From assembly GCF_000189555.1 (NCBI RefSeq), contig NC_017276.1: DNA of 64,000 nt; one strand, 5' to 3'. Source of the stretch: Saccharolobus islandicus REY15A. Its GTDB lineage: Archaea > Thermoproteota > Thermoprotei_A > Sulfolobales > Sulfolobaceae. Below the pieces are notes generated by a model that had not been told where the DNA came from, did no database searches, and was given only the letters and a program-made list of their open reading frames with translations. Positions within the stretch are counted from its first letter, which is position 1. Each line of letters starts with the position of its first letter. A program made the translations under genes and the position numbers. This document shows positions 1-64,000 of this stretch, in pieces.

Positions 1-476
1 GAAGAAGAGCCAGAAAACTTCATATTGGCCTTTTTGGATATTCTAGAAGCGCAGGCAAGGTTAGCTTACCTAGGGCAATTTCTTTCGTGGGTTCACTATA
101 TTCAATAGGAATACCACCAGAACTAATAGGAATTTCGTCTTTAAGCAATTTAGATGAGAAAGAGTGGGATATATTCAAACAGAATTACGTTAATTTTAAA
201 CACGATCTCCAAACTGCTGCGAGATTCTTTAATTGGGAGTCGTTCGAATTAATTAAGGATATATGGAAAATTAGTGAGGATACTATAGCAAAGATCAAGG
301 AAGATATCGATTACGCTGAGAGCGTGATAGGCATAAAATTAGGCGACATAGATTACGATAGTAGAAAACACATCCTAATGTCTTCGCTATTTTTACTATC
401 ATTTAAAGAGAAAATCCTTCAAGAATCTAAGAAGTATTTATATGAGATGGCATTAATTAGAAGATCCTTGGGATGA
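1..476 (+). CDS. ppcA: Archaeal phosphoenolpyruvate carboxylase, C-terminal part (gene starts upstream of the window)
   Basis: The frame starting at nt 3 is open and reads [43 protein letters not shown], the conserved archaeal PEPC C-terminal segment. The GTG at 87 is internal. Confidence 0.93.
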
Positions 477-1282
477 GAATACTAGTAAACGGTCTACTAC
501 CACTGGATTCGGGTAAGACAACATTTTCATTATCCATTATTCGACTATTTAATCAAGTAGGAATCAGATTGTTTCCATTCAAGCCAATTGCCGGGCATAA
601 TGCTTGGTATAGCTTTAACACTCTCATAAGGAGTGAAGAGTTAGGAATATTGGTTGGGAATGATGCTTTAAAGTATTATGATGAAACAAAATATGATATT
701 AGGAGAATTAATCCATTTGCTGTTCTTTTCGTTCCTATAGATTTGGAAAAGCTAAGCTACAACGTATCTCTATATAATATGATAATGGAGTATGGATTTC
801 CATATTTAATAAGGTTAAGTGACTGCATTAATGGGATAGATCAGTATTTTGTAAACAGTAGTGCAGATATATATGTGCCGAAAGCAATGCTGAAATTTAC
901 TAGAAACCTAGCCTTAAAATTTAATGCAAAATCATATGATAAAATGAGAGAGATAATAGACGCTTCTCCACAACTAGTAGACAATTGTACTATAGATGTA
1001 TTTAGAAACTATGAAAACGTGATAATAGAGTCCTATAATGACTCAGCTTCTCCCACTTATAATTCGGCTGACGTAGATTACGTATTTACAGTCTCCCCTA
1101 CGAAAGCGTTTCTCATAAAAGGTGAGGAATTTAAGAAGGCCTTATCATTATTTTCAATCCCGCCATGGAATGTTAGAGTCTCCACTCTTATAAAGTATCT
1201 AAAAATAGGGAAAAGTTTTGAAATAGATGTAGGAGAAAGAGTAGCTAAGGACGAGATTCTAGACATATTACTCAAGTCTTAG
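473..1282 (+). CDS. Predicted P-loop ATPase/GTPase (BioD/CobQ-like N-terminus)
   Basis: [11 protein letters not shown] Walker A-like motif followed by FKP; ATGA overlap with the ppcA stop. Confidence 0.65.
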
Positions 1283-1940
1283 AGTTTTTCTCTGCTTCAA
1301 AGGCTAATCCCTTGTCGGGTACGTACAATTTTCCAATGTGTTTTAGTACAGATGCAGCTACTCCCAATCCTCTTTGAATATCTGGATCCTTTAATAACTT
1401 GTAAATTTCCCAAATACTAGTTATGGGTTTTACATTTTCGGTTTTTAAGGCTTCTCCAGTTGCAGAAACCAATAAAGTATAATATTTAAAGTTAGTTAGA
1501 TCTATTCTTGACAGATCATTAGTAATCTCATCCCAATGGTTAATTAGGCTTAATGTGAAATCGTTTATGAGAGAATTTATTATCTTTCCTAAGCTTTCTT
1601 CATCTTCTAATAGTCCAATTATGGGGTCTAAAATTCCTCTGCTCCTAACTTTATCTATAAGATTTATTAAGAACTGTATATTGTATATATTGTCATCATT
1701 AATAAATAACTTAGTGGTCTTTATGATTTTATCCCAACTCGCTAATAATTCTAAGACATCATCACTAGTAAGTGACCCTATTATCTTTCCTATTGTGTTT
1801 TCATCTTCTAATATCCCTTTAATTACGTCAAGTATGCCAAGTCTATCAGTAGTGTTTATTACGTCTAGGATTTTGTTAAGACTGTTAAGTTTTTCATCTT
1901 TCAGTAAATTGTCTAAAGCATAGAATTCTCCATTAGTCAC
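1272..1940 (-). CDS. DUF1641-like protein downstream of sqr
   Basis: Helical repeats and a C-terminal LLKDPDIQRGLG motif typical of DUF1641; 6 nt downstream of sqr. Confidence 0.7.
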   Translation of the reverse strand: MTNGEFYALDNLLKDEKLNSLNKILDVINTTDRLGILDVIKGILEDENTIGKIIGSLTSDDVLELLASWDKIIKTTKLFINDDNIYNIQFLINLIDKVRSRGILDPIIGLLEDEESLGKIINSLINDFTLSLINHWDEITNDLSRIDLTNFKYYTLLVSATGEALKTENVKPITSIWEIYKLLKDPDIQRGLGVAASVLKHIGKLYVPDKGLAFEAEKNSKT

Positions 1941-1946
1941 TTTAAT

Positions 1947-3200
<1,254 letters not shown>

Positions 3201-3324
3201 TTAAAGTTTATAAAGGTTTGTTTCTATAAGCTTTATTATCTCCCTTTTTCTAAAGTTATCATTAAGTATTTCATTCTGTTAAAAATGTAAAAAAGCTTAT
3301 AACTTTTTGAACCAGTAATTATTC

Positions 3325-3918
3325 ATGCAGCAGTTAATAGATAAGTTCTTAGAGGTAAAAGGACGTAAAATACATTATATTGAGAGTGGAGACGGCTCTC
3401 CGGTTCTTTTATTTCACGGTGCGAGGTTCAATGCAAGAACGTGGGTAGAGACTAATACAGTTGACTCAATTTCGAATATAGGGTACAAGGCAATTTCGGT
3501 GAACTTTCCAGGATTTGGATCTTCCGAAAAGATTGAAGGCATTAGTCTCTCAGAGTTCATAAATCTCTTCATGAATTCTCTAGGTATCAGTAAGGCAATA
3601 TTGCTGGGTGCCTCGATGGGTGGAAAGGCAGTACTAGAATTTAGTCTTAAATATACTGAATCTGTTTATGGGCTAGTACTAGTAGGTGCTGTTGGTGTAG
3701 AGGAGTTTGAGGACCAAATATCAAAACTAAATAAGATTCCCTTATTATTAATTTGGGGTTCTCGTGATATTGTTTCTCCTAAAAGAAATTATGAGTTAAT
3801 ATTAGATAAAGTGAAAAATGCGAAACTAGAAATTGTAGGTAAAAATCACGCTTGTTATTTAGATGATCCAAATACGTTTAATGAAAAAATTGTTAATTTT
3901 CTCAAGGGGATGAAATGA
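3325..3918 (+). CDS. Alpha/beta hydrolase
   Basis: HG oxyanion motif (FHGA), GASMGG nucleophile elbow, WGSRD, C-terminal His (NHACY). Confidence 0.85.
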   Translation: MQQLIDKFLEVKGRKIHYIESGDGSPVLLFHGARFNARTWVETNTVDSISNIGYKAISVNFPGFGSSEKIEGISLSEFINLFMNSLGISKAILLGASMGGKAVLEFSLKYTESVYGLVLVGAVGVEEFEDQISKLNKIPLLLIWGSRDIVSPKRNYELILDKVKNAKLEIVGKNHACYLDDPNTFNEKIVNFLKGMK

Positions 3919-4556
3919 GTGATAAAGAGGAATTAAGCGTTAAACTTAGGATAATATTGAGAGATATAAGATATCTTACTATTCTAAAACACTTGAAAAT
4001 TGCTAATGTAGACTATGGTAAGTCGATAATGCTAAACACCAAGATTCCATTGGCTGAAATAGTTGAGATATTGGATGATCTTGAAAGATTAGGTTTAATA
4101 GAGAGAGTTCACGGTGCAACCCTAAAGAATACTGAAGCCAAATTTAAGCTTAGTTCTGAGGTACATAAGCATCACACGTATTATAGGCTCACCAGAGAAG
4201 GAGATCATCTATTAAGGCATTTAGAAGATAGAATGTTGATCGATGCATATATGGAGATCGTCAAAAATGATAATCTAGCGTTAAGTATTCTTAGACTGGC
4301 AGATGAACTTAACGCAGATCATGCCCTAACGTATGCAAAATTGACTCATAAGAGGCTAGAAGAGATTACACCAAAGATTGAGGAGCTAGTTAAGATGGGA
4401 TTATTAGAAGAAAAGAATTCGAAAATAATTAAATTTGCCGATAGAAAAGCCAAGCCGAAAAAGGAAACAAGGACTCACCATAAATATTACGGTCTGTCAA
4501 GGATTGGAGAATTGGTGGTTAGGGAGATGAAAAGAAGGGGGATTTTACCTAAGTAA
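3915..4556 (+). CDS. Tandem winged-helix protein (DUF2250-like)
   Basis: Two similar halves ending KHHTYYRLTREG and THHKYYGLSRIG. Confidence 0.65.
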   Translation: MSDKEELSVKLRIILRDIRYLTILKHLKIANVDYGKSIMLNTKIPLAEIVEILDDLERLGLIERVHGATLKNTEAKFKLSSEVHKHHTYYRLTREGDHLLRHLEDRMLIDAYMEIVKNDNLALSILRLADELNADHALTYAKLTHKRLEEITPKIEELVKMGLLEEKNSKIIKFADRKAKPKKETRTHHKYYGLSRIGELVVREMKRRGILPK

Positions 4557-5492
4557 TTCTTTTACATTATGTATGACTTTGGGGACAGCTTCTGTAATAT
4601 CTTCATTTATAATTGTGTTGTAATTCTTTTTAACTATTTCACTTATTATTTCATCTATTTTTCTTCTCGCTATTAACTCAACTATTTTAGCTCTTCTGTC
4701 TATTATTCTCTTTTTAAACAACTCTTTTTGTTTCAAATAATTAAGATGATCCTCTATTTTGTTCACTATTTCACTAATTCCTTCATTTTTTATTGCCACA
4801 GCCTTAACGATAAGTGGTTTCCATCCATCTCTGTAGGAAATCTCGGAGCTATCTATGGCGAATTTTAGTGTATTAAATGCCAATTCAGCATCTGGTCTAT
4901 CAGTCTTATTTAAAACGTATATATCACCAATTTCCATTATTCCAGCCTTTAACGCTTGTATATCATCTCCCGCACCAGGTATTGTTACTACTAGAATTGT
5001 GTGGACACTCTGCTCTACTTCCGTATCTGTTTGTCCAGCTCCAACGGTCTCTATTATTATTTTATCATATCCTAATCCATCTAGAGCTTCAGTAAGCATT
5101 AGTGCCTCTGCTGAAATCCCACCAAGATATCCCCTAGATCCTATACTTCTCACGAAAACGTTCTTGAGCATTGTCTTATCTTGAAACCTTAACCTATTTC
5201 CCATAAAGGAACCCATAGTGTATGGGCTAGATGGGTCTATTACTATCACTCCGACTCGATGTCCTCTAGATACGTACTCCTGGATCAGTCCCCCTATTAG
5301 GGTACTCTTCCCTGCCCCGGGGATTCCAGTTATGCCAATCACATGTGCATTCCCTGATCTCTTTGAGAGAGCTCCTAATGCGCTTATTCCTTCATCGGTC
5401 ATATACTCAATCTTTGTTAATAATCTGGCTATTGCTAACTCATTTCCATTTAAGGCTTCTTCTATTAATTTTGGTAAATTATTATTCAACAT
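4545..5492 (-). CDS. meaB: Methylmalonyl-CoA mutase-associated GTPase
   Basis: [33 protein letters not shown]; adjacent to the mutase B12-binding subunit. Confidence 0.92.
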
Positions 5493-5907
5493 CTATACCT
5501 CTTTTTTGCCTTGCTACTTTTTTAACCTTCTCTACTATTTCTTTAAGACTACTTCCAGGTAGAAATACTTCATCCACTCCCATATCTTTCAATTTTTTAA
5601 TATCATCTGGAGGAATTACTCCTCCCACTATTAGTCCTACATCATTTAACCCATTTTGTCTCATTATCTCTATTACTTTTGGTATTAACTCCAAATGAGC
5701 TCCACTTAATATACTAATTCCTATGACATCTGCGTCCTCTTGTAATGCGGCTTTTACTATCTGTTCTGGAGTTTGTCTTAATCCAGTATATACTACCTCC
5801 ATTCCCGCATCTTTTAGCGCCCTTGCAACCACTTTTGCTCCTCTATCGTGACCATCTAAACCTAATTTTGCTACGATCACCTTAATTCTTTTTGTCGTAA
5901 TCATCAT
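5482..5907 (-). CDS. Methylmalonyl-CoA mutase small (cobalamin-binding) subunit
   Basis: [12 protein letters not shown] (DxHxxG), SILSG, GGVIP. Confidence 0.92.
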
Positions 5908-6018
5908 TATTACTAATACTTAAAACGTTTAAACTTTTTGCTTGTTGTTTTGTCAAACCTAGAGGTCGATAAATATGGGTAAAAATTTAATAATGTCAGC
6001 TTATTAATCATTCATCAT

Positions 6019-6306
6019 ATGTTTAAGATGTGGTATCTTCATATCTCTATTGCAATAATTGCACTGATTCTATCCAGCTTAGTAGTGTTGGAATTTGTAA
6101 GGATGAGAAAAGAATTTAGAGGGAAGTTGACTACAGTTTTAGTATTACTTAGTAGCTTCTTAATTGCTCAATTTGGATCCTTTCTCCTAGACTTTATTAT
6201 GTGGTCTAATGATAAGAATCCTATCTATATTTATCCATCTTTGATAACTGTTTCTCTCTCCTTTATTACTATACTTTTATTCTATTATTACATTACAAAG
6301 ATTTAA
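6019..6306 (+). CDS. Small membrane protein (about 3 TM)
   Basis: 95 aa with three hydrophobic segments. Confidence 0.6.
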   Translation: MFKMWYLHISIAIIALILSSLVVLEFVRMRKEFRGKLTTVLVLLSSFLIAQFGSFLLDFIMWSNDKNPIYIYPSLITVSLSFITILLFYYYITKI

Positions 6307-6700
6307 GCTTTTTATATTTTCTAGTTACATCGTAAACTGAAATTATAGTGATTATGAAAACTACTACTAATGAAAATATGTCTGCTGAAAAGGGATGACT
6401 TATAATAAGATATATGAGAATTACAAGTGAGGAGACTAGAAAAGAAGTAAGAAAGATCGATCTAGGTACAAGTGCACTTCTAAACCTTATGTAATCTTCC
6501 AATATCACTTTAGTAACTATATATCCTTCATCAACTTCCTTAACAAGGCCATCTTCAATTAATTTCTTAATGTGGTAACTTACGACGGATGGAGAACTTA
6601 AATTAAGATCCTTTTGTATTTTCCTAATTCCAACTGGTCTTTTCTGCCTAAGAAGGTAGAGGTATATTTTCCTAGCAGTCCCTGTCAACTCCTCTTCCAT
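6293..6700 (-). CDS. Winged-HTH regulator with C-terminal membrane anchor
   Basis: N-terminal HTH (GIRKIQKDLNLSSPSVVSYHIKKLIEDGLV) plus two hydrophobic C-terminal helices. Confidence 0.75.
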   Translation of the reverse strand: MEEELTGTARKIYLYLLRQKRPVGIRKIQKDLNLSSPSVVSYHIKKLIEDGLVKEVDEGYIVTKVILEDYIRFRSALVPRSIFLTSFLVSSLVILIYLIISHPFSADIFSLVVVFIITIISVYDVTRKYKKLKSL

Positions 6701-6906
6701 TAACTACTTATAGTTTAACGTTGCAAATAAGGTTTTCTATCTAAAAAATCTAGTTTCTCCCCATTCTAAATGTATTCTTCAGTTTATTCAAATAAGGAAA
6801 CTGAAAGTTCTCATAACTTAATAAATGCCAAAAAGCTCACTAGGATAGGGCAGTTCTTATAATTTTTAATAATATTATAGTTGTAGCGAATAGATATATA
6901 TACCAT

Positions 6907-7446
6907 GTGAATATCGTAGTTAATGTGAAACAGTACTTAATGGTTATCGCTGGCGTATTGGTCAGCTTAGCTATTGCGTCTTTAGTAGTTTATGTCTCTC
7001 ATATGTTTATAACATATACTATAAAAAAGCCTAACATTGTGGAGCGACAATCTGGCTATGCCCCACAAATGTATGAGTTAACTGTGAATGCAAGACCTCC
7101 CAATGGGAGCTATATAAATTCCTACTTTATTTATTCCCCTCTTCAATCCTCTTTAGTGATTAACAAGGATCCAGTATTTCATGTTTATCCAAGTATAATT
7201 GATTTAAACTCATTCAATAATTCAGCTATAATAACTATTTATTACTCAGCTCACGATAGAGTAAATATAGCTGTAACTCAGCAAATTTTTAATGTTAGCG
7301 TGATTAATACTACTGTGATTAATGATGAAATTGTAGCTACTCAAGTGAAAATTACGTTTTATAATGCGTCTCCAAATACGATATATTTAATTCCAATATG
7401 GAACCAATATAATGTCACGTACTACGTTCTAATATATTATGAATAA
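6907..7446 (+). CDS. Membrane-anchored or secreted hypothetical protein
   Basis: N-terminal hydrophobic helix followed by an N/T/Y/V-rich domain with N-x-S/T sequons; start uncertain. Confidence 0.6.
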   Translation: MNIVVNVKQYLMVIAGVLVSLAIASLVVYVSHMFITYTIKKPNIVERQSGYAPQMYELTVNARPPNGSYINSYFIYSPLQSSLVINKDPVFHVYPSIIDLNSFNNSAIITIYYSAHDRVNIAVTQQIFNVSVINTTVINDEIVATQVKITFYNASPNTIYLIPIWNQYNVTYYVLIYYE

Positions 7447-7447
7447 G

Positions 7448-7497
7448 TCAGTCCATCGACCTTTCTTCACTAGTCTAGACGATGTAGGCATCATCAT
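7448..7497 (-). ncRNA. Box C/D guide sRNA
   Basis: Minus strand: ATGATGA (C) + TGCCTACATCGT + CTAG (D') + ACTA + GTGAAGA (C') + AAGGTCGATGGA + CTGA (D); canonical 12-nt guides, 50 nt in total. Confidence 0.85.
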
Positions 7498-7565
7498 GTA
7501 CCCCGTTCGGCTGTGAGCCTTCACGCGTTTTATAACTTCTCGTCAGGCCCAGATAGGGAACGGGG
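7497..7565 (-). ncRNA. Box H/ACA guide sRNA hairpin, fused to the downstream C/D sRNA
   Basis: Lower stem CCCCGTTC/GAACGGGG, pocket CCTATC/CAGCC, upper stem TGGGCCT/AGGCTCA, tandem GA-AG K-turn, ACA 14 nt from the upper stem. Confidence 0.78.
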
Positions 7566-8006
7566 CTTTCTCAATCTTTTATACAATCTATACAAGAATA
7601 TAACAATTACTATCTGGCCTATATCCAGTTGTAATGTAGCAGCATGGTTATAACTTATTTCAACAAGAAAAGGTAGCATTTGTATCTGTGGTCTCCATAC
7701 ATACCATATTAGGTAATAATTAAGATAATTTAGAAATACAAAACTTATACCAGATGCGTCTATGATCATATTGTAATAATCGTTTTTATAACCAGAGACT
7801 AATAAAATAGATATTATAAATATAATTAGCGCTATAAATGCAGAAAATGATACTCCTACCGGAATTGTGAGATTATATGTTACTCCACTACTTGCCCTAT
7901 ATACAAGTGGCTCATCTATTGGAACTAAGGGAGCCATGGAAAGTAGTATAATTGTCAATATTATTGATCCGACTAATACCCAAACATAATACTCAGAATC
8001 TTTCAT
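7530..8006 (-). CDS. Hypothetical membrane protein
   Basis: 158 aa with about four hydrophobic segments; 3' end overlaps the H/ACA RNA. Confidence 0.6.
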   Translation of the reverse strand: MKDSEYYVWVLVGSIILTIILLSMAPLVPIDEPLVYRASSGVTYNLTIPVGVSFSAFIALIIFIISILLVSGYKNDYYNMIIDASGISFVFLNYLNYYLIWYVWRPQIQMLPFLVEISYNHAATLQLDIGQIVIVIFLYRLYKRLRKPRSLSGPDEKL

Positions 8007-8095
8007 AAGCGATAATGGGTATATAATAAATTATAACTTTATTCCTCAGCATTAAGTATATCTATATAAAGTCCTTCAGCAAGTTATTTCATGTA

Positions 8096-8401
8096 ATGTC
8101 TACTACAAAAAAATTCTATGAACTTCAAGATTTAATTTTAGCTAAGATGTCTTTAGAAAAGGCGAAATTACATATTGAAGAGAGAAAGGATAGAACTATA
8201 TTCAAATGGGTTAGGAAGGAACTAACGGGGTTCTTCAGAAAATTTTCTAATGTGGAAAGGTTTAGAGATTTGGTAAATAGTATCAATAAGGGTTTAGAGG
8301 AGGAAAATTATGAGTTAATACTTGAAAACGTCAAAAGATCATTGGCTATTATATCTGACGAAATTGAACAATACTATCAAGATTTACAGAAAATGCAATA
8401 G
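8096..8401 (+). CDS. Hypothetical helical protein
   Basis: 101 aa charged ORF with an ATG preceded by an AT-rich TATA-like segment. Confidence 0.6.
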   Translation: MSTTKKFYELQDLILAKMSLEKAKLHIEERKDRTIFKWVRKELTGFFRKFSNVERFRDLVNSINKGLEEENYELILENVKRSLAIISDEIEQYYQDLQKMQ

Positions 8402-9265
8402 ATCTACTACTCCTACTCTATTTACGTACATAGTATATATAGCAACAAGAATAATAATTATTGCAAATAACTTTCTTAAAGTTTGCCTTGGCATTCTCGA
8501 TGCAATCGCGGAGCCAGCATATCCACCTGCTACTCCTCCCACTAGGTATAATAGGCTTATTACTATATCAACATACCCATACACTGCGTATGTAATGGCT
8601 GCGGCAACGCCAAATGTACCTACTGCAATAAGTGATGTACCTACAGCCCTAAGCATATCTAACCCAGTACTAAATAGTAAACCTGGGACTACTAGAAACC
8701 CTCCTCCTATCCCGAAATAGCCTGATGCGAATCCTACTAGAAATCCTGCTGGGAGCACTTTATCTATTTTTATCCTTTCACGCAGAGTTAGTTTATGAGA
8801 GTTATTGCTTAATATACTTTTATTAGGATTGCATTTAGATTTCCACATTCTAATTGCCACCGCTATCATCAGAAAGCCGAAGAGAAATAGTATTAATGCA
8901 CCTGACATTAAATGACTTAAATAAGCACCTATTATATCCCCTATTATCCCTGGAATTGTGAATATTATTCCCTCTGATACCCTAACGTTTCCTCTCTTGA
9001 AATGCATATAGGAATTAATATACGCGTTAATACCAACGGCAAGTGCAGTAGTTCCTAAAGTAAGATGTGTTATGTAACTGTATTCTGGCGTACCTGGTGC
9101 AATTCCATTTGCTAGCCCAACAAAATACAATAGAAGCGGAATTGCAAGGATTGACCCTCCTCCTCCAATAAGACCAAGACTGAATCCTACTAATATTCCA
9201 GAAATAATAGAGAGTACGTATTGCAATGGTGTCACGGTTATTTGAAATGATGGGTCTTGAAACAT
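8384..9265 (-). CDS. Sulfite exporter TauE/SafE family permease
   Basis: Duplicated GLIGGGGSILAIP / GYFGIGGGFLVVP motifs, AVGTSL. Confidence 0.88.
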   Translation of the reverse strand: MFQDPSFQITVTPLQYVLSIISGILVGFSLGLIGGGGSILAIPLLLYFVGLANGIAPGTPEYSYITHLTLGTTALAVGINAYINSYMHFKRGNVRVSEGIIFTIPGIIGDIIGAYLSHLMSGALILFLFGFLMIAVAIRMWKSKCNPNKSILSNNSHKLTLRERIKIDKVLPAGFLVGFASGYFGIGGGFLVVPGLLFSTGLDMLRAVGTSLIAVGTFGVAAAITYAVYGYVDIVISLLYLVGGVAGGYAGSAIASRMPRQTLRKLFAIIIILVAIYTMYVNRVGVVDLLHFL

Positions 9266-9468
9266 AATAACTTAATCTAGTTTTAACTTTAAAAAGTTTA
9301 TGATTATGTAAAACTTTGTTAGTACTTTTAAAGTAAACATAGTTAAATTTGCTAAGGTTTATTTGGAATAAATGATTTTAACTCTCTATTTATGCGGAAG
9401 TCACAAATAGCTGACTTGATGTGTTGAGTTTAATGTTTATTATTAAATTCTTGTTTAAATTTACGAAA

Positions 9469-9867
9469 TCAGAGTGGGATCTCCAATCCGTGTGGACAAT
9501 AAGATGGCCTTCCCAAGTAATTATATAGTTTATCAATGATTTCTCCAGGGACAAGATAGTCAAACTGTTTGGAATATTCGCAAGCCGTTTGCTTATCTAT
9601 TCCAATATTAACTAGTAGTATCTCTATAACTCTATGAGCCTTTATTAGGTAATTTATACTTCTTGTTCCATTATTGGTAATCCATACTCCATCTTCTTTC
9701 TTTTCTACTAAACCTTTCTCTTCCAAATGGGATACTTCCTCAAAAACGCTTGATGGGGCTATTTTTAGGTCTTTCGCAATCCTATTTATCTTGGCCCCCT
9801 CCCCACCGTCATTATACCTCTTTATGGTAAGCAAGTATGAGAATTCTCTTCGTGATAAGTTAGACAT
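9469..9867 (-). CDS. DtxR/MntR-family metal-dependent regulator
   Basis: HTH IAKDLKIAPSSV, HRVIEILL, YCPHG; probable start MSNLSRRE at 9867. Confidence 0.88.
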   Translation of the reverse strand: MSNLSRREFSYLLTIKRYNDGGEGAKINRIAKDLKIAPSSVFEEVSHLEEKGLVEKKEDGVWITNNGTRSINYLIKAHRVIEILLVNIGIDKQTACEYSKQFDYLVPGEIIDKLYNYLGRPSYCPHGLEIPL

Positions 9868-9922
9868 CTGTGAAACAACTCTCAATAAAAATAAATAAAG
9901 TTTTGTTTTAAATCATATAGTC

Positions 9923-10792
9923 GTGAAAGACAATATTTCCGCTCTTATTACACCCTTTGATGATAAAGAGAATATAAATGTCGAAGCATTACAGCAATTG
10001 TTGGATTTTTTAACTAGAAGTGGGATTAAGCACTTTTGGGTTCTTGGAACTAGTGGAGAGTTTAATATGCTTTCTCAAGATGAGAGAATATTAATCGTCA
10101 GTAAAATACGTGAAATTACAAAAGGCAAAATATACGCTGGTATTAATGAGAATTCACTCAAAAATAGTCTAATATTGGCTAAAAAATACTATGATATTGG
10201 TGTTGATTATATTTTTTCAGTCCCACCTATTTATCATAAACCTTCAGAAAAAGGGTTAGTAACCTATTTCAACGAGTTACGTAACACGATAGATTTACCA
10301 TTGTTCTTATACAACATACCCTCATTTGCTGGGTATAATGTTCCTCTTCGTATAGTTGAGAAACTAGCGGAAGAGGAAGTATTAAATGGTATGAAATACT
10401 CAACTACAGATTTCGTCTCTTTCCTAAAGTATTTGAAGGGATTAAAAGGTGTAAATAAGAACTTTAAGGTATTCATTGGAGAGGATAGGATGATCCTTTC
10501 TGCTCTTATCTATGACGCAGATGGTGCAGTTTCTGGGATCTCTAATTTAGTTCCAGAATTGGTTACTAATTTATTCTTGGAATTTGATAGAGGTAATATT
10601 CAAAAGGCTATAGAGATTCAAAGAATGGTGAACAAATTAGTAGATGTAGTAAGCTTAGGCGATTATCCAAGCGGGATTAAGATAGGTTTAAGGTATAGGG
10701 GGATTAACGTTGGCAGTGTTAGGAAACCGTTAATGGAGGACAGTAGGGCTGAAGGGGAAATATATAATGCACTAAAAGAAATAGGTATATAG
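9923..10792 (+). CDS. DHDPS/N-acetylneuraminate lyase family aldolase
   Basis: GTSGE, YNIP, Schiff-base lysine in MKYS, AVSGISN. Confidence 0.88.
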   Translation: MKDNISALITPFDDKENINVEALQQLLDFLTRSGIKHFWVLGTSGEFNMLSQDERILIVSKIREITKGKIYAGINENSLKNSLILAKKYYDIGVDYIFSVPPIYHKPSEKGLVTYFNELRNTIDLPLFLYNIPSFAGYNVPLRIVEKLAEEEVLNGMKYSTTDFVSFLKYLKGLKGVNKNFKVFIGEDRMILSALIYDADGAVSGISNLVPELVTNLFLEFDRGNIQKAIEIQRMVNKLVDVVSLGDYPSGIKIGLRYRGINVGSVRKPLMEDSRAEGEIYNALKEIGI

Positions 10793-10794
10793 GG

Positions 10795-10848
10795 ATGATG
10801 AAGGTCGATGGGAAATACTGGATAATGAAGAGAATTATCCCCGGCTGA
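10795..10848 (+). ncRNA. Box C/D guide sRNA
   Basis: Fills the aldolase-udg gap: ATGATGA (10795-10801), guide, CTGG (D', 10818-10821), ATGAAGA (C', 10825-10831), GAATTATCCCCGG, CTGA (10845-10848). Confidence 0.82.
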
Positions 10849-10853
10849 GAATT

Positions 10854-11504
<651 letters not shown>

Positions 11505-12350
11505 AGGTATAGGTTTAGCAATAGCCAAACGTTTTTTAGAAGAGGGCGCGAAAGTAATTATTTCATCTCATGAAGAATCAAATCTAATAAAAGCCTACAA
11601 TAAACTAAGGGAGATTTATGGTGACAATGTAAGTTATATAAAGGCAGATTTGACGAATCCACAAGAAGTTAAGTATCTAGTTCATGAAGGATATAGAAAA
11701 CTTGGAGGCTTAGAGGTTTTAGCTTACGTTACCGGTAGTCCAAAACCTGGAAATTTATTTTCCTTAACAGATAGGGATTGGATAGACGCTTTTAACCTAC
11801 TTTTACTCAGTGCAGTTATTGCAGTCAGAGAAGCTGGTCAGCTAATGCAAAGCGGAGGTAGGATAATTCTATCTACATCAACCACATTAAGGCAACCTAT
11901 AGATAACCTCGATTTATCAAATGTTGTGAGACTCTCATTAGCAGGCTTAATTAAGGTTGCGTCAAGGGAACTGGGACCTAAAGGAATTTTAGTAAATGGA
12001 ATAATGCCTGGTTGGACAAAGACGGAAAGGCTGCTTCAGATTGTAAGAGATAGAGCGATGAGGGATAGTAAAAGTGAAGAGGAAGTTCTTAAGGCGATTG
12101 TCGCTGATGTACCTCTTGGTAGAGCAGGAGAACCAGAAGAGATTGCTAACGTTGTAATATTTTTGGCATCCAATCTTGCTACTTATGTTAACGGCACCTT
12201 AATACCAGTAGATGGAGGTAGCATAAAAGGAGTCTTTTAAGCGTTTTTGCAGATAATACTCCGTTTTTTCTCTAACAATAGATTAACGTTAAAGAAGCCT
12301 GCTAACGATTATATTTTATTCTGCTAAGTATTACCGTAGAGTGATCTGTA

Positions 12351-13838
12351 GTGAGGATTACTGAATTTTACGTGTCGAACTTTAGGAGTCTCAGTGAGGT
12401 GAATTTAAAAGATCTAGGTGGGTTTAACGTAGTCGTTGGCTATAACGGATATGGAAAAACTAATCTACTTTCATCCATCTTCTTATTTATTAAAAATTTG
12501 TCAGCCGGAATAGAAAAAAGGTCAGTAGAAGATAGGAATCAAGAGTTCATATTATTATGGCAAGGTTATGATGTTTCAAAACCTATTATGATAGGAGGAA
12601 AAGTAGAATTTTCGCCCGAAGAAGCAAATAAAATCGTAGGTAAAAATCAGAAGATAACATTAGAGATAGTAAATAAAATGAGGTATAATAATAAGTTTGT
12701 AGAATGGAATTTGGATACTCTTTATATAAACGGATCTCCTCCGGGAGAGGACGATTTGAAGGTTGCAAAGAAATTGGCTGAATACGCTTCACAAGCCATT
12801 GAGTATGTACCTATCTTCGACCAAGCGTATTTTGACGAAACGTTGAGGAGAATGACTGATATGAATAAGTCACCGATTAACTTAAGAAAGTACTGGTATG
12901 ATTTCGTTAATTTGGTAGCTGCAACAATACCAGAAGTTAAAGGAATGGAATTTTGGGATGGAAGAAGATTGGTACTTAACGTGTATAATTTGCCGATATA
13001 TATAGATTTGGCTGCAAGTGGTTTCCAGAGAGTCATACTTATGTTATTTATAATCTGGCTCAGTGGGAATAAGATATTACTAATTGAAGAACCAGAGGTG
13101 AATATGCATCCAACTCTTCAAGCTAAAATCATGAAATTAATTAAGAACTGGACGGATAATAACATATTACAGTCTTTCCTTACAACACATTCCCCATACA
13201 TCGTGGAAATGTCAGCGGATAGTTATGTCGTTATGAGAAGAGTTAACGGAAATTCCACTGCGATAACAGTGAAACCGACAGCAGATCTAAGGGGTACTAT
13301 AAGCTTGTTAAATGCCAGTTTAAGTAGTATCTTGTTTAGTAGGATTATAATACTGACAAGTGAGTTAGCAGAACCCTCTGTAATAGTGAATTGGTTAAAG
13401 AGGCTTAACATAAATGTGGAAGATAATGGTATATCTGTCTATAAAGTATCATCAGACTTAGAATTACAACATTGGCTCAAATTGAAAAATATGTTGAACT
13501 TGGACGTGATATTCCTTGGATTATGTGACAAGCTTGATATGACCTTAAAGGATTATTGCGTTCCTTTAAGTCGTGAGGTAGAGAATTTCTATAGTAAACA
13601 AGCCCTATTAGAGGTCTTGAGAAGGCTTGGCATATATCCAGATGAGAAGGAAATAAGAGATTTAGGCAAAGAGGAAAACTTGAGATGGATTATAAATGTT
13701 TTGAGAAAAAGAGGTATAGAGTACGAGAAGCTTAGGATGTCTATAGGAGAACTTATAACTAATGCTGATACGATTGAAATACCTAAGGAAATAGAGATAT
13801 TAGCAAATAAAATTAAATCCCTCCAAGCAACACTATAA
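12351..13838 (+). CDS. ABC/SMC-like ATPase of the OLD/AAA_15 type with a C-terminal TOPRIM-like domain
   Basis: SNFRS, Walker A GYNGYGKT, signature LAASG, Walker B/D-loop LLIEEPEVNMHP, H-loop TTHSP. Confidence 0.8.
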   Translation: MRITEFYVSNFRSLSEVNLKDLGGFNVVVGYNGYGKTNLLSSIFLFIKNLSAGIEKRSVEDRNQEFILLWQGYDVSKPIMIGGKVEFSPEEANKIVGKNQKITLEIVNKMRYNNKFVEWNLDTLYINGSPPGEDDLKVAKKLAEYASQAIEYVPIFDQAYFDETLRRMTDMNKSPINLRKYWYDFVNLVAATIPEVKGMEFWDGRRLVLNVYNLPIYIDLAASGFQRVILMLFIIWLSGNKILLIEEPEVNMHPTLQAKIMKLIKNWTDNNILQSFLTTHSPYIVEMSADSYVVMRRVNGNSTAITVKPTADLRGTISLLNASLSSILFSRIIILTSELAEPSVIVNWLKRLNINVEDNGISVYKVSSDLELQHWLKLKNMLNLDVIFLGLCDKLDMTLKDYCVPLSREVENFYSKQALLEVLRRLGIYPDEKEIRDLGKEENLRWIINVLRKRGIEYEKLRMSIGELITNADTIEIPKEIEILANKIKSLQATL

Positions 13839-13841
13839 ATT

Positions 13842-14087
13842 ATGGATCTTAGTATCTTATTCGATATAGGCATTCTCCTTATATTTATAGGGATAATTCT
13901 TCTTTTCGTAGGTATGATACGTGAAGCTAGCAATTCATCTGATAGGGATCAAAAAACACATGTTGGTGGGGTAATTTTTATTGGTCCGATACCGATAGTA
14001 TTTGGCTCATCAAAGGGTATAGCTAAATGGATGCTGATAGTCGCGGTAATATTGGTCATTCTAATGGTGATATTTTACATCTTGTAG
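13842..14087 (+). CDS. DUF131/TIGR00304-like small membrane protein
   Basis: GGVIFIGPIPIVFG motif between two TM helices. Confidence 0.8.
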   Translation: MDLSILFDIGILLIFIGIILLFVGMIREASNSSDRDQKTHVGGVIFIGPIPIVFGSSKGIAKWMLIVAVILVILMVIFYIL

Positions 14088-14108
14088 CGTGATTATGATA
14101 AAAAATTA

Positions 14109-15392
14109 TTAATCCTTTTTACGTAATATTACGAGTACTGCTACAATGATTATGGTAATTACTATAGAGATGGTAAATGAAAGATTAGGATTAATTACTT
14201 TGAATGGTAACGAAGTATTAGTATAGTTAAATACATTAGGATAGGTCTCGTATGGACTTATATAATTGTTACCAACGAAGCTTAGGCTAAAAGATGGAAT
14301 TTGCGTTGTGGAATTAATCATCTCAACTACTTCTTCCTTTATCAGTGTTCCATTAGGCGTGAAGTATAGAACTTGTTGTACTTGATTTTGTGAAATATTA
14401 CGAACGTACTGGTATGCTATGAAGTTTCCAATAGGAGTAGAAACTTTACTTTCACCAACTAATGTGAATACGTTATTATTCCACGTAATGTTTTTTGCAC
14501 CTACATTGAGCGTAAAACTGGTAGGTATGTTTTGAGGTTGGTTAATATATAATACGAAATTTACTGAATCTCCCAATAATGAAGCCGGCAACGCTAATTG
14601 TTGCCCAGCTCTCATCTGTATTTGAGTTATCTGTGCAGTAATAGTATCATTTCCCAGAACAATTGGATAACTTATTTGCAAATAACCTTCAGGCATGAGA
14701 GAGTTTGATAATGCGGAGTAGTTGTACACGGCGTACAAATACGATCTATTTAGGAAGCTCGTATATTGACTGTTGGCTATCGAGTTAAGCGGAATGGTTG
14801 ATAAGTTCGAGAAGGAATGCAAGATTAGTTCTAAAGATCTATTTTCTAATTTTGATACTATACCATTTCCAAGTATATTTACACTTATTTGTTGATTGTT
14901 TATATTTACTGAGTAATTGTATGAAGTATAGTTTACTCCATTAGTAATACTGAACGTCTTACCTTTATAGACTAAGGCCATCGTCTCATTTGGTGTTATT
15001 ATTCCATATGAAGTATTATAAATTAGACTAGGTTCTATGAAAGGATAATAAATCGATAATGGTTGATATAACAAATTTACCTCGTACTCTCCTTTCTTAA
15101 TATAAACATCATTTCCTAGTTTTAAACTACCGTTAGTGAAGTTCCCACTTATATTAACGTAAATCACATTTTGAACAAATTTGGTCACCTGGTAAGTTAG
15201 CGTATAATTATAAACATGTGTTATTGTCTTATTTGCAACAGTAGTACTATTTATTAGTTTTACAGTGTATGTCATGGAAGTAGGTATAGTTATGGAATTA
15301 ATGATAGTAGTGTTAGCTTGCGAAATTACCAATGACCCTAAAATTCCCCACACGGTTATTAAGGCCAAGATTGCAACTGTTGTTGATCTCAT
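14109..15392 (-). CDS. Cell-surface glycoprotein (signal peptide, C-terminal anchor)
   Basis: N-terminal signal-like helix, about 22 N-x-S/T sequons, C-terminal TM followed by RKKD. Confidence 0.7.
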   Translation of the reverse strand: MRSTTVAILALITVWGILGSLVISQANTTIINSITIPTSMTYTVKLINSTTVANKTITHVYNYTLTYQVTKFVQNVIYVNISGNFTNGSLKLGNDVYIKKGEYEVNLLYQPLSIYYPFIEPSLIYNTSYGIITPNETMALVYKGKTFSITNGVNYTSYNYSVNINNQQISVNILGNGIVSKLENRSLELILHSFSNLSTIPLNSIANSQYTSFLNRSYLYAVYNYSALSNSLMPEGYLQISYPIVLGNDTITAQITQIQMRAGQQLALPASLLGDSVNFVLYINQPQNIPTSFTLNVGAKNITWNNNVFTLVGESKVSTPIGNFIAYQYVRNISQNQVQQVLYFTPNGTLIKEEVVEMINSTTQIPSFSLSFVGNNYISPYETYPNVFNYTNTSLPFKVINPNLSFTISIVITIIIVAVLVILRKKD

Positions 15393-15439
15393 ACACAATA
15401 CACCACAAATTACTTAATATTAACTTTTATCGTTATTTT

Positions 15440-15865
15440 ATGGATAGGCCGCTCGTAGCTGTAGGTTGTCTTATCGTTGAAGAAAATAAGGTTCTTTTAG
15501 TTAAAAGAAAGAACCCGCCAAATGCTGGGTTATGGGCAATACCAGGTGGTAAGGTAGAGTATGGTGAGACATTAGAGGACGCATTGAAGAGAGAGATGAG
15601 GGAGGAAACTGGACTTGAAATAGCTGTAAGTGATATTATATCTATTGTGCAAGTAATAAATGAAGGTTATCATTATGTGATTCTAGACTTTGAGTGTAAA
15701 CCAATAGGTGGGAAACTTCGTGCCTCCAGTGATGCCTCAGAAGTAGAATATATACCTTTTAATAAACTGAAAGATATACCAACTACAAAAACTACCTATG
15801 ATATGTTAATTATGTACTTTAAAGGGGAAAAGCCACCATACTCCATTATTCAAATCTCCAAGTAG
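15440..15865 (+). CDS. NUDIX hydrolase (ADP-ribose pyrophosphatase-like)
   Basis: Nudix box [24 protein letters not shown]; probable start MDRPLV at 15440. Confidence 0.9.
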
Positions 15866-17258
15866 ATTTATCCTTACTATCAAGTATTCTAACTCCAGCC
15901 TTTAGTAACTCCTCCCTTATCTTATCGGAGATTTCATACAATCTCATTTGCCTCAATTGATTTCTTATATCTACAACTGCGTCTATTACTTTATACATCT
16001 TATCGTAGGTGGGATAGAACTCCTCATCCATTACTCCAAATACCTCATTGAATTGGCTAAGCGCCTCGAAAGCTAACATAGCACCAAGGAAATCTCTACT
16101 ATACTGTAAAGTGGAGAATACTAATCTCACTATCTCATGTATATATGACAGGGCAGTGGAAGTATCGAAGTCGTTACTCATTGCCGTATGGAAGCTATCT
16201 AAATTATTAAGTATTTCTCTATATACTTTGATATCATCATCTTTTGCATAGAACTTAGGTCCCTCAGATATTATGTTTCTAATTATTGCCATTGAATCCT
16301 TTATTCTCTGCAACGCGGATTTTGCTTGCTCTAGGGCTTCTTCAGAAAAGTCTATCGGTGACCTATAATGGGACGTTAAGTACCAATATCTTAAAACTGA
16401 GGGTCCCCATTTCTTTATAGCTTCATTTAATGGTATTATATTGCCTAAAGATTTACTCATCTTTTCTTTTCTTATAGTCACAAAAGCACTGTGAACCCAA
16501 TATGAGACCCATTTCTCCCCAGTTAACGCCTCAGTTTGTGCTCTTTCATTTTCATGATGTGGGAACACTAAATCGGCTCCTCCTCCATGAATATCAAATC
16601 TCTCACCTAGATACCTAGTTGACATAGTTGAACACTCAATGTGCCACCCAGGCCTTCCCTTACCCCAAGGTGATTCCCAATAAGGCTCACCTGGCTTCCA
16701 TGCTTTCCATAACGCGAAGTCATAGGAATGCTTTTTCTCCTTAACGAATTCTTCTCCTTGATTCCATTCTTCTTTTTTAGTGTTTGAAAGTTCCCCATAA
16801 TCAGGATAAGTATCGACGTCAAAATACACACTACCGCTGGGTGCTACATACGCGTGCCCCTTATCTATTAGTTTCTGTACGAAGTTAATGATTTCCTTTA
16901 TGTGATGTGTTACGCGAGGGTGTATATCTATTTTTACTTTGAGTTGAGATAACATGTCCAAGTAATCCTTTGTGTAATAATTAACAATTTCATTCCAATC
17001 TTTTCCAGTATCTTGGGATTTTTTAATTATTTTATCATCAATATCTGTAATATTCTGAACCCTAATGACTGTATACCCTTTTAACCTTAAATATCTTGAA
17101 ATTGCGTCAAATACAACGAAAGTTCTTCCATGACCTATATGAACGTAATCATAGACTGTGGGACCACATACATACATTTTCACTAAATTCGGATTTATTG
17201 TATTAAATTCCTCTAGCTTTCTCCCTAGCGAATTATATATCCTTATTCTGAAGTCCAT
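15846..17258 (-). CDS. cysS: Cysteine--tRNA ligase
   Basis: [33 protein letters not shown]. Confidence 0.97.
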
Positions 17259-17270
17259 TATCAACTCACA

Positions 17271-18161
17271 CTAGTTTATTCTAAATAATTTTGAAGTTAA
17301 TTGTCTAGCTTTTGGTATATTATAGAGTTTATCCGGTTTTTCATTAATTTTTTTAGCCATTTCAAGTGATGTAACTCCAGCCAATGCTAGTAGGCTAGAA
17401 ATATTCTTTAAATCGTTACTAAAATACGGTTTTATAACTATTGAGTTTAATACATCTTCAGTAATTTTGTCTATTTCCGAGCTTTCAACAATGACTGATA
17501 CAAGGGAAGGTCCGTGAACATAGCTTTCTATTTCATTATGGTTTATCTCTGGTATTTCACCATAAAACGCAGGGTGCTTAGCGTTCTCATTTATTTCTTG
17601 TTTGAATCTTTTCGCTATTGCCAAGTATTTTGACGAGTAAATTACAGGAATTCTATTTATTAGCAATTCAGCCAATCTTGCCGCATCTGCCTTTATTTTC
17701 TCTTTAGCTTCTACTACTCCCTCTTTTAATTCAGTCTCATTTATTTTGATTCCTCTTTTTTTAGTAGTCATTTTTATTAAGGGTGTGAAAAGATATGGAA
17801 AAGCATATCTTGTCTGAAAACCTGATGGTACATTGATAAGTTTCAAACTCTTCTCTTTAGCAAACTTTTCAAGTATCCCACCAGACGTTATTATTATGAC
17901 TTCAGATCCAGCTTTTACTGCATTTTCTACATCAACTATTGTCTCTGAAGTAGTCCCAGAATAACTTACGGCTACTAATGATTCTTTTCCCGTGAACTTT
18001 CTCTTGAATGAAAGTTCAACGCCTAAGATATTTGCTATTTCTCCAACGATTCCACTTCCGCCAATTCCGGAGAATACTATGTTATCGTTCTTAATTTCAT
18101 GAATGGGAATTCTATATGCCTCATCAAACATTCTATCCCAATTAAGGTAAATTTCATCCAC
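17271..18161 (-). CDS. Bifunctional phosphoglucose/phosphomannose isomerase
   Basis: SIS motifs GIGGSG and [27 protein letters not shown]. Confidence 0.9.
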
Positions 18162-18591
18162 CTTTTATCACCACAGATATAGACATGGATGGAGGATTAG
18201 AGGACATGTTAACAGTTATCGTATCTATACCTAGCGACTTATTGTTTTGCTTTAGTACTATGATCATTTCCGAAACAGAGAACGCCAGTGAATCTATAAT
18301 ATTCTCTATATTTTCTGAAAGTTTACTTCTAGAGATCATCGAGAAAACCGCTGGTTGCACTAAGTAACCGAAGATTGAGTTAACTCGTTGTGATATTTGA
18401 AAAGTGTAAGAGAGTACATCATCCCATCTCTTTTCATCAATACTTTTAGAGAAGGATTCGAATAGAGATTTGGATTTTGACAATTGGTTTTTTAAGAACC
18501 TTAAAAGATCTAACTCATTTATTCCTAGTTCACTCTCATTTATTTTATTCAGCTCAGCCATAGTATTATCTAATCTTTCAACAGCTTTCAT
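18154..18591 (-). CDS. Hypothetical protein
   Basis: 145 aa ORF overlapping the pgi/pmi start on the same strand. Confidence 0.6.
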
Positions 18592-18643
18592 GTGATATAT
18601 TTAGACCGTAAATATAATAAGGTTTCTGTGAATTTAATCAGTT

Positions 18644-19969
<1,326 letters not shown>

Positions 19970-20043
19970 ACCTGAGCTTTCTGGGTCTTCTTTCAGTATT
20001 ACCTCATATTTAAATATTACCATAATAAAATATGATATGAAAG

Positions 20044-21162
20044 ATGGCTAAAAAGTTAGAGCTTCCGGTATTACTAAAGGACATAATCTCAAACTATATT
20101 GTGAATTATTTAACCTCTTCCAGTAGTATGAGTCCTGGGGCAGAGAATCTAGTTGGGGAGAATGATAATAGTGGAATTTTGGTCTCTCCTTTGAATGAGT
20201 TTATTAAAGTTGTAAGCGCTGAATCTAATCAATCTTTAATTTATTCATTAGATGGAAGTAGTAGGAGTTTTATTTCGTCAAAAGGAATTATTAGCGTTGC
20301 ATCTGTTGTAGTTTCATCAACTATTTCTCCTATTTTTGGAGTATATCCTCCCATTTCTGGTTTCCCCGAATTGGATTTGAGAAAGCCCTTTTTAGCATTA
20401 GCATCATCTGCTCATCAGAGTCCTTTATTACCCTTCTTTTATAGCTCAGAATACGTTACAACCCTATCTCTAGACGGATCTTTCTTTACTTCAGTGAATT
20501 CTCCAGAAGAAATCGAGACTGAAATAAGGACTATTCTTGAAACCGAAGCTCTTAAAAAAATACCAAATGATGGTTCTGTTATATTAGATGGTCCATTAAT
20601 ACCCCCGTTGATTTTCTTGAGAAGTAAGGTTAGGGACGACGTATTGAACTTTCGTTTAGAAGCCATAAGGGGGAGGAATGTGATCGGTATTGTTAAGAGG
20701 TTAGACAAAAGCCGATTATTAATTTCTAGTCTCTACAAATTGTCATCCAAATTTATGGAGAAATTTAGAATAGATCCGAGGAGGTATTTCAGTGACGAGT
20801 CGTTTATACTTGATTTAATAAAAGCTAATTTATCACCTCCTTATTCTCCCATATCTTTAGGTCCCATATTGAGAAATATAGATAACACGCCAGTTTACGT
20901 TAATTACTTGATATATCCTCTCCACCCTTATGTTTATAAATTTGCCATATTGAGGGTAGAGAGTCTTAGTAATGATTCTAGAGCTATAGACCAGTTATCT
21001 TCATTAAAGTTCACTAAAGACGGTATTCCATTTGTACTCGCAATCGCTGATAGAACGGCAAAGGAGATAACCAACGCCATATTAAAGATTGTTATGACCT
21101 CACTAGAGAGTATGGGATTACAAGCCAGTTTTTACAGTAAGCTTGAGCAGGTGAGAATTTGA
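20044..21162 (+). CDS. NurA-family nuclease (paralog)
   Basis: SLDGSS, ILDGPL, IGIVKR, GIPFVLAIADRTAK; directly upstream of a HerA-like gene. Confidence 0.8.
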   Translation: MAKKLELPVLLKDIISNYIVNYLTSSSSMSPGAENLVGENDNSGILVSPLNEFIKVVSAESNQSLIYSLDGSSRSFISSKGIISVASVVVSSTISPIFGVYPPISGFPELDLRKPFLALASSAHQSPLLPFFYSSEYVTTLSLDGSFFTSVNSPEEIETEIRTILETEALKKIPNDGSVILDGPLIPPLIFLRSKVRDDVLNFRLEAIRGRNVIGIVKRLDKSRLLISSLYKLSSKFMEKFRIDPRRYFSDESFILDLIKANLSPPYSPISLGPILRNIDNTPVYVNYLIYPLHPYVYKFAILRVESLSNDSRAIDQLSSLKFTKDGIPFVLAIADRTAKEITNAILKIVMTSLESMGLQASFYSKLEQVRI

Positions 21163-22988
21163 GCTCAGATGTTCCGTTATACAACGATATAAAAGACAAG
21201 ATATCTAAGGCAAGGGCACTAGCCATAACGTTGGGTGATTTTATAGGAAAGGTTTCTAGATATGTTCCTAGCAGAGTTGATGAGGAAAATAATGTGGTTA
21301 ACGTAACTATAGATCCCAATACTTATTATAAGTATCCTTTTCTAGGTAAGATAGGTATCTTCTTAGGAGCTATAGATATAAAGACACTGTACTTTATTTT
21401 GCTAAGAGTTATAGGTTATGAAAGAAACGATGCCTCTTCTTTATTCATTGGAGATTCTAATGTATTAAATAATATTGGACTAAGTGATGACGAACCTGGA
21501 TCATTAATAACTAATGTTACTCTTAAATGTGAAATGCTAACTAAAGTAGACTTTCTTTCCTCTTCTGAGCCTGACGCTGCTGATATCATATTAGAGCCAC
21601 AATCACCTGTGATAATACCTAAGCCAGAAGTCATAGAGAGATCTCTAGGTACTACCAGAGGTTTGTTAAGATTAGGATTTTTAGACGTCGCGTATAGTAA
21701 GGTTAGAGTGAGCGCAAGCCTTGATGATCTGAATTTTCATATGCTTATATTAGGTACTACGGGAGCAGGTAAAACTTCATTCATAAAAGACCTAATAGCC
21801 GGACTTAATGTGGCTAATGAAGAGGGTAGTAAGATCTTTATCCTTGATGCAACTGGTGACTATTATCATATTTTCCTTCCTCCGGATAGATCAGATAAGG
21901 TAGTTATGAGGGGCGTAGAGGAGTTTAATCAACTTTATAGTGCAATAGTTAAGGGTATAAATCTCGACATCATTTACCCTGTCAGTAAATCGTGGGTGAA
22001 AAAGTATCTAGGTGGTGCCAAATCCGCTGGATCCATAGCGAAAGTGTACTTTGACATGTTTGTGAAACCAATTCTCAATCACTTGGATAACAAGGGTATT
22101 TCCATATACGCTTCCATAATAAATAATAAAATAATTATTTCCAATGCAGAATGGTCATCTCAAGTTACAATTTATCCAGTTTATTTTAGATTTAAAGATG
22201 TGAAGACAATTTTACATAGGCTTAATCCTTATTTTACTGAGCAAGCATCACATTTTATAAAAATAATGATAAGAAAAAAGGGTAAAGATATCGGAAAGCT
22301 AGAAGATCTGATAGATTTATTTAATGAGAATAGCCTGGAAGGTGTAGAAATTCATAGAAGCACAAGGGAAAACATAGTCAGAGGTTTATATTTACTAAAG
22401 GAGACCCAACTTTTTGATGTTGGTGTAGAGCGGTTTCCATTAAGCAAGATTCTTAAAGAGTCTTCGTCATCTACACTAGTTTTTGATCTATATAATAGTG
22501 AGCTTGATGATTTCTCACAGAAAATTTTAACATATTATTTCTTAGACCGTTTATTTGAATTTAGAGAGAGGCAAATGCGAAGTGGAAACGTAAAAGGAAG
22601 AAACGTGATAATCATTGATGAGGCTCATAGGTTCTTTCCATCGTCTAAAGGAGGAGAAGAGGATACTAACTATATTAGAAGAGTTGCGGGCAAAATAGCT
22701 ACCATGATGAGATTAGGTAGGAGGAGGAAAATTGGTTTCGTGTTTGCCACTCATAATCCTAATGACTTAAGCGATATAATTATACAGTTAGCAAATACTA
22801 AGATTATATTTAGAATTAAGTCAGAAGTGGCTGAAACTCTAGGTCTATCTAAGACTGAGGCTAAGATTCTAAACTGGGAGAGAAATGGTGTAGCCTATTT
22901 GCTTACTCCTTGGCTTAGAGAAGGTAAAATTAAGATAAAAACTCCAGTGCCTCCTCCATTAGGTCATTATGATTTGTCTAAAACATAA
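21159..22988 (+). CDS. HerA-family ATPase (paralog)
   Basis: N-terminal HAS-like barrel, GTTGAGKT, IIIDEAH, RLGRRRKIG, ATHNP. Confidence 0.88.
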   Translation: MSSDVPLYNDIKDKISKARALAITLGDFIGKVSRYVPSRVDEENNVVNVTIDPNTYYKYPFLGKIGIFLGAIDIKTLYFILLRVIGYERNDASSLFIGDSNVLNNIGLSDDEPGSLITNVTLKCEMLTKVDFLSSSEPDAADIILEPQSPVIIPKPEVIERSLGTTRGLLRLGFLDVAYSKVRVSASLDDLNFHMLILGTTGAGKTSFIKDLIAGLNVANEEGSKIFILDATGDYYHIFLPPDRSDKVVMRGVEEFNQLYSAIVKGINLDIIYPVSKSWVKKYLGGAKSAGSIAKVYFDMFVKPILNHLDNKGISIYASIINNKIIISNAEWSSQVTIYPVYFRFKDVKTILHRLNPYFTEQASHFIKIMIRKKGKDIGKLEDLIDLFNENSLEGVEIHRSTRENIVRGLYLLKETQLFDVGVERFPLSKILKESSSSTLVFDLYNSELDDFSQKILTYYFLDRLFEFRERQMRSGNVKGRNVIIIDEAHRFFPSSKGGEEDTNYIRRVAGKIATMMRLGRRRKIGFVFATHNPNDLSDIIIQLANTKIIFRIKSEVAETLGLSKTEAKILNWERNGVAYLLTPWLREGKIKIKTPVPPPLGHYDLSKT

Positions 22989-23012
22989 ATACTATTGTAC
23001 TAAGTTAGACTA

Positions 23013-23402
23013 GTGGAGTCTAACTTAGAAAATGTTATAAATACGTTAAAGAGAAAGAAAGATAAGGAAGTTGTTATAGAGTTTTTGAAAACCGTTAGGA
23101 AATACTTGCCACCCTCAGACGACTTTTCCATAACATTATGGAAATCGGGAATTTATGAGTATATTCTAGATAGAAATGGTGTAGCAATTATGAGAATAGC
23201 TGAAGACGAGTATTTACCTTATATGTCAGCATATGAGAAAAGAATGGATTACTCACAACTTCCTGATAATCTTGTAAACAACCTTGATTGGAAAGGAGTT
23301 TTAAGGCAACTAAGGGATATAGCCTTGGAGTATGCAAAAAGAGATAAAAATTTTGACAAAATAGCTGATATGGTTAATCATGTCATACTTGAAAATCTCT
23401 GA
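23013..23402 (+). CDS. Hypothetical protein
   Basis: 129 aa ORF 24 nt downstream of the HerA-like gene, same strand. Confidence 0.6.
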   Translation: MESNLENVINTLKRKKDKEVVIEFLKTVRKYLPPSDDFSITLWKSGIYEYILDRNGVAIMRIAEDEYLPYMSAYEKRMDYSQLPDNLVNNLDWKGVLRQLRDIALEYAKRDKNFDKIADMVNHVILENL

Positions 23403-24336
23403 TACTACTATTGAAACATTTAGATTTATCCATTATGAACAATCTAACTTTTTAAATAGACTACATGGGGGTGACATGCTATTCTTTCTAGTAGAGGCTG
23501 GTATGTTGTCTGCTACTAAGGTTGCGATGGGTACTACGGTTTTAGCCTCACTTGACGATGTTATATTTAAAAAACCAGTTAAACTAGGCGATATAGTTAA
23601 AGTAAGGGCTGAAACGGTATATGTAGGTAATACTTCGCTTGAAGTAGAGGTCAGTGCGTTTGATAGAGATGAAGAAGTTGTTTCAGCTTACGCTACATAC
23701 GTTAAAGTTGACGATTTGCTAAGGCCCGCTCCAGTTAACGTAAAGATCACAGCAGAAAGCGAAGATGATAAGAGAAAAATGGATGAGGCTAAGAGGAGAA
23801 GAGAGAATAGGCTATCTAAAATACTAAATAGGCAGAAGATGAGGTTTTATGTGGATGATATCACTGATGGATTAAGATATAGGATAAGCAATGTGGTCCA
23901 CGTATCCCCAGAGTTAACATATGATGGCAGAATAATGTCAGCTGGTAAACTACTGAAACTTATGGATGATCTTGGAGGGATAATTTGTTTAAACTATATA
24001 AACTATAATAGTAAAAATATTTATGATAATGTTTTCAACGCCGTAGTCACAGTAGCGGTAAAGGGATTAGCGTTTTACTCTCCCATAAGACTTAATGATA
24101 TTGTAACAATCAGAGCAGGACTTATTTATGTAGGTAATACTTCTGCCGACATCTTAATTAACGTAATTAGAGAAGATGTAAATGGTACAAAGGAACACGT
24201 AGCTACTGCATATTTTACATATGTTAGAGTTGATAAGGAAGGAAAACCCATTAAAATGCCAGAATATGTACCCGTTACGGAAAGAGAAAAAAGACTTCAT
24301 GAAGAAGCACTAACACGTAGAGGTTTGCGTAAATAA
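23380..24336 (+). CDS. Acyl-CoA thioesterase (double hotdog)
   Basis: NRLHGG..., YVGNTS repeated twice, TYVKVD / TYVRVD. Confidence 0.88.
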   Translation: MSYLKISDTTIETFRFIHYEQSNFLNRLHGGDMLFFLVEAGMLSATKVAMGTTVLASLDDVIFKKPVKLGDIVKVRAETVYVGNTSLEVEVSAFDRDEEVVSAYATYVKVDDLLRPAPVNVKITAESEDDKRKMDEAKRRRENRLSKILNRQKMRFYVDDITDGLRYRISNVVHVSPELTYDGRIMSAGKLLKLMDDLGGIICLNYINYNSKNIYDNVFNAVVTVAVKGLAFYSPIRLNDIVTIRAGLIYVGNTSADILINVIREDVNGTKEHVATAYFTYVRVDKEGKPIKMPEYVPVTEREKRLHEEALTRRGLRK

Positions 24337-25400
24337 ATATATAGTAGGAATAATGAAAGCGCGAAAGAATAGAACGAAATTTGATACCCAGACACTATAT
24401 TGTTAGTAGAACCTGATAAGAATCCTCCAACAACATTTGCTATATCTTCACTGACGTTGAATATTCCAATAATTGTTGCCTTATTTCTCTTTAACCCCTT
24501 TATTAATAGTGAGAAGAAAGAGATATTATATACTGGAAATAATGGACCGAAGACCAAAAACAATAACATGGTTCCTTCATATATTTTTAATCCCATAAGA
24601 ATTATGTAAACTAATGATAAAACTATTAATGATCTAGCAAATGTTACTAATAACATAAAGTATTCTTCCCTCCCTTTAACCACGCTTATTCCTTTACTGT
24701 AAATCACTTCTTCTATTAAATAAAGGAAAGTATAACTGAGGAATATAACGTAAGACGGATTTAACATTAAATAATTTAAAGGTACGAATAAGGTATAGAA
24801 TATTTCGGCTGCCATATTAAACCAGAAATAAGATATGATCGGAATGAGTAAAATTCTAAGTAATTTGTTCCTATCAGCAACATCATAATTAATCCCACCA
24901 TCATATTTAGGAATATGAATTACATTGAAGATAAGGGAAACTGAAAAGAATATAAGTATAAGGTAGTCGTTATGATAAAAAGCAGAAAGTAAACTACCAG
25001 TAACATTTCCGGCTAATGAAATTTGAGATAATCTAGTATTTCCCAAAACTAATTTTTCTTGGGGAGTCGTTTCAAGCAGTATTGCCGAATATATAGGACC
25101 ATCTAATGCTGAAACGAATCCACTTAATTCGTAAGCTATTAATTTATCGTAGTGATATATTAGGCCAATAACTACACCAAATAACGAGAGTATTACCGCG
25201 TACTCCTTTCTTAACCTCGTCTTATCAATTAGATAACCCCATATATAAGATCCTAACGCATTTAACGCATTATAAATCCCAGTAATTACACCTAATAAGA
25301 TCAACGATTTAGTCTCGCTATAGAACTCTACAGGGAATAATAGACCTATCATTGTGAAGCTCGTTATGATAAAGTATTGTCCCATATACTTTCTTATCAC
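24297..25400 (-). CDS. MFS transporter
   Basis: Many TM segments; motif A-like WGYLIDKTRLRK. Confidence 0.8.
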   Translation of the reverse strand: MIRKYMGQYFIITSFTMIGLLFPVEFYSETKSLILLGVITGIYNALNALGSYIWGYLIDKTRLRKEYAVILSLFGVVIGLIYHYDKLIAYELSGFVSALDGPIYSAILLETTPQEKLVLGNTRLSQISLAGNVTGSLLSAFYHNDYLILIFFSVSLIFNVIHIPKYDGGINYDVADRNKLLRILLIPIISYFWFNMAAEIFYTLFVPLNYLMLNPSYVIFLSYTFLYLIEEVIYSKGISVVKGREEYFMLLVTFARSLIVLSLVYIILMGLKIYEGTMLLFLVFGPLFPVYNISFFSLLIKGLKRNKATIIGIFNVSEDIANVVGGFLSGSTNNIVSGYQISFYSFALSLFLLYIYLRKPLRVSASS

Positions 25401-25456
25401 AATATTTCAACTAGTAAAGCAAAACGTTAATAAGAGATATGGTAGTGTCTTATCAT

Positions 25457-26218
25457 ATGAGGTTTAAAGATAAAGTTATTCTAATAACTGGAGGTACTAG
25501 AGGGATAGGAAGGGCAATTACGGAAGCGTTTTTAAGGGAGGAAGGATTACCAATAGTCCTTTATAATTCTGCGGAAAATGAGGCTAAAAAACTAAGAGAG
25601 AAAGGGGTTTTCACAATAAAGTGCGATGTGGGAAACAGAGATGAAGTTAAAAAGTCTAAAGAGGTAGTTGAGAAGGAATTTGGGAGAGTTGATGTAATAG
25701 TTAATAACGCGGGAATAATGGTCTTGATGCCATTTGAGGAATTTGATGACGAGAAGTATAACAAGATGATAAAAATTAATCTGAACGGTGCGATATATAC
25801 CACTTATGAATTTCTTCCCTTATTAAAGTTATCAAAAAACGGTGCAATAGTTAATATAGCTTCAAATGCGGGTATCGGAACTGCAGCTGAAGGTACTACA
25901 TTTTACGCAATAACCAAAGCAGGCATTATAATTCTTACAAGAAGGTTAGCCTTCGAGTTGGGAAAATATGGGATAAGAGTTAACGCTGTAGCGCCAGGTT
26001 GGGTAGAGACTGATATGACGTTGTCTGGAAAAAACCAAGAGGATGCTGAGAAATTGAGGGAGTTATTTAGGAATAAGACAGTTCTAAAAACTACTGGAAA
26101 GCCCGAGGATATAGCAAATATCGTATTGTTCTTATCGAGTGATGAAGCGAGGTACATTACTGGGCAAGTCATAGTTGCAGATGGAGGGAGAATAGATAAT
26201 TTAACTCATTCGTTATAA
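25457..26218 (+). CDS. SDR family NAD(P)-dependent oxidoreductase
   Basis: [27 protein letters not shown]. Confidence 0.92.
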
Positions 26219-26228
26219 TCTTCTAAAT

Positions 26229-26972
26229 GTGAAGATAGTAAGTTGGAATGTTAATGGTATACGTGCAGCTTTAAAGAAGAATCTAATAGACTTCATAGAA
26301 AATAACATGTTTGAAGTGATAATGTTTCAAGAAACTAAAGGTGATATAGTTCCACTTGATTTTATTATGATGGGTTATGAAGTAATTTCGTTTCCAGCAA
26401 AGAGAAAAGGATATAGTGGGGTGATGACATTAACTAAGATAAAGCCCATAAATGTGATTAAAGGTCTTCAAATTAAGGAATTCGACGATGAAGGAAGAAC
26501 AGTTACCTTAGAACTGAAGGACTTCTACGTGATTAATGCATACTTTCCTAGGGCAGGAGATAACCTAGAAAGGTTGGACTTTAAGCTAAAATTTAATAAT
26601 GAAATTGAAAATTTTGTTCTTAAATTAAGAAGAGCTAAACCGGTAATACTTTGTGGAGATTTTAACATTGCACACCAAAATATTGATGGAGCTTTTTCTG
26701 ACCCAACAATTCCCGGACTTACACCACAAGAGAGATCGTGGTTCTCTCACTTTCTCTCTTTAGGTTTCATTGATACTTTTAGATATCTACACCCAAATGT
26801 TAGAAAATATAGTTGGTGGAGCTACATGGGAAAGGCTAGGGAGAAGAATTTGGGACTAAGATTAGATTATTGTATAGTGTCGGAAGAGTTAAAAGATAGG
26901 ATAAAAATGGCTGATATTTTGATAGATATACAAGGCTCAGATCACGCACCTATTATCTTAGAATTAACGTAA
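26229..26972 (+). CDS. xth: Exodeoxyribonuclease III / AP endonuclease
   Basis: SWNVNG, QETK, GYSGV, CGDFN, RLDY, SDHAP. Confidence 0.95.
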
Positions 26973-28631
26973 ATTATATTCTATAGTAGTATAGATTGTT
27001 CTAGCGTTAGTTCTTTGTAATAGCATGTCATACAAGAGGTTAACTAACCATGATGGCATATTATTTATTTTAGGTAATATGGCGTACTGCCTAGCGAGTT
27101 TTAGATTATTCAAGTAATTTCCTCTACCCATTTGAAATTCTTCTATCGCCTTTTCTATTAACTCATAGTATTCTTTAGGATATACGTAACTATCGAATAG
27201 AAGCTTATAGGCTGTTGCGCCCAAGGCAAATACGTCCATACTAGGTAATGCCCCTTTATTCTTTAGCATAGCAGCTTCTATTTGATCTATAGGGCAATAG
27301 AATTCCGTAAATTCAGCTACACTTTCGCCTATTCTACTGGCTGAGCCCAAATCTCCTAATTTAACCACCACTTTACCACTAGTCAAATTACTGAGGATTT
27401 CTTTCTCTTTACTACCAGGGAATTTACTGAAATAGATATTTTGTGGTTTTACATCTAAATGAACATAACCAGATGAATGGATAATATCTAACGCCTTTGC
27501 TACATCTCTAATTAATATTCCAACAATTCTATACCAATCTTTACTTCTACTTGTGTTTAAAAGCTGTAAAGCATTACCGCCCTCCATTAATTCTATTATT
27601 ATATAAGGTGGCCTAGTTAGGTAGAGATAGCTCTCCCCTTTCTCAATTTTCATTATATTGCTAATATCTATTTCACTTATTGCAAACAACTGTACTGCAT
27701 TTTGAGTTTTATATCCAATCTCCTGTAAATTGATAAATTCCCTACTAAGATCAAATATTATATTACTAGCACTAATCCTAGTCTGTCCTGGGGTGCTCTT
27801 ACTAATCTTCGGAATTTTCATCGCATATAACATATTTGCCCTCTTGACTTTTAACACGTATGAGCTACCACCTATGGCTATTATATCAATAACTTCGTAT
27901 TCATTTATCTTATTTCCTATCCATAACTTTGGATCCCAGTTGCTAATATCTGGTATTTTGCTAATTTTTGTGAAATAAATTTCCAATAAGTTACTACTTA
28001 TAATTCCACTATTAGGCTTTGGCATATAAGTATTATATCCTTCTAAAATACTATCAACATAGAAGCTAGGTTTTTCCTTGTTAACTTTTACTTTTGCTTG
28101 AGAGTCAGAAAAAGTGTATTTTTGTCCTTCAATATTAATTTTCCACTTTAGGTTATTTGGCAAGCCATAAACTTTTATCAAGACAGTCCTTAGACTTACT
28201 CTCCACGCTAATAATTGTATAGTGTTGCCTATCTCATAAAATCCTATCAAAACCCAACTCATTAGAAATTTTGGAATTAATTCCACAAAAAAGAGATTAT
28301 ACACATACAATACGATGTAAGATACTGATAGTGAAATAGCTATAATTCCATATTTTCTTAGAGTCTTGTATTTATAAGCCTTATAAAGAAATATGGAAGC
28401 TAGAAAATAAGATATGGCGGAAAGTGGTAGTAGAGAAGGGAAAAATATGAAAGGAGAGTATAATGTAAATGTATAGAGTATTCCAGCTAATGTGGAATAT
28501 CCAATTGAAGAAAGGGAGCCTAAGGCTATCCCATACATTATGTATCCAAGAAGGGGAATGATAGTTGATACCAATATACCATTTTTAGCGAGAACGAATC
28601 TCACTTCATTACTTTTTACTCCTCGTCTCAT
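26964..28631 (-). CDS. Membrane-bound Hanks-type Ser/Thr protein kinase
   Basis: About 4-5 N-terminal TM helices; [26 protein letters not shown]. Confidence 0.9.
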
Positions 28632-28868
28632 TATTTTCGTGTGTGAGTTAAAGTTAAAAATTTCTATTATGGCCCTTGGATGAGATTGGCACGAATAAAT
28701 TATTCCAATTAAGATAGGTTGTTTTCCATAGATAATCAGGTCTTATTGTTATTAGTATCATGAGGGTAAGGCAGAATTTATTTATCTAAGTAAATCCCCT
28801 AGTGGAGATTTCCCTTTAAATTTTTGTGTCTAAGTAAAATTTATTAATCAAAAGTTTAGAGTGGCAAT

Positions 28869-30407
28869 ATGGAAAGAAAGCAGGTCTTTGTGAGAGAAAC
28901 TTCTGGTCTCATAAAGCAAGTATCCCTTACTGATGCGGTAATGCTCAATTTAGCTAACATGTCAATAGGCATAGCCTTATTCCAATCCATATCTCCCTAT
29001 ATAACACAAGGTGGAGTGCTATGGATGGCATCATTGATAGGTATGTTCTTAGCGTTACCTCAAGCGCTAGTTTACACCATATTCAACAGAAAGGTTGGAA
29101 GAACGGGTGGGGATTACGTATGGATATCAAGGAATTTAGGCGGAATAATAGGTACAATTTTCGCAGTAGCATATCTTTTAGAATCAACTGCGTTTTACGC
29201 TATCATCTCATTCTTCTCGGCGTCATCAATTAACTCTGCGTTGCTGACAATTGGCTATCTTAACCATCAAAATACGTTAATTTACGTTACTGAAAATGTG
29301 ATCGTTAATCCTTATGCCACTCCAACGCTTCAACAAAGGCTAATATTCTATGGAATTTCAGCACTTGCGTTTGTAATAATAGTGCTTATAAATATTCTAC
29401 ACTCCAAATGGGGGTATAAGTTAGTTACAAGTTTAGGAACGTTCTCAATTCTTACTATAATACTTGCGATGATAATAATTGCAATTAACGCTAAGCATTT
29501 TGATTCTTCAGTCATACCTTTACTTAAGGACTTTAACGTAACTGTATCATTAAACCTGCCTAAAACTATATTACCTTATTCAATATCATTACCGGCTACA
29601 CTTTCTCTCTTACCTCTCTTTTCACTGTACACATATCCTTGGATGAATGCAGGTCCTGCAGTATCTTCAGAGTTTAGGGGAGATAAGGTCTCCAAATTCA
29701 ATGTGTTCTTCTCGCTATTAATTACTGGAATTTTAGTAACATTAGGATTTCTGGAAATGGATGTTGTTGGTGGGTATTACTTTAATTTAAACGCCTATCC
29801 ATCTGCGATTTATAACTTTTGGACAGTGGCTATGGCGTTATCCTTAAATCCAATTATAGAATGGATATTGGGACTTGGGTTAATACTCTGGAATTACTTC
29901 GTCTTATCATATGGTGTCTTAGTATTTTCAAGATATGTATTTGCCCTATCATTTGACAGAGTGTTTCCTGAGAAATTATCGCAACTTAACGCACATGGAT
30001 CTCCAGTTTACGCTCACCTCCTAGATATAACCCTAACGCTATTATTCCTCTTAATTCCAGTATTTTCAATAGATGCTGCCATATCACTATATGGTGCTTC
30101 TATAGTTGGAATGTTGTATTTCTTGGCAGTAGGTATTTCAGCCATAATATTTGGACAGAAGACTAAAAGTAGATTAATGAAGATTGCAGGTATCTTAACG
30201 ACGATTTATTTCGTATATCTGACCTATGAAGCTGCGACAAATCCCTTGTTCGGTTTCTCAACGACGTCTGGTGTTAATATTATCACTTTGTCATTTGTTC
30301 TTGGGTCTTTTGTATCGGGCATAATAATCTGGAGTGTAACTAAGTACATGAATTTAAAGAAAGGAATAGATCTATCATTAACTTTTAAGGAAATTCCTCC
30401 AGAGTAG
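28869..30407 (+). CDS. APC family amino acid permease
   Basis: FVRETSGL, TGGDYVWISR, SRYVFALSFDRVFP; about 12 TM. Confidence 0.9.
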   Translation: MERKQVFVRETSGLIKQVSLTDAVMLNLANMSIGIALFQSISPYITQGGVLWMASLIGMFLALPQALVYTIFNRKVGRTGGDYVWISRNLGGIIGTIFAVAYLLESTAFYAIISFFSASSINSALLTIGYLNHQNTLIYVTENVIVNPYATPTLQQRLIFYGISALAFVIIVLINILHSKWGYKLVTSLGTFSILTIILAMIIIAINAKHFDSSVIPLLKDFNVTVSLNLPKTILPYSISLPATLSLLPLFSLYTYPWMNAGPAVSSEFRGDKVSKFNVFFSLLITGILVTLGFLEMDVVGGYYFNLNAYPSAIYNFWTVAMALSLNPIIEWILGLGLILWNYFVLSYGVLVFSRYVFALSFDRVFPEKLSQLNAHGSPVYAHLLDITLTLLFLLIPVFSIDAAISLYGASIVGMLYFLAVGISAIIFGQKTKSRLMKIAGILTTIYFVYLTYEAATNPLFGFSTTSGVNIITLSFVLGSFVSGIIIWSVTKYMNLKKGIDLSLTFKEIPPE

Positions 30408-30767
30408 ATCAAACATTTTCTCAGAGAAAGCAATCAGTTTCTCAATATCCTTTTCGTTAAGCTCCAAGGGTATTGAATATCCTAATCTAATTTTGATGTC
30501 GTCTAACAATCTGATGATATCCCTTTCTTTAATTCTAATTTCGGAGAGTCTATCATCATGTGAATATCTGGATATTACTCTAAAAAGCACATCAAAATCA
30601 AGATACCATGGTATGTCAGCCCCTAACTTGATTAATGTTGCATTTAACATTAAGTATAGAGACTCTTCGGCAGCTATTGCTGCTATTTCATAAAATCCTG
30701 AATTAAAATTGAATTTTGATGCACGTAAAAGCTCATTTGCCCTTTGGAATAATGGTTCTAAGTTCAT
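30378..30767 (-). CDS. HEPN domain protein
   Basis: Helical pattern ANELLRASKFNFNSGFYEIAAIAAEES...DIEKLIAFSEKMF typical of archaeal HEPN proteins. Confidence 0.7.
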   Translation of the reverse strand: MNLEPLFQRANELLRASKFNFNSGFYEIAAIAAEESLYLMLNATLIKLGADIPWYLDFDVLFRVISRYSHDDRLSEIRIKERDIIRLLDDIKIRLGYSIPLELNEKDIEKLIAFSEKMFDLLWRNFLKS

Positions 30768-30814
30768 AATATTAACAATTAAATTACGCTTTTTAAGTTC
30801 TTTACGCCTAGTCT

Positions 30815-31219
30815 TTACTTTATTGACAGTTTATCCATAATTTCCTTGGGCATCTCAGTTGATTTCCATATTTTTGGATTAATTGCTATTTGTATTAAAT
30901 ACCCTTCAGTTGTCAGTTCCCCATCCCTTAAAATTCTAAAGTCAAACTTTATCGTTTTATTAGACAAGATTTTTGGGTTTAATAAAATAGTAAGCCTATC
31001 ACCTAACTTGACTGGTTTACGATATATGGCATGAGATTCCGCTATAACAAACCATAAATCGTCATTGACTATGGGATATGGTATTCCAACTTTTTCTTTA
31101 ATAAATTTTTCTATCGTATTGGTAAAAAATCTATAATATGCGGCGTAGTGTGCTATACCTTGAGCGTCAGTATCATATATTCTAACTACGTCTTCAAAAA
31201 CATATTCGATATTCTCCAT
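30815..31219 (-). CDS. 4-hydroxybenzoyl-CoA/YbgC-like thioesterase
   Basis: VRIYDTDAQGIAHYAAYY motif. Confidence 0.88.
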   Translation of the reverse strand: MENIEYVFEDVVRIYDTDAQGIAHYAAYYRFFTNTIEKFIKEKVGIPYPIVNDDLWFVIAESHAIYRKPVKLGDRLTILLNPKILSNKTIKFDFRILRDGELTTEGYLIQIAINPKIWKSTEMPKEIMDKLSIK

Positions 31220-31268
31220 ATTCTATGCGTTGTTCATCATGGTTTTTATCTTTTTACTCTAAAACGCA

Positions 31269-31952
31269 CTAGGATTTAGGAAATATGGCCATTATTGTAA
31301 GGTCACCGAATTCATTGTTTTCATTCAATAACGATATTAAGTTATCATAATCCCTCCTTCTCTCATCATCGTAACTGAGTTTCTCAAATACCACTATTCT
31401 ACAGTTTAAATTATTATCATAGAGGAATTTGGCTACTTTTTGTGGCCCATCTTTGTAAGGTTCTGGTATTACCACGGCTACACGACCCATCTTCAATATG
31501 TTAAGAAGATCATTCAAAGATTTCGATATATCTCCCCTTACATGTAAGGTTACAAAGCCAATAAAATTTATGTCAAGACCCAGTCTAGAAAGGGCAATAT
31601 TTAGAGAGGATACTCCAGAGATTATATTTACCTTAACACCTTTACTCGTAGCTATGTTCCTTATCTTTTCCACAAATTGCCAGTCAGATACTGAAGGATC
31701 TCCATGATCAAGTATTGCAACGTTCTCAGTTTTCCCTATTTCAATAATCTCTTCTAGCATTTCGCTCTCTTTTTTATATGTTAATACCATCGTTCGTTTA
31801 CCTTCTAATATTGGCCAAAATCTTTCTAAGACTGATTTCCATCCAGCTACTATTGAACTATCCTTTATGGCCTTATATCCCTTTAATGTAAGATACTCTG
31901 GATCTCCAGGGCCTACTCCAATGATGTAAACTGGAATTTCACTCACCCTCAT
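31269..31952 (-). CDS. cbiE: Cobalt-precorrin-7 C5-methyltransferase
   Basis: GVGPGDP, GDP, GVSS, TLH; position in the cbi cluster. Confidence 0.82.
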   Translation of the reverse strand: MRVSEIPVYIIGVGPGDPEYLTLKGYKAIKDSSIVAGWKSVLERFWPILEGKRTMVLTYKKESEMLEEIIEIGKTENVAILDHGDPSVSDWQFVEKIRNIATSKGVKVNIISGVSSLNIALSRLGLDINFIGFVTLHVRGDISKSLNDLLNILKMGRVAVVIPEPYKDGPQKVAKFLYDNNLNCRIVVFEKLSYDDERRRDYDNLISLLNENNEFGDLTIMAIFPKS

Positions 31953-32928
31953 AAGTTGCTACTGCAATAGTGGAATTTCTACTTATGGCTATTTTTCTCA
32001 ATATCAATTTTGAATTAATTCCACCAGCTATTAGGGCGGAAATTTCAGCTACTCCTTTCAAGCCAACTTCAATGAGGGTTTTGCTAGGAGGAGTAAGGCA
32101 TGGATTTGTAAAGTTGTTTATCTCCTCCTCGTTTACTAATCTAAATTTAACATTAATTTCATCAGCAATTTTCTTGACCTCTTCTCGAATAGACGCAATT
32201 ATGCCAATTCTCTCTCTTTTTAAGTTAAGCCTTTCTAGTACCTTGTATATTCCATCTCTAATCTCATCTATTTTCACGTCTTTTTTAGACCCTACACCTA
32301 TTGATATCTTTAGTGGTTTCAGCCATACTACTATCTTATCCTTATACTCCTTATCGTTCCTCAACGATACGATGTAATTGCACTCCTCACTATTTATCCT
32401 TATATTTTCGGGGAACGTAACGTTAATATCAACTCCATCCACACAAACATACTCATCTCTTAATAGGACTGCATTTATCTTAACTATATTTTCGGGATTT
32501 AATATTTTAGCAACTAAAATGTTCGCTATCTTTTCAACACTTAACTTGCCTTTTAATTCAGCAGCTGTGGTTATTATCGGTGTTGAGTTTAAAATTACAG
32601 ATAAGTCTCTTGCGATATCGTTAGCACCCCAATGCCCACCAAGAAGGGGTATAACGTAATCTATTTTATCGTCAATACATATTATTGCAGGATCCTCGGT
32701 CTTAGACTTCGCGTATTTGCAAATAATCCTAGTGGCTCCTTCTAGTGCCATTACAAATATAATCGCATCATAACATCTCCATACTGTTTCGATATCTGCG
32801 TCCTTATACTTGAAATGGACTACGGGTATCTCAAATCTTTTTAACTTCTCCTTAACTATTTCGCCTGCTTTGAAACCGTCTTCAGAGGCTGAGATTATGG
32901 CAATTCCTCGCCATAAGTTTTCTATCAT
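31939..32928 (-). CDS. cbiG: Cobalt-precorrin-5A hydrolase
   Basis: KTEDPAIICID, LLGGHWGAN, ITTA, GVAEISA. Confidence 0.92.
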   Translation of the reverse strand: MIENLWRGIAIISASEDGFKAGEIVKEKLKRFEIPVVHFKYKDADIETVWRCYDAIIFVMALEGATRIICKYAKSKTEDPAIICIDDKIDYVIPLLGGHWGANDIARDLSVILNSTPIITTAAELKGKLSVEKIANILVAKILNPENIVKINAVLLRDEYVCVDGVDINVTFPENIRINSEECNYIVSLRNDKEYKDKIVVWLKPLKISIGVGSKKDVKIDEIRDGIYKVLERLNLKRERIGIIASIREEVKKIADEINVKFRLVNEEEINNFTNPCLTPPSKTLIEVGLKGVAEISALIAGGINSKLILRKIAISRNSTIAVATYEGE

Positions 32929-32930
32929 TC

Positions 32931-33728
32931 TTAGTCTTCCTCTACTTTCCAAGGCCTATATGAATGATTATGCTTAGGATCATATACACTAGATCTTACC
33001 ATATTCTTGATCTGTTGTGGATCTGATGCTAGTCCTACTATTATTACTGAATCCCTATATATCTTAGCTTTCCTAACCTTACTCACGATGTCAGCCAAAG
33101 TTCCTTTAATTATCCTTTGCTCTGGCCAAGTTGCGCGATAGACCACTATCACTGGAGTATCATCAGTTAATCCTCCCTCCTTAAGCTCATTAACTACTCT
33201 GTCTATGATATGTATTCCAGTATAGATTACCATAGTAGCTCCAATCTTTACCATTTTGGCGAAATCTTTTATGGAACCTTGCATTGGGACTCTCAGTGAG
33301 GCTCTTGTTATAATAACAGTTTGGGAAAGCTTGGGGACTGTTAACTCAATGGGTATTACAGAAGCCGCGGCAATAGCTGCAGTGATACCTGGCACAACTT
33401 CGAATGGGATTCCAGCAGCTTCTAATGCCCACATCTCCTCAAATAACGCTCCGTAGATTGATGAGTCCCCGGATTTGAGTCTAACAACTAGTTTTCCTTC
33501 ACTCGCTTTTTTGACCATTATCTCCACTATCTCATTTAATGTAAGCGATGAACTATTGTATACTTCGGCATCCTTTCGAGACCATTTCAATATTTCTGGA
33601 TTTACAAGGGAACCTGCGTATACTATTACATCAGCTGTTTCTATGTATTTCTTGGCCTTTACTGTAATTAGCTCAGGATCTCCTGGGCCAGATCCAATGA
33701 AAACCACTTTTCCTACCATTATTGTCAC
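32931..33728 (-). CDS. cbiF: Cobalt-precorrin-4 C11-methyltransferase
   Basis: GSGPGDPELIT, YAGSLV, RLKSGD, PVIVVYRATWP. Confidence 0.92.
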   Translation of the reverse strand: MTIMVGKVVFIGSGPGDPELITVKAKKYIETADVIVYAGSLVNPEILKWSRKDAEVYNSSSLTLNEIVEIMVKKASEGKLVVRLKSGDSSIYGALFEEMWALEAAGIPFEVVPGITAAIAAASVIPIELTVPKLSQTVIITRASLRVPMQGSIKDFAKMVKIGATMVIYTGIHIIDRVVNELKEGGLTDDTPVIVVYRATWPEQRIIKGTLADIVSKVRKAKIYRDSVIIVGLASDPQQIKNMVRSSVYDPKHNHSYRPWKVEED

Positions 33729-34393
33729 CTTTTCTTTCTCAAAGCTATTATCATTGAGAAGTAATCCTTATCATTAACGATCTCTTTTTCCATATTAACT
33801 AACTTTTCGTCGTTCATGAAACATCTTCTAGCATAAAGTAAGTCGTATTTGTTGGAAAGCATTTGAGCTATTTCCTTAATGTTCTCGTTAGCCTTAAGTA
33901 CTATTATAGTCTCGAATATTTCGCTAGCTTTTTCAATAGAGTCTAGTCTTGAAGCTGGTATTATACTTATCGAATCCTCAGAATTCGCTAAAGATATCAT
34001 GGCTTTTGAGGCACAAGCGGTTACGGAAGAGACACCGGGGATAATTTCCACGTTAACATTACATGGTAATTTATCCTTTATTCTGAAGAATGTGCTATAT
34101 AACGTTGGATCACCTAAGGTTACAAATGCGGAGTCGCCTTCACTTTCATTACAGATCTTTTCTCCTATCTTTTTCAACTCATTCTCATTAACGTCCTTTG
34201 CCATGGGAAAACCTAATAGAACCAGCTTTGAATTACTTTTAGCATATTTCTTGACTATGTTCTCTGCCAGACTTCTATTGGTTCCAGTGGAATAGGGAAT
34301 GAAGATAGTTCTAACCTCCTTAAGGATTTTCGCTCCTCTTATAGTTATTAACTCCTCATCACCTGGTCCTAATCCAACCACGTAAAGTTTCAT
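33725..34393 (-). CDS. cbiL: Cobalt-factor II C20-methyltransferase
   Basis: GLGPGDEELIT, FPM, TLGDPTLYST, IIVLK. Confidence 0.88.
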   Translation of the reverse strand: MKLYVVGLGPGDEELITIRGAKILKEVRTIFIPYSTGTNRSLAENIVKKYAKSNSKLVLLGFPMAKDVNENELKKIGEKICNESEGDSAFVTLGDPTLYSTFFRIKDKLPCNVNVEIIPGVSSVTACASKAMISLANSEDSISIIPASRLDSIEKASEIFETIIVLKANENIKEIAQMLSNKYDLLYARRCFMNDEKLVNMEKEIVNDKDYFSMIIALRKKR

Positions 34394-34989
34394 TGCTTTT
34401 CACCCGAAATTATAAATATTGGATTTCTCGTCATCATTGCAGTACCTACTTTTGTTTTCATACCTTTTGCAATAATTACCTCCGTTATCTCTAAATTCAT
34501 GAATCCAATGTTCTCCATCGCAGATATGGCATTATTTACAGTTTCCAATAGTATAGCGTCAATAACTACTCTTCCCCCTTTTTTTATTATTTCCCAAGAG
34601 GCCGATATAATTTCCTTAATTTTCTCTGATCCACCTCCTATGAAAATCCTATCGAATTTCTCATTAATCGTAAACAATATCTCCGGCGCTTCACCTTTTA
34701 TGAGTACTATGTTGTTTAAAACTCCAAACTTTTCTGCATTTCTCCTAGTTAAGTTAATAGCTTTTTCCTCCTTATCTACACCGTAAACCTTCCCAGTACT
34801 TCCAACCAGTAATGAAGCCTCTACAGTAACGCTACCCGTTCCACATCCAATATCTAAGATCATATCACCTTTTCTTATCCTCAATTTGGATAAAGCCAAA
34901 GCCCTTATCTCCTCTTTAGTCATTGGTATTTCCTCATCCCTTTCAAAGAAGTTATCTGGAATCCCTGGTATAACGTATTTCCATTCCAT
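34390..34989 (-). CDS. cbiT: Cobalt-precorrin-6B C15-methyltransferase (decarboxylating)
   Basis: IPMTKEEIR, DIGCGTGSV, IFIGG, NPIFII. Confidence 0.93.
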   Translation of the reverse strand: MEWKYVIPGIPDNFFERDEEIPMTKEEIRALALSKLRIRKGDMILDIGCGTGSVTVEASLLVGSTGKVYGVDKEEKAINLTRRNAEKFGVLNNIVLIKGEAPEILFTINEKFDRIFIGGGSEKIKEIISASWEIIKKGGRVVIDAILLETVNNAISAMENIGFMNLEITEVIIAKGMKTKVGTAMMTRNPIFIISGEKQ

Positions 34990-36039
34990 TTAACATCCCA
35001 CCCTACTCAAAGATTCACCATCGTAATCGAAGATAATTACGCAGAAGTTTATATCACCATTAAAACTTTTTATCCTACTCAATATTTTCTCGGCTACAAT
35101 TTTCATCACTTTCCTTCTCTGCTCTTTTGTCATATACGTGAAAGCTTCCTCAACTGATAGAGCGTTTGTTATTTTAGTCAGCACATCGTAGGGGAGTCCT
35201 GCTAGAACTGAAGCATGGGTTAATGATTCCAGTCTAGCGTCACCTTGTGAATAATGAGTGTTAAAAATGCCTGCATATACTTTAAGAAGTTTTGCAGGTA
35301 ATCCAGCTAGTATTACCTTCCTAAAAACACTACTTGCTAACTTTATCGAATCCCCTATCCTATCCCCTACTTTTATAATACTGTTACTATTAAATAACTT
35401 TGATGCATACTTTGCTGCGGAATTTCCTGGAGCAATCACTACGAAGTCGTAAGACTGCCTAATTACGTTAAGCTCACATTTAATATGCTCTAAGTAATCA
35501 TCATCGCTAACAGGCGTCTCAATACCCGTCGTACCCAGTATGGAAATCCCACCCACTATTCCAACCATTTTATTTAAGGTATTTTCAGCAATGATATCTC
35601 CATTTGGTACTTCAATCGTTATCTGTATTCCCTTATCTGTAACTTCCCTTATTGCGTTGATTACCATATCCCTTACAGTAGGGCTTATTGCCGTCTCCCC
35701 AATGGTTGCCTTTAACCCACTCCTTGTAACTTTACCAACCCCCTTTCCTCCAACTATAACAATTTCATTACTCTCATTTAGTTTAGCACAACATCTTATC
35801 GCTAACCCATCTAGAATATCTGGATTATCGCCCGAAAATTTCTTAACTTCAGCACATGCAATTCCACTATCTATCTCAACTTTTTCCACGGGTATTTCCA
35901 GTCTTAATCCTATAGGTGTCGGTATTACCACTGTGTTTCTTTTCTCTCTATTAAGTAATCCTATAACTGCTGCCTTTGCGGCTGCAGAGGCTGCAGCTCC
36001 AGTGGTTATTCCAAATCTCTTTAAGGAGTTTATTATCAT
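34990..36039 (-). CDS. cbiD: Cobalt-precorrin-5B C1-methyltransferase
   Basis: [36 protein letters not shown]. Confidence 0.93.
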
Positions 36040-36788
36040 AGCTCGTATTTCCTCTCGTAACCTCTTGGTGTTATCATGTAATTTTTATAACTATAAGTTA
36101 GCGAATTTCCTATTATCATTGTAGTAGTCATACCTATCTCATTCATATGTTCTTTCCACGACGACAAGGTCGTTATTACTATGTTCTCATTATTCCTATA
36201 CGCACTCTTAACTAATCCCACTGGGGTATTCGGCTTCCTATGCTTTGAAACTATATCCATTACTTCTATTAATAAATTCTCATTAATTAAATTATAAAAT
36301 ACTATTACGAAGTCAGCCTCTGCAGCCTTGGTTACTTTATGTAAAATCTCCTCTCTTGGTATTAATAAATCACTTAGGCTTATTACGACGAAGTCGAGAG
36401 AAAGGGGGCTTCCTAGTCTAGCAGCAGCTGCTAATGCAGCAGTTACTCCAGGTATCACTTCAACGTCTAAATCCAATTTTCTTCTGGATATCAAGTCAAA
36501 TACTAAACCAGCCATTCCATAGACCTGTGGATCACCACTGGATACTAAGGCAACAATATTATCTGACTCTAAGGCTTTTTCTATTGCAGTGTTAGCCCTA
36601 AATATTTCCTCTTTCATTCTGGCTCCTATTACTTCCTTTTTTCCATCTAGGACGTCAGATATTAACCTTAAGTATGTATTATATCCAATTATTACGTTTG
36701 ACTTTTCCAAAACTTCTTGTGCCTTTATAGTTCTTTGTTCTTTTGATCCTGGTCCAATTCCTACAATGTATAATTTCCCCATTTTCAT
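36036..36788 (-). CDS. cbiH: Cobalt-precorrin-3B C17-methyltransferase
   Basis: [31 protein letters not shown]. Confidence 0.92.
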
Positions 36789-37783
36789 CCCTCCATTGCC
36801 ATTTTAATAATCTCATTAATAATCGCCACTGCTATACCGCTTCCACCATAAGTCCCAGTTAATACTACAGATGGAATTTTACTCTCTATCAATGCTTCCT
36901 TGGACTCCTTGGCGTTTGTGAAACCTGGAGGTGTTGCTACTATAAATGGTATATCAACTCCTTGTTTAACCAATTTAATCGTTTCTATAAGTGCAGTCGG
37001 AGCGTTTCCTATAACCACCACTTTGCCACCTTGTCCAATTGATAACCTCATGGCAGCTGCGGCCCTAGTTATCCCCAATTCCTTTGATAACTCCTTCGTC
37101 CTTTCATCATCTATCATACAAGTAACCTTTTTCCATCTAATACCTACAGAGACCATTTTCACATCGGCTACGATTTCGCTTTCAGATCTTATTGCCTCAA
37201 TCCCCATATCCAAGTTGGTCACCTTCAAGTATTTTGCTACTTCTGGATTTCCAGATGCGAAAACGGCTTTTCCTATTACTCTTTTCTCCCTCGCATCTTT
37301 AACATCTAAATTTGGTAGAATATAGTTCATACTTCTCTCTTCTATCTCATAAGGATCCTCCGTGTATTCAAGAGTTGGAAGCGCATCTAATGCCCTTGCC
37401 AATCTGTAATATAGTGCCAATCCAATCAAGGGTGATGACGAAAGCGGTTCGGTAACGTAAAACTCCACTTCCTTTCCACTTATCTTACTTACCTCCCAAC
37501 TGTTCAACCTTTGGATTCCTAGCTCTCCCATGATGTCTCTAAAAACATGATTTCCTCTTCCTAGAAACACTAACCCTATTATTACTCTCCTATACCCTTC
37601 TTTAATGATCTCATTTAGTAGAGATCTCCAGTCAGGCTTGGCGAATTCGTTGTAAGTTAAGTATATAGGTATTGAGATTTTTTCCTTCAAGTAATTTATC
37701 ATTCCTTCAATATCACTATTATACGTCTCCCTTCTTGAACCATGACCTATTAACATTATTGCAGTATTGGATTGTCTATCCAC
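36785..37783 (-). CDS. cbiC: CbiX cobaltochelatase - CbiC precorrin-8X methylmutase fusion
   Basis: N-terminal GHGSR and GNHVFRDI (CbiX); C-terminal IGNAPTAL, PPGF, GGS (CbiC). Confidence 0.88.
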   Translation of the reverse strand: MDRQSNTAIMLIGHGSRRETYNSDIEGMINYLKEKISIPIYLTYNEFAKPDWRSLLNEIIKEGYRRVIIGLVFLGRGNHVFRDIMGELGIQRLNSWEVSKISGKEVEFYVTEPLSSSPLIGLALYYRLARALDALPTLEYTEDPYEIEERSMNYILPNLDVKDAREKRVIGKAVFASGNPEVAKYLKVTNLDMGIEAIRSESEIVADVKMVSVGIRWKKVTCMIDDERTKELSKELGITRAAAAMRLSIGQGGKVVVIGNAPTALIETIKLVKQGVDIPFIVATPPGFTNAKESKEALIESKIPSVVLTGTYGGSGIAVAIINEIIKMAMEG

Positions 37784-38210
37784 ATATTCATTTTCTTTAT
37801 CCAGTATTTAAGGATTGTTAATATACGTGCTTTGTTGAATACTTCAATTTTCTAAGATGTTAAGCTCATCAATTTTTCTTAAATTTAAAATCGAACGTCG
37901 ATTTAAAAGTAAGTTCCACGTTAACTCAGATAAAAATTGAACAAATCCACAAAGCATAATATACGCGTTCATAACTACCTCAAGGCTCCAACCAGATAAT
38001 ATTTTACAACCTTAGTTAATTCTAATATGGGAGTTAACGCATAGAACTTTATCCTTATCACGTTAATAAGTGATATCTACCGTTATAAGGAGAAAAATGG
38101 ATGACGAGGACCTAATTCAAAATAGAGTGATAATTGGATAGACTTGGTAGTTGTTATCCTTGTTTATAAAGTCAATTGAAATTCAAGTGAGTGTGGACAT
38201 AGTGTCGTCA

Positions 38211-38533
38211 TTAAGCTACAAATTCTGGGATTAACCTTCTCTCCAATAAGACTAGGGCTATGGAGTACATCATGGTACTAATGCTCCTATTTACTGCCTT
38301 CGTTGCTCTCTTGAATCTAATTAGCCTATCCCTTAATGAGGAATGAAAGGACTCGTTCGGGTTAACTGGCGAGACAACCGTGTGGTCTTTCAACCAGAAG
38401 TACAAGTTATAATCATCGCTCACCCATCTACCCTCGTCAAGCAAATACTTTTTGACCTCAAGGAAAGTACTCTCATCCCTATCCCCCACAGAGTAAATGA
38501 GGTAAACTCCCAGCTTCGTGTAAACGTAGCAAG
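38211..38533 (-). pseudogene. IS1 transposase, 3' fragment
   Basis: TCYVYTKLGVYLIYSVGDRDESTF...SDDY...NESFHSSLRDRL, the DDE region. Confidence 0.85.
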
Positions 38534-38556
38534 TGAAAACCTATATAGGTTTTATT

Positions 38557-38695
38557 AGTCGGGGAGAGTAATACTCTCCTCGACTGGGGAAACATGGTCG
38601 AAAGTAAAACTGAAGCAAAGTCTTCGGAAGTGGGCGTGACCAACCCCTACCGTCGGACTGAACATTGTGGAAAAATCCACCGATATAGGTGTGAC
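38557..38695 (+). ncRNA. Predicted IS110 bridge RNA
   Basis: 5' hairpin 38557-38585, then two loops of the form GTC..ACTGAA..hairpin..8-nt guide..GTGAC; the guides are complementary to the target flank and to the donor end. Confidence 0.65.
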
Positions 38696-39667
38696 AAAGG
38701 GGTAGGGGTAATAGGAATAGACGTATCAAAAGATCATTTAATTACAAGTAGGGGGAGGGTGAGAAAATACAAGAACAACAAGAAGGGTTATGAGGAAATC
38801 CTCAAGATGAAACCTTGTACAATAGTTTTAGAGCCCACTGGAGTTTACGCAATAAGGCCTTGCCAATACTTCAAGGAGAAAGGAATAAAAGTACTACAAG
38901 TTAGCCCAAACATACTATCGAGGGAGAAGGAGTTTAGGGGAAAGAAAACAGATTTTTACGACGCTGAAAAATTAGAAAATATGGTTGATAAGGCTAAGGA
39001 GTACGAGTATAACCCCTTAAGGGAATTGGTAACACTCTACCTCTTCCTAAAGGACATAGAAGTAAAGTATAGGAACAGGCTAAAGAGGGCACTATTCCTA
39101 GTAAGTGATAATGACAAGATAAGCAAGGAAAGGTTGGAAAAACTTGCAAAGGGAGATTTTACACAAGAAGAACTCTACCAACTTGAATACACACCAATAG
39201 TGCTTGAGGAGATCAAAGTCCTAGCAAAAACACTCCTAGAAACGCAAGAGAAATTGGAGGAGGTTAGGAGGATGATTGAGGAACAAGTTCCTCAAGATCA
39301 CGTTTTATTATCAATACCGGGTGTTGGGAAGCTTGCAGCTGGGGTTATTATTGGTATTGTTGGTGATATTAAGCGTTTTCCTAAACCGGAATCATTTATT
39401 GCTTATTGTGGTCTCGATCCTCTTGTTGAGAGGAGTGGGAAAGTTGTGGTAAGCAAGGGTATTTCGAAGAGGGGTAATAAGTACTTGCGTAGTTTGTTTT
39501 ACTTTTTGGCTGAGATGAATTACTCTAAAAACCCTACTTTGCTGAAGTTTTATGAAGCGCACAAGGATAGGCTTCAAGGTAAGAAGTTGTATACTGCATT
39601 GGCTAGGAAGTTGGCTAGGATTGTTTGGAGTGTTTGGTATAATAATAAGCCTTATGAGCCAAAGTGA
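38594..39667 (+). CDS. IS110 recombinase (DEDD + Tnp20)
   Basis: GIDVSK, LEPTG, KTDFYDA (D-E-D-D), SIPGVG, CGLDP, ARKLARI; true start uncertain. Confidence 0.93.
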   Translation: MVESKTEAKSSEVGVTNPYRRTEHCGKIHRYRCDKGVGVIGIDVSKDHLITSRGRVRKYKNNKKGYEEILKMKPCTIVLEPTGVYAIRPCQYFKEKGIKVLQVSPNILSREKEFRGKKTDFYDAEKLENMVDKAKEYEYNPLRELVTLYLFLKDIEVKYRNRLKRALFLVSDNDKISKERLEKLAKGDFTQEELYQLEYTPIVLEEIKVLAKTLLETQEKLEEVRRMIEEQVPQDHVLLSIPGVGKLAAGVIIGIVGDIKRFPKPESFIAYCGLDPLVERSGKVVVSKGISKRGNKYLRSLFYFLAEMNYSKNPTLLKFYEAHKDRLQGKKLYTALARKLARIVWSVWYNNKPYEPK

Positions 39668-39769
39668 TTGAAGTTCCCTCCCCCGAATCGCCACGTGGGT
39701 TGAAAGGACCCACGTGGCAATGTTAGTTGACACTATGCTTGAAGTTTGACCGAAAGGTTTATTACTGAA

Positions 39770-40164
39770 CGCCCACTTGTAAAAAGCCCTAGTATTCTTG
39801 TACAAGTAAGTCCACATCTCATCAACAACCTTAGCAACAACACCACCCTTGACCAGCTCCTTAGCCTTACCCCACAACTCAACTTCTGCCCACCATACCG
39901 CTTAATCCAAGTGAACACAGTACCCAAGGGGACATTCAAAACCCTAGAAATGGCTCTCATACTCATACCATTAGCATACATTTTTAAAGCCTCCTCCCTC
40001 AACTTCTTGGAATGATGATGGTAAGTAGCATCACCCAAGAAGTATCTACCGCAATCCCTACACAAATACCTCTGCCTACCCAAAGGCCTACCACACTTAA
40101 CAACATGATGACTACCACAAGAGGGACAAGAAACGTCTTGCCTAACTACAGCCTTCCTACCCAT
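39770..40164 (-). pseudogene. IS1 transposase, 5' fragment (frameshifted)
   Basis: CPSCGS..CRDC zinc finger, HTH GMSMRAISRVLNV; frame break after GGQK; resumes LWGKAK..VDEMWTY..FYKWAF. Confidence 0.85.
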
Positions 40165-40559
40165 AAGTAATACTCGTTATACAAATATAAATAGCTTAAC
40201 GACGACACTATCACCACACTCATTCAAGTTATTAGCACGAATAATCCAATATATTATATAAAAATGGATTATAAATCAAAATTTAGTACATAATATCCAG
40301 AAAACACCAAGAAATATCACGAATAGATTACTGTAAGCTATATCAATCTGAACTTGTGATGACCTAATTTGGTATACGTATTCATTATATATAGTGTTTC
40401 ATCAACGTATTTATCTAAATATCTTTAGTGATCATCGGTCTTAATTCAAATGAGGTTTGTTAATGTACTCAAGACCAGTTTTTGACAGTGGTTAAGCTAC
40501 TATATTTATAGTAGATTATTACTTATCAATTTATAGCGTAAAGCTTCTAATACTTGAAG

Positions 40560-40724
40560 TTAATTAACACACTGCTTCCATCCAAATCTCTCCTCGTACT
40601 GTTTTACTTTATCCATGGAAGTGGACTGGTTTTTGTCCAATGGTATTAATCCGATTATCTTATCTCCATCGTAAATATACATGAAGTACCTATCGTCTAC
40701 TACTACTAACCTATAGCAGAACAT
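40560..40724 (-). CDS. Putative 54-aa small protein
   Basis: ATG 17 nt after the radical SAM stop: MFCYRLVVVDDRYFMYIYDGDKIIGLIPLDKNQSTSMDKVKQYEERFGWKQCVN. Confidence 0.45.
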   Translation of the reverse strand: MFCYRLVVVDDRYFMYIYDGDKIIGLIPLDKNQSTSMDKVKQYEERFGWKQCVN

Positions 40725-40741
40725 TTTTTAATATATATTGT

Positions 40742-41776
40742 TTATCTTGATAATAAAAATTTGACAGGAATAGCGTTATAAAGATAGCTTGCCATGTTAT
40801 CTATTATTTTCTCTTTTACCATTTTTCCATTTGACCAGCTAAACAGTGAAGGCTCTAAATAACAAGCAAGAGCACAAGCGTTACAATTCTCATATTTCTC
40901 CCAAGCATAAGTATTCCATAATTTAACTATATTAACCTCCCAGACTTTATCAGTTCCACTATACTCATTTAGCACGTAGCAAGGGAGTACGATTCTACCT
41001 TGTGGGTCAATATTAATGGTCAACCAAGGTTTGCATTTCCATGGTATCTTATTATACCATGAGTTAACTATTGCTTCAAAGTAATCTGCAGATTCAACTA
41101 TGGGATAGCCCCTCTTCTTAAGCTCAATTATTAGCCTTAATGTATCGTAAAGTCTCCTCTTATCCGGACTTAACTTCTCAGCGGTAGAATAGTCGTACTC
41201 AACTTGTATACTAATATTAACATTAAGTTTTCGTGCAAGCTCAATTACATCCTTAACTTGATCCATATTTTCTCTGGTTATTGTAAAGCTAATCGCTACT
41301 GGTAAGTACTTCCTAGCCTCTTTTATACCTTCTACAGCCCTTTCAAAGGCGCCTGAAATTCCTCTAATTTTATCATGGACTTCGCCTATTCCATCTATTG
41401 ATACAAATAAGTAATCTAGATTTTCACTTATATTCTTGGCCCTATCTTTAAGGAGCCATCCATTTGTAACTAATGAAGTATAGAATCTATTGTAAGATTC
41501 CTCTAATATTTGCTCTAAATCTCTTCTCAGCAACGGCTCTCCACCCTCAAATCCCATAAAAAGAACTCCTGCTCTTTCTAAGGATTTCAACATCAAAACC
41601 TCTTCTTCTAAAGATAGTAATTTTTCATCTTTCCTTCTCCAAAAAGGGCACATTCTGCATCTTAAGTTGCACGTATATAACAACTTGTGTCCCCCAATCA
41701 GAGGTAATTTTCTAATTCCAAGCCCCAGAAGTGCCCTTTTTACGTTGCCTAATATCATAGGTTTTAAAGTTGACAC
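40742..41776 (-). CDS. Radical SAM protein with SPASM/twitch-like C-terminus (possibly PTO1314 family)
   Basis: CNLRCRMC, GGEPL, TNG, SIDG; C-terminal CKPW..LPCY..CNACALAC. Confidence 0.85.
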   Translation of the reverse strand: MSTLKPMILGNVKRALLGLGIRKLPLIGGHKLLYTCNLRCRMCPFWRRKDEKLLSLEEEVLMLKSLERAGVLFMGFEGGEPLLRRDLEQILEESYNRFYTSLVTNGWLLKDRAKNISENLDYLFVSIDGIGEVHDKIRGISGAFERAVEGIKEARKYLPVAISFTITRENMDQVKDVIELARKLNVNISIQVEYDYSTAEKLSPDKRRLYDTLRLIIELKKRGYPIVESADYFEAIVNSWYNKIPWKCKPWLTINIDPQGRIVLPCYVLNEYSGTDKVWEVNIVKLWNTYAWEKYENCNACALACYLEPSLFSWSNGKMVKEKIIDNMASYLYNAIPVKFLLSR

Positions 41777-41850
41777 ATTTAATCAATATACAAACGCATG
41801 TATTAATCTTTTGCGAAAAGTTAAATATCACAAATTTCGTTAGTCAAGTT

Positions 41851-42672
41851 ATGCCAACTGTGAAACTCACAAAGAACGTTATGATTATGACTGGGAGTCC
41901 AAATACATTAATTTATGACAATAGAGTTGTGATAGATCTGGGAGGAAAGAACTCCTCCCTAGATATAAACGCTGAACTTCAATTAGCCACGCATGGTCAC
42001 GCTGATCATATAGCTGGTTTATTAAAGAAAGACGCTAAAATAAGATATCTCCCTAAGGAGGATTACTGGTCATTAACTATAATGGGAAGAAGAACAATGA
42101 TTTATGGATGTAGCTCGAAGGATTCCGAAATTTTTACATTTGACTACGTTAAAGAGAATCTCGATTTTTTAAATGAGGAGGTCCGAGATTCGGAGATAGA
42201 AATGGTAAAATTGCCAGGACATACGCCAGGCCATAGCGGATACATAGTTGATAATATTCTATACGCAGGTGACGCGTTTTTTGGTGAGAAAGTACTAGAG
42301 AATTTCTCAGTTCCCTTTTATACTGATTTCTGGGTTGCTTTAGAATCGCTGGATAAAGTTAAAGAACTAGCAAAGAGTGTTGATAATATAGTAATAAGTC
42401 ATGGCCCAGTTTACACTAATAAGAATAAGATGGTCTCAATTTTAGAGAGTAATATCACTTATGCCCAAAAGTTGATAGGAAAAATCTTAGACCTATTGTC
42501 AAGTAGTGAGCTTACAGTGGAGGAGATTGTGGTCAAGTTAAAGCAAGATTTAACACCAGCTAATTTGTTGTTAAATTCAGTTGTTGTGAGATCAATATTA
42601 CTTGGGTTAGAGAATATTGAGTATAGTGTATCTCAAAAAGGTTTAGTTTTTAGAAGAAAGATTCATTACTAA
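41851..42672 (+). CDS. MBL-fold metallo-hydrolase
   Basis: THGHADH, PGHTPG, AGD, SHGP; probable start MPTVKL. Confidence 0.88.
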   Translation: MPTVKLTKNVMIMTGSPNTLIYDNRVVIDLGGKNSSLDINAELQLATHGHADHIAGLLKKDAKIRYLPKEDYWSLTIMGRRTMIYGCSSKDSEIFTFDYVKENLDFLNEEVRDSEIEMVKLPGHTPGHSGYIVDNILYAGDAFFGEKVLENFSVPFYTDFWVALESLDKVKELAKSVDNIVISHGPVYTNKNKMVSILESNITYAQKLIGKILDLLSSSELTVEEIVVKLKQDLTPANLLLNSVVVRSILLGLENIEYSVSQKGLVFRRKIHY

Positions 42673-42949
42673 AAACATAGTGTTATAGTTTCTGATTGCT
42701 GTTTAATTGTTATTATAACTCAGATGGTTCATAGATTGTCTTACCATAAAAATATATTTTTGGATGAATCGATCTTAGAACGTTTTCATCAGGTATTTAC
42801 CTGAAATAAAATAACTTTTATTGTAAAATATATCTCTAGTTGCAAAGTAACTACTGCGATGTTCATTTGCTATAAAGCATAACTGGCGTAATATTCGGTA
42901 TCATTAAAGTAATTTTAGGTAAATATATGATATGGTTAATACCGATCCG

Positions 42950-44371
42950 TCAAGTTGTTTGTAATAAACCCGATGGCGATACCAACTCCTTAAATATGTT
43001 TCCGGTTAATATGAGAACTATATGATAGCTTATTGAGCTTAATATTATCAGTATTCCAATAAAATATAGACTAACATAAAGCGATTTGCCATATGCCAAT
43101 GTAATCGCAATTCCATTAGTGAAGCTCAATATTAATAATATAATTAGAAATATTCGTGATATCATATCAATATTAACTTCAGAGAAACTAAATACTGTAG
43201 ATACGTTCTGGGTTGAAAATATATTATTTAGCATACCAACTATCGATATTAGTGCAGCAGATACCCCTGCTGAAGCTGTTTGCAGTGCATATATTGATGT
43301 TTCAAAAGCTCTTCCATTTTGCTCTTTTCTAGATCTTATGTTCAGAACCGAATCACCTATTTTACTTAGAATCTCTCCAATTATCATGACATTTCCTCCC
43401 ATACTTATCGTTTCATATAGTACTTTGCTTAACATGCTCACCAATACGCTTCCGCTTTCATCTCCTATCAATCTAAATATTTTTTCCTTATTGATGCCGA
43501 AGTTTAATCTATTTAGCGATCTTTTGATTAAAGGTTTTACGTCTCCTAAATCCCCCCTTAGTACTGCCATCAGAGACTCTTTTAAGTTGCTTACTATCGC
43601 ATAATTTCTCGAAAAGTACCTAATAAAAAGTAAGAAATGCCTCTCTATTCTATTAATCTTATTTTCATATATTCTATACCTAAGACCAACTCCTAATAGA
43701 ACTATACCAGTTACCATTAAAACTATATATGAAGTATATATTATTGAAAATATTATTGAAAGAGATATTGCTAATGTCAGAAGAAGTTTATCTATAACGT
43801 TGTACCTAATGTAATTTTCTGGTCTATATAAGAGATACATAACTAATGTTAAATTTCCTAGAAGTGCTAAGGATAAGATAGTAAGCTGTGTTATTAGAGT
43901 AGTTCCTCCACTATAAATTAATGATAAAATTGTAATGTCAGCTACTAAAAAGGTAAGGGAGCTATTTAATGTAGCATAGATTGTAAGAAAATTATTCATT
44001 GATTCTATTAACCTAGCAGAATAAGCATTGTATTCAGATAATGTAAAATCAATTTCTCTTGACAAGGACTCTATCATGTCATCACCAAAAGTTACTGCTT
44101 GTGATAATCTTATTAAGAATTCTTTCAAGTATCTAATGTTGAGGTTCTTTATGCTGTAGGTTATTGCAGATGAGAATTTATATCTATACCCAGAAACTAA
44201 ATTTCTTATTTTTTTGAAAACTTTGGTATATGGTTCAAAGGTGTCCTCCCTACTTAAATGCAATATAACGATTTCTGGTGGCACCCCCGAGGAAAATAAC
44301 GCAAGCATAAAAGCTAACATAAAAATATATTTAGAGTCTACTTCATTTTTTATACTAAATATTCTTGGCAT
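42950..44371 (-). CDS. arlJ: Archaellum platform membrane protein
   Basis: Polytopic TadB/GspF-like protein, last gene of the arl operon. Confidence 0.9.
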
Positions 44372-45896
44372 ATCTTATCTCCTCTTCTATACCAAATTGT
44401 CTAGTCCTTAATATTTGATTCCATACGTCAAAATAATTAAAAATTTTTTTACTTATAAGTATTTTTAGAAACTCAGCTCTTAAGTTTAATTCGTCATAAA
44501 GAATTCCTATATTTTTACGTTCGATTCCTCTTTTAATTGCAACCTTATTTTCTATAAGATAAGAAGCTCCTCTTCCAGCAAAAATTATCTTATCTTCTGC
44601 AGGATCATATGTAAATGCTGGTATATAGACTACGTCATTAGTAACAGGGTCTATATCTATTATTTCATCAACTTCCACTACTCTTCTTATCAAATTGCCC
44701 TTTTTATCATATAATGCAGTCTGAAATAGTGCTATGTTAAGGTTATTAATATAACTTTTAGGTACTTCTATAGGATAACCAGTAAGCCTTTGAACAAGTG
44801 TTCTTATATTTGCTGCATGAAAGGTAGCCATAACTGAATGTCCAGTTTGCATTGCTTGGAATGCTACATTACCTTCTCTATCTCTAATTTCTCCGACTAG
44901 AATATAATTAGGTCTTTGCCTTAAAGCGGCTTTAAGTAAGTCGAATAACTTTACACTACCCTCACCGCCTGTTTCTCTAGTCACTTCTGCTACCCAATTT
45001 GAATGAGGTACCGTAAGTTCCGGTGTATCTTCTATTGTTACTATTTTTAAATTAGGAGGAATGAAAGCGGTAATTGCATTAAGTGTAGTTGTTTTTCCGG
45101 ATGCAGTCTCTCCACATACGAACAAGTTCATACCCTCGTCTAACATCATCCATATATACGCTGCTAGAAGTGGGGACAAGGTACCGAATGAGATCAATTG
45201 AGTTACACTAATTGGTATTTTACTGAATTTTCTTACAGTCAAATTAGAACCTCTTCTACTTATATCAATTCCATAAACGAAGTTTACTCTTGATCCATCT
45301 GGTAAGCTTGCATCAATTATTGGTCTGTTATGAGATACTGGTCTATATGTTTTCTCACTTAAAGAAATAATTAGATTATCAAGTTCCTCTTCGTTCTCGA
45401 TTAACAATGAGGTTCTCATAGGACCGAATACCTTATGCACAATGTAAATGTGACCTAAGCCTGGAATCGATATATCCTCGATAAATGGATCCCTAATTAA
45501 CGGTTCTAATATGCTTAAATACAATTTATCTCTTATAAAATGATATATTGCGTATTCCTTTGGTACGGATATTCTTATCTTGCTTAGTATTTTATCTAAA
45601 GCTTTCCGCATAAGTATCTCCTTTTCTTCAACAGCAATTGGTGGTTCCACATTACTAATGGCTTTTGCGAATTTCTCTTCTATTTCTTCTATTTCTTTAG
45701 GTTTTGGTCTTGGTGGTTCAATCACTGTATATTGGTTATAACCATCTTCTGCCTTTGTACTCTGAACATGGATGTAAATATATTTATCGACCTTATAAAT
45801 TGCATTATAATTCTTACTACCTTTCAGTTTATTTGGGTCATCGATAATTACTGGTTTTTCCGGGAATCTAGATAAGTAATCTTCTATGAAGCTCAT
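44355..45896 (-). CDS. arlI: Archaellum motor ATPase
   Basis: [38 protein letters not shown]. Confidence 0.95.
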
Positions 45897-45898
45897 GG

Positions 45899-46588
45899 TT
45901 AAGCCCTCGATAGGGAGAGTGGTACGACTTTAACTCCTAGAGCAGGATCTATATCAAATGAAATAGCATCAGCTCCTTGTATACCACCTATCGTTTTAAT
46001 TCTCTCTAGGACCTTTATTCTTCTTCCCCCTATGCTTGTTGCAGAAAGTTTAAAATAAACGTCAACTATACTTGTGATTCTACTCTTTAGTTCCTCATTA
46101 AACACATCTGGGTGGACGGTAAATAATATAAGCTTTCCTAGATCAACTAACACTCTAGCATCTTTCATAAATTGTAAGATTTGTTTTATTTCTGCGAACG
46201 TTGCTACTATTGACAAACTATCAATAATAACGAAGTCCATGTTCTTCCTCTTTTTTATAAAGTCTATGATAACTTCAAGTATTTTATTCGCTAAGGTCGA
46301 ATTCCAATTAAATCTATTCGTATTTAACGGGGCAATTCCCAAGACACCTTTTAAGAAAAATGGTATCAGATTTATCTTTACATCTTTCATCTTTTTCAAA
46401 TAGTCTTTGCTAGTTTGTTCTGTAGTTATTACATAACCCTTTTTCCCACCTATTAGTAGTCCATAACAAAATTGTGCAGATAGAACGCTTTTACCAGTTC
46501 CATGATCTCCCTCAATCATAATCAGTGCAGGGAATGGTATACCAGATAATCTTCTATCTAAATCTTCATTTCCAGTTTTTATTATCAT
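45899..46588 (-). CDS. arlH: Archaellum RecA/KaiC-like ATPase
   Basis: [36 protein letters not shown]. Confidence 0.95.
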
Positions 46589-47076
46589 CACAGTACACCC
46601 CTCCATATCGCTTCCGGTCCATAATTAGATATAACAACTACAGTCGCCTCAGTATTAGGGTATGGAGGATATGGTAAATCAGCTATAAAGGTGCCTACCA
46701 TATTTGGATTAATTAGAACGGTATTTGAGACCCACTTATATGGGCCTAAGCTAGTAGAGTAGTTGTAATTAGAAATTATAAGAGTAGATACGTTACTTAC
46801 ATTTGCATAATATTTGATAATTATTGCGAAATCCTTAAAATCATATAATACAGTAGATCCATTATTAGTTATTGTTATATATAATAGGTAACCATTTATC
46901 GTTACACTCTTTATAAATATTCTAGTGTTAAGTTGATTTAGATCCATATTTTGCCTCATATCCTCAGCATGTAATAAGAGTTGCTGACTTTTTATATATG
47001 CTCCTAAAGCAATTAATCCTAGTGAAATTGTAATGAAAAATAATAGCACATATGCTACTACTTGTGAAACTCCCAT
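46588..47076 (-). CDS. arlF: Archaellum stator protein ArlF
   Basis: MGVSQVVAY pilin-like N-terminus, NNGST; gene order. Confidence 0.9.
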   Translation of the reverse strand: MGVSQVVAYVLLFFITISLGLIALGAYIKSQQLLLHAEDMRQNMDLNQLNTRIFIKSVTINGYLLYITITNNGSTVLYDFKDFAIIIKYYANVSNVSTLIISNYNYSTSLGPYKWVSNTVLINPNMVGTFIADLPYPPYPNTEATVVVISNYGPEAIWRGVL

Positions 47077-47078
47077 AC

Positions 47079-47546
47079 CTAACTCGCCTCAAATGTATAG
47101 CTTACTGAATATCCATTAGGGGTAACCAGCTGAACAGTATAATACTGCGTAGTAGATAAGGGTGAGGATAAATAGATGGTAATTTTAGCTACAGAACCAG
47201 GGTATAATGTATTAGTATTAACAACCCAATAGGGTAATGTACTAGAAGAGTTATATCCTATCTGTTGTAGATTTCCTTGTGGACCGAAGTACAATACACT
47301 ATTTTTCAAGTTAAAAATTGTTGACTCTCCTATATTATGTAAGTATACTATTATAGTTGTAGAACTGGCATTTGTAGCATAATCTATTTGAAGATCAGTA
47401 ACCAATTTTTGCGATTGTAATATACTATATGATACCATGTTAGTAGATATGGATGACACTACAGAAAAAACCGATCCCGCAACTACTCCTACTAATGTGA
47501 CTGCTACGATTAACATTATTGTCTCGCTAATCACTTCGCTAGCCAT
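47079..47546 (-). CDS. arlG: Archaellum stator protein ArlG
   Basis: MASEVISETIMLI N-terminus, NIG; gene order; ORF uninterrupted. Confidence 0.9.
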   Translation of the reverse strand: MASEVISETIMLIVAVTLVGVVAGSVFSVVSSISTNMVSYSILQSQKLVTDLQIDYATNASSTTIIVYLHNIGESTIFNLKNSVLYFGPQGNLQQIGYNSSSTLPYWVVNTNTLYPGSVAKITIYLSSPLSTTQYYTVQLVTPNGYSVSYTFEAS

Positions 47547-48300
47547 TCTTCTCTACCTCCAATACCAATAGATACTTTTTCATTTCTGCAGTTACTGAGG
47601 AGTAACTTTCAGCTACATTCATCGCAATATTCGCTAAATCTTTTGCCCTTATCTTTCCATTATTAGTCCTAATATAAGATTGCACCTTGTTCACAATAAA
47701 CATATCATCTGCAGAGATGTAACCTAATTCGTATAAAGCTGTCAACTTAGTATCATCATAATCCAAAATCTCCAATAATACACAATTTCTGATGAAAGTA
47801 GTCAAATCTATGTTTGATGTTCCAATAATTTCAGCTACAGCCTTCAATTCTTTATTACTTTCTGGCCTCTGTTCGCCTTTAGACTGCTCTGATATGATAT
47901 TGAAAGGTGATGATGAATCAGCCTGAGCGGATTTTAGAGATAACACCGTATCTTCAATTGAAGAATTTAATTTCTGTAAGGTTTGCTTTAAATCTTCCAT
48001 AGACCCATTTAGAACATTTACCAGATCACTTTGATATTTATCCATTCTATTTATTAGGTTCTTAAGAAGCTCTTCAATCTCCTTGCTAGAATTGGTCGTA
48101 ATTTGCTGTTGTTGCTGATTTTGTTGCGCAGCAGAAGTAGCTTGTGGCGGTTGTGTATTCTTAGGCCTAGTTATTCTTGGAAATACTATCTTAAAAAAGG
48201 ATATAAAGAATGCTGCCAAGGGTATGCTTATGCTAATCAGTAAAATAAATAGGGGAGATTCCATTAGTTGTTGCAATTCAAGTAAGTTTAAATTTATCAT
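47539..48300 (-). CDS. arlX: Crenarchaeal archaellum scaffold ArlX
   Basis: Single N-terminal TM plus coiled coil, between arlB and arlG. Confidence 0.88.
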   Translation of the reverse strand: MINLNLLELQQLMESPLFILLISISIPLAAFFISFFKIVFPRITRPKNTQPPQATSAAQQNQQQQQITTNSSKEIEELLKNLINRMDKYQSDLVNVLNGSMEDLKQTLQKLNSSIEDTVLSLKSAQADSSSPFNIISEQSKGEQRPESNKELKAVAEIIGTSNIDLTTFIRNCVLLEILDYDDTKLTALYELGYISADDMFIVNKVQSYIRTNNGKIRAKDLANIAMNVAESYSSVTAEMKKYLLVLEVEKNG

Positions 48301-48376
48301 TCTTCACCTCATGAATGTTATAAAGTGGGAAAAAAAGAATGATACCTTTTTATTACCTATTTTTTGCACTCTGATC

Positions 48377-49297
48377 TCACCCTATTACCGATACACTGCC
48401 TTCTGGTTGATACACGTATTCAGATATTGTGAGAGGGGACCCTATGTTAGGTGTGATTTGTATTGTTATTGTCTGATATTGAAATACATGACTTCCTAAA
48501 TCTGGCCCAAACAAGATCATTACTCCGATTACTGATCCAGCGGGGGCAATTGCACTACCTATTAACGGATCTCCAGCGACTGGATAAGTAAATGCAAATG
48601 TTTGATTAACAAACGCATAGTAAGTTACTAATGTGCCGCTAATATTTAGAGTGAAAGTAAACATGTTATCATGCGCTAGGAATGGATATATTTGAGTTGC
48701 TGAAGAGGGAGTTGTAGTAGTAATGTATAAGGGGGATGGAGATACTTTATCTATTTTCGACAAAGTATAGTTAAGCGCTAGTAAGGCATAGTAGGGATTT
48801 GGGTAATATACGTATGTTTGACCTGCATTTGTCTGCTGGTTAACCAGATCTAGATATTGTCCATTCGCGTATACTTGATTTGCTAGTTCAGATGGTGATA
48901 CTGTTAATAAGGTGTATTCATATATATTTGAATATGATATCCCTTCAGCAGAGGCGGTAAATGAAATAGCTGTAGTACTAGGTGACAATTCCACGCTGGA
49001 TACTCCAGAACTGGGAGATACTGTGAAGTATATCCAATAACTTCGCGTATTTGATGGATAGTTAACAGCGTATAGAACAGAGCCAGATAACGTTAATGCT
49101 GTTGACGCCGTCTCTTCTCCTTTATTTATAGTGGATTTGGCTTTTTGTGTCACAAATAATCCCATGTTTATGGCTACGTAAGCTAACACTGATGCAGTTA
49201 TTATGAATGCTATCAATATTATTGCTGTATCTAATCCAGCTAATCCTTTTCTTTTCACTTTTTTATTGTATTCTTTTAACATTTTTTTGGTGTTCAT
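48377..49297 (-). CDS. arlB: Archaellin
   Basis: Class III signal peptide KRKG/LAGLDTAIILIAFIITA. Confidence 0.96.
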   Translation of the reverse strand: MNTKKMLKEYNKKVKRKGLAGLDTAIILIAFIITASVLAYVAINMGLFVTQKAKSTINKGEETASTALTLSGSVLYAVNYPSNTRSYWIYFTVSPSSGVSSVELSPSTTAISFTASAEGISYSNIYEYTLLTVSPSELANQVYANGQYLDLVNQQTNAGQTYVYYPNPYYALLALNYTLSKIDKVSPSPLYITTTTPSSATQIYPFLAHDNMFTFTLNISGTLVTYYAFVNQTFAFTYPVAGDPLIGSAIAPAGSVIGVMILFGPDLGSHVFQYQTITIQITPNIGSPLTISEYVYQPEGSVSVIG

Positions 49298-49335
49298 TTT
49301 TAGATCACTTGCTGAAATCCGTTTCTCAGAACACT

Positions 49336-49350
49336 TTTAAAAACCTCTCT
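49336..49350 (-). promoter_or_regulatory. Probable arlB promoter (BRE/TATA)
   Basis: Minus strand GAGAGG-TTTTTAAAA about 40 nt upstream of the arlB ATG. Confidence 0.5.
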
Positions 49351-49419
49351 CTGATTTTCGACTACCAGTCTACATGACTTTAGGCTATTTTTTAAGTAAC
49401 TGTTTCCAAGTAATGTTTA

Positions 49420-49905
49420 ATGACTCCCGTCTTTCTAGAATACAAGGTTATATATGATAATATTACATATTATATTATTTACATTTTTATTTATAACTTA
49501 TCACTAAAGTTAGTAACAATGTATACAATAAATCCAAATTCTCATACAATTCTTAGTTATAATGTATCTCTGGAGCCTCAACAAATTTTTTCAAACATTA
49601 CTGGAATATCTACATATTATAGCTTGGATGGGAAAAAGATTCTTGCTTATGAAAATAATAATGGAAGTATAATCGTAGCATATAATGGGTTAATTCTGAA
49701 AAAGGTTAGCAATAACTCTGTTCGTTATCTAATAGCTGCTAACTATCCGGGAATTGATAACAGTAAATTCCCTAATCTTTATAAACTAGCTAAAATCTCC
49801 ATTTTTGATACTAATATAAGGGTCCTAGTTTTAGGAGTTTTATTGACTATTTTATCATCCTTCGTTCTAAAGATTATGGTGGGACGGTATGATAAGGTTA
49901 GATAA
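49420..49905 (+). CDS. Hypothetical protein with C-terminal TM
   Basis: Asn/Tyr/Ile-rich ORF with a hydrophobic C-terminus; start uncertain. Confidence 0.5.
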   Translation: MTPVFLEYKVIYDNITYYIIYIFIYNLSLKLVTMYTINPNSHTILSYNVSLEPQQIFSNITGISTYYSLDGKKILAYENNNGSIIVAYNGLILKKVSNNSVRYLIAANYPGIDNSKFPNLYKLAKISIFDTNIRVLVLGVLLTILSSFVLKIMVGRYDKVR

Positions 49906-51358
49906 AAATAACTTCATTCCCTGGATTTCTATAGTTTTTTTATTGTTTGCTTATTCCATAGGTACTGGCTTGTATATAACCATTCAACGTGTTACATACT
50001 ATCCTATTTTTGAATCTAAAATTGTTTCAGTACTTCTCACGATATTCTCATCATCATTAATGACTCTTTACAATTACAAGAGATATGTTTTTCTAGTTCC
50101 ATTATCTCTATTGTCCTTCTTCTCTGTATCATTAACTCCCCTTATAATATCTATATTTATTTTACATGAGCTAAGGAAAGTTGATCGAACAGTTAGTATT
50201 ATATTGCTAATAATAGATGCGTCTATGTTATCATGGCTCACTCTACGTTTACTATTAGGCATTAATACTTACTTTTCCTTTCCTCTCATGATTTTAGAAG
50301 CGGGAGCACCCACAGTAATTCCATTTATATGGTTTGCTGGAGTAGTATTCTCTGCTTATAAAAGAGATTTAAGTAGTAAGAGCCAACTATTCATCAATCC
50401 CTTAATTCCATTTATTGTAGCTCTACTTATTTCTCTAGTCCCTTACTTTCCTTTTATAAATCCTTATAAATTTCCAGAAACTGTTGATTTTAAGTATTAT
50501 TACTCATGGCTTCTATCACCTACTTTAAGTGGGTGGTTCTTTTACTCGAGGCCTCTGTATTTAATGCTTTTATACGCATTATCATTTATTTTCAAGCCGT
50601 ATACAGTAGCGTACTATGAATTTGCATTTCTTTCTATTCTTTATGTATATTCTGCATATAAACTAGCCTCAGCGCTAGATAAATCTATAGCTTCCCTAGC
50701 AGCCTTATTAGCTGCGGTATCTCCTATGTTAATAACCTTTCTCTATTCTGGTTTGGAGGCTAACTTATTTTCAATTTCATTAATGTTTATCTCAATGTCG
50801 TATTTTCTCAAAAAAGAGAAATTAAGTTTAGCAATACTTTTTTCTTTACTATCGATGTTCTCTCATATATACGCTTGGGCTCAGTTATCTGCTAGTATAG
50901 CTCTATACTACCTTCTTAAATCAATTAGACTTAAATCTAGACCAGACAACTATACGCTAACTTATTTGTCCTTTTCAATTCCCTTTATAGCCATTGGATT
51001 CTTCCTAATTTTAAGTGGTGTTTTCCCCATACCTATGGGACTATTAAACTATAATCAACTTATATACCAAATAGCTGTAGTGAGTTGGGGATCGAATAAT
51101 GCTTTGCTTTACTTTTTGTTATCATCCTTTGGAAACAAGTATATTAAGGAAGAAGTTCTAGATTTCGTGTATTCAATCTCGGTATTTGGTATTATTTTTC
51201 TGGCACCAGCTACCAATTTAATAATTGATTTGCCTCTTTTCATTCCTGCAGCTTATACCATAAGAAATATTGATAGGCAGAACGTGTCAGTATTATTACT
51301 TCTGAGTTTAATACTATGGGGTATTTATATGAGTATTAATAGCGTTCCTATGCTATGA
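49889..51358 (+). CDS. Polytopic membrane protein, possibly GT-C fold
   Basis: About 13 TM; PETVDFKYY loop, AAVSP, SHIY. Confidence 0.6.
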   Translation: MIRLDKNNFIPWISIVFLLFAYSIGTGLYITIQRVTYYPIFESKIVSVLLTIFSSSLMTLYNYKRYVFLVPLSLLSFFSVSLTPLIISIFILHELRKVDRTVSIILLIIDASMLSWLTLRLLLGINTYFSFPLMILEAGAPTVIPFIWFAGVVFSAYKRDLSSKSQLFINPLIPFIVALLISLVPYFPFINPYKFPETVDFKYYYSWLLSPTLSGWFFYSRPLYLMLLYALSFIFKPYTVAYYEFAFLSILYVYSAYKLASALDKSIASLAALLAAVSPMLITFLYSGLEANLFSISLMFISMSYFLKKEKLSLAILFSLLSMFSHIYAWAQLSASIALYYLLKSIRLKSRPDNYTLTYLSFSIPFIAIGFFLILSGVFPIPMGLLNYNQLIYQIAVVSWGSNNALLYFLLSSFGNKYIKEEVLDFVYSISVFGIIFLAPATNLIIDLPLFIPAAYTIRNIDRQNVSVLLLLSLILWGIYMSINSVPML

Positions 51359-51798
51359 TAGTAAGATTTTTATTTTACTTAAGAAGAGATTTATTAACAA
51401 TGAGGGATATATATCAGTTACTATTAGTTGGCATTATCTCTTTGTTAGTAATTATAACTGCAGCATCTAGGCTTTATGTTCTTCTTGTTCCTATTTTTTT
51501 GTTTTCAATATACTTGATTACTGAGTCTAGAATACCAGAAATAAAAGATTTGAAATCATTTTATAAATACGTAGAAAAAGTGTATGGAAGAGATTTCGCA
51601 GCCACTATTAGGAAGAAATATAATATTATTCAAGGTGATTTAACATTGGCTTATTTCCCGTCATCAATTAAAGATAATACTGTAGTTATAAGCAATAATC
51701 ACCTAATTTTGAAACTAAATTCTAAAGTATTAGTATTAAGTAAATATGAGGGTGTTGACTATTTAATAGATATGATAAAAGATAATAGATCTAGTTAA
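51355..51798 (+). CDS. Hypothetical membrane protein
   Basis: Two N-terminal TM helices; ATGA overlap with the upstream gene. Confidence 0.55.
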   Translation: MIVRFLFYLRRDLLTMRDIYQLLLVGIISLLVIITAASRLYVLLVPIFLFSIYLITESRIPEIKDLKSFYKYVEKVYGRDFAATIRKKYNIIQGDLTLAYFPSSIKDNTVVISNNHLILKLNSKVLVLSKYEGVDYLIDMIKDNRSS

Positions 51799-51881
51799 TG
51801 AATATATTCTTTGTAGAGATAATACGGTTTGGCTAATTATAAATAACACTTAAATAGATCTGATCGCTAATAATTAATGGG

Positions 51882-52691
51882 ATGTCATATAATGTGTTCG
51901 ATATCTTAAGGGAATTAGATTCAATAGTAGATTTTGCTAGGGCTAAATTACAATGGGATATTTTATTTTTCATTAATTCTAAGGGGCCCTCATCTGTTTC
52001 AGAAATAGCCGAGGGCACCAATAACAGCAAAAAGGCCGTAATTGATGCTATAAGGAAACTTATAGAAAAGGAACTGATTATTAAGATTAAGTATGACGTT
52101 TACGATTTGTCGGATAAGGGAAAGCAAGTATTAAATAAACTCAATTCCTTCACATCTAATACAGTACCTAGTCAAAATGATGCTGATCACGGAAATAGCA
52201 CGTTATCAAATATGGACAATCCTTCACAGAACTTCTATTTATTAGAATTGATAAAGATATCTTTGCTTAATAATGGTATTTTACCTATTGACAAAGCGTA
52301 TAGAGAATTGGGAATTTCGAAACAGACACTCAAGTATTATCTAGAATTATTTATGCAAAAGAAGATTTTTAAAAAAGTTAACAAGAAGAACTTCTTAGGA
52401 AGGAATATTCAAAGTGCAGTGCTAACTAGTGAGGGAAGGAAAATAGCGTATAGGGTACCTAGTCTAATTAAAATAAGAAATAATTTATTTTTAAGGTTAT
52501 TATTAAAAATGACTTTTAGTATAAGTTATGAATCAGCCTTGCTGAAACTTATGGTTTTCTTCGCGTTATCGTCACCTATAATAATATATTATGATGGTGA
52601 TGCCCCCATTCGTATGATTGGCATTTTATGGTTATATATGTTGGTTTTCACCTCACTATTGAGTGTATTCGCTTATTTAACAATGAGATAG
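51882..52691 (+). CDS. arnR: Membrane-anchored archaellum regulator, ArnR-like
   Basis: N-terminal wHTH (SVSEIAEGTNNSKKAVIDAIRKL), two C-terminal TM helices, location next to the arl operon. Confidence 0.7.
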   Translation: MSYNVFDILRELDSIVDFARAKLQWDILFFINSKGPSSVSEIAEGTNNSKKAVIDAIRKLIEKELIIKIKYDVYDLSDKGKQVLNKLNSFTSNTVPSQNDADHGNSTLSNMDNPSQNFYLLELIKISLLNNGILPIDKAYRELGISKQTLKYYLELFMQKKIFKKVNKKNFLGRNIQSAVLTSEGRKIAYRVPSLIKIRNNLFLRLLLKMTFSISYESALLKLMVFFALSSPIIIYYDGDAPIRMIGILWLYMLVFTSLLSVFAYLTMR

Positions 52692-52704
52692 GTGATGGTT
52701 ATAT

Positions 52705-53190
52705 ATGGAGTTAGCTAATGTTAGTCTTCTATATTTAATAACTGGGAATTATACTCATTATCTTATGCTGATTACTATACTTAATGTTAGCAAAAATTTT
52801 GCTATTATAAACATGACTGAGATAAGTCATAACATTACATTATCATATGTCGTAGCTTATCCAATTTTCCTTCTTTATGTACCAAATGTAACACAACAAA
52901 GTACAGTCACTCAGTTTGAGGGGATAAATACCACTATTCTAAACATACGCAATTTTACAATTTATGTTGACGTATACAATGGCATAGTGATACATTACAT
53001 AGGACATGGAATTAATGCAACTCTAATTGGAGCTACAATTCCCCTAGGCCCAGGGGTGTATAAATTAATCCCTTCCTATATGCTAGGTCACCAAAGAAAT
53101 AATAATGTAGAAGAATACGAGACAGTTCTTCTTACGATTGTGCTAGTAGTTTCGTTCTACATCATTTTTGAGAGGATGGATAAAAAATGA
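52705..53190 (+). CDS. Hypothetical membrane-anchored protein
   Basis: N-x-S/T-rich beta-type sequence with a C-terminal TM. Confidence 0.5.
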   Translation: MELANVSLLYLITGNYTHYLMLITILNVSKNFAIINMTEISHNITLSYVVAYPIFLLYVPNVTQQSTVTQFEGINTTILNIRNFTIYVDVYNGIVIHYIGHGINATLIGATIPLGPGVYKLIPSYMLGHQRNNNVEEYETVLLTIVLVVSFYIIFERMDKK

Positions 53191-53369
53191 AAATATATAA
53201 TCTCGGAAGGGCTTTAGTTTTGACTGGTATAGTAGAGTTAATATTAACTTCTCTTTTTTATTCTGATAAGAGAGTTATTTTATCAGTATTATTGGGGGAT
53301 TATTCGTATTTTTGCCTACTTATTGGTGTTATAGTTATAGCCGTATATGGAGCAATAACTAAGAATTAA
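53187..53369 (+). CDS. Small 2-TM protein
   Basis: 60 aa with two hydrophobic helices; ATGA overlap. Confidence 0.5.
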   Translation: MKIYNLGRALVLTGIVELILTSLFYSDKRVILSVLLGDYSYFCLLIGVIVIAVYGAITKN

Positions 53370-53594
53370 TGTTTTGAATTATGAAAATTATTTTAATCTC
53401 CGACCTCCAAATCTTTTATCTATCATAATTCTAAGATCTGTTAATTACGAGTATAATTAATGATAGTTAATATATGTTTCAAGTTGTGGATTAGCTATAT
53501 TTAATTATTATTTAATATATTCTTGAGGTCATATGTTATAAGTAACCATAAAGATTTATAACCTATAACTAGTAATTTATATAGGCGATAATTT

Positions 53595-53819
53595 GTGGAA
53601 AAGATAGTGAAAGTTAATGATACCACTTATATACTAGAAGATGAACGATCGGTTGTTATAACATTCAAGCTGGAAGAAAATATTTTGAGTATGGTTGATG
53701 AAATTGTGAAGAAGTTAGGCTACGATTATAGAAGTGATTTCATTAGAGACGCTATAGAGAAATATATAAACTATCTTAAGTCAAGTAGTAATAACAGTAA
53801 GATGAATATCAATGAATAA
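53595..53819 (+). CDS. Ribbon-helix-helix (CopG-like) protein
   Basis: VITFKLEENILSMVDEIVKKLGYDYRSDFIRDAIEKYI. Confidence 0.8.
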   Translation: MEKIVKVNDTTYILEDERSVVITFKLEENILSMVDEIVKKLGYDYRSDFIRDAIEKYINYLKSSSNNSKMNINE

Positions 53820-53857
53820 AAGTTTAAGTAAACACAAATTAATTTACCAAGTTGATT

Positions 53858-54873
53858 CATAGTGCCATCATTAGCGTATAAATATTTGTAATACAAATAT
53901 TATTTATGGGAAGGCATTACATGCCATGCCTCTAATAAGCCTAGGTTTGCAACCGTAGGAGGAAGCTTGTAATTAGGGAAGACTTAGCATGTCCTTCTTG
54001 TGGTAGTCATCATGTTGTTAAGTGTAGTGGGTCTTGAGACAAGCAGAAGTATTTGTGTAGGGATTGTGGTAAGTACTTCTTGGGTGACGCTACTTACCAT
54101 CACCATTCTAGGAAGTGGAGGGAGTGGCTTTGAAAATGTATGCTAATGGTATGAGTATGAGAGCTATTTCCAGATTGCTTAACGTACCTCTAGGTACCGT
54201 GTTTACGCGGATCAAGCGTTATGGCAAGTAGAGGTATGATAGACCTGTGGACTTATGGGGAAAGGCTAAGGATTTGATTAAGGGTAATGTTATTACTAAG
54301 GTTGTTGATAAGATGTGGACTTATTTATATAGGAACGCTAGGGCCTTCTATAAGTGGGCGTTCACTCGCTACGTGTACACTAGTATTTCCATTAAATTTA
54401 TAGTCTAGTATTATTTGATAAACTAATTATGAAAATTATAGTTATACAATATTGGCATTGATGAGTACGTTCACCCTAATGAGTTAATCCTTTTTATCTC
54501 AAATTCATTAGGAACTTATTAACGAATGATGGAGTGCAAAAATTTTCTGGAAATACTAACGAATCTGGGTTTTTACCTCATTTACTCCGTTGTTGATAGG
54601 GATGAGAATACTTTTCGTGAAATTAAGAGATATCTCCCAGATGGTGGTAGGTGGGTGATGATTATAACTACTACTTCTGGTTAAAGGACTATACAGTAGT
54701 CTATCCCGTTAATCTCAACAAGCCACTACACTAATCATTAAGGGATAGGGTTAGGTTCAAGAGGGCTACGAAGGCTGTTAATAGGAGTTGTCAGATGATG
54801 AGATATTCTATAGCAATAGTCTTATGGGACGGAAAGTTGATCCCTGAATTTATACCCTAATGACGAGACTATG
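53858..54873 (+). mobile_element. Degenerate IS1-family element (ISC796-like) with pseudogenised transposase
   Basis: Imperfect TIRs CATAGT..TCATTAG(C/G)GTATAAAT; CPSCGSHHVVKC and SLRDR-like remnants with stops and frameshifts; homologous to the 38189-40221 copy. Confidence 0.85.
54381..54558. mobile_element. MITE-like insertion (178 bp)
   Basis: Perfect 11-bp TIR TAGTATTTCCA/TGGAAATACTA (17 of 19 when extended), flanked by AC duplication, non-coding, interrupts the IS1 copy. Confidence 0.8.
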
Positions 54874-55005
54874 AGATAATTGTAGGAATATAGATGCATA
54901 AAGGAAATTAAAAAGACTTGTATGACTAAGATGTAATTCTGAAAAGTAAGAATCATACATAAAATTTTTATTTAGCATTTGGAGAATAGTTATATGGTTT
55001 AGATT

Positions 55006-55734
55006 ATGGAAGCCATTTATGTACTTGGAGTAAAAGGAGGTATAGGCAAAACAACCTTTTCTCTTTATTTTGCTAAACGCTTGTCTTTAATGGGTAAAAA
55101 CGTTATGTATATTGATCATGATTATTTTTCCTTTGGATCTTTAATATTAGGACATAATGACCTTGGACTTCTGGAGGAGATCGAACGTAATTTGCCAATA
55201 TTTTCAAGAAGTTTAAAAAACATTGATAATCTTTATGTCTTAAAACTTTTTTCAAATCCTTTAAACATAAACAAGAATTATTCTTTATTAAGCAATAAGA
55301 TACAGCAAGTTTTAAATAGTATTCTTAAAAGAGAAGTAGATTACATTATTTTAGATTCTTCAGTGGGTATACTTCCAGATAATGATATTGTAATGGCATT
55401 ACTAGAAGAGTTAGAGATAGAGAAAGAAGGAGTGTTCTTAAGTGATATGCTGTCTGTAAATTCCACTATAAAATACGCTAAATTATGGGAAAATAATATA
55501 AAATATAAGGTATTAGTTATAAATATGGTTCCACCAATACCAGAAAACCTATCTGAAGCCATAAAAATTGCAAATGAAGTCTATAATAATTATAACGAGC
55601 TATTTAATGCTGCTATAGTTGTTCAATTTGACGAGAAAATGTATAACTATAATCCAATAATTGCTGAGTACGAAAACGAGAAACTGAATAGTATATTATT
55701 ATCTATACTTTATCGATATAATACTCTCAAATAA
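55006..55734 (+). CDS. MinD/ParA-like ATPase 1
   Basis: Deviant Walker A GVKGGIGKTT, IDHD, YIILDSS, VINMV. Confidence 0.8.
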   Translation: MEAIYVLGVKGGIGKTTFSLYFAKRLSLMGKNVMYIDHDYFSFGSLILGHNDLGLLEEIERNLPIFSRSLKNIDNLYVLKLFSNPLNINKNYSLLSNKIQQVLNSILKREVDYIILDSSVGILPDNDIVMALLEELEIEKEGVFLSDMLSVNSTIKYAKLWENNIKYKVLVINMVPPIPENLSEAIKIANEVYNNYNELFNAAIVVQFDEKMYNYNPIIAEYENEKLNSILLSILYRYNTLK

Positions 55735-55994
55735 ACATGATATTGTTAATATATGTAGTAAAAAAGATAATTATTGCGTTTATAGTGAGTATTTTAGAAA
55801 GGGTTGATAGAATGGAGCTAAAAGAAAGAAGTATTTAACTGTTATTTAAACCCTTAAGTCAAATTACGTTTTAAGAGTGTAATAATTAAAGCTAATTATC
55901 GATATTCAAGGAAGTTTTGACTGAAAGTTTAGAGAAAATATTGGGGATATTTTCTAATATAGATTTATAAGGTTGTTGCTCATAATAGAAATCA

Positions 55995-56762
55995 ATGATT
56001 AGGATAAATGTGGTTGGATTTAAAGGTGGTTCTGGAAAATCTACTGTATCGTATTATTTAGCCAGACAGCTAAGTGAGTATTACAATGTAGTACTTGTAG
56101 ATAAGACATATTCTGGAACTATAAGCCGGATATATAATATTAATAATAACATTTTTTCCTTTCTGAAAGGAAGGAACGAGTTATTTTATGTTAGTAAGAA
56201 TAGCTTTTCAGTTATAAACATGTCCTTTTCAAGTGAAAATAATCTTAATAATTTTGATTTTAACACATTCAAATACTTGTATGGTAAATTAATAAAGGAT
56301 AGTGATATAGTTATTGTAGATCATTCATCTATTCCTCATGACTTCGCAACCGAGATAGAGTTAAAGGCATTTATGGAAAATTTTAAAAACTTTGCATATA
56401 ATACAGTATTAGTTCTTAGTGGAGATGAGATTCCGATAAAAAGATATTTAAACTATACAACTCTTCTAAATGATTTTGTGAAGAATTACGCTGAGAAAAT
56501 CTTAGGTATTTCTTTACCAAGAGATGTTAAATTTCTAAAAATTATAGCAGTGATTATAAATAAAATCCTTAAAGGTCAAGAAAGTAAGTTAGATGAACTC
56601 ATAAGAGGAGACGAAATATTGCAGAGATCTGCCAGATTTGTTATTCCCTTTTATCTTTCTCTAACGCAAAGGCATTTCAAAGATATTGAGCCCCCTAAAG
56701 AGATAATTGATATCGTTAGATATATATTAGATTTGTTGAGAGAGCCCACCTCGATTTTATGA
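55995..56762 (+). CDS. MinD/ParA-like ATPase 2
   Basis: GFKGGSGKST, VLVD, VIVDHS, IINK. Confidence 0.8.
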   Translation: MIRINVVGFKGGSGKSTVSYYLARQLSEYYNVVLVDKTYSGTISRIYNINNNIFSFLKGRNELFYVSKNSFSVINMSFSSENNLNNFDFNTFKYLYGKLIKDSDIVIVDHSSIPHDFATEIELKAFMENFKNFAYNTVLVLSGDEIPIKRYLNYTTLLNDFVKNYAEKILGISLPRDVKFLKIIAVIINKILKGQESKLDELIRGDEILQRSARFVIPFYLSLTQRHFKDIEPPKEIIDIVRYILDLLREPTSIL

Positions 56763-57752
56763 TATTTGTAGCATTATTCTCCCGTCTCTGTTTTCGCTCA
56801 TAATTTCTTTTACCGCCTCTATACCTTCATCTAATCTGTAAGTCTTATGAACCTTTATCTTGCAATCTTTACATATATTTATCAATTCAGTTAGTTCCTT
56901 TCTAGATCCACCTGTGGTTCCAACTACTTTTATATGCTTTCCGTATAGGGAGCTTAGATTTACCTTCACTTCACTTCCAGTTAAAGTCCCGAAGAATGCC
57001 AATTGACCACTTAAACCTAGAACTTCTAAGCTTTTTTCCCATACCGAGGAGCCTAAGGAGTTTATTACTATGTCAGCCATTTTCCCATTAGTTATTTCCT
57101 TAACCTTTTGTACTACATCATCATATCCTATTATATAATCTGCACCAAAGTCCTTTAGCCAGTTCTTTCTTGAAACCGCAACTACCGTTGATCCGAACTT
57201 CTTTGCCAGTTGAACTGCGAAGAGACCAGTATTTCCACTTGCACCAAATACTACGACAACATGGTTAGGACTTATTTCTACTTCTTTTAGAGAATGGTAT
57301 GAAGTTAGAGCTGCTACAGGTAAACTTGCAGCAATATCCCAACTCATATTTTCCGGAATTTTGAAAACATTCTTATCTGGAACCGAAAAATATTCTGACC
57401 ATCCGCCATTGGTTATAACACTCATTATCCCGCCGTTTCTGCATAGCATTTCCTTTCCAGATAGGCATAAATCACAAGTTCCATCAAACACTCTGTTATA
57501 TACTACTACCTTATCTCCTTTAGCTAGTCCTTTCACATGATCCCCTACTTTTTCAACTATTCCTGCTACTTCCGCACCGGGGATATGGGGCATTGGGGTA
57601 ACTGGAATAGCACTAATTACGAAGTAATCTATAGGGTTTAAACCAGATTTAACTACTCTTATCAAAACGTCATGTGGACCTAATTGTGGTTCTTGAACTT
57701 CTTTTACCTTGAGATTTTCTAAACCACTCTTGTCGAAAACTAGGGCTTTCAT
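56757..57752 (-). CDS. Medium-chain (Zn-type) alcohol dehydrogenase family
   Basis: GLNPID, HIPGAE, CDLC..C, GASGNTG; probable start MKALVF at 57752. Confidence 0.9.
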   Translation of the reverse strand: MKALVFDKSGLENLKVKEVQEPQLGPHDVLIRVVKSGLNPIDYFVISAIPVTPMPHIPGAEVAGIVEKVGDHVKGLAKGDKVVVYNRVFDGTCDLCLSGKEMLCRNGGIMSVITNGGWSEYFSVPDKNVFKIPENMSWDIAASLPVAALTSYHSLKEVEISPNHVVVVFGASGNTGLFAVQLAKKFGSTVVAVSRKNWLKDFGADYIIGYDDVVQKVKEITNGKMADIVINSLGSSVWEKSLEVLGLSGQLAFFGTLTGSEVKVNLSSLYGKHIKVVGTTGGSRKELTELINICKDCKIKVHKTYRLDEGIEAVKEIMSENRDGRIMLQIS

Positions 57753-57801
57753 AAAAACTAGTCTTCTCCTCAATATAAATCGGTTACTTAACTTTGGGTA
57801 A

Positions 57802-58167
57802 CTATTGTCTTATCCCTATCTTAGCCTTATTCTTAAAGCTAATATACTCATACGCCAAGCTTACGAAATCTTCATCAGCCTCTTCACCCTTCTTCTTTAT
57901 TGTAATGTATCTCAAGGTCTCTAGTTCTACTGATGTTAAGTTAGTTATGTATAAAAATATGCTCGTGGATTTGTGTAATAAAATGGCTTCAGCTCCTTTA
58001 AGTACAAATAGGTGCAGTTTTTCTCCATCTTCTTCTTCAACAACTTGTAGATTAATTGGAAAATTAGTTATCTTTTTCATCCATAGGTTTTCTAGCATTC
58101 TTACCTCTTCATTATCATATACCTTTTCGATGTGTTTAACAAATTTCTCTATCACGCTCATGAGCAT
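57802..58167 (-). CDS. Hypothetical protein
   Basis: Charged 121-aa ORF from MLMSVIEKF, divergent from ATPase 3. Confidence 0.6.
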   Translation of the reverse strand: MLMSVIEKFVKHIEKVYDNEEVRMLENLWMKKITNFPINLQVVEEEDGEKLHLFVLKGAEAILLHKSTSIFLYITNLTSVELETLRYITIKKKGEEADEDFVSLAYEYISFKNKAKIGIRQ

Positions 58168-58249
58168 TGTATAATTGGTTTTATATGGTTTTAAGTTTGA
58201 AGCGGAAAAAATATTAAATAAAGAGATGTAGTAGTACCTAGGAGAATTA

Positions 58250-58861
58250 TTGACAACCAATATTGTCAGAGTTTTGAGTATTAAGGGTGGTGTCGGTAAA
58301 AGCTCTATAGCTTATGCGTTAACGAGAACCATCTCTGCTTCTGGGTATAAGGTATTATTTTTAGATATGGATAACCTTCACACCATTTCGAGAGTATTGG
58401 GAGTTAAGGATTGTGAGTTAACATACATAAGGGATTTTTTCGTATTTGCATGTGATGATTTTAGTAAAATTTCTTTTACCAACTATGAATATGTGATAAT
58501 TGATACTTATTCTGGGATCTCCACTGAAACGCTTTCAGTTATTAAGGGGGATCTTATTTACAATATTTTTATTTCAGACTTTTCTTCTATTGATAATTCT
58601 TTAAGTTATATAAAAGAGTGGAATGGTAAGAGAAGTATTAATTTCTTAGTTGTAAATATGGTCATAGTGGAAGATAACGAGTATGATATTTTATTACGAA
58701 AGTTTTTTGATTCCTTGGCTCTTAAAAGTAATGTGAAGATAAATAAGGTATTTTTGTTTTTCTTCGACGAAAATTATTATGGATCCTATAAAGTTGATCT
58801 AAATCATATAGAACTCTTAGCTAGTTATGTACTAGGTGGAATAGGTGAATCTGATCCTTAG
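58250..58861 (+). CDS. MinD/ParA-like ATPase 3
   Basis: SIKGGVGKSS, LDMD, VIIDTYSG, VVNMV. Confidence 0.8.
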   Translation: MTTNIVRVLSIKGGVGKSSIAYALTRTISASGYKVLFLDMDNLHTISRVLGVKDCELTYIRDFFVFACDDFSKISFTNYEYVIIDTYSGISTETLSVIKGDLIYNIFISDFSSIDNSLSYIKEWNGKRSINFLVVNMVIVEDNEYDILLRKFFDSLALKSNVKINKVFLFFFDENYYGSYKVDLNHIELLASYVLGGIGESDP

Positions 58862-59137
58862 ACATTTGCTGATTTTAAGTTTCTCTTAGTGATATGTCAC
58901 AAAGAATTAGATAGAAAGTATTAAGATGAAGTTAGAAGTCAGAAAGAGAAATGGAGAGTAACTTTTCTAAATGAGATGGGCCGATTTGAACCCATAACTA
59001 TAAGTGTTCAAGCTTGACTAGATTACGGCTCTCGTTATAATAAAGACTATAGTTATAAGTCAAATAATGGAAATTAAATTCAAGATTGAGAATTAGTGTC
59101 ACATTATACCGTAAGAAATATAATAGAAATAATTTTA

Positions 59138-59222
59138 TGCGGGGGACGGGATTTGAACCCGCGCAGGCCTTCGCCAGCGGAGCCTCAGTCCGCCCCCTTT
59201 GCCCTGACTCGGGCACCCCCGC
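59138..59222 (-). tRNA. tRNA-Leu(GAG), intronless, CCA not encoded
   Basis: Acceptor GCGGGGG/CCCCCGC, anticodon arm GCGGA-CTGAGGC-TCCGC, long variable arm, GGGTTCAAATCCC T arm; 85 nt. Confidence 0.96.
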
Positions 59223-59732
59223 ACACCAATACTTTATATTAACTAGGTATAAAGTTTTACCATAGAATAAAACAGAAGGACTTTAGGAAGGAGATAGAAG
59301 TTCCGAACTTTTAAAATTATAATTCAAGTATGAGACGTGCTTGAGAAACTCTCCTTTTGAGGCAATAATGGCTTAGGTTAGTATGAAGAGATGATCTATG
59401 GATCTTGTTTCATTTAGAAACTAAATAAATATGAAGAGATTTTGTTCTACATAGCTATATGGCATAAGAGAATTTCTATAAATTAAGACTATAAACAAAT
59501 TGTCATTATTGCTGATGATATTAATATGGATTAGATTACGAAGGGAATGATATGGATACAATATTATTCGAACTATAGTGGCTAATTATCTCTTTACTAC
59601 CGCTAAAATTCAGAATCCACGGGACGCGGAAACTCGCCTTTTAGTGAAAATAGTCTGATTGTGAGGTTAAAAAGTTTTAGCGTGGTCCCTCGCTTAGTTG
59701 TTCTTTAAAGGTAAGTTGCAGGTGTAAGGTCT

Positions 59733-60722
59733 TTGCAAGGTAATAAAGTGAAATCCTTTACGTTACCGATTATTTCATATGCTGTTCCTACATTTGTGTT
59801 GGTGTATCCATCGTTCTTTGTAGGCTGGCTCAGTGATTCTATGCATTTAGCGTATTGGGAGGTGTTCGCAATAGTTGCTTTACCATTTCTAGGTAGGATA
59901 ATTGGTTCTTTCATATATCAGTTATTCAAAGGTAGTGTAGTTTCTTACTGTTTTCCGTTGCTTGGTTTTTTAGTTGTTCTTCAAAACTTTTTAGTGGCTT
60001 TAGTTTTTGTGAGATTTCTAGTAGGGGTAATATTTGGTCTGTTAACGAGCTATGCGGTTGAGAGTGCTGTAAGAAGTGGTAGAAATGTATTAGTAGGTTT
60101 TACTACCGCAGGTTGGTCTATGGGTTGGGTAATTAGCTATCTTGCGTATTCCTTACTTAAAAATTGGAATGTAATTACAATAAGTGGGATTTTAATAATG
60201 TTTTTAGCGCTGTTTGAGTTAAACAAGGAAGAGTTTAGAGAGAGGGGTATGAGTTCTGTATCTTTTCCCAGGCTTACCTCAATACTGATTTATATATCGG
60301 CGTTAACACCAGCTTTCATTTTGCAAGTTATGCCGAGTTTTTTGGAGACGATAAAGCTTACTTGGCTTATTCTTCCATCCTATTTGTTATCAATTCCAAC
60401 TTACGTGCTTTTACCTATGATTAGTGGAAAAGTAGGAATTAGAAAGGTTTTGGTTATTAGTTCCATTATTGTAATTCTTAGTAGTATTATTACTTTTCTT
60501 CTATTGCCTATGATGGTAATTGTTTTTACTAGTATTGGTCTTGGTATTTTAGGGATAACGCCTAAGTATCTTGCAATTAGAGGTGAAGATCCAAAGAGGA
60601 TGGGTTTGGCTTTGAATATTGGTTCAGTGATGGGTCTCATAGTACCAGTACTGTATGCGCTAATGCCATTTTCACCAGAGTTCTTATTATCAATTTTAAT
60701 GGTTTTGATGTTATTGATATGA
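59733..60722 (+). CDS. MFS-like transporter
   Basis: Many TM segments, GRIIGSF and SGKVGIRK motif A-like loops; start uncertain. Confidence 0.75.
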   Translation: MQGNKVKSFTLPIISYAVPTFVLVYPSFFVGWLSDSMHLAYWEVFAIVALPFLGRIIGSFIYQLFKGSVVSYCFPLLGFLVVLQNFLVALVFVRFLVGVIFGLLTSYAVESAVRSGRNVLVGFTTAGWSMGWVISYLAYSLLKNWNVITISGILIMFLALFELNKEEFRERGMSSVSFPRLTSILIYISALTPAFILQVMPSFLETIKLTWLILPSYLLSIPTYVLLPMISGKVGIRKVLVISSIIVILSSIITFLLLPMMVIVFTSIGLGILGITPKYLAIRGEDPKRMGLALNIGSVMGLIVPVLYALMPFSPEFLLSILMVLMLLI

Positions 60723-60776
60723 AGCAAGATCGGCAGATTTTTAAGGGATAACATGTTAAAGTGATAATGATTAGGG

Positions 60777-60789
60777 ATGAGTCTTTGAC
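60777..60789 (+). other. Candidate +1 programmed frameshift site ATG AGT CTT TGA C
   Basis: The +1 frame (TTT GAC GAA...) is the aRF1 frame; same CTT-TGA-C core as bacterial prfB. Confidence 0.6.
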
Positions 60790-60813
60790 GAATATGCTTT
60801 AAATAAGCAAGAA

Positions 60814-61887
60814 TTGAAGGCACTAATTAAGGAATTGAAGAAATGGAAAGCTCCAGCTACTGTTCTTCTGTCTTTATATATACCACCCGGTAGACCAATT
60901 CCAGATGTGGTTAATCTACTTAGGCAAGAGTACTCCATAGCTCAGAATATAAAGCTCAAGAGGACTAGAGATGCAGTACTTTCCGCGATAGGTGCGGCAA
61001 TAGATAGGCTGAACAAGATACCGAAGATAGATGGTAATGGTTTAGTATTGTTTTGTGGTGAAAATTTCGATACTGAGGATTTCAAATGTTTTATGTTTTC
61101 TCCTCCTGATAAAGTTCCATTATTCTTCTATAGAACTGACAAGGAGTTTCATGTGGAATTTTTGGAGGATATGGTGGAGGATACTGTAGTATATGGTCTT
61201 ATAATTGTGGAGAGGGATGAGGCCACTATAGGTTTACTTAAGGGAACTAGAATAGAAATTTTAGAGGAAATTGAAGGTTTTGTGCCAGGGAAGCATATGA
61301 TGGGAGGACAGTCTCAGAGGAGAATTGACAGAATAATAGACGAAATGTATCATAATTTCTTAAAAGAGGTTGGTGAGAAAGTCAATGCGTATTTTATGCC
61401 TTTTATTCAGACGGGCAAGATGAAAGGTATATTATTAGGTGGTCCAGGATATGCTAAGGAGGATTTCTATAAGGAAGATTATGTTGACTATAGGATAAAG
61501 AATTTAATTTTACAACCCTTAATTGACGTTTCTGATCAAGGTGAGGTTGGATTAAGGGAAATGATAATGAGGGCTGAGGATTTATTAAAGAATCAACAAT
61601 ACGTTGAGGTGGAGAAATTACTAGAGGAATTAAAATACCACTTGGCTAAGGATGATGGATTAATAATATATGGAAAGGAGCAAATTAAAAAAGCTATGGA
61701 AATGGGAGCAGTAGAGGCTATAGTAATTCATGAGGACTCTAGTGATAAAGAGTTAGAGAAATTAGCTCAAGATGCGGAAAATTATGGTGTTAAGGTTTTT
61801 GTGGTTGGTGATGAAGTACCAGAGGCTGAATGGGTTAAAAAAACGTTTAATGGCGTAGTGGGTAAGTTAAGGTATAGGCTATATTAA
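60814..61887 (+). CDS. prf1: Peptide chain release factor aRF1 (main ORF; may be N-terminally extended through a frameshift from 60777)
   Basis: [26 protein letters not shown]. Confidence 0.96.
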
Positions 61888-62520
61888 TTAGATTATTTTT
61901 CTTCTTTTCATTTCCATTAGTATTTTATCTAATGAGATTGGTGGGTCATTTATTCCATAATTTTCAACAAAATTCTTTTTAAGCTCATTTAAGTCTATAT
62001 CCTTTGTTTTCCTTTCTACCAAGATTTTGTTCACTAAGTTAATTTCGTCCTCCCAGTAATTCCAAGGATACATAAACCAGGCCCAGTTTACAATCTCTTC
62101 TGCGTAGTAATCTGGCATTATTTTTGCAGCTGGTTTTATATATTGTAAAGTTGCTGTTTTAACTTCTTTTGGTCCAAAATTTTCCATTACATATTTCCGT
62201 GCTAATTCTATACTATCTCCAGTATCTGTTATATCATCTACTATAATTACGTTCTTATCTGATAGGTCAACCCTAAATGGATATTTCACCTTAGCCTCTG
62301 GAGTATGAGATGCTGTCACTATCCAATGCTCTATCTTTATTGATAATATATCAAAAACACCTAAGACGTCAGCCACTAATCTAGCTGGAACTAAACCTCC
62401 TCTTGCTATCGCAATTATCACATCCACATCATAATTATCATCTTTAATTTTCTCGGCCAATTTAGTAGAAAGACTTACTATTTCATCCCATGTGACTACT
62501 TTCACTGGTATTTTGGGCAA
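61888..62520 (-). CDS. apt: Adenine phosphoribosyltransferase (6-oxopurine PRT-like fold)
   Basis: PRPP motif [22 protein letters not shown]; closely resembles the S. solfataricus APRT; lies next to MTAP. Confidence 0.85.
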
Positions 62521-62603
62521 AATTAACTCCCTAAAAAATGTCTGTTAAAACTTTATCAATTTTTTGGTTTATACTTTATAAGGTACGTTAATGTATTTCA
62601 CTT

Positions 62604-63416
62604 ATGATTGAGGAAAATGAAAAAGCCTCGATAGGAATTATTGGTGGTTCTGGGTTATATGATCCGGGTATTTTTTCGGAGAGTAAGGAAAGAAAAGTAT
62701 ATACACCATATGGAGAACCTAGCGATTTAATAACGATAGGTAAAATCGGAAATAAGACTGTAGCGTTCTTGCCTAGACACGGAAGGAGACATAGAATTCC
62801 TCCTCACAAAATAAACTATAGGGCTAATATTTGGGCATTAAAAGAACTCGGAGTTAGATGGGTGATTTCAGTTTCTGCAGTAGGTAGCTTAAGAATTGAC
62901 TATAAACCCGGTGATTTTGTTATACCAGATCAATTTATAGATATGACAAAGAAAAGAGATTACACCTTCTTCGATGGCCCCGTAGTAGCTCACGTCTCAA
63001 TGGCTGATCCATTTTGTAATAGCTTAAGGAAATTGGCATTAGAGACTGCTAAGGAACTAAATATTAGGACGCATGAAAGTGGTACCTACATATGTATTGA
63101 AGGTCCTAGGTTTTCTACAAGGGCTGAGAGTAGGACGTGGAGAGAAGTTTACAAGGCTGATATAATCGGTATGACGTTAGTACCAGAGGTTAATCTAGCT
63201 TGTGAAGCACAAATGTGTTATGCTACTATTGCCATGGTGACTGACTACGATGTTTTCGCTGAGATTCCAGTTACAGCAGAGGAGGTCACTAGAGTTATGG
63301 CAGAGAATACGGAAAAGGCTAAGAAACTTTTATATGCGTTAATTCAAAGGTTACCAGAAAAACCAGAAGAGGGGTCGTGTTCCTGTTGCAACAGTCTGAA
63401 GACAGCACTAGTATAA
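62604..63416 (+). CDS. mtnP: 5'-methylthioadenosine phosphorylase (MTAP II type)
   Basis: [29 protein letters not shown]-terminal CSCC. Confidence 0.96.
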
Positions 63417-63421
63417 GAAAA

Positions 63422-64000
63422 TTGGTGAAGTTTTTAAACATTAATTTTCCGCAAATAGATTTAATAGTATATGGTCGTGGTCTTGAACTCCCTTCATTTA
63501 CTCTTGCAAGAGCTCTTTCTTCCTTGAAGAATAAAATAATCAGCACATTAAATATTTATGATTTTCTGTTTATTTACAATCCCTATGTTGAAGTTTCAAA
63601 CGTTGTAGTGTTTACTGGGGACGAAAATGAATTGCGGGAACTTTTAGATGGTCTAGAGAGTTTAAGAGTAAGAGGAAGCATTTACCATTGTGGTGTTACA
63701 GATATTAAACCTAGATATAATCTTATTTCAATTAATAGTTTGGATAAAACTTTCTGTGAGATTAATCTATCCCTATCCATTTTAAAGGTACTAAGTAATA
63801 ATAAAAATACAGAGAGAGAAAAAAGAATTTTAGATCAATTAAACGACCTTTCGGATTTAGATGATTACGTGAAGAATTATGCCAAAGTTTTCAACCCGGA
63901 TTTGCCTATTCTCTTATCTCCGGTCATGCTTCCAGCTAAGTCCTTCTTAGAGAGTCTTGGGATAAATGTTTCAAGTTATTTTGATACTAAAATATTAGAT
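63422..64000 (+). CDS. Hypothetical protein, 3'-truncated by the window edge
   Basis: Frame open for 193 codons from TTG 63422 / GTG 63425 (LVKFLNINFPQIDLIVYGRGLELP...) to the end of the window. Confidence 0.65.
   Translation, partial: MVKFLNINFPQIDLIVYGRGLELPSFTLARALSSLKNKIISTLNIYDFLFIYNPYVEVSNVVVFTGDENELRELLDGLESLRVRGSIYHCGVTDIKPRYNLISINSLDKTFCEINLSLSILKVLSNNKNTEREKRILDQLNDLSDLDDYVKNYAKVFNPDLPILLSPVMLPAKSFLESLGINVSSYFDTKILD

Follow-up and report, generated by a model that had tools for sequence, protein, structure and literature searches.

Based on its sequence, its fold and its conservation, the 64,000-nucleotide stretch of Saccharolobus islandicus REY15A DNA analyzed here (hereafter the window) carries on its minus strand, reading from 7566 to 7448, an archaeal H/ACA hairpin that leads directly into a canonical C/D RNA. 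We consider it very probable that this chimera is the S. islandicus orthologue of Sso1/Sso-159 of S. solfataricus, that its H/ACA half is the guide RNA sR115, and that its two guide modules make up one unit. That the chimera is a real and functional RNA is confirmed, as is its earlier description in the literature; it is not new. An earlier note, made from the letters of the window alone, had proposed that an H/ACA hairpin is joined here to a C/D RNA, and the fold, the motifs, and the conservation in eight orthologues bear this out. A reading of raw sequence alone recovered an experimentally validated dual guide RNA and essentially its published target. No H/ACA guide for a tRNA had been reported before the Sso1-type family (Muller et al. 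2009), and the Sso1/sR115 family makes up for the degenerate aPus7 of the Sulfolobales, with slowed growth upon deletion (Li et al. 2024).

Throughout, RNA position i corresponds to window position 7567-i. From 5' to 3', the full RNA reads GCCCCGUUC-CCUAUC-UGGGCCU-GA-CGAGAAGUUAUAAAACGCG-UGA-AGGCUCA-CAGCC-GAACGGGGU-ACA/UGAUGA-UGCCUACAUCGU-CUAG-ACUAG-UGAAGA-AAGGUCGAUGGA-CUGA, with the H/ACA hairpin taking up the first 70 nt and the C/D sRNA the last 50 nt. The features of the locus are as follows.

7448-7566, minus strand: whole H/ACA plus C/D chimeric guide RNA, 119 nt (sequence reading and minimum-free-energy [MFE] fold; eight orthologues alike)
7566 and 7448, minus strand: ends of the chimera, G1 and the A of the D box, respectively (sequence reading)
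7558-7566, minus strand: lower stem, 5' strand GCCCCGUUC, G1 to C9, pairing with 7500-7508 (G59 to U67); compensatory double changes at 4 of 9 pairs
7552-7557, minus strand: 5' pocket guide strand CCUAUC, unpaired in the MFE and consensus folds; complementary to GAUAGG
7545-7551, minus strand: upper stem, 5' strand UGGGCCU, pairing with 7514-7520; compensatory double changes at 6 of 7 pairs
7521-7544, minus strand: K-turn or K-loop cap, made up of GA (7544-7543), a short apical stem and loop, and a bulge with UGA (7523-7521)
7514-7520, minus strand: upper stem, 3' strand AGGCUCA (MFE fold, covariation, RNAalifold)
7509-7513, minus strand: 3' pocket guide strand CAGCC, with A55, G56, and C57 invariant; complementary to GGCUG
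7500-7508, minus strand: lower stem, 3' strand GAACGGGGU (MFE fold, covariation, RNAalifold)
7497-7499, minus strand: ACA box, 14 nt 3' of the upper stem; invariant in all orthologues
7491-7497, minus strand: C box AUGAUGA, its first A being the last A of ACA; UGAUGA invariant; match to the C/D pattern
7479-7490, minus strand: D' guide UGCCUACAUCGU, 12 nt; imperfect 23S site
7474-7478, minus strand: degenerate D' box CUAG (or UAGA one base on), placed by position and spacing only
7464-7469, minus strand: C' box UGAAGA; UGAAGA or UGAUGA in all orthologues
7452-7463, minus strand: D guide AAGGUCGAUGGA, 12 nt; core GGUCGAU invariant and in fixed register to the D box
7448-7451, minus strand: D box CUGA, invariant
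7530-8006, minus strand: gene for a predicted membrane protein of 158 amino acids (list of open reading frames)

The 5' half shows the features by which an archaeal H/ACA RNA is recognized: a hairpin whose stems enclose a pocket of 6 + 5 nt, a K-turn with GA and UGA that is a predicted L7Ae site, and an ACA at 14 nt. The GA...UGA K-turn is the motif to which L7Ae binds; in the cap, G23, A24, U44, G45, and A46 are invariant in all eight orthologues, and the intervening loop varies freely. The MFE fold (ViennaRNA) is exactly the H/ACA hairpin, with z-scores of -2.2 (118 nt) and -3.4 (hairpin only). The 7-bp upper stem, the pocket, the K-turn, and the ACA at 14 nt that the earlier note had listed are all seen in the sequence and in the fold, and its lower stem of 8 bp is indeed paired, although the stem comes to 9 bp when the closing G1.U67 is counted. 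The position of the ACA agrees with the 14-nt spacing between target U and ACA, a rule that Muller et al. 2009 (PMC2651775) cite and that holds in the RNAs reported there. Similarly, Sso1 is listed as a "10/5/9" fold by Toffano-Nioche et al., which fits the 5-nt 3' guide and the 9-bp lower stem.

The 3' half, in turn, has the makeup of an archaeal C/D sRNA: a C box AUGAUGA, a D box CUGA, an internal C' box, a degenerate D' box, and two guide spacers of 12 nt each. Degenerate D' boxes are common in archaeal sRNAs, and at this position the orthologues have UUGA, UAGA, CGGA, CCGA, or AUGA, with CUGA in Sac-sR103. The C/D pattern TGATGA..TGAWGA..CTGA occurs twice in the 64 kb, for which 100 shuffles give an expectation of 0.00. 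A scan with Rfam, one of the checks that had been proposed for this RNA, gave no match at the gathering threshold, and Rfam has no family for the chimera; only weak C/D matches (sR9, sR5, sR1, and sR2; E = 0.3 to 3) lie over 7446-7511.

Is it possible that these boxes are coincidental, and that the hairpin is a chance motif or a terminator or stabilizer at the 3' end of the mRNA of the 158-amino-acid protein? The hairpin does overlap the stop codon of that upstream gene, and the silence of Rfam at its gathering threshold would fit such an element. Conservation speaks otherwise. The 158-amino-acid protein is identical in the S. islandicus genomes CP001400, CP001403, CP003928, and others, where it lies at about 70 kb, and the chimera is identical in seven of eight S. 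islandicus strains and contigs, with one loop base different in M.14.25. Homologues of the protein are found in S. solfataricus (94% identity), in S. tengchongensis (85%), and in five assemblies and metagenome contigs (between 80% and 53%), and an H/ACA plus C/D unit sits at or just past the 3' end of every one of them, down to 53% identity. In eight distinct Sulfolobaceae orthologues, the two-module layout is kept, with the modules adjacent, in constant order, and on one strand; measured from G1 to the D box, the unit is 119 nt long in the window, 120 nt in S. solfataricus, and 118 to 124 nt across the orthologues. We aligned the eight distinct sequences (alignment A1) and scored 16 stem pairs against 500 shuffles and against pairings slid along the alignment. 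In this alignment, 96.9% of the cells are paired and 10 of the 16 pairs show double compensatory changes, values neither of which is reached by any of the 500 shuffles, and the slid controls give 33 to 59% pairing. RNAalifold predicts the 16 pairs independently. Conservation of the stems, whose absence the earlier note had listed among the findings that would speak against its proposal, is plain.

The same alignment separates what is held from what is free. ACA, UGAUGA, CUGA, the GA and UGA of the K-turn, the AGC of the 3' pocket, and the GGUCGAU of the D guide are invariant, and the apical loop and the spacers vary across the eight orthologues; the 5' pocket guide is CCUACC in species of the L143/L144 type. 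The invariance of the ACA, K-turn, C, C', and D boxes beside freely varying loops, the ten compensatory pairs, an expectation of 0.00 for chance C/D matches in the window, and the experimental literature on the orthologues leave a chance origin, or a role as an mRNA 3'-end element, with next to no probability, and we regard that possibility as excluded by the covariation together with the published deletion phenotype. Conservation also bears on the junction between the modules. A7497 is, as had been noticed from the window, common to ACA and to the C box AUGAUGA, and ACA and UGAUGA likewise follow each other with a spacer of 0 nt in S. solfataricus and in L148; elsewhere the spacer is 1 to 6 nt (lengths of 0, 1, 2, 3, 5, and 6 nt were seen). 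Given spacers of 0 to 6 nt in the relatives, we take the shared nucleotide to be a by-product of tight packing and not a conserved device. Relative to the published description, then, we add that the layout is present, and its stems covary strongly, in at least eight lineages of the Sulfolobaceae, that the overlap of ACA and C box is incidental, and that the chimera stays linked to a single membrane-protein gene, at whose 3' end it lies.

The published description itself comes from two sources. Muller et al. 2009 (PMC2651775) presented Sso1, Sto1, Sac1, Mse2, and Ape7 as predicted guides for Psi35 of the intron-containing pre-tRNA-Tyr(GUA), showed that Sso1 is active in vitro on pre-tRNA-Tyr at this position, and noted a C/D motif that directly adjoins the H/ACA motif in S. 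solfataricus (Sso1 + Sso-159), S. tokodaii (Sto1 + sR4), and S. acidocaldarius (Sac1 + sR39). Their northern blot revealed a long (~120-nt) H/ACA plus C/D form and a short form, and they also noted Sso-159 as a 120-nt RNA, crediting their reference 50. In S. islandicus REY15A, the classic H/ACA RNAs identified by Li, Wu, and Ye 2024 (PMC11077068) number only two, sR115 and sR435. sR115 is enriched with Cbf5, its reconstituted RNP is active, and its deletion abolishes Psi35 of tRNA-Tyr and slows growth; the authors call it a homologue of the RNAs of Muller et al., report that fibrillarin and Nop5 copurified with Cbf5, and make no mention of a C/D extension of sR115 (PMC11077068).

How close is the window RNA to each of these? 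At the Sso1 + Sso-159 locus of S. solfataricus, where we compared the genomic orthologue and not the published RNA sequence, the gene order is equal, the neighboring protein is the one 94% identical to that of the window, and the RNA does not differ from that of the window in its pocket strands or its D guide; its architecture, its length of ~120 nt, and the abutment of ACA and UGAUGA are alike as well. The differences are a handful of substitutions, among them a G-C closing pair in place of G1.U67, a difference in the apical loop, and the D' guide, which is UGCCUACAUCGU in the window and UGCCAACAUCAU in S. solfataricus. Sac1 + sR39 and Sto1 + sR4 resemble the window in that the H/ACA motif is followed directly by the C/D motif. 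By description, sR115 is also like the window RNA (a single-hairpin H/ACA RNA with K-turn, lower stem, and ACA, addressing U35 of tRNA-Tyr across the intron), but as published it is a plain H/ACA RNA, whereas the window RNA carries an attached C/D module. We infer that the window RNA is sR115. If sR115 is chimeric, this could partly explain why fibrillarin and Nop5 copurified with Cbf5 in the work of Li et al. (PMC11077068).

Chimeric guides are also found outside the Sulfolobales. The earlier note had named Pab21 of Pyrococcus as a chimeric guide, rightly so: Pab21 of P. abyssi and Pf1 of P. furiosus are archaeal H/ACA sRNAs with two in vivo forms, with and without a C/D motif (PMC2377435). 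Unlike the window RNA, they belong to the Euryarchaeota, guide Psi891 of 16S rRNA and not a tRNA modification, and are no sequence relatives. For sR-h45 of Haloferax, which had been named alongside Pab21, a limited search of the Haloferax literature found no mention of a chimera. In eukaryotes, composite C/D-H/ACA scaRNAs such as U85 place a methylation guide and a pseudouridylation guide on one RNA, as the chimera does; however, in scaRNAs of the U85 type the H/ACA domain is nested in the C/D domain, the targets are snRNAs, and there are CAB/Cajal-body signals, such that they are analogues and not relatives.

With respect to the target of the H/ACA half, the pocket had been read from the window as calling for GGCUG-U-N-GAUAGG. 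This string contains C32-U33-G34-U35-A36-G37 of the anticodon loop of tRNA-Tyr(GUA), in agreement with the published Psi35. The 3' pocket strand CAGCC pairs with GGCUG (G30-G31-C32-U33-G34 of tRNA-Tyr), leaving U35-A36 free, and on the published account the 5' strand CCUAUC would pair with G37 and the first bases of the pre-tRNA-Tyr intron (AUAGG). The exact 13-mer may be wrong in detail, and the assignment of Psi35 of tRNA-Tyr(GUA) to the window RNA follows from the literature. No tRNA-Tyr was found in the 64-kb window with ARAGORN in intron mode or with a fuzzy search for the target; the only tRNA there is tRNA-Leu(GAG). Pattern searches elsewhere were equally unproductive. The predicted target followed by a T-loop (GGCTGTAGRTRGG...GTTCRAATC) had 10 chance matches in metagenome contigs, none of them a tRNA or Sulfolobus-like; the pattern CCTACATCGN{10,30}GTCGATGG, with 17 specified bases, had at least 120 chance matches in 596 Gb of genome contigs, almost all of them bacterial; pattern scans of viral contigs gave 0 matches for the predicted tRNA-Tyr target and 0 for the 23S pattern; and in full-text literature the predicted target string matched unrelated primer sequences only.

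Could the hairpin instead guide pseudouridylation of rRNA, as sR435 does, and not of tRNA-Tyr? sR435 is likewise a classic hairpin with ACA, which speaks for the suggestion; since the work of Muller et al., sR435 of S. islandicus has also been shown to be a guide for U38 of tRNA-Pro. Against it, the pocket leaves U-A free after CUG, as the GUA anticodon needs; the only published Sulfolobales H/ACA motifs with an adjoining C/D RNA are the tRNA-Tyr guides; and no target in rRNA emerged for Sso1 in the work of Muller et al., with the pocket of the S. solfataricus orthologue identical to that of the window. On these grounds, the pocket fit, the published tRNA-Tyr guides, and the lack of an rRNA target for Sso1, we set an rRNA-targeting H/ACA module aside as very improbable and keep U35 of tRNA-Tyr as the target.

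The C/D half points to 23S rRNA. For this comparison, three related 23S sequences were used, namely, that of S. acidocaldarius (supplement of Dennis et al. 2015) and two from crenarchaea outside the Sulfolobales (GC contents of 60% and 51%). The latter two were reached by searching stop-free frames of the 3' region of the S. acidocaldarius 23S as proteins, a search that matched 100 rRNA-derived open reading frames; with these translated 23S frames, the protein database had no rRNA-derived open reading frame of S. acidocaldarius or S. islandicus on record. The D guide forms nine contiguous pairs with CCAUCGACC in the two non-Sulfolobales 23S sequences and eight with that of S. acidocaldarius. 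In these related sequences, the fifth base upstream of the D box in the D guide pairs with the U that corresponds to E. coli U2479, and this predicted methylated base coincides with U2621, the published target of Sso-159 in S. solfataricus; the C/D targets quoted by Muller et al. 2009 (PMC2651775) are 23S U2621 plus 2645/2648. When noncontiguous pairs are counted, 10 kb of unrelated sequence yields chance matches at least as good as those between the guides and rRNA, so that we count only the contiguous 9-mer and the conserved register as evidence for the D guide. Together, the pairing and the register suggest that the D guide brings 2'-O-methylation to the 23S U corresponding to E. coli U2479 (U2621 of S. 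solfataricus).

The D' guide presents a different case. In the related 23S sequences, it fits best to UCGAUGUCGGCU (E. coli 2500-2511), where 9 of the 12 positions pair, arranged as 6 + 3 around an internal U.C mismatch; it thereby points at CGAUGUCGGC (E. coli 2501-2510), the neighboring stretch of the peptidyl-transferase loop, with a U in the S. islandicus guide opposite a universally conserved C (E. coli 2507). More distant orthologues have the D' guide GCCGACAU, the perfect complement of AUGUCGGC, and across these orthologues and Sac-sR103 the D' guide is GCCGACAU or GUCGACAU, without the central mismatch. Likewise, in the S. acidocaldarius/S. tokodaii type, the D' guide matches 23S AUGUCGGC without the S. 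islandicus mismatch, and the D' box is a canonical CUGA. Sac-sR103, an ordinary abundant C/D sRNA of S. acidocaldarius with 25,932 reads (Dennis et al. 2015), shares with the distant orthologues L143 and L144 the guide pair CGUCGACAUAGG / AGGGUCGAUAAC and is probably the same RNA as sR39. Owing to the central mismatch opposite C2507 and the noncanonical D' box, the D' half-guide of the window RNA may be weak or inactive; it may have been weakened in the Saccharolobus branch as the D guide stayed fixed. In S. islandicus itself, we expect the 23S sites of the two C/D guides to read ..CUCCCAUCGACCCC.. and ..AUCGAUGUCGGCUC... The drift of the D' guide in the Saccharolobus branch beside a fixed D guide is a further addition to the published picture, as is a second sRNA on the equal 23S site: 3.3 kb away, at 10795-10848, lies an sRNA with a guide aimed at the 23S site of the D guide.

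In the model that we favor, one transcription unit of ~119 nt would give rise to two independent guide modules that act through separate RNPs, the two halves probably being cotranscribed in S. islandicus. The 5' hairpin would assemble L7Ae on its K-turn, Cbf5 on the ACA and lower stem, and Nop10 and Gar1. Its pocket would pair with the anticodon arm and the intron of pre-tRNA-Tyr(GUA), leading to the conversion of U35 to pseudouridine, and this guiding of Psi35 would replace the catalytically impaired aPus7 of the Sulfolobales. The 3' half would assemble L7Ae, Nop5, and fibrillarin, with the D guide directing 2'-O-methylation of the 23S U (E. coli U2479) and the D' guide pointing imperfectly at the 23S stretch already named. 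We would expect the full-length and the trimmed forms both to be present, as seen in S. solfataricus.

A related possibility is that two neighboring sRNA genes act independently and that the chimera is a short-lived precursor or read-through product without a function of its own. Several observations fit this picture: the spacer between ACA and UGAUGA differs in length among the orthologues (0, 1, 2, 3, 5, and 6 nt), so no precise junction has been selected; Muller et al. (PMC2651775) saw a short, H/ACA-only form beside the long one; Dennis et al. catalogued Sac-sR103 as an ordinary C/D sRNA; and Li et al. (PMC11077068) drew sR115 as a plain single-hairpin H/ACA RNA. Yet the modules are adjacent, in one order, and on one strand in eight of eight orthologues, out to a neighboring protein of 53% identity; a spacer of 0 to 6 nt is too short to accommodate a second promoter; and the long form is detectable in vivo, with Sso-159 reported as a 120-nt RNA. 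We consider independent genes unlikely, if far from negligible, and note that this possibility and the one-unit model differ only in whether the long form is itself active. Less probable still is a scenario in which, in the lineages without a spacer (S. islandicus, S. solfataricus, and L148), the 119-nt RNA is a bifunctional particle or a switch, maybe matured from the 3' end of the membrane-protein mRNA and not transcribed from a promoter of its own. As a particle, it might hold Cbf5, Nop10, and Gar1 together with Nop5 and fibrillarin on one RNA; as a switch, the PUA domain of Cbf5 on the ACA and the K-turn proteins of the C/D module might compete for the junction. If the switch were true, this competition would set the ratio of the tRNA-Tyr Psi35 guide to the 23S methylation guide. 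In the literature searched, we found no report of a bifunctional or switching chimera, or of one matured from an mRNA, in S. islandicus.

Whichever form is active, how does the transcript of the one-unit model arise? The list of open reading frames shows the overlap of the 5' part with the 3' end and stop codon of the 7530-8006 gene that had been pointed out before: the 5' 37 nt of the RNA coincide with the end of that frame, covering its final 11 codons together with its stop codon (7530-7532). It is plausible that the chimera is processed from the upstream membrane-protein mRNA. Alternatively, transcription of the chimera may start from an A/T-rich box inside the 158-amino-acid gene, TTGTATAGA, at about -29 to -21.

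In all relatives compared (loci L139-L144, L147 and L148), down to 53% protein identity, the chimera, the H/ACA plus C/D guide RNA, is kept at the 3' end of the 158-aa membrane-protein gene (window 7530-8006, minus strand). Gene and RNA usually overlap at the relatives' loci, over the final 34-55 nt of coding sequence; L144 alone has a gap between them, of 25 nt. Because the RNA overlaps the end of the coding sequence, the C-terminal tail of the protein (..KPRSLSGPDEKL) is also encoded by the chimera's 5' half. Just upstream, about -29 to -12 relative to the chimera's 5' end and retained in the orthologues, lies the following repeat:

7587-7595 and 7578-7586, minus strand: tandem repeat TTGTATAGA / TTGTATAAA, encoding LYR-LYK

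This repeat could be a TATA-like promoter element inside coding sequence; its retention could also be mere protein conservation in an AT-rich genome.

Are the two guides of the C/D part held equally? In the alignment of eight distinct chimera orthologues, the D' guide (7479-7490, minus strand) differs at the base that faces a 23S C of universal conservation (E. coli 2507): distant orthologues carry G there, S. solfataricus has A, and S. islandicus shares U with S. tengchongensis. The adjoining guide base varies too at L142 and L147. The D guide is fixed in these sequences, and the D' half-guide appears to drift. The first guide of a second sRNA, which is flanked by the DHDPS and UDG genes and is similar to Sac-sR11 of S. 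acidocaldarius, is nearly the same as this D guide:

10795-10848, plus strand: canonical C/D sRNA, AUGAUGA-AGGUCGAUGGGAAAUA-CUGG-AUA-AUGAAGA-GAAUUAUCCCCGG-CUGA

Because their guides nearly match, the two RNAs, 3.3 kb apart, appear to be directed to one 23S site (..CCCAUCGACC..).

Gene order was compared between four more distant relatives (L142, L143, L144 and L147) and window 6907-7446 and 10854-11504. In those relatives, the genes directly after the chimera are one of the UDG family and one for a short-chain dehydrogenase; in S. islandicus, S. solfataricus and S. tengchongensis, an ORF of 167-186 aa stands in their place. The S. islandicus UDG gene lies about 3.3 kb off, beyond the opposite end of the 158-aa gene and beside the second C/D sRNA, a position that suggests a local rearrangement.

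At least 100 "proteins" in the protein database are spurious ORFs predicted within archaeal 23S rRNA genes. Two loci of this kind, each on a crenarchaeal, non-Sulfolobales contig, are:

L145, 5001-5702 and 8269-8859
L146, 228-1037

At L146, the 23S alignment is interrupted by about 630 nt, an apparent intron in the peptidyl-transferase region with a LAGLIDADG homing-endonuclease ORF inside it; the L145 rRNA locus has a LAGLIDADG-like ORF as well. ARAGORN and Rfam find a single tRNA within the 64 kb:

59137-59223, minus strand: tRNA-Leu(GAG) (ARAGORN; Rfam 59138-59222, 51 bits)

Follow-up and report, generated by a model that had tools for sequence, protein, structure and literature searches.

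Organization of the locus

The locus described here lies in a 64,000-nucleotide stretch of the Saccharolobus islandicus genome (the window) and consists of an IS110-type element inserted into an element of the IS1 family. The IS1-family host occupies positions 38189..40221 on the minus strand, measured from terminal repeat to terminal repeat; the repeats (GACACTATNNCCACACTC) are found at 38189-38206 (minus strand) and 40204-40221 (plus strand). An InsA-like ORF of the host (39733-40164) encodes a zinc-ribbon/HTH protein (Pfam Zn_ribbon_InsA/HTH_23). The host transposase gene is recognized by NCBIfam NF033558 (IS1 family transposase, E = 4.8e-22), with a score below the cut-off because the IS1 transposase is truncated. 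Reading the frame across the joined flanks places the insertion in the DDE part of this transposase, with the break inside ..AFYKW|VFTCY... In S. islandicus CP002426.1, the ortholog of the window lies at 98.6-103.7 kb.

The inserted element (38542..39773, plus strand) comprises 1232 bp including one copy of the crossover core, starts with TATATAGG and ends with TTATTACTGAACG-CC. Its two ends, TATATAGG.. and ..ACTGAACG, do not form inverted repeats, and there is no target duplication beyond the dinucleotide CC. It is the only copy in the 64-kb window, where no further copies or fragments were found. The single long ORF (38594..39667, plus strand) encodes an IS110 DEDD/Ser recombinase of 357 amino acids with the domains DEDD_Tnp_IS110 (PF01548, 32.9 bits, cut-off 29) and Transposase_20 (PF02371, 87.6 bits). 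With 192 bits, the protein also exceeds the cut-off of 140 for NCBIfam NF033542, "IS110 family RNA-guided transposase", and the profile begins at residue 39; this "RNA-guided" label is already attached, generically, to ISC1229-type proteins at NCBI. When aligned to the solved ISCro4/IS621 structures (PDB 8wt6/9t56), residues D43, E80, D120, D123 and S281 sit in the catalytic motifs, whose roles in an IS621-type recombinase have been described (PMC11208158). The nearest relatives (74-96% identity) are proteins of Saccharolobus, Sulfurisphaera and Acidianus, one of which (P0038) is annotated as "Second ORF in transposon ISC1229". We therefore refer to the element as ISC1229-type.

A second, degenerate IS1-like copy within the window (minus strand, 54351..54372) retains the uninterrupted paralogous target, GTAGCGAGTGAACG-CC-CACTTA (also written AGCGAGTGAACG-CC-CACTTA). 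About 10 bp from this empty site the same copy carries an insert of approximately 178 bp (54381-54558) with terminal inverted repeats TAGTATTTCC / GGAAATACTA, which looks like a MITE.

For comparison, 60-65 related loci (denoted by L numbers below) were assembled from 3 species genomes, 49 hot-spring metagenome contigs and 13 look-ups of exact proteins in complete genomes. The look-ups returned one or two places per protein, and the scan of species-genome contigs yielded 3 loci only. A pattern scan of viral contigs returned no ISC1229-type loci. Structure and variability were assessed on an alignment of 37 distinct left ends.

A conserved RNA fold at the left end

The left end of the element folds into three consecutive units. 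A 5' stem-loop of 13 bp, including one G.U pair, spans 38557..38585 (plus strand) in the minimum free energy structure. It is followed by a target-binding loop (38597..38640, plus strand), in which a basal stem GUCG/UGAC encloses the guides and a distal stem-loop at 38611-38626, and by a donor-binding loop (38644..38708, plus strand) with an outer stem CCCCUACC/GGUAGGGG, an inner stem GUCG/UGAC and a distal hairpin at 38667-38680. The segment 38537-38720 has a minimum free energy of -74.8 kcal/mol, compared to -45.7 +/- 3.7 for dinucleotide shuffles (z = -7.82, equalled by 0/200 shuffles). In the alignment of 37 distinct left ends, the proposed pairs form in 97.2% of cells, against 37-51% when the partner is slid, and compensatory (double) changes are seen at 8 pairs; none of 500 shuffles attains these pairing and compensation values. 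The compensatory changes include four pairs of the 5' hairpin, which is replaced by unrelated hairpin sequences in L055-57 and in L012/L031. Within the donor loop, pair 127/170 has changed from G-C to A-U in 8 sequences, and a pair of the distal hairpin from A-U to G-C in 10. The basal and distal stems of the target loop are invariant and paired in 37/37 sequences. An Rfam scan of the region gave only noise, with no family matched at E up to 10.

Both loops have a fixed layout in the motif table. Loop 1 begins with GUCG and ends with GGCGU and GAC; in between, variable blocks of 10 nt and 6 nt flank the conserved hairpin UGAAGNAAAGUCUUCG on its 5' and 3' side, respectively. Loop 2 consists of GUCG, GACUGAAC followed by AUU, a hairpin, NNAUAUAGGUGU and GAY. 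The only hypervariable parts of the left end, across the 37 distinct sequences, are the two sides of loop 1.

An earlier note on this DNA, made from the sequence of the window alone, had proposed a 13-bp 5' hairpin followed by two loops in the order known from IS621. All strings that it quoted were found in place by direct reading, and hairpin and order stand after comparison with the related loci. The note had both loops closed by GTC/GAC and framed by a common ACTGAA. The closure is correct (GUCG/UGAC at 38597-38600/38637-38640 and 38652-38655/38692-38695) but the common frame is not: ACTGAAC in loop 2 is the left donor guide, and CTGAAG in loop 1 forms the 5' strand of the distal stem.

The donor loop and the crossover core

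Loop 2 is nearly invariant and matches both ends of the element. Its left guide GACUGAAC (GACTGAAC as DNA; 38656..38663, plus strand) contains ACTGAAC (38657-38663), identical to the right end at 39764-39770. In its right guide CGAUAUAGGUGU (38681..38692, plus strand), AUAUA pairs with TATAT of the left end and GG pairs with the core, so that AUAUAGG is complementary to CC-TATAT at 38540-38546. The earlier note had pointed to ATATAGGT (38683-38690) as the reverse complement of the element's own end ACCTATAT (38539-38546), which is borne out. Both donor guides are invariant in all copies outside the L063/L064 variant.

The position of the crossover follows from the comparison of empty sites of four target classes with the corresponding junctions. 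For example, a target ..GAGGGAAACA-CC-ACTACC.. and a donor ..ACTGAACG-CC-TATATAGG.. give the products ..AAACA-CC-TATATAGG.. and ..GAACG-CC-ACTACC... The base that separates AAC from CC goes with the left-hand partner, which puts the core at CC; its left copy lies at 38540..38541 (plus strand), and the right end (39764..39773, plus strand) consists of the left-donor tip ACTGAACG and the right core copy CC (39772-73). The tip is kept in nearly all copies examined; L063 and L064 have an extra T (ACTG, ACTGAACTG). Right junctions otherwise always read ACG, and the left junctions of group 1 read ACA, as in the empty site. Two other cores were considered and rejected. TGAA, the core of the earlier note, is common to both junctions of the window copy because the IS1 site shares TGAACGCC with the right end of the element; this string is shared only at the present target, and other targets share only AAC-N-CC. 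The crossover CC lies 4 nt to the right of TGAA. The related observation that the 8 nt preceding GTGAC have the same register from the junction in both loops holds, with the empty sites moving the core itself from TGAA to CC. A core AC, suggested by L001 with guides ending in ..AAC and ..GU, fails on the polymorphic base of AAC-N-CC, which stays left in both products.

The 3' ends of the right-hand guides behave like the handshake guides described for IS621 (PMC11208158). UGU at the end of the right donor guide (38690-92) is of the handshake type and pairs with the ACA that closes the left target, and across lineages these bases covary: UGU accompanies left targets ending in ACA (group 1), and GGAGU accompanies ACT (L063/L064). 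The corresponding CGU of loop 1 fits the right-end ACG in nearly all copies; in L063/L064, where CTG takes its place, the fit is imperfect (G only). The register of the left guides relative to CC differs among lineages. In L063/L064 the 5' guides cover the core (..UUUUACUCC); in most lineages they stop short of CC by 1-2 bases or reach no further than its first C.

Two loci carry partial ends next to a copy. At L057:1927-1950 a left-end stub, a right-end tip and a full copy follow each other as AAGTAAAAA-CC-TATATAG-AACG-CC-TATATAGG, and in the right flank of L010 (~1805-1830) the right end is followed by CC-TATATAGGTTTT. These junction remnants suggest tandem or donor-junction intermediates, or insertion beside a resident copy.

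Target guides and their covariation with the flanks

Loop 1 follows the strand arrangement published for IS621 (PMC11208160). Its 5' block repeats the sequence of the left flank in the same orientation, and its 3' block is reverse-complementary to the right flank. The left target guide GAAAGTAAAAC (also written GAAAGUAAAAC; 38600..38610, plus strand) copies the left flank across lineages and, being in the sense of that flank, would therefore pair with the bottom strand. The right target guide (38627..38637, plus strand) consists of GAAGTG, which pairs with CACTT(G), then GG for the core, and CGU (38635-38637). The earlier note had described AAGTGGGCGT (38628-38637) as the exact reverse complement of the right target flank ACGCCCACTT (39769-39778). 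The complementarity is exact, but only CC and CACTT derive from the target; the ACG of this 10-mer is element sequence because it ends nearly every right end. With at most one mismatch, AACGCCCACTT has 3 occurrences in the window, against 0.39 expected; they fall in the loop, at the right junction and in the uninterrupted IS1 paralogue. The note had also offered AGCAA of loop 1 as a hint to the left guide. This candidate was dropped: AGCAA lies within GAAGCAAAGUCUUC, the conserved distal stem-loop, and the guide is GAAAGTAAAAC.

The association of guides and flanks was evaluated by collapsing near-identical sites and permuting flanks among guides (22 left pairs, 17 right pairs). Left guides agree with left flanks at 6.1 of 9 positions on average, against 4.3 after permutation (p < 1e-4); for the variable 6 nt of the right guide the values are 2.8 and 1.9 (p = 6e-4). 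Left guides reach at least 8/9 in 8 of the 22 classes. By lineage, the left guide agrees with the flank at 9/9 in group 1 and at 8/9 in six other classes. Individual loci include L001, in which left guide GAGAGGGAAAC fits ..GAGGGAAAC.. at 9/9 and right guide GGTAGTGGCGT fits ACGCCACTACC at 11/11; L060b (left 8/9, right 11/11); L007 and L044 (left 8/9); L064 (left 9/9); and L063, whose right target fits at 6/6. Insertion of other copies at sites unrelated to loop 1, the outcome that the earlier note had named as speaking against its proposal, is, given these p values, not what is found statistically, and single copies vary. Several copies (L002, L012, L058, L062) match on one side or not at all. 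These may be chimeric metagenome contigs, products of recombination between copies, half-match insertions, as have been described for IS621 (bioRxiv 10.64898/2026.08.31.748434), or decayed sites. The S. solfataricus ISC1229 copy (L062) is of this kind; neither guide fits its flanks, which together form an inverted repeat (TGTGCGAGGG / CCCTCGCACA).

In the window copy, the right side fits at CC and CACTT: the right target CACTTG (39774..39779, plus strand) is complementary to the variable block of the guide at 5/6 bases. The left target GCAAGTGAAAA (38529..38539, plus strand), directly left of the core as judged by the empty paralogue, matches the left guide at only 7/9, one base off the register of the best-matching lineages, and the left junction reads AAA-CC against ACG-CC in the empty paralogue. 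IS1 hosts at other loci read AAGTAAA.. and are nearer to the left guide than the host in the window; in all sampled hosts AAGT is separated from CC by five bases, where the guide would want six. The left mismatch may be a tolerated one, may reflect an unsampled IS1 variant or may be the result of decay.

Recurrence at the same site of IS1-family elements

The guide pair of the window, GAAAGTAAAAC / GAAGTGGGCGT, is found at the same IS1 position in four genomic contexts (the window and L055, L005, L056, L057), and L058/59 occupy this site with variant guides (left GATATACTAAC, right GAAGTAGGCGT), which brings the recurrence at this site to at least five contexts. The IS1 hosts in L056, L057 and L058 are 75-87% identical to the host in the window, while their ISC1229 copies are 91-95% identical. 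Since the hosts have diverged further than the elements, the latter are younger than the split of their hosts, which argues for separate insertions into IS1 lineages that had already diverged. In a sister lineage (L060b, L037, L038/51, L053), the guides match the IS1 terminal repeat, GACACTATC-N-CC-ACACTC, at 11/11; the ends of the IS1 host in the window are empty sites of this terminal-repeat type.

At L060:270-3180 a single IS1-like host carries two ISC1229 subtypes, one at the internal site and one in the terminal repeat. At L055:1942-3178, the orthologous locus in another S. islandicus, the IS1 flanks are 98-99% identical to those in the window, but the inserted copies share only 94% identity and differ in the 5' hairpin, which points to gene conversion between copies or to independent insertion at the same site. 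At L001:2880 and 2949, as well as at L015:2672, the targets CACGGGCA-CC-CCTCTT and GAGGGAAACA-CC-ACTACC of two other guide lineages lie about 70 nt apart in a short, repeated non-coding element; no ORF was seen close to the repeated element in which the group-1 and L007-type targets lie.

The RNA within the recombinase reading frame

The recombinase frame opens with the ATG at 38594 (the base of loop 1) and crosses the entire RNA, such that its first 37 codons overlie both loops and changes in the guides would alter residues 3-6 and 12-13 of the protein. The only other canonical in-frame starts before the motif IGIDVSK are GTG 38630 and GTG 38636. The frame through the RNA is open in 30 of the 37 distinct left ends; the remaining seven break it yet keep the RNA structure. 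Variable sites outside the guides fall on codon positions 1, 2 and 3 in numbers of 4, 9 and 10. With no excess at third positions and with frame-breaking variants that keep the fold, a conserved N-terminal protein extension was rejected as an account of the left end.

A more distant relative bears on the origin of this overlap. ISC1190-like IS110 elements of the Sulfolobales (P0048 group, L065) encode a recombinase 42% identical to that of the window. The left end of L065 resembles ISC1229 in its TATA-like start, ATTAGTC, 5' hairpin, ACUGGGG and two loops, and its donor guide ACCGGAAG equals its own right end, as in ISC1229. Unlike ISC1229, its 316-aa ORF starts at an ATG behind the RNA. Because L065 combines the same RNA layout with a normal downstream start, the overlap of RNA and frame is derived in ISC1229, whose frame begins inside the RNA for want of the segment with the post-RNA ATG. 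We tentatively suggest, and would give this less than even odds, that the ISC1229 lineage lost an ancestral ATG behind the RNA and thereby came to hold its bridge RNA wholly within the recombinase frame, that one transcript serves as both guide and mRNA, and that sister lineages were retargeted to two IS1 sites. If this is true, the guides double as codons 3-6 and 12-13, so that each natural retargeting rewrites the N-terminal peptide of the enzyme, and retargeting to an internal codon block and to a terminal repeat would document how bridge RNAs have been reprogrammed naturally in a hyperthermophile.

Proposed mode of action and alternative explanations

The reading we favour, with a probability of roughly 0.88 on the sequence evidence, is that the left end of this ISC1229-type element (~38555-38708) probably encodes a bridge RNA of the IS621 type whose guides specify the site in the IS1 transposase gene. 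The boundaries of the element, the position of its core, the conserved RNA structure, the covariation of guides with flanks and the recurrence at one site are observed; production of the RNA, its binding by the recombinase and the chemistry of exchange are modelled on IS621. By this analogy, the DEDD/Ser recombinase would bind the bridge RNA, the donor loop would hold the joined ends of the excised element (..ACTGAACG-CC-TATATAGG..), and the target loop would hold a DNA site with a left half similar to GAAAGTAAAAC and with CC-CACTT as its right half. Strand exchange would take place at the CC common to target and donor, after which the 3' triplets of the right-hand guides (CGU and UGU) would pair with the partner DNA in the manner of IS621 handshake guides. 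The guides of the window copy would thus specify the part of the IS1-family transposase gene that encodes a conserved W-x-F-T segment, which the insertion splits. The suggestion of the earlier note that an RNA-guided recombinase is aimed here at another IS accordingly gains support from the covariation, from a loop 2 that matches the element's own ends and from the recurrence of the same IS1 site in several contexts.

One could hold that the left end is nothing but the 5' coding region or leader of the transposase, that the protein picks the site, and that the matches between loops and flanks are by-products of the long shared core TGAACGCC. The ORF that crosses both loops and is open in most copies, together with the lack of a canonical start near IGIDVSK, is what such an account would expect. 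It fits poorly with the codon positions of the variable sites, with the compensatory changes in the stems and with the frame-broken copies that keep the structure; moreover, guides track unrelated flanks in lineages that have no long shared core, and in L065 the same RNA lies wholly upstream of the ATG. We consider it highly improbable. The recurrence at IS1 has another potential source, namely a single old insertion followed by spread of the composite IS1::ISC1229 through IS1 transposition in trans, in which case the recurrence would be uninformative about RNA-guided targeting. The IS1 parts of the window, L005, L055 and L060a are indeed 98-99% identical in different genomic contexts, as composite mobilization predicts, and mobilization by IS1 could therefore explain these four. 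That it explains the pattern as a whole is improbable, given the divergent hosts with closely similar elements in L056, L057 and L058, the 94% identical copy with a different 5' hairpin within the nearly identical flanks of L055, the fit of the right guide to the site, the sister lineage that with other guides sits in the IS1 terminal repeat, and the existence of empty IS1 sites.

A different objection concerns the window copy only, which might be an inactive fossil that has its bridge RNA by descent, no longer transposes and has guides that no longer fit the site. The left guide with its 7/9 match and the left junction AAA, where ACG or ACA is expected, are in line with such a state. We nevertheless regard it as rather unlikely, because the ORF of 357 aa is undamaged and keeps every catalytic motif, no RNA stem is disrupted and near-identical guide sets occur in several intact copies.

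Comparison with known systems

The ISC1229-type element shares with IS621 of E. coli (and with ISCro4/IS622) a DEDD and Ser recombinase, an RNA encoded at the left end, ahead of the catalytic domain, the sequence of 5' stem-loop, target loop and donor loop, and a 2-nt core common to target and donor (PMC11208160), as well as handshake bases located 3' of the core-pairing bases (PMC11208158). An IS621-style left end with a target-matching loop makes it an archaeal member of a known RNA-guided system and not a new kind. Differences are found at several levels. By sequence, only the C-terminal domain of the recombinase aligns well with IS621 (E about 1e-13). The core is CC instead of CT, the loops are symmetric with about 10-11 nt per side, the handshake block comprises 3 nt, and most 5' guides end in ..AAC and leave a gap of one base to the core. 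The recombinase reading frame contains the whole RNA, the element resides in a thermoacidophilic archaeon, and the natural target of the window copy is an IS1 transposase gene, whereas IS621 targets REP sequences.

Targeting of mobile elements is known in the IS110/IS1111 superfamily, where IS4321 and IS5075 insert into the terminal repeats of Tn21-family elements. The ISC1229 sister lineage (L060b, L037, L038, L053) resembles these two members of the IS1111 group in targeting the terminal repeats of another element, whereas the window copy targets an internal coding site. Unlike ISC1229, IS4321 and IS5075 are bacterial, carry a seekRNA downstream of the transposase and have subterminal inverted repeats. 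The ISC1229 RNA lies upstream and overlaps the ORF start, contrary to a seekRNA of the IS1111 type. An IS110 element with a bridge RNA that is known from experiments is CazIS110-1 of the bacterium Caloranaerobacter azorensis (bioRxiv 10.1101/2025.10.25.684509). Archaeal IS110 recombinases are acknowledged in the literature; in the literature searched, no paper on a bridge RNA of the Sulfolobales was found.

The locus and its relatives extend the bridge-RNA mechanism, by sequence-level evidence, to the Sulfolobales, which grow near 80 C and pH 3. The ISC1229 family offers natural pairs of guides and targets together with empty sites and a covarying 3-nt handshake block, and is a clear case of one IS aimed at another, at a conserved codon block and at terminal repeats. 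The site preference of a long-known Sulfolobus IS is explained without change to the known mechanism, and a recombinase/RNA pair from a thermoacidophile could become a heat-stable scaffold.

Further features of the element ends

Subterminal inverted repeats were not seen in the element; the only repeat is a direct one, AGGTTT(T)ATTA, located near both ends (38547-38557 and 39755-39764), and both copies are BRE/TATA-like. Across the junction of a circular form, the right-end copy GAAAGGTTTATTA would lie about 26 nt upstream of position ~38554 of the left end, just before the 5' hairpin. This arrangement hints that the right-end copy would play the part of the IS110 junction promoter in an archaeon. 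The published Sulfolobus study of ISC1229 noted only binding by the CRISPR-repeat protein Cbp1, which is strong in the 3' flank of ISC1229 (PMC10883916), and an expected circular intermediate. The right non-coding end of the element contains a perfect 11-bp palindrome, GCCACGTGGGT-TGAAAGG-ACCCACGTGGC (39690-39718), whose loop GTTGAAAG is similar to the end of a Sulfolobus CRISPR repeat.

Follow-up and report, generated by a model that had tools for sequence, protein, structure and literature searches.

How is the release factor aRF1 made in a Saccharolobus islandicus-like archaeon in which the gene, prf1, seems to start in the wrong frame? In the stretch of DNA that we analysed (64,000 nucleotides, hereafter the window), a start codon opens a reading frame of only three sense codons, and the body of the factor lies in the +1 frame relative to it. 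The aRF1 protein is the sole class-I release factor of archaea. A first-pass annotation of the sequence had noticed ATG AGT CTT TGA C ahead of aRF1 and likened it to the autoregulatory frameshift site of the bacterial release factor gene prfB; this sequence is indeed present at 60777-60789, with aRF1 in +1. Judging from sequence comparisons, we consider it very probable that expression of prf1 in this genome relies on programmed +1 frameshifting by the ribosome at an NUU-stop site.

The interrupted 5' end of prf1

The protein encoded in the window scores 464 bits against the aRF1_eRF1 model TIGR03676 (cutoff 234.7), matches the Pfam families eRF1_1, eRF1_2 and eRF1_3, and contains in its translation both the GGQ motif (GGQSQRR) and a NIKS-type loop (QNIKLKR). 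Its closest database protein is an aRF1 of Saccharolobus islandicus (99% identity), and the closest solved structure is that of A. pernix aRF1 (PDB 3agk, E = 2.5e-132). By descent it belongs to the aRF1/eRF1 family and not to bacterial RF1/RF2, and hence not to the prfB family. Since the protein is not homologous to RF2, the resemblance of its 5' end to prfB is therefore one of convergence.

Directly 5' of prf1 lies a hydrophobic-looking ORF of 329 aa on the plus strand (59733-60722), which has no Pfam match. On the 3' side prf1 is followed by a phosphoribosyltransferase gene on the minus strand (61888-62520) and then by a PNP/MTAP-type phosphorylase (62604-63416); the phosphoribosyltransferase neighbour was also found in locus L117. 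Among the more distant archaeal aRF1 homologues, many proteins (P0227, P0234, P0239, P0245 and others) are 700-970 aa long and match the query in two to three separate stretches, which suggests inserted elements such as inteins.

The short upstream frame, ORF0, in which translation would start, reads Met-Ser-Leu-stop at 60777-60788 on the plus strand: ATG at 60777-60779, AGT at 60780-60782, CTT at 60783-60785 and TGA at 60786-60788, with a C following at 60789 (the sequence of 60774-60789 being GGG ATG AGT CTT TGA C). The candidate shift site CTT_TGA_C, defined from this sequence and from the 74 distinct cassettes described below, occupies 60783-60789 on the same strand. ORF1, the aRF1 body, extends on the plus strand in the +1 frame from GAC at 60787 to a TAA at 61885-61887, with no other stop codon between these two points. 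The aRF1 frame opens at 60781, a TGA within ATGA (60778-60780) closing it further upstream; from this opening to the TTG at 60814 it contains no ATG, GTG or TTG. A change of frame is thus limited to codons 2-3 by the upstream TGA of the +1 frame and the TGA of frame 0. Joining Met-Ser-Leu to the frame that begins at GAC 60787 (MSL-DEYALNK...) predicts a product of 369 aa, the same length as had been proposed in the first-pass annotation. The 13-mer ATGNNNCTTTGAC occurs a single time in the 64-kb window, at prf1, where 0.12 occurrences are expected anywhere on both strands. The start used by the databases (P0001) and by the ORF list is the TTG at 60814-60816 on the plus strand, giving a product of 357 aa.

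Conservation, distribution and loss of the cassette

The comparison drew on 31 aRF1 loci of species-representative genomes and 80 of metagenomic origin, whose 5' regions we anchored on the invariant Trp of ELKKW. A 5' region was available for 109 loci, including the window. The same cassette, with aRF1 in +1, was found in 85 of them; in the remaining 24 the frame is continuous and opens at an ordinary start codon located 22-27 codons 5' of the Trp. A single-base indel is the commonest cause of a broken 5' end in one genome; here, the same interruption occurs in 85 independent assemblies (isolates, MAGs and metagenomes) from several families and with varying sequence, which for practical purposes excludes a sequencing or assembly error, a strain-specific indel or a pseudogene. 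The gene, which encodes the only class-I factor of its host, is otherwise intact, and we regard the chance of such an artefact as negligible. The first-pass annotation had considered that relatives might turn out to have a continuous frame, and had proposed aligning prf1 5' regions across relatives; in that alignment the interruption is no single-strain indel, and the cassette is kept across Sulfolobaceae, Desulfurococcaceae and a third clade.

Among 74 distinct cassettes, ORF0 starts with ATG in 59, GTG in 13 and TTG in 2. It most often consists of three sense codons (59 cassettes), and otherwise of four (11), five (1) or seven (3), so that the position of the site at codon 3, which had appeared as a weakness in the first reading of the sequence, is in fact the norm. 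The second codon of ORF0 is AGT in 32 cassettes, AGC in 10, GGT in 10 and GGC in 4, a variation that is synonymous in frame 0. The codon that would occupy the P site is CTT in 26, ATT in 25, TTT in 22 and GTT in 1; the stop is TAG in 58, TGA in 15 and TAA in 1; and the base after the stop is C in 54 and T in 18. The earlier description of the site as an exact prfB core therefore holds for the clade of the window, where CTTTGAC is found, but has to be replaced elsewhere by the general form NUU-stop-Y, with TAG as the commonest stop.

The codon directly before the frame-0 stop is NTT in 84 of the 85 loci. The exception, L051 (1440-1500), has a variant cassette, ATG AAG TAT TAG C, whose TAT re-pairs poorly in the +1 frame; this locus may be defective, or may reach the +1 frame in some other way. 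When loci were classified by script, 73 had a cassette without a properly placed in-frame start, 24 had such a start only, 7 had both and one, again L051, had neither. A cassette and a well-placed start are thus nearly mutually exclusive (Fisher p = 2e-16, a value that is only indicative, as related sequences are not independent). A few loci that carry a cassette together with a well-placed in-frame start (L080, L121) are ambiguous. In L111 (353-420), a low-coverage metagenome contig that also has the cassette, a TAG replaces the invariant Trp codon of ELKKW (KELSK*RA), probably through a sequencing error.

To map the two forms of the gene we used a maximum-likelihood tree built from 96 distinct aRF1 proteins, with 72 frameshift forms and 23 continuous ones. 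Four changes of state are sufficient on this tree, whereas shuffled labels needed 20.7 on average and none of 500 shuffles reached so low a number. Frameshift forms comprise all sampled Sulfolobaceae (Saccharolobus, Stygiolobus, Acidianus, Ca. Aramenus and MAGs), the Desulfurococcaceae Desulfurococcus, Staphylothermus and Thermogladius, and a third clade of uncultured relatives. Continuous frames are found in Pyrodictium, Tiamatella and Ignicoccus-like sequences, among others of the 24 loci, and also in Aeropyrum, Hyperthermus, Stetteria and an Acidilobales MAG. Outside this group, aRF1 of representatives of all other archaeal lineages begins with an ordinary Met a few residues ahead of helix alpha1; in Infirmifilum DNA, aRF1 has a plain ATG start.

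Several of the continuous genes resemble frameshift genes in their 5' ends. L088 and L108 (both 1421-1539), which fall within a frameshift clade, are continuous from a GTG whose G-rich surroundings match those in their frameshift relatives L073 and L086, with an interval from GTG to TTTAG that is exactly one base shorter. With one base fewer than these relatives, L088 and L108 therefore look like natural in-frame fusions in which the frameshift has been lost. The continuous gene of L112 (the Acidilobales MAG, 790-850) begins ATG GAA GGT GAA TCC GCA TTT AGT, retaining a GGTGA block and a TTTAG that are spaced as in the cassettes and are possibly the relic of a lost frameshift site.

Where translation begins and how the frame may change

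The cassette might bear no relation to the synthesis of aRF1 if the factor were started internally at TTG 60814, Met-Ser-Leu-stop then being an unrelated or regulatory upstream mini-ORF, possibly with reinitiation. This is the start implied by the 357-aa database entry, and some relatives, such as L117 and L009, do have an in-frame ATG or TTG 6-11 codons past the site. The TTG itself, however, is not a conserved start: most relatives, L001-L008 among them, have TTA, CTG or CTC in its place. Six loci (L001, L003, L004, L006, L008 and L025) have no ATG, GTG or TTG at all between the site and the invariant Trp. In L117, ATG AGT CTT TGA G is retained despite an in-frame ATG six codons downstream.

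The segment between the site and the TTG, moreover, evolves as coding sequence in the aRF1 frame, which would not be expected were translation to begin at the TTG. Over the 20 codons after the site, variation in the +1 frame by codon position is 0.58/0.41/1.05 bits in 14 Sulfolobaceae and 0.68/0.52/1.39 bits in 20 Desulfurococcaceae; this three-base periodicity starts at the first codon past the site, and the intergenic DNA upstream of the cassette is unconstrained (1.4-1.6 bits). The residues encoded 5' of the TTG align to A. pernix aRF1 (PDB 3agk), and when the proteins are aligned, the codon at which the two frames overlap in frameshift genes falls on the initiator Met of continuous-frame homologues. 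In an AlphaFold model of the window ORF piece (mean pLDDT 86.9), helix alpha1 is formed by model residues 8-18 and the TTG codon corresponds to residue 11, so that a start there would fall inside the predicted helix.

In Sulfolobaceae the cassette itself is invariant except for a T/C change, AGT/AGC, which is synonymous in frame 0 and not in the aRF1 frame. An internal start would also leave unexplained why the frame-0 stop always (L051 aside) abuts NTT and why aRF1 is always in +1, and the natural fusions L088 and L108 use the same GTG. These observations argue strongly that translation of aRF1 passes through the cassette, and we consider an internal start very unlikely.

The gene-caller N-termini of aRF1 in these lineages are inconsistent, beginning MKKW..., MLLSLY... 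or MYIPPGRP..., or carrying spurious upstream extensions. In the NCBI record of L114 (511-650), aRF1 is annotated from an ATT, and a cassette GTG TCG AGC ATT TAG C lies about 30 nt upstream. Solved structures gave no N-terminus for the S. acidocaldarius protein, whose chain in 8hku comprises the C-terminal 232 residues only; its gene is Saci_0999 (heat-shock paper supplement).

If translation does pass through the cassette, the change of frame could in principle be made in the RNA: if RNA polymerase slipped and skipped one T of the run, a fraction of the mRNAs would have the ATG and the aRF1 body in a single frame. A T run is present at every site, with three T in CTTTGA and ATTTAG and four to five in the TTT-TAG cassettes. 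The homopolymer runs known to give productive transcriptional slippage are longer, at roughly 7 or more; the run has only three T in about two thirds of the cassettes (CTT and ATT, 51/74) and so falls short of that length. Slippage would need no stop right after the run, yet a stop stands there in all 85 loci. It also explains neither the enrichment of C after the stop nor the avoidance of TAA described next, and we consider slippage unlikely.

The base after the cassette stop is C in 50 of 68 cases, compared with 34.9 expected from the synonymous usage of each locus (p = 1.5e-4, related sequences being counted as independent here as in all our cassette statistics). This enrichment holds although the genome prefers GAT over GAC (582 vs 171). 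C following a stop is a poor termination context in bacteria and eukaryotes. In the window (34% G+C), C follows the stop in just 4 of 64 long ORFs (at least 150 aa), a rarity that fits a poor termination context in this archaeon as well. TAA makes up 1 of 74 cassette stops, as against 42% of long-ORF stops in the same loci, where it is the commonest stop. The preference for C and the avoidance of TAA may be seen as signs of a deliberately weak terminator, a reading that is partly confounded by the Ser or Asp codon read next.

Upstream of the cassette, the TATA-like box TTTTTAAG that the first-pass annotation had singled out is found at 60738-60745 on the plus strand, and its distance to the ATG is fixed in the closest relatives: in L001, L002, L004, L006, L007, L008, L036 and L037 the box starts 38-40 nt 5' of the ORF0 ATG. 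In a Metallosphaera-like clade the distance is 30-31 nt. The usual Sulfolobus spacing between TATA box and start was used to place the transcript start, and the observed spacings therefore imply either a leader of less than 10 nt or a leaderless mRNA that starts at the ORF0 ATG; for the window, the transcript is predicted to begin about 7-10 nt 5' of ATG 60777. A second TATA-like element, TTAAAG at 60756-60761 (plus strand), had been suggested as one that might favour the TTG start. It is not conserved, and we rejected it as a promoter for that start. A scan for sigma-70 promoters and terminators was uninformative for an archaeon.

A G-rich, SD-like block, AGGG, is located on the plus strand directly 5' of the ORF0 start (60773-60776), 6 nt 5' of the shift codon. 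Across the 74 distinct cassettes, positions -13 to -10 from the stop have 0.66-1.35 bits with the consensus R-G-K-G, and the GGG is invariant in 14 Sulfolobaceae. The block is absent from the leaderless Metallosphaera-like clade (cgATG), and Desulfurococcaceae have a second GGTG 8-11 nt 5' of the ATG. The block is a plausible, putative stimulator of frameshifting. Downstream of the site we saw no conserved RNA structure: RNAalifold on 14 Sulfolobaceae retrieved 2 invariant pairs (-0.44 kcal/mol) and the single-sequence fold had z = -0.42. An Rfam scan of 60600-61000 returned only matches at chance level (E > 2).

One feature is constant across the cassettes (L051 aside): an NUU codon followed by U, the A site being occupied by a stop. 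In prfB, the peptidyl-tRNA re-pairs on UUU while the stop awaits its release factor. For tRNAs with G34, re-pairing on UUU retains three pairs (two being G-U) when the tRNA comes from CUU; a tRNA from UUU pairs perfectly, and one from AUU gives up the first pair. A counterpoint is that ATT, present in 25 cassettes, re-pairs less well on UUU.

We propose the following sequence of events for the window. Transcription would begin a few bases 5' of ATG 60777, where the ribosome would initiate and make Met-Ser-Leu; the P site would then hold peptidyl-tRNA(Leu) paired to CUU, with UGA next to it in the A site. UGA followed by C would be a poor termination signal. With aRF1 acting slowly, the tRNA would move by one base, from CUU to UUU, bringing GAC into the A site, and the 369-aa factor would be made; with aRF1 plentiful, the tripeptide would be released and no factor made. 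The aRF1 protein reads all three stop codons, and the site would therefore act as a negative feedback on termination capacity. By analogy with bacterial prfB, the site probably senses the supply of aRF1. What sequence comparison shows is how the cassette is built, how deeply it is conserved, that no alternative start exists, and that continuous-frame relatives use the same start codon; a ribosomal origin of the shift (as opposed to one in the RNA), its efficiency, the feedback and any part played by the G-rich block are inferred.

Known recoding systems and what the cassette would mean

The cassette has several features in common with prfB. In each case a stop codon recognised by the gene's own product interrupts a release-factor gene close to its 5' end, the P site holds an NUU able to re-pair on UUU, the base after the stop is mostly C, and the body of the gene is in +1. 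A conserved downstream RNA structure is seen in neither, both have a purine- or G-rich SD-like block upstream, both traits are widespread with sporadic losses to a continuous frame, and in the window even the heptamer CTTTGAC is identical. There are also differences. The factor is of the aRF1/eRF1 and not of the RF1/RF2 family. ORF0 has 3 sense codons in the archaeal gene compared with about 25 in prfB. Any of the stops is used, TAG most, which fits an omnipotent factor, and ATT and TTT are as common as CTT in the P site. Between the G-rich block and the shift codon there are 6 nt, compared with 3 nt in E. coli, and the leaderless clade has no such block; the aRF1 mRNAs are predicted to have very short leaders or none.

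Closer in protein family are the giant-virus genes Mimivirus R726 and Megavirus mg280, in which an eRF1-like factor is frameshifted at an internal stop, a feature that has been read as autoregulation of the bacterial type (PMC3521657). These viral genes, like the archaeal one, thus encode an eRF1/aRF1-family factor that requires a frameshift at an internal stop. They need, in addition to the frameshift, readthrough of a second in-frame stop (PMC3521657), whereas aRF1 would require one event at codon 3-4, is found in cellular genomes, and has no internal stop in ORF1. According to the 2012 paper describing them, homologues in archaea and eukaryotes lack mechanisms of this sort (PMC3521657). Antizyme of eukaryotic ornithine decarboxylase offers another parallel, a sensor-type +1 shift at the codon before the ORF0 stop that forms an autoregulatory loop. 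It differs in that it senses polyamines and has, in many lineages, a downstream pseudoknot among its stimulators; aRF1 has no conserved downstream structure.

In archaea, the -1 programmed frameshift of Saccharolobus solfataricus fucA1 was described in a 2021 review as the only frameshift case reported (PMC1616953, PMC8211752). It too is a programmed frameshift in a cellular gene, in the same archaeal family. In contrast to the aRF1 cassette it is a -1 shift at an A-AAA-AAT heptamer, known from one species in the gene of a non-essential glycosidase, and it lacks the deep conservation of the cassette. We found no report of a frameshift in archaeal aRF1 in the full-text literature, which leaves out most subscription journals; a 2016 review of frameshifting, a 2013 GeneTack survey and a 2025 prfB survey make no mention of aRF1. 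An ORF0 of three codons would escape frameshift finders of the GeneTack kind.

Beyond the window, we favour with moderate confidence a broader proposal: that a stop-sensing +1 frameshift is the normal and ancestral mode of aRF1 expression in Sulfolobales and many Desulfurococcales, that it constitutes a prfB-like feedback of independent origin, and that archaeal cellular genes thereby gain their first example of +1 programmed frameshifting.

One practical consequence concerns the databases, in which aRF1 of these lineages is mis-annotated, with N-termini that are truncated, extended or given odd start codons; recombinant constructs built on such annotation therefore lack the true N-terminus. 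The cassette would itself report on termination efficiency, stop context and P-site slippage on archaeal ribosomes, including those on leaderless mRNAs, and genetics and cell-free translation exist for S. acidocaldarius, S. islandicus and S. solfataricus. If the proposal is true, archaeal recoding gains a +1 programmed frameshift that is deeply conserved and lies in an essential gene, and release-factor autoregulation by frameshifting is known in bacteria, giant viruses and archaea. Frameshift autoregulation at the factor's own stop would then have evolved at least twice, in unrelated factors, and would represent a general design solution.
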